Made by a program: the position numbers and the translations under genes
Source: an uncultured Acidobacteriota bacterium
Lineage (GTDB): Bacteria; Acidobacteriota; UBA6911; RPQK01; JAPXNP01
Assembly (NCBI GenBank): GCA_963777605.1
Contig: CAVZRV010000053.1
Span: 1 to 12,573, forward strand
Length of the DNA: 12,573 nt
Reading direction: 5' to 3'
Part shown: piece after piece, positions 1 through 12,573 of the stretch
Position numbering within the stretch: the first letter of the stretch is position 1
Layout: the number at the start of each line of letters is the position of its first letter
The notes under the pieces: generated by a model
Database searches by the model: none
What the model was told of the DNA's origin: nothing
What the model saw: only the letters and a program-made list of their open reading frames with translations

Positions 1-81
1 GCGCCTTCCAGAGGTGCGATAACGTTCCCTTAATGCTTCCAGTAACTCGGCTCTCGCCTCTTTGCTGATCTGACGGTCCAT
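1..81 (-). CDS. N-terminus of an IS transposase (ISNCY-like/rve integrase-core type), runs off the window's left edge
   Basis: ATG at 81 preceded by GGGAGG. Translates to MDRQISKEARAELLEALRERYRTSGRR, resembling the 'IS...R.EL..AL..RY' N-terminus I recall for this transposase group. Not in the ORF track because it is truncated. Confidence 0.65.
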   Translation of the reverse strand, partial: MDRQISKEARAELLEALRERYRTSGRR

Positions 82-121
82 CGTTGCCTCCCAATCTCGG
101 TAACATTATCTTGAGGCAACG
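82..121. mobile_element. Probable IS end with a 9-bp inverted repeat overlapping the transposase RBS
   Basis: CGTTGCCTC (82-90) and GAGGCAACG (113-121) flank TCGGTAACATT. The sequence turns AT-rich soon after 121. Confidence 0.5.
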
Positions 122-652
122 GCCCGCTTTCAACAACAAAAATTATGAGTCAATGCGGTAGGGAAATGTAGTTGACGTCGGGGAAACGAGTGTAAAATCC
201 ACATCGATGCTAGGTACAGAGAAGGCTAGAAGATACAGACAACTGCCCTGAAGTTCAAGGTTCTGGTTACTAGCATGATCAACACACACACTCGGCGAGT
301 ATACGGATTCCCGCAAGGTCTGAGGCCGAGGCTTATCTTCTCTGCTTCTCGTCTGGTTTCCCTGCAGCGCCTCAAGACGTCAACCGAAGTTGGTTGTCGC
401 CTACTCCTCTCTGAGCCATACCTGCACAACTCGTGCACCGGGCTCCCCCAAACACGTTTTACCGGTTGGTCCCGGTAAACACACTCCTGGGCTTGGATAG
501 GCGCAAGGAAGGCGGGTTGTGGAAGATGTAGTCAGATTTGTAGCTGTTCAAGGCTTCACAGACCCACAAGGAGCAACCAGCAACAACCGAGTGGCCGTAA
601 CTGCCTGAAAACAAACGCCACGCAAATGGGGTGTTTCCGGCCAATTGTGGGA

Positions 653-699
653 TCTGCTTTGCACGCAGGGGGTCGTCGGTTCGAGCCGACATACCACCA
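653..699 (+). pseudogene. tRNA-Ala(TGC) 3' fragment or degenerate tRNA, likely an att remnant
   Basis: Anticodon arm TCTGC-TTTGCAC-GCAGG, variable GGGTC, T-arm GTCGG-TTCGAG-CCGAC, ending ACCA. The T-loop is 1 nt short and the acceptor 3' strand 2 nt short. No canonical D-arm upstream. Confidence 0.75.
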
Positions 700-926
700 C
701 GAGAATTCCCCGTGGGTTCCGAGCCATCTCTCCGGACATCCGCGATACCTCGCTGCAGTCGATAGTGAGAGTGGTCAATACCGCATACTCTGCGATGCGG
801 CAATTGGTATGAGGGACTTCCAGGCTTGTGGCCCCGACCGGTCGTGTGCAACCCACCCGGAGACCGCGCTTGGGATTTCAGCCGAACTGGGCTTGAATGA
901 TCTGAAAGGCCAAAACTCGTTTTGGG

Positions 927-1652
927 TTAGGTGGCATCTGCGTCGGGGGTCAAGGCCACCGAACATGCGATGGAGTTGATGACGATCAGGAGGCAGAGGG
1001 CCAAGAGGGAGAGCCAAATTGTCTGTGCGGCAATCATGACGCCTTCGACCAAGACGGCAAAGCCGATCGCCTTTGCGGTGTTCAACAAGATGCGTTGACC
1101 CCATTGGATGACCGTGAGGCTGGAGAAGAGGGTGCCGCCAGCGATAAGGGGCCAGTCCCATGGTTGTATTGCCTCGAGGTGGGTTAGGCACCACACCGCC
1201 AAGGGCACGAATCCTCCGAACGGAAGGGCGACGAGAAACGCGAGTGGATGGCCGGTGAAGGCGGTCCGCAGTTGAGCCAATACCGACGAACCGGAATAGT
1301 CCCGGCCGGACGGTCTTGATCGAGATTGTCGGTAGCGTCCTTCGAGGAAGGGAAGCGCCGGTACGGTTGACTGGGAGGGGCTCTCTCTTTGCTGAGTTTC
1401 CGGTGACGTAGCCGAGTCGCCCTGCTTCCGAGTCGATCTTCTCCGACTTCCGGAAACGCTCCGTCTAAGGTGAAGTCGACCATCTTGCCCCCGGGTATGG
1501 ATGACGACTGGGATCTCCTCGGTGCGCTCCAGTTCCTGGCGAACCGTGCGGACGGTCCGTTCGGTTATGCCCAAATTGGACGCCAGAGAACGGTTGCTCA
1601 GTTGCGGATCGTTTCGGAGTCGGTCCTGGATGAGTTCTCTTGCGACTGCCAT
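927..1652 (-). CDS. N-terminal HTH DNA-binding domain fused to a multi-pass membrane domain (hypothetical)
   Basis: RBS GAGG before the ATG. HTH-like SNRSLASNLGITERTVRTVRQEL...G.DG, then an S/R-rich linker and 3-4 hydrophobic segments. Confidence 0.7.
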   Translation of the reverse strand: MAVARELIQDRLRNDPQLSNRSLASNLGITERTVRTVRQELERTEEIPVVIHTRGQDGRLHLRRSVSGSRRRSTRKQGDSATSPETQQRESPSQSTVPALPFLEGRYRQSRSRPSGRDYSGSSVLAQLRTAFTGHPLAFLVALPFGGFVPLAVWCLTHLEAIQPWDWPLIAGGTLFSSLTVIQWGQRILLNTAKAIGFAVLVEGVMIAAQTIWLSLLALCLLIVINSIACSVALTPDADAT

Positions 1653-1759
1653 GTATACCTCGTCTCTTGGGCTGTGGTCGATCCCCTGGACGGGTTGTCA
1701 GAAGCCGACGACACAGGATCGCGAGTTGAACATGATCGTGCCCCTCACCCGCCGAGGCC

Positions 1760-1822
1760 GTGTGTGACTTTGTGTGTGAAAATGCCTCCAAAATCGGCAA
1801 AAACAGGGAAAATCGACCAAAA
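1760..1822 (+). promoter_or_regulatory. Arm-type site pair and phased A-tracts of a different, upstream integrated element
   Basis: GTGTGTGA at 1760-1767 and 1772-1779 (12-bp spacing). A4-5 tracts start at 1779, 1790, 1799, 1809 and 1819 (~10-bp phase). Geometry is similar to the GGGGTAAC pair before the right att. Confidence 0.5.
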
Positions 1823-1896
1823 TTGATAATTTCACAACTTGCTTATTTCTAGTAACTTACGAAAATTGAGGAGGTTGTGAAGATCGGCTGTTCCCC

Positions 1897-1942
1897 ACTT
1901 TTAATCAGAGGGCCGTTGGTTCGAATCCAACACGACCCACCA
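1897..1942 (+). repeat. Left att site: 3' half of tRNA-Lys(TTT)
   Basis: ACTTTTAATCAGAGGGCCGTTGGTTCGAATCCAACACGACCCACCA comprises the anticodon loop CTTTTAA, T-arm GTTGG-TTCGAAT-CCAAC and CCA end. Identical to 10769-10814. No 5' tRNA half upstream. Confidence 0.95.
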
Positions 1943-1946
1943 ATCA

Positions 1947-1959
1947 AATCAACGGTTTA
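1947..1959 (+). promoter_or_regulatory. IHF-consensus site in the att arm
   Basis: AATCAACGGTTTA matches WATCAANNNNTTR exactly and lies between the core and the arm-type sites. Confidence 0.6.
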
Positions 1960-1999
1960 CAGACGGAAATTCCGATCGTGAGATAAGAAAGACGGCCTT

Positions 2000-2019
2000 G
2001 GGGTAACGCAGGGGGTAAC
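2000..2019 (+). repeat. Integrase arm-type binding sites (left arm)
   Basis: GGGGTAAC at 2000-2007 and 2012-2019. The same octamer is paired at 10617-10635. Confidence 0.8.
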
Positions 2020-2036
2020 TAAATTGGAGATGCTGC

Positions 2037-2919
2037 GTGGGAGCGAAGGCAAAGCAACACATCATTCCGGCCTGTTATCTCAGGCCTTGGTGTGATCCTG
2101 GAACCCCTATCGGATACGAGCCCTATATTTGGCTGATATCGCGTGACGGAACGCAGAAATCCAGACGGGCGCCGTCGAACAGTTTCACGGAAAACAACTT
2201 CTACACAGTCCGGCTTCAGGACGGCGAGCGCAACTCTCTCGATCGAGGATAGTCTCGGCGCGATCGAAGATGGGTATGCTCGAGCGATTGACAGGAAAGT
2301 CGTTCTGAGGGAGCACCTCTCCGACATGGATCGTGCTTATCTATGCAGTTTCGTGGCTGCAATGTCGGCGAGAACGAAGCGTCAGGAAAACAATCTTGGC
2401 GGGTTCATTAAGCAAATCAGGAGGCTTGTTGAAAGTAACGAAAGACAATTCGGTGTTGTGTCTGCCATTGGTGAAGTACTTGAGGGGCCTTCATAGTGCT
2501 GAGCATGAATTTCTCTTGGCGACGGTTATGGAGATCCAGCCTCCCATTTTGTTTGGAATGGATTTGGCGGTTCTTGTCTGCAATGATCCGTTGGGATTCA
2601 TTACGTCAGACGAGCCTTGTGTATGGTTTAACCCCGAACTGTACAGCCTGACCCATTCTACCGGAGCCCCGGTCTTGGTCAGCGTGCCATAGAAGTCACT
2701 TTACCCGTCACTCCAACGATGATGCTTCTTTTCAACCGGAAGGGACTTCGTGGCTACAAGGTCATTCGATCTGATGTCGTGGATGAATTGAACCGGCGGA
2801 CGCGCGCTCATTGCTTGGATCGCTTTGTCAGTTGGAAGGGCGAAACGAAATCGGTCTGGTTTCAAATGGGGGTTCCTTCAGCCGACGCATGGGAAAACCG
2901 ACGCCCCGATCAGAAGTGA
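2037..2919 (+). CDS. DUF4238-domain protein, split by ~3 apparent frameshifts (near 2233, 2465, 2650)
   Basis: Joining frames gives QHIIPACYLRPW...FTENNFY...IEDSLGAIE...FITSDEPC...EVTLPVTPTMMLLF...VDELNRRT, the characteristic DUF4238 motifs. RBS GGAG precedes GTG 2037. Confidence 0.8.
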
Positions 2920-3234
2920 CGTAATTGGAGCGGATTCGGCCCGTCCAACCCATCAATGAGGAGAGAGCTGTCGACTCGGCGCGCCCAAGAACACGGAAGG
3001 TTACCTCCTTCTCGCGGCCCTCATGCGGTCCCGAGCCTGCTCTCAGGGCTCAGGTCATCGTGGCCACCTCAGCGACCCGTAGAGCCTCTAATATTCCCGC
3101 CATGAATTATGGAGTGCAAAATGGGGGGCGTAATCACATCACAGTCCAGAGGCGACTCCAGTTGGCAAGCTCGCGAGTCGCCCTTGCTCCATTAGGTTCA
3201 GCATTGCCTTTTTTTCGATACCGCCCTGATTGGC

Positions 3235-4053
3235 TTACCCAACTTTTTGAAGGGATCGAAACACTGCCAAGGGATGTTATTCCAAATTCATCCGTGCCAC
3301 GACCAAGAAATTCCTGGATTTGATCCGCCATAGTGGCGAACACCAGAGTTGGTTCATTCAGTGACGGGTAGTCGCAGTCTGGAGGGTCCAGGCACTGCAT
3401 CGATAAGTGCCAGAAGTGCGCCATACTCCCTGTAGAAAGGCTCCGTGCCCAAGCGCCAAAGCCGCTGACGGCATTGCGGATCCAATCAGGTCGGGATTGT
3501 CCCCCACAGTTGTGCATCCTCAAACCGGCAACGGATCTGAAGGCCCACAGGTATGATTTTGTAGAGCGCCTGAACAAAGCTCTTGATATTATCTGCTCGA
3601 CCTGCTTCCGACCTTGCTTCTTTTGTGTCCGAGTGTCCGTCTCGCCGACTAGCGCGTCAGTCGGGAAAGTCTCCATAAACTCGTGTAGGTTGGAAGCATC
3701 GAAAACCGAAATTGTCACAGGAAGAAGAACGGTACAGCCAACTTCTGCCGCTACCAGGTCTTTTCGCACCCATCCTTGTTGCTGGAGCATCACAATCGTG
3801 TCGATGATCCGTACATCATGGGGCTTAGCTCTTCTCCGCCCTGGATTCTCCAGACGAACTGGCTCCTTCATAATTGCCGGAAACAGATGTCAACGGAACC
3901 CTTAAGCGTTTTTGAGGTTGTCTTGTCTGACTCGAACGTATCCGATAGCCCGGTCAGGAGCGCACCAAAGAGTTGCGCTGAAAGTGACGCAATTCTTAAT
4001 TCGTCGACGTATAGGAAGTCATACAATTTCGCCGGAGGTTCGTCTTGAGCCAC
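3235..4053 (-). CDS. Hypothetical prophage/island cargo protein (DUF6414-like N-terminus), several apparent frameshifts
   Basis: LYDFLYVDELRIASLSAQL N-terminus. Frame-switching gives ...PHDVRIIDTI...LALGHGAFLQGVW...IDAVP...FLGRGTDEFGITS/LAVFRSLQKVG* (TAA 3235-3237). Merges ORF-track entries 3868..4053 and 3134..3871. Confidence 0.55.
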
Positions 4054-4234
4054 GTTTCATGCGCTCCTTCAGTTCAGACTGTTCTTTCTCAATCTCTGCG
4101 GCATGTTGATTCAAACTTTCTAGAATTGCCTGCACGGCAGCCGATAGCTCTCGACCTCCATTCCGAATTGCGTCTGATGCTTCGGACGATGTCTCGAGAA
4201 TAATCCTTGTAAACTCGTCCATACTCTGCTTCAT
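4019..4234 (-). CDS. Small helical/coiled-coil hypothetical protein overlapping the start of the downstream gene
   Basis: 71 aa, AGGA RBS-like sequence upstream, amphipathic helices, 35-nt overlap with the gene starting at 4053. Confidence 0.65.
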   Translation of the reverse strand: MKQSMDEFTRIILETSSEASDAIRNGGRELSAAVQAILESLNQHAAEIEKEQSELKERMKRGSRRTSGEIV

Positions 4235-4336
4235 CGCTTGATCATCCTAACACTTCTGAGAATCCAATCAACTCGTGTCTGATGGATCGTGATCCGTGGT
4301 GAGCCGCAGAACGGCGCCCTCCCGCCCTAGTTCCTG

Positions 4337-4522
4337 CTAGACTTCTCTATGACCCTTCTCCAAGTTTCGCGGAAGCTCGCGGTAGCTTAGCATGTACTCC
4401 TCCGCCGCCTGCTGCTGCTCGGGAGAGTCCCAAGAGTCGCCCAAATAGGTCACTCCGACAAACTTGCTGTGTAACTCGTGATCGGTCCATTGCTGCTTCT
4501 GAGTCTTCTTTCTGTCACGCAT
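4337..4522 (-). CDS. Hypothetical protein, last gene of the capsid/packaging operon
   Basis: RBS AAGGAG upstream. The start overlaps the end of the terS-like gene. Confidence 0.6.
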   Translation of the reverse strand: MRDRKKTQKQQWTDHELHSKFVGVTYLGDSWDSPEQQQAAEEYMLSYRELPRNLEKGHREV

Positions 4523-4736
4523 CGTTTTCTCCTTTCGGGAACGCCAGCTCTTTGATGAGCAGGCGAAACTCCCGCATGTTGCCGGTTTCGATCTTCGCCG
4601 CCGGGTGCGCCTTTCCGTCCAGGATTAAGCCGTCGCGCTCGATCAACTTTCGGGTCGAGAGCACCCGATCAAGCGCTCGCGCAGCCAGGTCCAGGATTTC
4701 CGCCTCGTGCTCGTCCAGATCCCAGCGTTTCAGCAT
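4515..4736 (-). CDS. terS: Terminase small subunit-like protein (P27-family-like); N-terminus probably extends upstream via a frameshift
   Basis: WDLDEHEAEILDLAARALDR...IERDGL...HPAAKIE....REFRLLIKEL matches the helical 'i..dG....HPa..iE.....f.rll.eL' pattern of small terminases of HK97-like phages. It lies downstream of the capsid gene. Confidence 0.65.
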   Translation of the reverse strand: MLKRWDLDEHEAEILDLAARALDRVLSTRKLIERDGLILDGKAHPAAKIETGNMREFRLLIKELAFPKGENDA

Positions 4737-4947
4737 CTGTGCCGCCAGGATTCGGCCTCTTCATGGATTCCGAGGTCTTTCCCCGGTTTACCGGCCGTGA
4801 TGCAGCCTTCTCCCTGGGTTTGGCCCCGTTTTTAACTCGCCGGCGCTCGTTTCTGGCCTTCCAGCCGCATTGCTGGGAGCAATACCGCCTGGGCGAGCCG
4901 TGCCGCCCTGGCTGAATTTCAATTCCGCATACCTCACAGTTCATCAC
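4669..4947 (-). CDS. Zinc-finger protein (CxxC...YCSxxC), possibly the N-terminal part of the TerS-like protein
   Basis: RBS GAGGAG 7 nt before GTG 4947. Sequence CEVCG...PRRYCSQQCGWKARNERRR. Confidence 0.6.
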   Translation of the reverse strand: MMNCEVCGIEIQPGRHGSPRRYCSQQCGWKARNERRRVKNGAKPREKAASRPVNRGKTSESMKRPNPGGTDAETLGSGRARGGNPGPGCASA

Positions 4948-5133
4948 GCCAAAACTCCTCGACACGACTATCTACAAGCATCGTTGGCCACAAAACGGTT
5001 TCGTGTTCTCACCCGGGTAAGATGAAGACCACGCCCCGGGGGTGTTCCGGGAGGGGGGCCAGCCCAGTGAGTAACCGGCCCCAACTCCCTCTTGCTCCTG
5101 CACGAGTGGAAACCAGCCTCGGCAGGCGCTGCG

Positions 5134-5172
5134 TGACCATCCCGGGGGGAAAGGCATTCCCCGGGCTGGTCA
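5134..5172 (-). terminator. GC-rich stem-loop just after the capsid stop codon (stabiliser or weak terminator; no U-tract)
   Basis: TGACCA/TGGTCA (5134-5139/5167-5172) and CCCGGGG/CCCCGGG (5141-5147/5159-5165). Confidence 0.5.
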
Positions 5173-5176
5173 AGGA

Positions 5177-6358
5177 TTAGAGCGGGCTCGCGCCGCTGAA
5201 GCTTCCCGTTACGAAGCCAGACGCACTGTAAATCGCCAACCCGACGCGACTTTCGCACAAAATGGTCGCGACGTTTTCGACGAAATTGTCACCGTGCTCG
5301 AAGGAGATCATTACGCGAGTCGGCGTCCGGTCCAGGATCTCCGCACGATCCCGGCAGCCGACCAGAAACGTTCCGGCCGTAACTCCCGTGGTTCGCACAG
5401 TTTGAAGCCAGAAGTCTCCGCCGTCCCGCGTGGAGATCGGCATAAGATAACCGCCGGCGTTGTCGGCCTGGTCTTTCAGGCCGCGAATCTGCCAGAAGTC
5501 TTGAGGATTCAGCGCGATAAACGTAGGCCGTTCGTCGATTTCCTCCAACTGTGAACAGGCGTGACGCAGATAGTCGAGGCGCGTGTCGCCAGACTGGATC
5601 CTGCCCGTGTCGAACGAAGTAGCCGCAGTCACCAGCCCTTCCAAATGAACGCCGGTCCCGCTTCCCGTCAACATTTCGGCCTGTTCCTTCGCTGCTACCG
5701 CGAGGAGGAGATCTACGTCGAGAATCCGACGGAAGTAGGGGATGTCTTCCAGAGCTTGGCGCGTCACGGAGAGATACACGGCCACCGTCGCGATCGCACT
5801 CGCCACCGCTGTCCAGGTCGAGGTTGTTTCGAATTTCCCGGATCCTTCAACCTGCGGTGAGGCGGCCGCTTTGGCGGTCTGCTTCATGAAATGGAATTGC
5901 CCTGATTCGACAGGCCGACTCGGCAGGACCAGGCGTAACACGTTCCAGGGCCACGCCATCGGTCCGAGGAAACCGCCCTGCTGTGCCGGCATGATTCCGG
6001 GTGAACCGTAGCCCAGGCCGTCGCTCGTGATCGTCGAAAGTGACGAAGACGGCCTGAAGAGCTGCCCCTGCACTTCGAAGATCGACTTGCCGTGGTTCGC
6101 GAGAAGCTCGAGTCCTTCGTAATTGCTTGTGATCTGGGCGCCGATCGTGTCCCTCGCCCCGTAGCTGTCGATCGACTCGCCCGGTTCATAGCTCTTGTTC
6201 CAAGCCTCGTTGCTCACCTTCGCGGCCGCTTCAGCGGTTGATTTTGCCTGGGCCGCTTCCTCTTTTACGACGGCCAGCTCGCTTTTCATTCGCCCAAGTT
6301 CCGGTCGCGGATCATAAAAAGATTGTGTACTCATTTTTAACTCATTCTTTCCCGCCAC
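5177..6358 (-). CDS. HK97-family major capsid protein with N-terminal coiled-coil (delta-domain-like); start may be ATG 6334
   Basis: Motifs VEGSGKFE, IATVAVYLSVTRQALEDIP, MLTGSGTGVHLEGL, LNPQDFWQIRGLKD..GGYL, AGTFLVG, DNFVENVATILCESRVGLAIY..GFVTG. Confidence 0.93.
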   Translation of the reverse strand: MAGKNELKMSTQSFYDPRPELGRMKSELAVVKEEAAQAKSTAEAAAKVSNEAWNKSYEPGESIDSYGARDTIGAQITSNYEGLELLANHGKSIFEVQGQLFRPSSSLSTITSDGLGYGSPGIMPAQQGGFLGPMAWPWNVLRLVLPSRPVESGQFHFMKQTAKAAASPQVEGSGKFETTSTWTAVASAIATVAVYLSVTRQALEDIPYFRRILDVDLLLAVAAKEQAEMLTGSGTGVHLEGLVTAATSFDTGRIQSGDTRLDYLRHACSQLEEIDERPTFIALNPQDFWQIRGLKDQADNAGGYLMPISTRDGGDFWLQTVRTTGVTAGTFLVGCRDRAEILDRTPTRVMISFEHGDNFVENVATILCESRVGLAIYSASGFVTGSFSGASPL

Positions 6359-6576
6359 TTTTTGGCGAAATCGTAGCCGTTTGCTTTCGGCTTTTCAGTT
6401 TCGTTTTCTCTTTGCGGGGGTCGCTGCACGGTGCTGATAGCCTCGCTGATTTCTTCCTGGCTGAACCCTCGATCGACGAGGAAAAGTGCTTGCAGCTTTG
6501 GATTCAGTCCCGCGTATCGGCCTGCACAAAGCTCCTTGCAACTCTGCACGTTAAATGCGCTTTCGCTGGTTCTCAT
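6337..6576 (-). CDS. Hypothetical protein immediately upstream of the capsid gene
   Basis: RBS GAGGAGG before MRTSESAF (ATG ~6576). It abuts or overlaps the capsid start. Confidence 0.55.
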   Translation of the reverse strand: MRTSESAFNVQSCKELCAGRYAGLNPKLQALFLVDRGFSQEEISEAISTVQRPPQRENETEKPKANGYDFAKKWRERMS

Positions 6577-6686
6577 TCGAACCTCCTCTAGACATAGTTC
6601 TGTTACTTGGGAATTGAAGGCCGGAGGGGAGGCAAGGCCAAGAGCCAAAGCTGTCGGCGATTGCGTCTTTAATGGCGTTCCATACT

Positions 6687-6719
6687 ATTATACGAAATTT
6701 GAGTGACATCTGTTTCACT
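6687..6719 (-). promoter_or_regulatory. Candidate capsid-operon promoter with a palindromic operator or activator site
   Basis: Perfect -10 TATAAT on the minus strand (6687-6692), no consensus -35. AGTGA-N8-TCACT at 6702-6719 in an AT-rich intergenic region. Confidence 0.5.
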
Positions 6720-6740
6720 ATTTCTAATTGAGCCCTTGCA

Positions 6741-6983
6741 TCATGTCTTTGCCCCGGAAGGAGGATTCAGACCGAGTGTTTTCGCGATGAGGTGGAGAAT
6801 TTCGTCCTGATTGTTCTCCCGATTAACCTGGACGTCCGCCCGACGTTCCAGCACCGCGATCCGGCTTTCGAGTGCCATCATGGTCGCTCCGCAGGCCCGG
6901 AGGACATCGTTTTGTTTCTTGAGTGTTTCTGACATTTCGTTCATGAGTTCAATGCTTGTTTTCGATTCGTTCTTCTCGCTCAT
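6741..6983 (-). CDS. Small coiled-coil hypothetical protein
   Basis: ATGA overlap with the upstream gene, RBS GGAGG, heptad-like MMALESRIAVLERR. Confidence 0.7.
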   Translation of the reverse strand: MSEKNESKTSIELMNEMSETLKKQNDVLRACGATMMALESRIAVLERRADVQVNRENNQDEILHLIAKTLGLNPPSGAKT

Positions 6984-7426
6984 CTGTCGCTCCTCCAGTT
7001 CGTCCTCGTTGATTCTCTTCGATGCGTTGCTCGTTCGTGTCTTCTTTGCACTCTTCGTGTGATTTCTTCATCTAGCCATTCAAGTAGACTTGCCGGGTTG
7101 ATACCTTCTTCAACCGCTCGCCCGGTGATCTCCTCCAGTCGCCTTTTGAACAGCGTTCGTTGATACTGTTCCAAGTTCATCACCCATCGTCGCAGAATCC
7201 CGAGGATGGCCCCTCCGGATTCCGGGCCGAATGTTAGTATTCCGTCATCAAGTACAAGTCGATGTACTTGGCCGAATTCGAGAATGATCTCTCGTTCGAA
7301 CACAGCCAATACAGACGGGCAACCCGTCACCGACAATTCAACTTGGAGGTGGTCGGAATCGGCAAGTACTGCCTCGAGGCCGAGTCGTTCCAGGGCGTGG
7401 ATGATGTTATCCATTAATTGCTTCAT
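6980..7426 (-). CDS. Hypothetical protein
   Basis: ATGA-coupled to the PC4 gene upstream and to 6741..6983 downstream. Confidence 0.65.
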   Translation of the reverse strand: MKQLMDNIIHALERLGLEAVLADSDHLQVELSVTGCPSVLAVFEREIILEFGQVHRLVLDDGILTFGPESGGAILGILRRWVMNLEQYQRTLFKRRLEEITGRAVEEGINPASLLEWLDEEITRRVQRRHERATHRRESTRTNWRSDR

Positions 7427-7644
7427 GACTTGCCCACCTCGGTCAGCATCGCCTCCGCAACCTGTTGAGCCAGGTCAGGACTGAGGCACAAGCCCTTTTT
7501 GGTCGGCTTCCATTGGCCCTCGTCGGTTTCAAAATAGACGCGGGCATCCAGGTACTTCCGGCCCCGGTACTCGGTCAGCCCGATGCGGATCACTTCGCCG
7601 GCACCTTTTTCCAGTTCGATGCAGGTGTTTCTGTCGGCGCTCAT
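7423..7644 (-). CDS. PC4/p15 (YdbC-like) ssDNA-binding protein
   Basis: IRIGLTEYRGRKYLDARVYFETDEGQWKPTKKGLCL is the PC4 signature (e+rG..y.D.R.y.....G.w.PTkKG+.l). Confidence 0.92.
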   Translation of the reverse strand: MSADRNTCIELEKGAGEVIRIGLTEYRGRKYLDARVYFETDEGQWKPTKKGLCLSPDLAQQVAEAMLTEVGKS

Positions 7645-7706
7645 TTCAGCATCGATGGATTCTTTGAGATTGCAGTTTGCGTTTGTTCATCGCGGTTCGC
7701 CTTCAT
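7641..7706 (-). CDS. 21-aa leader ORF translationally coupled to the PC4 gene (or its frameshifted N-terminus)
   Basis: GGAGGTAGG RBS, then MKANRDEQTQTAISKNPSMLK*, whose TGA overlaps the PC4 ATG (ATGA). Confidence 0.4.
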   Translation of the reverse strand: MKANRDEQTQTAISKNPSMLK

Positions 7707-7916
7707 CTAGTCCTACCTCCGTGATAGAATTCCTATCGGTGTAGTAGGAAAAACCTTTTTGCAGTAGAGCGGGCCGGGACCGTTCATCCTGGCGCGCCGT
7801 CGTCCTGCTTCCTCCCAGTGGGGGTCATCCCGGGAGAAACTCTGAATCCAAAGATCGCTTTTGCGGTTTCAAGTCGTTCGCGTAAGTCCGTACCAGCGCA
7901 AGCTTTTTCATAGCAG

Positions 7917-7972
7917 ATGTTGGTTAGTTGGTTTCTTGGTTGCCTGGTAACCTGGTTTGTCGGTGAATTGGT
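7917..7972. repeat. Seven tandem degenerate 8-bp units (nnnYYGGT), candidate origin iterons
   Basis: atgttggt tagttggt ttcttggt tgcctggt aacctggt ttgtcggt gaattggt, with exact 8-bp period. Confidence 0.75.
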
Positions 7973-8393
7973 CATCCCGCCAACCTCTTCAAGACTGTCT
8001 CCACCAGGGAATAGGCGGGCTCGGTCTTCGACGTGACTACCTTGCAGCGGTACATCTTCCCGGTGAACATCGACGGTCGGATCATGTGGACCGGGATTCT
8101 GTGGTTTGCAACTGCGGCCATCTTTGCCAACTTTGACCGCAATGGGGCTTTCTTCCATCCGTACCGGACAAAGCAGGGAAGCACGATGCCTTCGAGGTTC
8201 CCAGGATCGTATATTCGGAACTTCAGGACCAGGCGTTGGGCCTTCTTCTCCCCAAACTGCGGGCAATGGATCTTCGTCACCGAGATGCACATCGCATCGA
8301 CCATTTTCACGTCGAGCCGGGAGGAACATCCTCGGACACGCAAAGGACTTCCTCGGGGCCCTCCTGGAGCTTTCGATCCGGGTCTGCGCTCAC
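7972..8393 (-). CDS. Hypothetical protein, possibly OB-fold/DUF669-like replication accessory; one apparent frameshift near 8325
   Basis: GTG 8393 directly follows the alpA stop. VSADPDRKLQEGPEEVLCVSEDVP joins RLDVKMVDAMC...LVLKFRIYD...SKLAK...FTGKMYRCKVVT...YSLVETVLKRLAG. Beta-rich pattern; the fold call is tentative. Confidence 0.55.
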
Positions 8394-8607
8394 CTACTGC
8401 CCCGCCTCAACCGTCGGCCGAGCTTCGAGCCACCGCTCCACTTCGTTGGAAAGCCACCCGACCAGGCCGGGGGCGATCTGCCGGCGAGCGGGTATGATTC
8501 CTTCCTTTTCGTAGCGGTAAAGCGAGGTTCGCGAACGGACGCCGACTGATCCTGCACATCTCGTTCGGGCGGATTACATGGGGTGTTTTCGGTTCAGCGT
8601 TTTCCAT
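8394..8607 (-). CDS. alpA: AlpA-family regulator/excisionase (one apparent frameshift near 8547)
   Basis: MENAEPKTPHVIRPNEMCRI plus the +1 frame VGVRSRTSLYRYEKEGIIPARRQIAPGLVGWLSNEVERWLEARPTVEAGQ* gives the classic AlpA pattern (SR..LYR..K.G..P...I....VGWL..EV..WL). Confidence 0.88.
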
Positions 8608-8613
8608 TTGCGC

Positions 8614-8632
8614 AGCATAGCACCATATGGTG
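8614..8632 (-). promoter_or_regulatory. Extended -10 promoter for a probably leaderless alpA mRNA, overlapped by a perfect 12-bp palindrome
   Basis: TG-C-TATGCT lies 6 nt before the ATG with no SD. CACCATATGGTG at 8621-8632. Confidence 0.55.
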
Positions 8633-8675
8633 AAAACGCTTTATTTGCAGATGTTTACAGACTTTTATGAGGCTT

Positions 8676-9351
8676 TTATACTGCGGTAGAATGCGGGTTT
8701 TCGGCGATTTTCGGGACCGGTCGAGAGGGCTTATATACCTTGTTGAGCATCACGCGCCAGTTTCTCATGGCGTTCCGGATGATCTTCTCCACCTCCGGGG
8801 CGATCCGTTCCGGGTCGTTGGGATCCGCTGGCAGATAGCGTTTTAGTTCTCGAATCAGTCTCCCGCGGGTGTCGGCGCCCCAGCCTGAGAGCTTGAGCCG
8901 GCCATGCATCGGCAATTAGAACGTCCACCAGGTATCGCCTGTACTTTCCGGCGGTTTTCGCCTCGATGAACCCGGTCGCCTCGTTGAACCGGAGGCCCTG
9001 CTCTTGGAGGCGGTCCAGGATCGCTTGGCCGAGTTGGTAAATTTCGATGAGCCGCTGGTATGTCCGCTGCATCCGAAATTCCAGATCCCCGTGGCCCATG
9101 GTGTCGTCGAAGTCGTAACGGTGGAGGATCCCACTCACCGTTCCCAATGACTCCCTCAGCCGCTCAATGTCGGCGCCCAGGCGATGCGGTGGGAACTGGC
9201 GGAGGAACACTTGCGGGTACAGCGGGTGGTCCTCCCGGAACTGAAACACCAGCCCGTGAGGGCTCTCGGGGAACAGGTCGCGGAGCGCAGCGCCAGGGGC
9301 GTCCATGTCCGCCTTCATTCGCTCCAATATTTCGCGGTCTTCATCGCTCAT
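8676..9351 (-). CDS. Hypothetical protein coupled to the integrase (ATGA overlap); probable frameshift near 8910
   Basis: MSDEDREILER... starts in the int stop codon after a GGAAAGGTGG RBS-like sequence. The C-terminus reads more protein-like in the 8676..8915 frame than in the frame ending at 8731. Confidence 0.6.
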
Positions 9352-10582
9352 CCGAACGCCACCACCTTTCCGCCTTCGCCCGTCAGGATCTGATTCAGTT
9401 TTGCAGACCATCGCTCAGCCGCTCGGCGTTTCTCGGAAAGCCGCTCCGACCTGTCATAAATTGCCGTTACACTCGCGTCCTGGCTCTTGTGATTCAGTAG
9501 CGCCCCGATGATGTAGCGCGAGACTCCGAGGTCGCCCATATGGGTTGCACAGGTACGTCTGAGCATATGCGGACCGAAACGGAACAGCGGTTCCGTTTTC
9601 GCCTTCTTTGCCCGTTCACGTTCCGTTGCGTTGATGCGTTTTGTCATGCTCTGTAGATACTTAACGTGCTTTCCTTCATCCAGCGCAAAAACCCACTCAT
9701 GCGCCCCGGTAATCCGTTCGAGATTGTCCAGGATGTCGATCGCGATGGGTGAGAGCGGGCAAGCATGCTCCCGTCCGTTTTTCGTGATCCACTCGGGCAG
9801 TTTCCATACTCGCTCTTTGCGGTCGATGTCCTGCCATCGCATCTTGCAGACTTCTCCTGGCCTCTGGCCGGTCACCAGGATCATTTTGAAAACCGATGCG
9901 GTCGGCTGCTCCCGGTTGTCGAGTTCGGCCCACAGCGCCTTAATCTGCTCGGCGTTGAGGTAATCTTTCTTTGGCTGTTCCTTGATGACTCGCTTCGTCC
10001 CTGCGACCGGGTTGTTCTCGACAATCTCGGCCTCGAATCCGATGTTGAACATCTTGGAGAGTAGACTCCTCACCCGGTTCGACTGGATCGGCCCGTTCTT
10101 GTCCGCGATGGTGTCGAGCAGGTCCACGACATCGCGCCTACGGATGTTCCTGGCTTTGATGTTCTGCCACGGCGGATAGACATATTTGTCGAGGATCCTC
10201 TGATCCTCCGCGATGCTGGCCGGCTTCTTATGTCTCTTGGCGTGTCGCCTCATGTAGTACTCGCCCAACTCCTTGACCGTCTTTGCCCGCCGGTGCTCCG
10301 TCTTCTGCTTCTGCGGGTCTTTCCCTTCAGCGGCCTTCTGGACGGCATCTCGGGCCGCGGTCGCGCCTTCTTGAGCTTCATAGCGGGATAGGTGCCGAGG
10401 GTCATTCTCCGGAGTCGATGTCGCCGGCCACCCGGTAGACACCACGAATGACTTGTGACCGGATCGAGTCACGCGGAGGCCAAATGAGCGACCCTGGAAT
10501 GATTCCTCCACACTTCCAGGCGGTCGCCTTCGGCCCTCTGATTTTTGATCAGAACGTCGGTCAACAGGGTAACTTTTGCCAT
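9348..10582 (-). CDS. int: P4-type tyrosine integrase with N-terminal arm-binding (Arm-DNA-bind_3/DUF4102-like) domain; ~4 apparent frameshifts in the first ~220 nt
   Basis: RBS GAGGAGG and ATG 10582. Reconstructed MAKVTLLTDVLIKNQRAEGDRLEVW/EESFQGRSFGLRVTRSGHKSFVV/YRVAG/RLRRMTLGTYPAMKLKKAR. Catalytic motifs TGQRPGE (R), TKNG (K), HMLRRT (HxxR), LNH (H) and AIYDR (Y) are intact. Confidence 0.95.
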
Positions 10583-10616
10583 CTCAAACCTCCTCACTCG
10601 GCCCTCTGACTTTTTC

Positions 10617-10635
10617 GGGGTAACATCGGGGTAAC
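10617..10635 (+). repeat. Integrase arm-type binding sites (right arm)
   Basis: GGGGTAAC at 10617-10624 and 10628-10635. Variants AGGGTAAC at 10566-10573 and GGGGTAAG at 10702-10709. Confidence 0.8.
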
Positions 10636-10768
10636 AAAATCCTCGATGTTAGAATTAGAACACGATGGTACGACAAGGCACAATGCAATGTTGAAAACAC
10701 AGGGGTAAGCGTCCATATTCAGCGGGTGCAGTGAACAGGCTGGAACAGCATGAAACGGGGTTTTGGAG

Positions 10769-10814
10769 ACTTTTAATCAGAGGGCCGTTGGTTCGAATCC
10801 AACACGACCCACCA
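10769..10814 (+). repeat. Right att site: 3' half of tRNA-Lys(TTT)
   Basis: Exact 46-bp copy of 1897-1942. No 5' tRNA half upstream. Confidence 0.95.
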
Positions 10815-10898
10815 TCCCCATCGATCTGCCCTTGATTTGTCGACACGCCCCGGCGGCCTATGACACGGAAAGCGCTGGGTTCGGCCGGAGACTCAGGG

Positions 10899-10904
10899 TA
10901 TAAT
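10899..10904 (+). promoter_or_regulatory. -10 element for the riboswitch-led transcript
   Basis: Perfect TATAAT 14 nt upstream of riboswitch P1. No clear -35. Confidence 0.55.
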
Positions 10905-10918
10905 TGACTTCGTAACAA

Positions 10919-11033
10919 GCATCAGGAAGCCCCGCTTGGGCGGGGCGCCAACCGGGGAGGGAGATCCCACGGTGGTGGGTTCCGAGGATTCGGAACCGAT
11001 GCGCGAAGGACGCACCTTCGAATGAAGTCTCCC
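10919..11033 (+). ncRNA. SAM-I/IV variant riboswitch aptamer
   Basis: P1 GCAUC/GAUGC (10919-23/10998-11002); J1/2 AGGAA; P2 GCCCCGC/GCGGGGC; P3 GCC-AA-CCG.GGGA/UCCC.CGG-U-GGU with the SAM-pocket AA/U internal loop; P4 GGUUCCGA/UCGGAACC; P5 CGAAGG/CCUUCG; PK-2 between L3 GGGAGA (10959-64) and UCUCCC (11028-33). Confidence 0.85.
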
Positions 11034-11084
11034 GGGAGCGCCTTGAAGAGAGGCCTCCGGAAAACTTCCTGCCGAGTATCTCCC

Positions 11085-11112
11085 GCCGTCGCCGGTGCGA
11101 CGGCTTTTGTTT
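11085..11112 (+). terminator. Intrinsic terminator (riboswitch expression platform)
   Basis: GCCGTCGC-CGGT-GCGACGGC followed by TTTTGTTT, upstream of the ATG at 11155. Confidence 0.85.
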
Positions 11113-11154
11113 GTCCGGTTCCCCTGATGCGTTTTCGAAAGAAGGAGACGCAGC

Positions 11155-11373
11155 ATGGAAAACAGTGAACTGGCGGTCCGGATCGACCCGTCGAACCCCA
11201 ATCACCACCTCTGGAACAACCACGGCACCTGGTGGATCCACTACACGGTCTACCCCAATCTCTGGTCGGCCGAGCGCATCCGCCGATCGCTCAAAACCCG
11301 CTCTCTGGAGGAGGCCCGCCGCCTCCGTGATCGGCACTTCACCACACTGTCAAAACTCGGAAACATTTCATAG
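11155..11373 (+). CDS. Small conserved-looking hypothetical protein, possibly a three-stranded beta-sheet/helix nucleic-acid-binding domain
   Basis: RBS AAGGAG. NPNHHLWNNHGTWWIHYT...RIRRSLKTRSLEEARRLRD resembles integrase-arm/AP2-like 'W...y......r.rrSL.T.....A...RD' domains. Confidence 0.8.
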   Translation: MENSELAVRIDPSNPNHHLWNNHGTWWIHYTVYPNLWSAERIRRSLKTRSLEEARRLRDRHFTTLSKLGNIS

Positions 11374-11382
11374 GGGGCCGTC

Positions 11383-12177
11383 ATGCAGCAACAGATCAGC
11401 CTGTGTCGAGTCTGGTCGAACGTCCGGGAGAACCGGGCTGCCTTGATTGAACGGGCCGTTGTGCTCGAAACCGATGTCCGAGTCTTCTGGGAAGACCCGC
11501 AGGGTTCGCAGAGCCTCCACCAGTTGGAGGGATTCACCGGGGATCTGGCCCGCGTCACGGAGACGTTTCAGCGACATGGGTTCACCCGGTGGATCTACGA
11601 AAGCCGCCTTCGCCGGATCGTCTTCCTGTCGGTTCCGGAACAGGAAAATGCGGGGTTCAAGCTTCTGGCCGAACTCACGGGCATTGCCGAAATCGGCTTC
11701 AAGCTCGAGTCCAGAAGTGTCCGGGAGGAACGCCTCAATCCGTTGGCTCGCGAAATCTACCTGCACGAGGCCGAACGGCCTCCCGAATCGGACGGCGACA
11801 CCGAACCGGTCGAGGGTTGGGGATTCCTCGTCCCCTGGTCGCCGGAGCGCCGCGAAGCGGTCCTGGTCGGCCGGGAAGAACTGATCGAAAGCCTGAAACG
11901 GCTGACCGGGATCTGGGAACAGAAAACCGGTCGCCGGGCGACACCGGAGGAGTGGAGCGTACATCACCGCTTCCTTGCGGCGACCGGCTTTCCACAGGTT
12001 GTCTTCGAGTTACCAGCCGGTGCCGAGCTGGAACAATGCTGGCAGTTTCGCGGCGAGGGCGAACCGGACCTGGTCGTCTCGCTCTATCGGGTCAAGGCCC
12101 CCGCGGTTCCCCCGCTCCGCCTCCTCCACGCAGCCCTGGGGATCGAAGTAGAACAAGTGCCCGCACTCGTCTCGTAA
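11383..12177 (+). CDS. Hypothetical protein, 264 aa, likely co-transcribed with 11155..11373
   Basis: 9-nt gap after the upstream gene, AGGGGG RBS, GC3-rich codon usage. No family recognised. Confidence 0.75.
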   Translation: MQQQISLCRVWSNVRENRAALIERAVVLETDVRVFWEDPQGSQSLHQLEGFTGDLARVTETFQRHGFTRWIYESRLRRIVFLSVPEQENAGFKLLAELTGIAEIGFKLESRSVREERLNPLAREIYLHEAERPPESDGDTEPVEGWGFLVPWSPERREAVLVGREELIESLKRLTGIWEQKTGRRATPEEWSVHHRFLAATGFPQVVFELPAGAELEQCWQFRGEGEPDLVVSLYRVKAPAVPPLRLLHAALGIEVEQVPALVS

Positions 12178-12219
12178 CCGAAGCAAGCAACCCCGGTCCG
12201 CCCGGTGGGCAACCAACTT

Positions 12220-12401
12220 CGGTCTGCCGCCTGACACAGAGGCGGGGGTAAGGAACGCGCCCCCGCGTTCCCGGACCGGCAACCAGCATCGAGACCGGTA
12301 CCGAACCACGCACGCAGGCCCGGTGAGGGCCTGCCTCTGTGTGCTCGACAGCCGCCCGGTCTGGCACCCAAACACAGAGCCGGGGGCAAGGAACGCGCCC
12401 C
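12220..12401. repeat. Imperfect ~45-bp direct repeat with palindromic parts (REP/MITE-like)
   Basis: CGGTCTG...ACACAGAG.CGGGGG(T/C)AAGGAACGCGCCCC at 12220-12264 and 12357-12401. Hairpin GGAACGCG-CCCC-CGCGTTCC at 12252-12271. Inverted CCTCTGTGT lies between the copies. Confidence 0.6.
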
Positions 12402-12573
12402 GGGGTTGGATCTTGGCACGTGTTCATGTCCTCGGTATCCAGGTTGTTTTTCGCATGTCGGCGCTGACAGAATTCGTTCGGGTGAGTGAGTGTCCTGTTT
12501 CATCTTCTGCAATGCCACTGCGAAGCGAAAGATCCTGCACGATGTGAATGAGATCGGTCAGCCCGAGTCGGAG

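Follow-up and report, generated by a model that had tools for sequence, protein, structure and literature searches.

A probable PICI-type satellite with an HK97-type capsid gene at a tRNA-Lys repeat in an uncultured bacterium

A small genomic island that carries a phage-type major capsid gene raises the question of whether it is a satellite exploiting a helper phage, the leftover of a prophage, or a capsid gene put to another use. Such an island lies in the window (the entire 12.6-kb contig analysed here), one of the 53 contigs of a MAG with 96.7% completeness and 5.68% contamination, whose host probably belongs to the Acidobacteriota or a neighbouring phylum. The 8.87-kb island is reasonably likely to belong to the PICI-type satellites with a capsid gene and a TerS, and to have entered the 3' end of tRNA-Lys(TTT) through a P4-like integrase, as one of two siblings in the same genome.

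Boundaries and genomic setting

The sequence-only reading had described an att-bounded element of about 8.9 kb, and the element is indeed delimited by an exact 46-nt direct repeat with a start-to-start spacing of 8872. The repeat corresponds to the 3' end of tRNA-Lys(TTT); neither copy is a whole tRNA, and ARAGORN and Rfam detected no tRNA gene in the window. These partial repeats, together with an intact tRNA-Lys(TTT) on contig C6 that contains the same 46-mer and a fourth copy of the 46-mer on contig C10, place the element within a fragmented array or a mosaic of islands. A 12-mer of the att core has four matches in the window compared to 0.07 expected, a number reached in 0 of 200 shuffles, and its two inverted extra copies at the start of int are candidate binding sites for the integrase or a regulator.

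It is extremely improbable that the arrangement is an assembly or binning artefact, that is, a small repeat-bounded contig of chimeric or foreign origin. The short contig, the contamination of the MAG, the first 961 nt of the contig, which repeat the end of C12 at 99.3%, and the presence of indel errors, with leuS in three frames, could each be taken to favour it. However, the right flank has dispersed repeats in common with many other contigs, the left flank has an 84% paralogue adjoining the att copy on C10, the GC content is 56% beside 58-60% for the genome, and the sibling element lies inside a 214-kb contig.

Table 1. Features of the element, with positions in the window
Feature	Position	Strand	Basis
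Left att copy; 46-nt 3' part of tRNA-Lys(TTT)	1897..1942	+	
DUF4238 gene, at least three frames	2037..2919	+	PF14022
DUF6414 N-terminal fragment (3868-4053), then 245-aa ORF	3134..4053	-	
Two small ORFs (71 aa, coiled-coil-like; 61 aa)	4019..4522	-	Sub-threshold matches only
Zn-ribbon ORF (4669-4965) and TerS-like C-terminal piece (4518-4760)	4515..4965	-	
HK97-type major capsid protein, N-terminal delta-like domain, uninterrupted ORF	5177..6358	-	
Two small ORFs (103 aa; 80 aa, coiled-coil-like) between o148 and capsid gene	6337..6983	-	
o148, 148-aa protein	6980..7426	-	tblastn, alignment
PC4-like ssDNA-binding protein	7423..7644	-	PF02229 E 1.2e-13, phrog_4053 E 1.3e-8
123-aa ORF where the sibling has its primase-helicase	7972..8343	-	
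alpA (excisionase/regulator), one frameshift in this assembly	8397..8607	-	
226-aa ORF and 79-aa ORF in a different frame, between int and alpA	8676..9411	-	
Tyrosine integrase, P4-like	9348..10582	-	PF00589, PF22022, PF13356
att-core 12-mer, two inverted extra copies flanking int start	10531..10610	-	
Right att copy; 46-mer identical to left copy	10769..10814	+	

Gene content and state of this copy

The integrase, AlpA, PC4 and capsid genes all lie on the minus strand, and the sequence-only reading was right both in their co-orientation and, with one qualification for alpA, in their identities. The integrase is recognised by PF00589 (E 2.9e-25) and phrog_1 (E 1.6e-58), with a frameshift near 10505 in its N-terminal arm domain that leaves the first ~25 codons outside the frame of the main ORF; this upstream frame has an ATG at 10582 with a GGAGG ribosome-binding site and fits the N-termini of other integrases. 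AlpA is real by PF05930 (E 7.5e-7, 29.4 bits against a cut-off of 21) and phrog_2790 (E 2.4e-7), but this holds solely for frame piece 8397-8573; its start codon (ATG) and initial residues fall in another frame (8410-8640). The PC4-like gene is confirmed by its Pfam match.

The capsid ORF, the best preserved gene of the element, is intact and of HK97 fold, as had been claimed. Its product matches PF05065 (E 7.6e-24, 85 bits against a cut-off of 24.2), TIGR01554 (E 4e-15, also above that model's own cut-off) and HK97 gp5 itself (phmmer E 1e-36; 31-34% identity over about 250 columns). The modelled core displays the HK97 fold, with gp5 as the best Foldseek match (2ft1_G; E 1.8e-24, 33% identity, TM (target) 0.79), while the N-terminal 130 residues are poorly modelled (pLDDT < 50). 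K, N and E occupy the positions aligned to gp5 K169, N356 and E363, the HK97 cross-link residues, and the capsid protein of the sibling keeps them as well. The good preservation of this ORF, a weak NCBIfam match to a family 3 encapsulin (25 bits) and the fact that no helper was found in the MAG would suit an integrative island in which the capsid-like gene has a role other than transfer, such as that of an anti-phage decoy that poisons assembly or of an encapsulin-like shell. This is very unlikely, as the encapsulin match is far below its 180-bit cut-off whereas the HK97 MCP model exceeds its cut-off, virion assembly is what the delta-like domain and the TerS-like neighbour indicate, and PADLOC found no cargo or defence family.

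The TerS-like gene announced by the sequence-only reading is less certain. The Zn-ribbon ORF and the TerS-like piece are probably one gene broken by two frameshifts and thus spread over three frames. It follows the capsid gene, in the place taken by TerS in the sibling, and gives matches to Terminase_4 (14.4 bits against a cut-off of 24.7, E 0.052, model positions 8-81 of 98) and phrog_83 'terminase small subunit' (E 0.098), but these are marginal; neither hhalign to six phage P27 TerS proteins nor BLASTP to the TerS of the sibling gave a match, and no homologue was found among 5.8 billion clusters.

Most of the remaining ORFs are orphans. The o148 protein is common only to the window and sibling elements (57% identity; two members among 1.84 billion representatives), and its AF2 model (pLDDT 68.7) has no fold match at E <= 0.001. 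The largest ORFs without a family match encode 245 and 226 aa; the latter, which is probably one orphan gene with the 79-aa ORF, has no homologue among the 5.8 billion clusters either. No family match was obtained at E <= 0.01 for the 103-aa and 80-aa ORFs in Pfam and PHROGs, nor any for the 123-aa ORF in Pfam, PHROGs, NCBIfam and PADLOC. PF19952 (E 1.2e-4) is confined to the 61-aa DUF6414 piece, and the DUF6414/245-aa region is without a PADLOC match. The DUF4238 gene, a probable cargo gene likewise unmatched in PADLOC, has its PF14022 match divided among three consecutive parts in different frames (model positions 1-58, 58-111 and 179-211).

The reported absence of portal, TerL, protease, HNH, tail and primase genes was borne out. 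Scans of 28 ORFs against Pfam, PHROGs and NCBIfam found no portal, TerL, S78 protease, tail or primase family, and no holin or head-tail connector family was found among the element ORFs in Pfam and PHROGs. A six-frame search of the whole genome returned no PF04860 (portal) and no PF04586 (S78), and PF20441 (TerL) on contig C30 only, in a broken, isolated HNH-TerS-TerL remnant, and no helper prophage candidate was found in this MAG. No ORF of the element matches a primase or helicase family, nothing in it resembles the primase of the sibling, and no iteron array was found.

At least five frameshifts fall within 8.8 kb, namely one in int, one in alpA, two in the DUF4238 gene, one or two in the TerS-like gene and probably one in the 226-aa ORF, compared to about two in roughly 24.5 kb of core genes (eight long frames sampled), both in leuS. 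With at least five genes frameshifted in the present assembly, this copy may be a decaying rather than an active satellite, unless the shifts are assembly errors.

A sibling and more distant relatives

The only close relative of the element is a second satellite on contig C13 of this genome. An exact 45-nt repeat with a spacing of 8576 delimits it (8.58 kb) at an intact tRNA-Val. Its genes run in the order int, HTH_17, primase-helicase (phrog_6088 E 1.9e-31; AAA_25 E 1.9e-25), o148 homologue, MCP (43% identity) and a credible TerS (phrog_1496 E 4.1e-9), with iteron-like repeats adjoining the 3' end of the primase gene; its integrase is split into three frames. In the tree, the capsid proteins of the two elements group together as a pair (SH-aLRT 89), with branches of 1.77 and 1.05 where the median is 0.33. 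Within the order, even a distant capsid homologue occurs in only two of 75 other genomes.

The wider capsid relatives bear on whether the element is instead the deletion remnant of a complete HK97-like prophage that lost its portal, protease, TerL and tail and kept the capsid gene as a leftover with no satellite life style. Among the 20 nearest capsid loci examined, twelve have the canonical phage module TerL-portal-S78-MCP, and the closest relative outside the genome (L085, 41%) has an S78 gene upstream. The many frameshifts also favour such an origin, as does the remnant on C30, which shows that phages of this kind do decay in this genome. Full prophages among close relatives were what the sequence-only reading had named as the sign of a decayed prophage; they are prominent among distant capsid relatives, but the one close relative is a compact 8.6-kb satellite, which argues against decay by deletion. 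Both siblings share the compact gene order and perfect att repeats at different tRNAs, six-frame searches found no portal, TerL or protease fragment in either, TerS follows the capsid gene rather than preceding TerL as in the phage relatives, and the sibling capsids form a pair of their own. A prophage remnant is thus unlikely, and a defective prophage was rejected as an identity for the element.

Beyond this genome, five of eight metagenome capsid-related loci scanned have a layout similar to the satellite proposed here, with a capsid gene of the same subfamily (31-35% identity) near an integrase, an HTH_17/AlpA-like regulator or a primase, and without portal or TerL. These are L127 (int ... 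TerS-MCP-S78), L137 (int-HTH_17-DUF3631 ... MCP-S78-restriction cargo) and L120, L158 and L141 (primase ... MCP). They differ in that the capsid gene is followed by an S78 protease in several of them and that none has o148, and they are uncharacterised contigs.

Comparison with known satellites

The published SatelliteFinder model defines five core PICI components (integrase, AlpA/MerR/Stl regulator, primase-replicase, capsid morphogenesis gene and small terminase), forbids portal, head-tail connector/attachment, tail and holin genes, and gives a median size of 9.5 kb (de Sousa et al. 2023, PMC10085698). PICIs missing one core gene are termed 'Type B', a common variant being without pri-rep (PMC10085698). 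The window element has the integrase, the AlpA regulator, the capsid gene, a TerS-like gene with marginal matches and none of the forbidden components, and it lacks the pri-rep and adjacent origin that the sibling has; judged against the published component list by Pfam and PHROGs matches, it corresponds to 'Type B' without pri-rep. The sibling, which adds a primase-helicase and iterons to this gene order, matches 'Type A'.

The window element resembles Gram-negative PICIs in its size of about 9 kb, its terminal integrase, its AlpA, capsid homologue and candidate small-terminase-like gene, and in having no portal, connector, tail or lysis genes. Unlike them, it resides in a host that is probably outside the Proteobacteria and Firmicutes, has mostly orphan accessory ORFs, a PC4-like protein and a TerS-like gene after the capsid gene, and encodes a full HK97-type MCP with cross-link residues. 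Lone capsid homologues have precedents in the putative capsid protein c1499 of EcCICFT073, which is accompanied by a decoration protein (Fillol-Salom et al. 2018, PMC6092414), the MCP homologue of PmCI172 and Ccm of SaPIbov5 (PMC6092414). Ccm, an HK97-fold protein that makes small capsids (cited in PMC6092414), also stands without portal or TerL; the likeness is one of gene content, and SaPIbov5 has the cos site of its helper instead of a TerS.

Prochlorococcus tycheposons, which are small, tRNA-integrated and equipped with a tyrosine recombinase, replication genes and one phage packaging gene, are also similar, and the PICI-like ones carry terS or MCP (Hackl et al., 10.1101/2020.12.28.424599); they have one of the two where both are apparently present here, and differ in unrelated hallmark gene sets and host. 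The cf-PICIs likewise have an HK97-type capsid protein of their own and a TerS, for which the window element has a TerS-like candidate (Alqurainy et al., 10.1101/2022.09.08.507074), but at least nine of 11 core components are required of them, including portal, protease, head-tail adaptor/connector, TerL and HNH (PMC10085698), none of which was found in the window element, and this identity was rejected. A P4-like satellite was also rejected, with Psu, Delta, Sid and epsilon unmatched in PHROGs and Pfam (E <= 0.1) and no alpha primase.

The sequence-only reading proposed an undescribed satellite type, and this novelty is not supported in view of the published PICI model and the lone capsids above. 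A family distinct from PICIs, with a minimal capsid-plus-TerS module and perhaps satellite-only capsids for which o148 sets the size, is quite unlikely. The restriction of o148 to the two siblings, the many orphan ORFs, the very long capsid branches, the retained cross-link residues and delta-like domain, and a host probably outside the phyla where PICIs are catalogued speak for it, but all recognisable components and their order fit the PICI model, such capsids are already known there, and no sign of a new mechanism is seen.

The functional half of that interpretation fits the gene content. The PICI-type satellite would, as SaPIbov5, likely depend on an HK97-like cos or pac helper, the best guess being an HK97-like siphovirus whose portal is of PF04860, whose prohead protease is S78 and whose terminase pairs a Terminase_1-type TerL with a P27-type TerS. 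Upon infection by or induction of this helper, Int and AlpA would excise an 8872-bp circle via the 46-bp core, and the circle, which encodes no primase-helicase, would rely on the helper or the host for its replication, perhaps with help from the PC4-like ssDNA-binding protein. The satellite's capsid protein would then assemble on the helper portal and be matured by the helper protease into small capsids sized for about 9 kb, while the TerS-like protein would steer the helper TerL to satellite DNA. The gene content suggests, as a reasonable reading, a satellite that brings its own capsid and packaging-specificity factor and relies on its helper for portal, TerL, protease and tail.

Boundaries, setting and gene content

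The segment that the sequence-only reading had taken for an att-bounded element of about 8.9 kb is indeed delimited by an exact 46-nt direct repeat (zero mismatches; start-to-start spacing 8872). The repeat corresponds to the 3' part of tRNA-Lys(TTT), from the anticodon loop through CCA, and the 5' half of the tRNA is missing before both copies in the window; neither ARAGORN nor Rfam finds a tRNA gene in the window, Rfam giving no match at the gathering threshold over its full length and none at E <= 0.1 over positions 1-2000. The window makes up a complete contig, C53, of 12,573 bp. The 46-mer occurs four times in the genome (6.73 Mb, 53 contigs; completeness 96.7%, contamination 5.7%): in the intact tRNA-Lys(TTT) of contig C6, once on contig C10 and twice in the window. 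The left flank of the element has an 84%-identical paralogue that adjoins the C10 copy on its left side, a 21-nt stretch 3' of the right copy is also found after the C10 copy, and the start of the window repeats the end of contig C12 at 99.3% identity. These 46-mer copies and flank repeats place the element among other islands at tRNA-Lys, in an array or mosaic left unjoined in the assembly; several different islands occupy the locus, and the element's own boundaries are clean despite this setting.

On C6, a different integrase (27% identical) and a Replic_Relax gene come after the intact tRNA-Lys. The C10 att copy is preceded by an 84% paralogue of a 241-aa HTH/membrane ORF of the window and by split SbcC/SbcD-like genes. 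Outside the element, a GC-rich, hairpin-like repeat of 36 nt occurs twice in the window; it is of REP-like dispersed or tandem character, with dozens of copies on C28, C27, C35, C7 and other contigs, and this shared repeat ties the window contig to the remaining genome. Two additional inverted copies of an att-core 12-mer lie on either side of the start codon of the integrase gene (the window has 4 matches where 0.07 would be expected), and the pair could comprise candidate binding sites for the integrase or AlpA, or an autoregulatory operator.

The gene content likewise agrees with what had been proposed. The integrase, alpA, PC4-like and HK97-type capsid genes have family matches and share the minus strand, and no element ORF matches a portal, large terminase (TerL), prohead protease, connector, tail, holin or primase family. 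The largest unassigned ORF of the element is 245 aa, no iterons or origin were found in it, no homologues were found for the orphan ORF o226, and PADLOC gives 0 matches to defence cargo among 18 ORFs.

Features of the window element, its genome and related loci (window coordinates unless a contig or locus is named)
Feature	Position	Strand	Matches or content
Repeat of C12 end	1-961; C12 1-962		
Left flank and C10 paralogue	958-1896; C10 4985-5921		
Left 46-nt copy	1897-1942		
DUF4238 gene	far end from integrase	+	family match
Two small ORFs and DUF6414 fragment	after TerS-like piece	-	ORFs
Zn-ribbon ORF, then TerS-like piece	after capsid gene	-	Terminase_4/phrog_83, marginal
Capsid protein, 393 aa	after two small ORFs	-	PF05065 E 7.6e-24, TIGR01554 E 4e-15
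o148 (148 aa), then two small ORFs	after PC4-like gene; o148 6980..7426	-	ORFs
PC4-like ssDNA-binding protein	after 123-aa orphan	-	PF02229 E 1.2e-13
Orphan, 123 aa	after AlpA	-	ORF
AlpA	after o226	-	PF05930 E 7.5e-7, phrog_2790 E 2.4e-7
o226 orphan, ~226 aa	next after integrase	-	ORF
Tyrosine integrase, P4-like	right end; ATG at 10582	-	PF00589 E 2.9e-25, phrog_1 E 1.6e-58
Inverted att-core 12-mers	10531-10542, 10599-10610		
Right 46-nt copy	10769-10814		
36-nt repeat, two copies	12234-12407		
tRNA-Lys island	C6 56023-57210		
Sibling element	C13 191234-199854 (locus L001 11234-19854)		
Sibling tRNA-Val(TAC), intact	C13 191202-191278		holds one 45-nt copy
Sibling second 45-nt copy	C13 199810-199854		
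Sibling iteron-like repeats	L001 15488-15769		
Packaging remnant	C30 ~161370-163830 (locus L249 16372-18825)		
leuS	C29 243803-246948		
Phosphotriesterase-like gene	C13 188181-189151		
PARG gene	C10 8449-9289		
L127, metagenome	1702-9392		int ... TerS-MCP-S78
L137, metagenome	3565-16553		int-HTH_17-DUF3631 ... MCP-S78, then methylase and ResIII cargo, beside purN
L120			PriCT and VapE primase ... MCP
L158			int ... DUF3854/AAA_25 ... MCP
L141			D5_N primase ... MCP
L101	4096-6374		tandem capsid genes
L087	4160-6889		TerL with insert
L005, Bryobacterales MAG	9782-12892		capsid, cold-shock-domain, integrase genes
L095, metagenome	539-4500		capsid, cold-shock-domain, integrase genes
MCP, major capsid protein; TerS, small terminase; S78, prohead protease.

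At least 5 frameshifts fall within the 8.8 kb of the element. The integrase start codon is preceded by GGAGG and the frame shifts about 25 codons in, into the main ORF; the first residues and the HTH of alpA lie in different frames; the TerS-like gene needs two shifts between its Zn ribbon and its C-terminal piece, with a middle piece devoid of a start codon; the DUF4238 gene is spread across three frames; and the probable continuation of o226 is a 79-aa ORF in another frame. For comparison, an ad hoc sample was taken of eight long core-gene frames (rpoB, rpoC, two of the dnaE family and four class-I tRNA synthetases). Here leuS alone is interrupted, so that the element has about tenfold the shift density of the sample, with a Poisson P of ~0.001 for at least 5 shifts in 8.8 kb at a core rate, from this small and unsystematic sample, of 2 per ~24.5 kb. 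The shifts may reflect real decay, in which case the window copy is possibly degenerate, or a locally poor consensus. Since leuS is an essential gene and the sole copy of this genome lies in three reading frames, the assembly must hold indel errors, and the shifts of the element are thus not readable as pseudogenes from the assembly alone. A phosphotriesterase-like gene and a PARG gene are also split, and homopolymer runs of 161, 389, 503 and 837 nt, probably artefacts, occur on several contigs.

The capsid protein, the TerS-like piece and o148

The capsid gene is the best-supported gene of the element. Residues 122-390 of its product align to HK97 gp5 (phmmer E 1e-36), and the AlphaFold model, well predicted over a core of ~131-385, has HK97 gp5 structures as its best Foldseek matches (2ft1_G; E 1.8e-24, 33% identity, target TM 0.79). 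Opposite K169, N356 and E363 of gp5 (taking a chain-to-protein offset of 103), the residues that form the chainmail cross-link and the one that catalyses it, the printed alignment presents K, N and E. The conserved cross-link residues suggest that the protein serves as a genuine shell protein and not solely as a poison. The first ~130 residues are modelled at low confidence yet bear a long helix at 10-48, which would fit the delta or scaffolding domain expected of such a protein. In HK97-like phages, the delta domain is cut by the S78 protease, and no S78 gene is present in the element. An encapsulin reading of the gene was rejected at 25 bits against a 180-bit NCBIfam cut-off.

For the TerS-like gene called by the sequence-only reading, two marginal matches, to Terminase_4 (E 0.052, model 8-81 of 98) and to phrog_83 (E 0.098), agree in family and register and, together with gene position, hint at a putative TerS. 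Comparison with six phage P27 TerS sequences gave an hhalign probability of 0.2%, BLASTP against the TerS of the sibling element and that of C30 was empty, and a search of 5.8 billion clusters found zero homologues.

o148 appears confined to this genome. A profile search of 1.84 billion representatives returned as sole members its two copies here, the ESM Atlas gave no usable match, and its AF2 model (pLDDT 68.7) found nothing at E <= 0.001 by Foldseek against the PDB and BFVD.

A sibling element and related capsid loci

With the element proteins as queries, tblastn picked out one further locus in the genome, on contig C13 (214 kb), where o148 (51-57% identity) and the capsid protein (42-43%) have homologues. 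This sibling is bounded by an exact 45-nt repeat with a spacing of 8576, one copy inside an intact tRNA-Val(TAC), and its order of int (three frames), orphan, HTH_17 regulator, primase-helicase, small ORFs, o148 homologue, capsid and TerS agrees with that of the window element. The primase-helicase (591 aa) bears a CHC2 zinc finger and matches AAA_25 (E 1.9e-25), phrog_6088 (E 1.9e-31) and phrog_239 (E 8.5e-26), and the TerS matches phrog_1496 (E 4.1e-9). Two sets of three short iteron-like direct repeats surround the 3' end of the primase gene, and PICI (phage-inducible chromosomal island) origins are described at such a position by the primase gene in the available text of PMC6092414. Two elements of near-equal size sharing one order at different tRNAs speak for a layout that is compact by design, and against two separate deletions having produced it.

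Relatives of the capsid protein are distant. A database search at E <= 0.001 yielded 19 proteins, with identity no higher than 42% outside this genome, and among 75 other genomes of the same order 2 gave a match at E <= 1e-10, both distant. In a quick maximum-likelihood tree of 75 non-redundant capsid proteins (bit score >= 118, length >= 250 aa, near-copies of >= 90% removed), the window and sibling proteins pair (SH-aLRT 89) on terminal branches (1.77 and 1.05; median 0.33) that are the second-longest and another of the longest, which leaves the deeper placement of the pair unsure.

Scans of genomes, metagenomes and viral contigs with the capsid protein gave at least 80 loci each. The canonical HK97-like phage order, (TerS-)TerL-portal-S78-MCP, is found in 12 of the 20 closest annotated loci among the matches listed, the remaining 8 being too short or holding a capsid gene without those neighbours; L085, the closest outside relative, has an S78 gene upstream of its capsid gene (tblastn). 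A further eight loci were chosen for having no portal or TerL matches, and five (L127, L137, L120, L158 and L141) display a satellite-like layout; L133 and L211, each with a tape-measure gene, are phage-like, and L126 shows the capsid match alone. L137 and L127 combine an integrase, an AlpA-like HTH and a replication gene with an S78 gene 3' of the capsid gene, with no portal or TerL, a 'capsid plus protease' satellite layout that is recurrent. L005 and L095, in which portal and protease are absent, represent another type of lone-capsid island, and their small nucleic-acid-binding protein is reminiscent of the PC4-like protein of the element. Elsewhere in the scans, L101 has its two tandem capsid genes after a portal and protease, and the TerL of L087 (909 aa) contains a LAGLIDADG insert that is probably either an intein or a homing endonuclease.

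Host, helper and place among known satellites

RpoC is 71-72% identical to that of three Bryobacterales genomes (Acidobacteriota by their locus labels), 60% to its Dokdonella counterpart and 57% to a Verrucomicrobiota one, which would fit a host in the Acidobacteriota or a neighbouring phylum. Full-text literature searching gave, among the matches listed, no paper joining Acidobacteri* with phage satellites or PICIs, a weak sign that PICI-type satellites are undescribed in this phylum.

No helper prophage was found in the MAG. Portal (PF04860), S78 (PF04586) and Terminase_6N families have zero matches genome-wide, the first two also in six frames with the window included, and PF05065 matches the two satellite capsid genes and no others. 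The six-frame search located TerL only on C30, where an isolated HNH endonuclease, a ParB-like fragment, a P27-type TerS and a frameshifted TerL are flanked by chromosomal genes, with a tRNA-Glu 3 kb away; the locus resembles what is left of the packaging module of an HK97-like cos phage. One sheath match lies on C31. The helper could be virulent, or else temperate and missing from the MAG.

The published definition of PICIs, as given in the accessible part of PMC10085698, lists five core components (integrase, AlpA/MerR/Stl regulator, primase-replicase, capsid morphogenesis gene and small terminase), forbids portal, head-tail connector or attachment, tail and holin components, and reports a median size of 9.5 kb; Type A carries all five and Type B four, one common Type B variant being without pri-rep. 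Judged by Pfam, PHROG and NCBIfam stand-ins for the SatelliteFinder profiles, the sibling would match Type A and the window element, counting its putative TerS, this Type B variant. Lone capsid genes also have precedents: in the excerpted text of PMC6092414, EcCICFT073 has a decoration protein besides its putative capsid protein, PmCI172 (a maker of small capsids) has an MCP homologue, and SaPIbov5 has the capsid homologue Ccm, and the available portion of a preprint (10.1101/2020.12.28.424599) describes PICI-like tycheposons that carry terS or MCP. Marine VEIMEs, in the part of PMC9618062 at hand, differ from the window element in having no major capsid gene, whereas capsid-forming PICIs require a portal, protease, adaptor, connector and TerL by the same portion of PMC10085698, all missing in the window element. 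The undescribed satellite type that had been proposed therefore finds no support, its layout of capsid gene and putative TerS lying already within the PICI definition as that text of PMC10085698 states it; the element probably belongs to a known kind and is not countable as a new class.

The best reading of the window element is that it is probably a helper-dependent satellite. A more elaborate reading of both elements together, which we consider rather unlikely, would have them form a satellite lineage in a soil phylum without characterised satellites, making a cross-linked HK97-type shell for themselves out of one satellite-encoded capsid protein, with portal and protease stolen, and with o148 and the adjoining small coiled-coil ORFs setting a small capsid size and the primase-less copy replicated wholly by helper or host enzymes with the PC4-like binder alone. 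Were this shell-building reading true, the pair would be intermediate between classical and capsid-forming PICIs.

As it stands, the layout of 'capsid gene plus TerS, nothing else' falls under the PICI definition and recurs in soil metagenomes. The remaining interest lies in the likely host phylum, in the cross-link residues kept in a very divergent satellite capsid protein, in the lineage-specific o148 and in the natural pair with and without a primase. If active, the window element would widen the range of PICI-type satellites that bring a capsid gene of their own, adding a probable Acidobacteriota host, and the pair would allow one to ask what a satellite minimally needs.

Follow-up and report, generated by a model that had tools for sequence, protein, structure and literature searches.

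A putative SAM-I/IV riboswitch upstream of a gene for a predicted arm-type-domain protein in an uncultured Acidobacteriota bacterium

Introduction

Feedback control of sulfur, methionine and SAM genes is the textbook role of SAM riboswitches. Riboswitches are also known to act on regulators, as with the Listeria SAM riboswitch SreA on prfA mRNA and a B12 riboswitch that controls an EutV-sequestering sRNA. PMC6890682 describes SAM-I as carrying a kink-turn and the pseudoknot PK-1 in P2 while having neither P5 nor PK-2, and describes SAM-IV as being without P4. A single P2 helix with no kink-turn or PK-1 is a SAM-I/IV trait in PMC2864571 and PMC6890682, and the latter source places nucleotides of AUC, GA, CAAC, UG and A within 5 Å of SAM.

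Here, we analyze a 12,573-nt stretch of DNA (the window) from an uncultured Acidobacteriota bacterium, in which an earlier note had recognized a SAM-I/IV riboswitch ahead of two genes. We consider it likely that the locus holds a functional SAM-I/IV riboswitch that acts as an OFF switch, with a DNA-binding-like first product, on a horizontally acquired cassette at an att junction.

Results

A predicted SAM-I/IV-class aptamer

All of the SAM-I/IV helices and the pseudoknot PK-2 that the earlier note had listed are present, at the following positions.

10914–11036, + strand: predicted SAM-I/IV-class aptamer (RF01725 alignment, R1 model, MFE fold, covariation)
10919–10923/10998–11002, + strand: P1, GCAUC/GAUGC (MFE fold of 10918–11036 alone)
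10929–10935/10940–10946, + strand: P2, a single 7-bp helix with a UUGG loop (MFE fold)
10947–10976, + strand: P3 (MFE fold of 10918–11036)
10978–10985/10990–10997, + strand: P4, 8 bp (MFE fold)
11004–11009/11015–11020, + strand: P5 (MFE fold of 10918–11036)
10959–10964 with 11028–11033, + strand: PK-2, L3 GGGAGA with UCUCCC (sequence complementarity)

RF01725 (SAM-I-IV) aligns to 10914–11036 of the forward strand over model positions 1–99 of 99 (35.8 bits, E 0.0015, cmscan with E-value reporting), and R1, a covariance model built from 12 Opitutaceae sequences with the window excluded, scores the RNA over its full length at 53.4 bits (E 8.6e-10). The four-way junction P1-P2-P3-P4 appears in the cmscan alignment, in the MFE fold, and in the R1 alignment with its covariation. 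The conserved core consists of AUC..GA in P1/J1-2, CAACC...GGUG in P3, and GAUG closing P1. P2 is a plain helix with no internal loop, kink-turn or PK-1, and both the P5 hairpin 3′ of P1 and the PK-2 pseudoknot between L3 and the 3′ tail are there. By our own mapping, every nucleotide that PMC6890682 assigns to the SAM pocket is found in the window RNA.

A cmscan search had been proposed as a check on the class, and it bore this out in part: SAM-I-IV aligned over its full length and was retained as the best family by Rfam clan competition, but the 35.8 bits do not reach the RF01725 gathering score of 41.1, which is an operational cut-off and no structural feature. The deficit comes from insertion penalties in P4, P5 and L3 of the Rfam alignment. 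At gathering thresholds, Rfam reported no SAM family in the window or in 20 homologue loci; since full-length sub-threshold matches and custom-model matches exist, we do not take these scans as absence. The window aptamer is the sole RF01725 match at E ≤ 1 in the 6.7-Mb genome (among the 150 of 218 candidates that were scored), and RF00162 (SAM-I) has no match in the genome at E ≤ 0.01 among the 150 of 632 candidates scored.

The relatives of the RNA show how its helices have been conserved. Across 71 distinct relatives, 92.6% of the paired cells can pair, compared with 35–44% when the partners are slid, and double changes occur in 24 of the 35 pairs; the covarying positions include all pairs of P2, P4 and P5, as well as upper P3. 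The C-G pair in CCAACC/GGUGG had been read as a G-C to C-G covariation, and this reading does not hold, because the pair is C-G in all 70 rows with letters there (of 71 distinct rows) and is the Rfam consensus, differing only from SAM-I and from the crystallized SAM-I/IV RNA (PMC5393176). For PK-2, the complement between a relative's own loop and tail averages 5.6 nt versus 4.1 nt for mismatched loop-tail pairs (58 distinct relatives), a modest margin because the tails are common among the relatives. These analyses used the covariance-model alignment, as MAFFT with RNAalifold on 27 aptamers aligned poorly in the variable hairpins and recovered just P1, part of P2, and P3. RF01725 scores of the relatives run from 29 to 56.5 bits, and none of 16 R1-positive relatives (loci L002–L021) reaches the gathering score. 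A large SAM-I/IV group falls below the Rfam threshold, and comparative covariation together with architecture leads us to assign the RNA at 10914–11036 to the SAM-I/IV class of aptamers.

The RNA is paired with a small gene, and SAM is its probable ligand

The RNA recognized by R1 lies directly 5′ of a homologue of the first downstream gene, which encodes a 72-aa protein (P0001), in 73 of 80 fetched loci. R1 matches 74 of 81 sources, and every R1 match is on the same strand as the small gene and immediately 5′ of it. The pairing also holds for 9 of 11 matches in an evenly spread phylum sample; at three Lentisphaerae homologue loci (L004, L021 and L023), the R1 search found no RNA. It had been asked whether homologues of the 72-aa protein consistently sit behind SAM riboswitches or near met genes: the first is borne out by the 73 loci, but there are no Met or SAM genes near any of the 80 homologues, whose neighbors are unrelated housekeeping genes. 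A methionine- or SAM-pathway function, which had been offered as one explanation, has no positive evidence on its side. The RNA-gene unit points instead to an unrecognized SAM-controlled function other than that of a metabolic enzyme, and the other explanation put forward, a SAM-responsive regulatory module, may be plausible.

We infer that the aptamer would bind SAM, an assignment supported by a related RNA that directly precedes metK in one genome, G113 (R1 41.5 bits, RF01725 39.7 bits). Alternatively, the SAM-I/IV scaffold might sense SAH, a SAM derivative or an unrelated metabolite, and this would explain its association with a nonmetabolic gene. Odd gene associations first drew attention to variant subclasses in other riboswitch classes, and the association here is atypical in that Met/SAM genes are missing from the surroundings of the 80 homologues. 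The whole clade also lies under the Rfam cut-off, at 29–36 bits, and marine Opitutales have a longer and divergent J1/2, with AUCCAUAGA in place of AUCAGGA. However, the mapped pocket nucleotides of the window all agree with the consensus, the core pairs do not vary in 70 of 70 rows, the relative that precedes metK scores closely, and the insertions in P4, P5 and L3 account for the low score. We regard a change of ligand as unlikely and proceed with SAM as the inferred ligand.

A role for P0001 as a regulator of metK was considered and rejected: among 30 Opitutales metK loci, none has the riboswitch and 2 have the TATGACA word described below. A palindromic operator-like motif is present at 17 of these 30 loci (counted by eye), and it would belong to another factor, since 13 of the 17 genomes with the motif have no P0001 match. 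One concrete regulon test of the regulatory-module idea failed in this way, in that the operator-like motif at metK does not follow the small gene.

A leader with a possible OFF switch

The leader between the promoter region and the first gene contains the following elements.

10899–10904, + strand: TATAAT, a −10-like hexamer lying 14 nt ahead of P1, without a good −35 box (read from the sequence)
11085–11114, + strand: intrinsic-terminator-like hairpin (11085–11104; 8 bp, 7 of them G-C, loop CGGU), then TTTTGTTTGT (terminator search)
11123–11130, + strand: CCUGAUGC, the exact complement of GCAUCAGG (P1 5′ strand plus J1/2, 10919–10926), a candidate switching strand (whole-leader MFE)
11128–11152, + strand: hairpin UGCGUUUUC/GGAGACGCA, which buries part of the Shine-Dalgarno sequence GAAGGAG at 11141–11147 (predicted fold)

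The TATAAT hexamer is kept in homologue locus L002 and does not appear in the promoter-scan output. The hairpin at 11085–11104 is G+C-rich and is followed by the U-run of TTTTGTTTGT, as in Rho-independent terminators, and the number of terminator-like hairpins in this region of the window equals the shuffle expectation. The hairpin is present in every predicted fold and is kept in L002, where the arms of the Shine-Dalgarno hairpin are identical as well. Of 69 distinct leaders, 29 carry a terminator-like hairpin, and a stretch complementary to the P1 5′ strand over at least 7 nt occurs in 40; in 22, this stretch falls inside the terminator.

In the whole-leader MFE, the 11123–11130 strand pairs with 10919–10926; this helix shares just 3 nt with the Shine-Dalgarno hairpin, a shortened form of which is still present in the same fold. 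The sole alternative fold that touches the terminator is isoenergetic (−82.6 versus −82.5 kcal/mol), and the fold predictions offered no antiterminator in the window leader beyond this one. The terminator's presence in every fold, the isoenergetic alternative and the small overlap count against a switch in this particular leader. On the side of a switch are the long-range pairing, the Shine-Dalgarno hairpin and the counts across leaders, and we tentatively propose OFF-switch logic. Bound SAM would lock P1, so that the terminator and the Shine-Dalgarno-burying hairpin would win and the two-gene operon would be silent. At low SAM, the P1 5′ strand would be released and could pair with the candidate switching strand, and this pairing would invade the foot of the Shine-Dalgarno hairpin and allow the genes to be expressed.

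The first gene product is a stand-alone relative of integrase arm-type domains

The two open reading frames that had been described downstream of the riboswitch are confirmed.

11155–11373, + strand: P0001, a 72-aa basic protein, predicted stand-alone arm-type (DUF6538-like) homologue (ORF, profile matches, AF2)
11383–12177, + strand: P0002, 264 aa, in the same orientation, with its start 10 nt beyond the P0001 stop codon (ORF)

Both proteins were said to be uncharacterized, and neither has a family above cut-off in Pfam, NCBIfam, PHROG or PADLOC. The suggested resemblance of the 72-aa protein to integrase arm-type domains stands on several findings. Of 66 family members, 60 match Pfam DUF6538 at E ≤ 0.01, the best of them at 8.4e-07; P0001 itself is at 19.2 bits (E 0.00099), below the 27-bit cut-off. 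The P0001 family profile matches the N termini of two Phage_integrase proteins, and in the Atlas, the closest clusters that bear a name are Integrase_DNA and Arm-DNA-bind_1. The AF2 model of P0001 has three strands and a helix. A structural comparison had been recommended for both proteins. The P0001 model has a pLDDT of 78.7, but Foldseek gave no match for it at E ≤ 0.001 in PDB (best 0.52) or BFVD (best 0.053), so that support for an arm-type domain from the fold is weak; the P0002 model has a pLDDT of 35.4. A PDB sequence-profile search with P0001 returned nothing significant, and the host genome has no DUF6538 match at E ≤ 0.01.

The P0001 family is large and well conserved. We found 730 small homologues; clustering the family at 50% identity gives 998 clusters, and the 150 best are all between 69 and 155 aa long. 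Its invariant core is NHHLWNN..GTW..HY, the invariant peptide is encoded by varying codons, and P0001 retains all 20 family-invariant residues while standing alone, with no recombinase domain. These profile matches indicate that the family is related to the N-terminal arm-type domains of integrases, and P0001 most likely binds DNA sequence-specifically. P0002 has only two homologues (61% and 50% identity in alignment) and no usable Atlas match.

A conserved word upstream of the promoter

One further conserved element precedes the TATAAT hexamer.

10859–10866, + strand: conserved word TATGACAC (consensus YTTATGACACR), 53 nt 5′ of the aptamer, a candidate protein-binding site (exact match)

In 48 of 71 loci, compared with 2% of background windows, the 7-mer occurs in one or the other orientation 51–95 nt ahead of the aptamer. 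We rejected an upstream ORF, as the peptide is unconserved and a stop follows after two codons in some loci, and a −35 box, as the orientation is reversed in 13 of the 48 cases. Nor is the word enriched as a regulon word: YTATGACACR has 10 matches versus 7 in the control in the complete genome G041, where several of the matches are ordinary start codons. Lying just upstream of the cassette's own promoter, the word could be a site for the 72-aa protein.

Position of the cassette at a tRNA-Lys att junction

The DNA that precedes the cassette includes a repeat.

10769–10814, + strand: att repeat, the 46-nt 3′ part of tRNA-Lys(UUU), with an identical copy at 1897–1942 (repeat comparison)

The cassette sits at this junction and adjoins an 8.8-kb integrated element, and it was therefore probably acquired horizontally. 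The same tRNA-Lys piece directly precedes the riboswitch in the relative genome G014, which is 84–89% identical to the window over 570 nt, with the aptamer helices, the terminator and the Shine-Dalgarno hairpin all intact. The P0001 gene is in 2 of 41 genomes including the host (that is, in 1 of its 40 relatives), and the family is patchy in Verrucomicrobiota, with 37 of 201 genomes in a phylum sample and 5 of 41 in an order sample. We conclude that the promoter region and riboswitch, together with the small gene, make up a self-contained cassette that probably moves between bacteria. The idea that the window contig is a binning contaminant is not supported: its tetranucleotides correlate with those of the genome at 0.941, a value that genomic chunks also show (13.7% of them lie lower), and its dispersed repeats and att piece are common to other contigs.

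A cassette in this position could instead be an inert passenger or relic of recombination at the tRNA-Lys att site, an integrase 5′ fragment with a decaying leader and no regulated function. It directly follows the att repeat, beside an element with an integrase that is split over two overlapping reading frames; host contig C10 carries a degenerate version of the 3′ portion of the leader, without aptamer (C10:10621–10771), and also joins the att piece to the downstream repeat with no cassette; and 39 of 40 relatives have no match to the window query. Decay of this kind is very unlikely, however, given that both ORFs are intact, that P0001 keeps its 20 invariant residues, that the structured leader elements are intact at 84–89% identity to G014, and that the stand-alone family is under obvious constraint, with 998 clusters and an invariant peptide written in varying codons. 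It is highly improbable, too, that site-specific recombination is the target of P0001, which as a free arm-type domain would compete with or assist integrases at arm sites, like a directionality factor, and so tie excision of mobile elements to the SAM level: despite the homology to integrase N-terminal domains, the att junction in both the window and G014, and a tRNA gene after the small gene in five marine loci, most Verrucomicrobial loci have housekeeping neighbors and no visible integrase or att repeat, and the element's own integrase bears a different arm domain, Arm-DNA-bind_3.

Discussion

The preferred reading is that of a functional SAM-I/IV OFF switch ahead of a protein that most likely binds DNA, on a cassette that probably reached the host genome horizontally. 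It would provide a way to approach, through a ligand, what an uncharacterized protein family of about 1000 clusters does, and a possible case of a riboswitch that feeds a DNA-level regulator or a mobile-DNA function on a cassette that crosses phyla. We found no paper on the association of a SAM riboswitch with the P0001 family, which the Weinberg 2010 supplements or Trausch 2014 may already list, and none on DUF6538.

A more speculative extension, which we think quite unlikely, is that the cassette is a portable SAM-depletion alarm, in which a collapse of SAM derepresses a small arm-type DNA-binding effector that acts on DNA. Such a collapse might come from methyl-donor starvation or from phage SAM-destroying enzymes that disarm SAM-dependent restriction, and the effector might target its own promoter, which the YTTATGACACR word marks, or else DNA that is mobile or invading. 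Such an alarm is in keeping with the lack of linkage to Met/SAM genes and with a distribution that is patchy and multi-copy and moves horizontally. If true, it would be a relay from riboswitch to DNA-binding protein, or a riboswitch-guarded module for defense or mobile-element control, instead of a metabolic feedback loop.

Compared by eye with the SAM-I/IV sequence printed in PMC5393176 and the description in PMC6890682, the window RNA has the same order of elements as SAM-I/IV (RF01725; env87 aptamer, PDB 4L81), namely, P1, unsplit P2, P3, P4, the P1 3′ strand, P5, an A-rich linker and PK-2, and the same AA bulge and CAACC/GGUG core in P3. It differs from the RF01725 model in its longer P4, its insertions in L3 and P5, and its score under the gathering cut-off. 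Below the AA bulge it has a C-G pair, in agreement with the Rfam consensus, where 4L81 has G-C (PMC5393176). Unlike in known SAM-I/IV riboswitches, the gene that it would regulate is no sulfur, methionine or SAM gene. With SAM-I (S-box, RF00162) and SAM-IV (RF00634), both in Rfam clan CL00012 with it, the RNA shares the ligand-pocket nucleotides and the P1/P3 core, but its plain 7-bp P2, P5 and PK-2 set it apart from SAM-I, and its 8-bp P4 (10978–10997) sets it apart from SAM-IV, a class that has PK-1.

Arm-type domains of tyrosine recombinases include lambda Int 1–64, the Tn916 Int N-domain and AP2-like domains. P0001 resembles them in a stretch of about 60 residues that is predicted to fold into a three-stranded sheet and then a helix, and in its sequence kinship to DUF6538 and to the N termini of two recombinases. 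In contrast to these domains, it has no core-binding or catalytic domain, is preceded by a riboswitch and carries a family-specific invariant N-terminal extension, NPNHHLWNN, and its family is chromosomal, with varied nonmobile contexts in Verrucomicrobiota. Finally, as with SreA and the EutV-sequestering sRNA, a metabolite-sensing RNA would stand upstream of a regulatory output in a relay, which is hypothetical here, and unlike in those two cases, that output would be a protein controlled in cis with a DNA-binding-like fold.

A SAM-I/IV aptamer ahead of the 72-aa gene

The earlier note read a SAM-I/IV riboswitch, with helices P1-P5 and pseudoknot PK-2, upstream of a 72-aa ORF (P0001; 11155-11373, plus strand). 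A scan of the window against Rfam at gathering thresholds reported no match. With E-value reporting, the Rfam SAM-I/IV model RF01725 aligns with 10914-11036 (plus strand) over all 99 model positions, but the score of 35.8 bits (E = 0.0015) is below the gathering score of 41.1. No other RF01725 match at E ≤ 1 was found in the 6.7-Mb genome, where 150 of 218 candidates were scored. Bits are lost at insertions between P3 and the P1 3′ strand, in loop L3, and in P5. The first insertion is not foreign to the class because SAM-I/IV has its P4 helix there; the excerpted text of PMC6890682 describes P4 as present, P2 as unsplit, and PK-1 as absent. Folded alone, 10918-11036 has a minimum free energy (MFE) structure that is exactly P1 to P5, and UCUCCC (11028-11033) is complementary to GGGAGA in L3 (10959-10964), so the claimed helices and pseudoknot are borne out. 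We conclude that the window adds a new member to the SAM-I/IV class, one whose clade largely escapes Rfam's threshold.

P0001 has 730 small homologues, and relatives were confirmed at at least 591 of at least 599 matched stretches in species-representative genomes; 80 loci with a homologue were fetched for comparison. By word search, CCAACC...GGTGG lies 170-260 nt ahead of the conserved peptide in 70 of these 80 loci and in the window. We then used our own covariance model (R1), which was trained on 12 Opitutaceae sequences with a hand-written structure and with the window left out. R1 matches 74 of 81 sources, including the window (53.4 bits, E = 8.6e-10), with one match each, in every case immediately 5′ of the gene and on the same strand; homologues of the small protein thus do sit behind this riboswitch, as the earlier note had proposed to check. 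Among the sources missed, three Lentisphaerae-titled loci (L004, L021, L023) have no motif, the contig begins too near the gene in L005 and L011, and L044 and L055 were not scored, though the motif is visible by eye. The homologues in the three Lentisphaerae-titled loci are 59-65% identical, with no riboswitch upstream.

Across the 71 distinct rows of the R1 alignment, 92.6% of cells pair, compared with 35-44% after sliding the partners by 1-3 columns. Double changes occur in 24 of 35 pairs, and every pair in P2, P4, and P5 covaries. The alignment was fitted to R1 itself and so favours the structure, but this bias is far too small to account for the slide control or for the number of pair types. 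Covariation of PK-2 is more modest than that of the helices, the mean complement between a loop and its own tail being 5.6 nt versus 4.1 nt for mismatched loop-tail pairs (58 distinct rows). The G-C to C-G change at the ends of the motif, previously taken as covariation, is the Rfam consensus and is C-G in 70 of 70 rows with letters there; it is a real difference from SAM-I and from the crystallised SAM-I/IV (4L81), but not evidence by itself.

Expression platform

The leader contains the following elements.

10919-10926, plus strand: GCAUCAGG, P1 5′ strand and joining strand J1/2, exact complement of CCUGAUGC
11085-11104, plus strand: strong terminator-like hairpin, then TTTTGTTTGT (terminator scan)
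11123-11130, plus strand: CCUGAUGC, paired with GCAUCAGG in the MFE structure of the whole leader
11128-11136 with 11144-11152, plus strand: hairpin UGCGUUUUC/GGAGACGCA, burying part of the Shine-Dalgarno (predicted fold)

The scan alone proves nothing for the terminator because shuffled sequence is expected to give as many such sites as the region has. In a set of 69 distinct leaders from relatives, a terminator-like hairpin occurs in 29, and a stretch of 7 nt or more complementary to the first 12 nucleotides of the aptamer in 40. This complement is inside the terminator in 22 leaders, which is the classic mutually exclusive design, and is present in 11 terminator-less leaders; in the Chthoniobacterales leaders read by eye, it adjoins the start codon. 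J1/2 AUCAAG occurs with partner CUUGAU and AUCAGG with CCUGAU, a pattern pointing to a switching helix that covaries between J1/2 and its partner. In the window, the complement follows the terminator and shares only 3 nt with the Shine-Dalgarno hairpin. Every predicted fold contains the terminator, and the one alternative structure involving it is isoenergetic. From the leader comparisons and the window folds, we therefore propose a SAM-OFF switch whose coupling we infer, with the translational arm better supported than the transcriptional one. The small protein would be made when SAM is low.

The ligand

The excerpted text of PMC6890682 places SAM-I nucleotides 6-8, 11-12, 44-47, 57-59, and 87 within 5 Å of SAM, and by our own mapping through the Rfam alignment the window has all of these (AUC, GA, CAAC, UG(G), and A). 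An R1 survey of an even phylum sample of 151 genomes, with strict filters and 23 candidates scored per genome, gave 11 matches in 10 genomes, 9 of them directly ahead of a P0001 homologue. The match in genome G113 (L109 485-599; R1 41.5 bits, RF01725 39.7 bits) is directly ahead of metK, assigned by three S-AdoMet synthetase domains, while that in G082 (L110 471-602) scores 56.5 bits with RF01725, above threshold, and precedes ORFs of 152 and 220 aa without a Pfam family. These two genomes, both with SAM-I/IV RNA, gave no small-protein match. In four of five Verrucomicrobial genomes, the single RF01725 match (29-33 bits) is the element ahead of the small gene, and in one Verrucomicrobial genome a canonical SAM-I riboswitch (72.7 bits) also precedes a PLP enzyme. 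The pocket nucleotides and the R1 survey argue in favour of SAM as the likely ligand.

The two encoded proteins

When 1.84 billion representatives were searched with a profile, 998 proteins matched at E ≤ 0.001, 756 of them at E ≤ 1e-10, and the P0001 family stands alone, as the best 150 of the 998 are all 69-155 aa. Twenty positions are invariant among 66 sequences, including N14, H17, H18, L19, W20, N22, G24, T25, W26, H29, and Y30, and the codons for the invariant peptide vary among loci (regex search). The resemblance to integrase-arm domains suggested earlier holds in sequence, where Pfam DUF6538 matches 60 of the 66 at E ≤ 0.01 (P0001, with 19.2 bits, falls short of the cut-off of 27) and the family profile weakly matches the first 10-70 residues of two Phage_integrase proteins of 439 and 457 aa. 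The fold gives weaker support. In the AlphaFold2 prediction from the 66-row alignment (mean pLDDT 78.7), strands lie at 19-22, 25-33, and 40-48 and a helix at 51-70, but neither fold search nor sequence profile found anything significant in the PDB. The nearest named clusters in the Atlas database, Integrase_DNA (0.90) and Arm-DNA-bind_1 (0.89), are leads only, and the BFVD fold search places integrases at ranks 10 and 15, with HNH endonucleases too, none at E ≤ 0.001. Together, these results suggest that the family is related to integrase N-terminal domains, with support from sequence and weak support from fold, and P0001 probably binds DNA.

The second ORF (P0002, 264 aa) starts 10 nt past the P0001 stop codon. 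Its description as an uncharacterised protein stands, with no family match in four libraries and no usable Atlas match; the structure model is unusable (pLDDT 35.4). It has only two homologues, at 61% and 50% identity, one of which adjoins a P0001 homologue on a contig of genome G014, and was found in none of the Verrucomicrobial loci. P0002 is a lineage-specific passenger without assigned function.

A conserved upstream word and the metK promoters

In 48 of 71 loci, TATGACA or its complement (consensus YTTATGACACR) occurs 51-95 nt ahead of the aptamer, compared with a background of 2% of windows.

10859-10866, 5′ of the aptamer: TATGACA-type word in the window (word search)

A genome-wide regulon word was rejected, there being no enrichment in genome G041, as were a conserved upstream ORF and a -35 box, the latter by the split in orientation (35 loci one way, 13 the other). 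We speculate that the word may be an operator for the small protein itself.

As a P0001 regulon, metK was rejected, with the riboswitch in 0 of 30 Opitutales metK loci (L111-L140). By eye, 17 of these 30 promoters have a palindromic operator-like motif, AC(A/G)(T/C)ATCAA..GAT(A/G)(T/C)GTTGAT(A/G)T, immediately upstream of a TTGC box; it was rejected as a P0001 operator, being independent of the small protein's presence.

Distribution and probable mobility

Just 1 of 40 host relatives has the gene. It is in 5 of 41 genomes of an order sample and in 37 of 201 genomes of a Verrucomicrobiota phylum sample, some with 2-5 copies; its distribution in Verrucomicrobiota is patchy. Neighbours vary by lineage (pntAB, an ACT-domain protein, dehydrogenases, DUF3500, tRNA), and the proposed link to methionine or SAM genes failed, none being found among the neighbours of the homologues.

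The window is a complete 12.6-kb contig with these features.

1897-1942 and 10769-10814, direct: att repeats, a 46-nt 3′ piece of tRNA-Lys(UUU), 100% identical
1943-10768: integrated element, 8.8 kb, between the att repeats
5177-6358, minus strand: phage capsid-family gene within the element
7423-7644, minus strand: phage-type transcriptional regulator within the element
9348-10597, minus strand: integrase, two overlapping frames

Given these integrase and phage-related genes, the element is satellite-like. Host contig C6 carries the intact tRNA-Lys gene. The integrase ORFs, of 42 aa (10469-10597) and 387 aa (9348-10511), are in different frames, an apparent frameshift or assembly error; the longer begins at position 19 of the Arm-DNA-bind_3 profile. 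CGGCCCTCTGA, the reverse complement of part of the att core TCAGAGGGCCG, occurs at 10531-10541 and 10599-10609 around the integrase start codon, and the two copies are candidate integrase-binding sites.

The cassette (promoter region, riboswitch, and P0001 gene) starts ~45 nt past the right att repeat. In G014, which is titled Acidobacteriota and belongs to the same family as the host, the same att piece is directly 5′ of the riboswitch, with 84% identity to the window over 570 nt. The att junction, patchy spread, and lineage-varying neighbours thus suggest that the cassette behaves as a self-contained accessory unit moving horizontally.

Host contig C10 carries a second att piece (5922-5988; L084 1423-1489) with the same 3′ flank, joined directly to the downstream dispersed repeat without the cassette. 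Some 4.6 kb beyond it is a degenerate copy of the 3′ part of the leader, 78% identical (C10:10621-10771; L084 6122-6272), spanning the P4 3′ strand to CCUGAUGCG without the aptamer 5′ half, and the ORF just before this copy resembles an O-methyltransferase by eye alone. In the window, a dispersed repeat of ~100 nt at 12220-12269 and 12306-12407 has dozens of genome copies, with arrays on C28. The first 300 nt of the window contig are also on C12 (99%) and C35 (91%), which is probably why the contig breaks. Both its composition and its shared repeats speak for this contig being part of the host genome.

Comparison with known SAM-I/IV riboswitches

The 96-nt crystallised SAM-I/IV sequence, as printed in the excerpted text of PMC5393176, has by eye the same element order as the window: P1, P2, P3, P4, P1 3′ strand, P5, A-rich linker, and PK-2 strand. 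What is new is the obligate partner of the SAM-I/IV RNA, a small arm-type-like protein that stands alone and is carried on a portable cassette.
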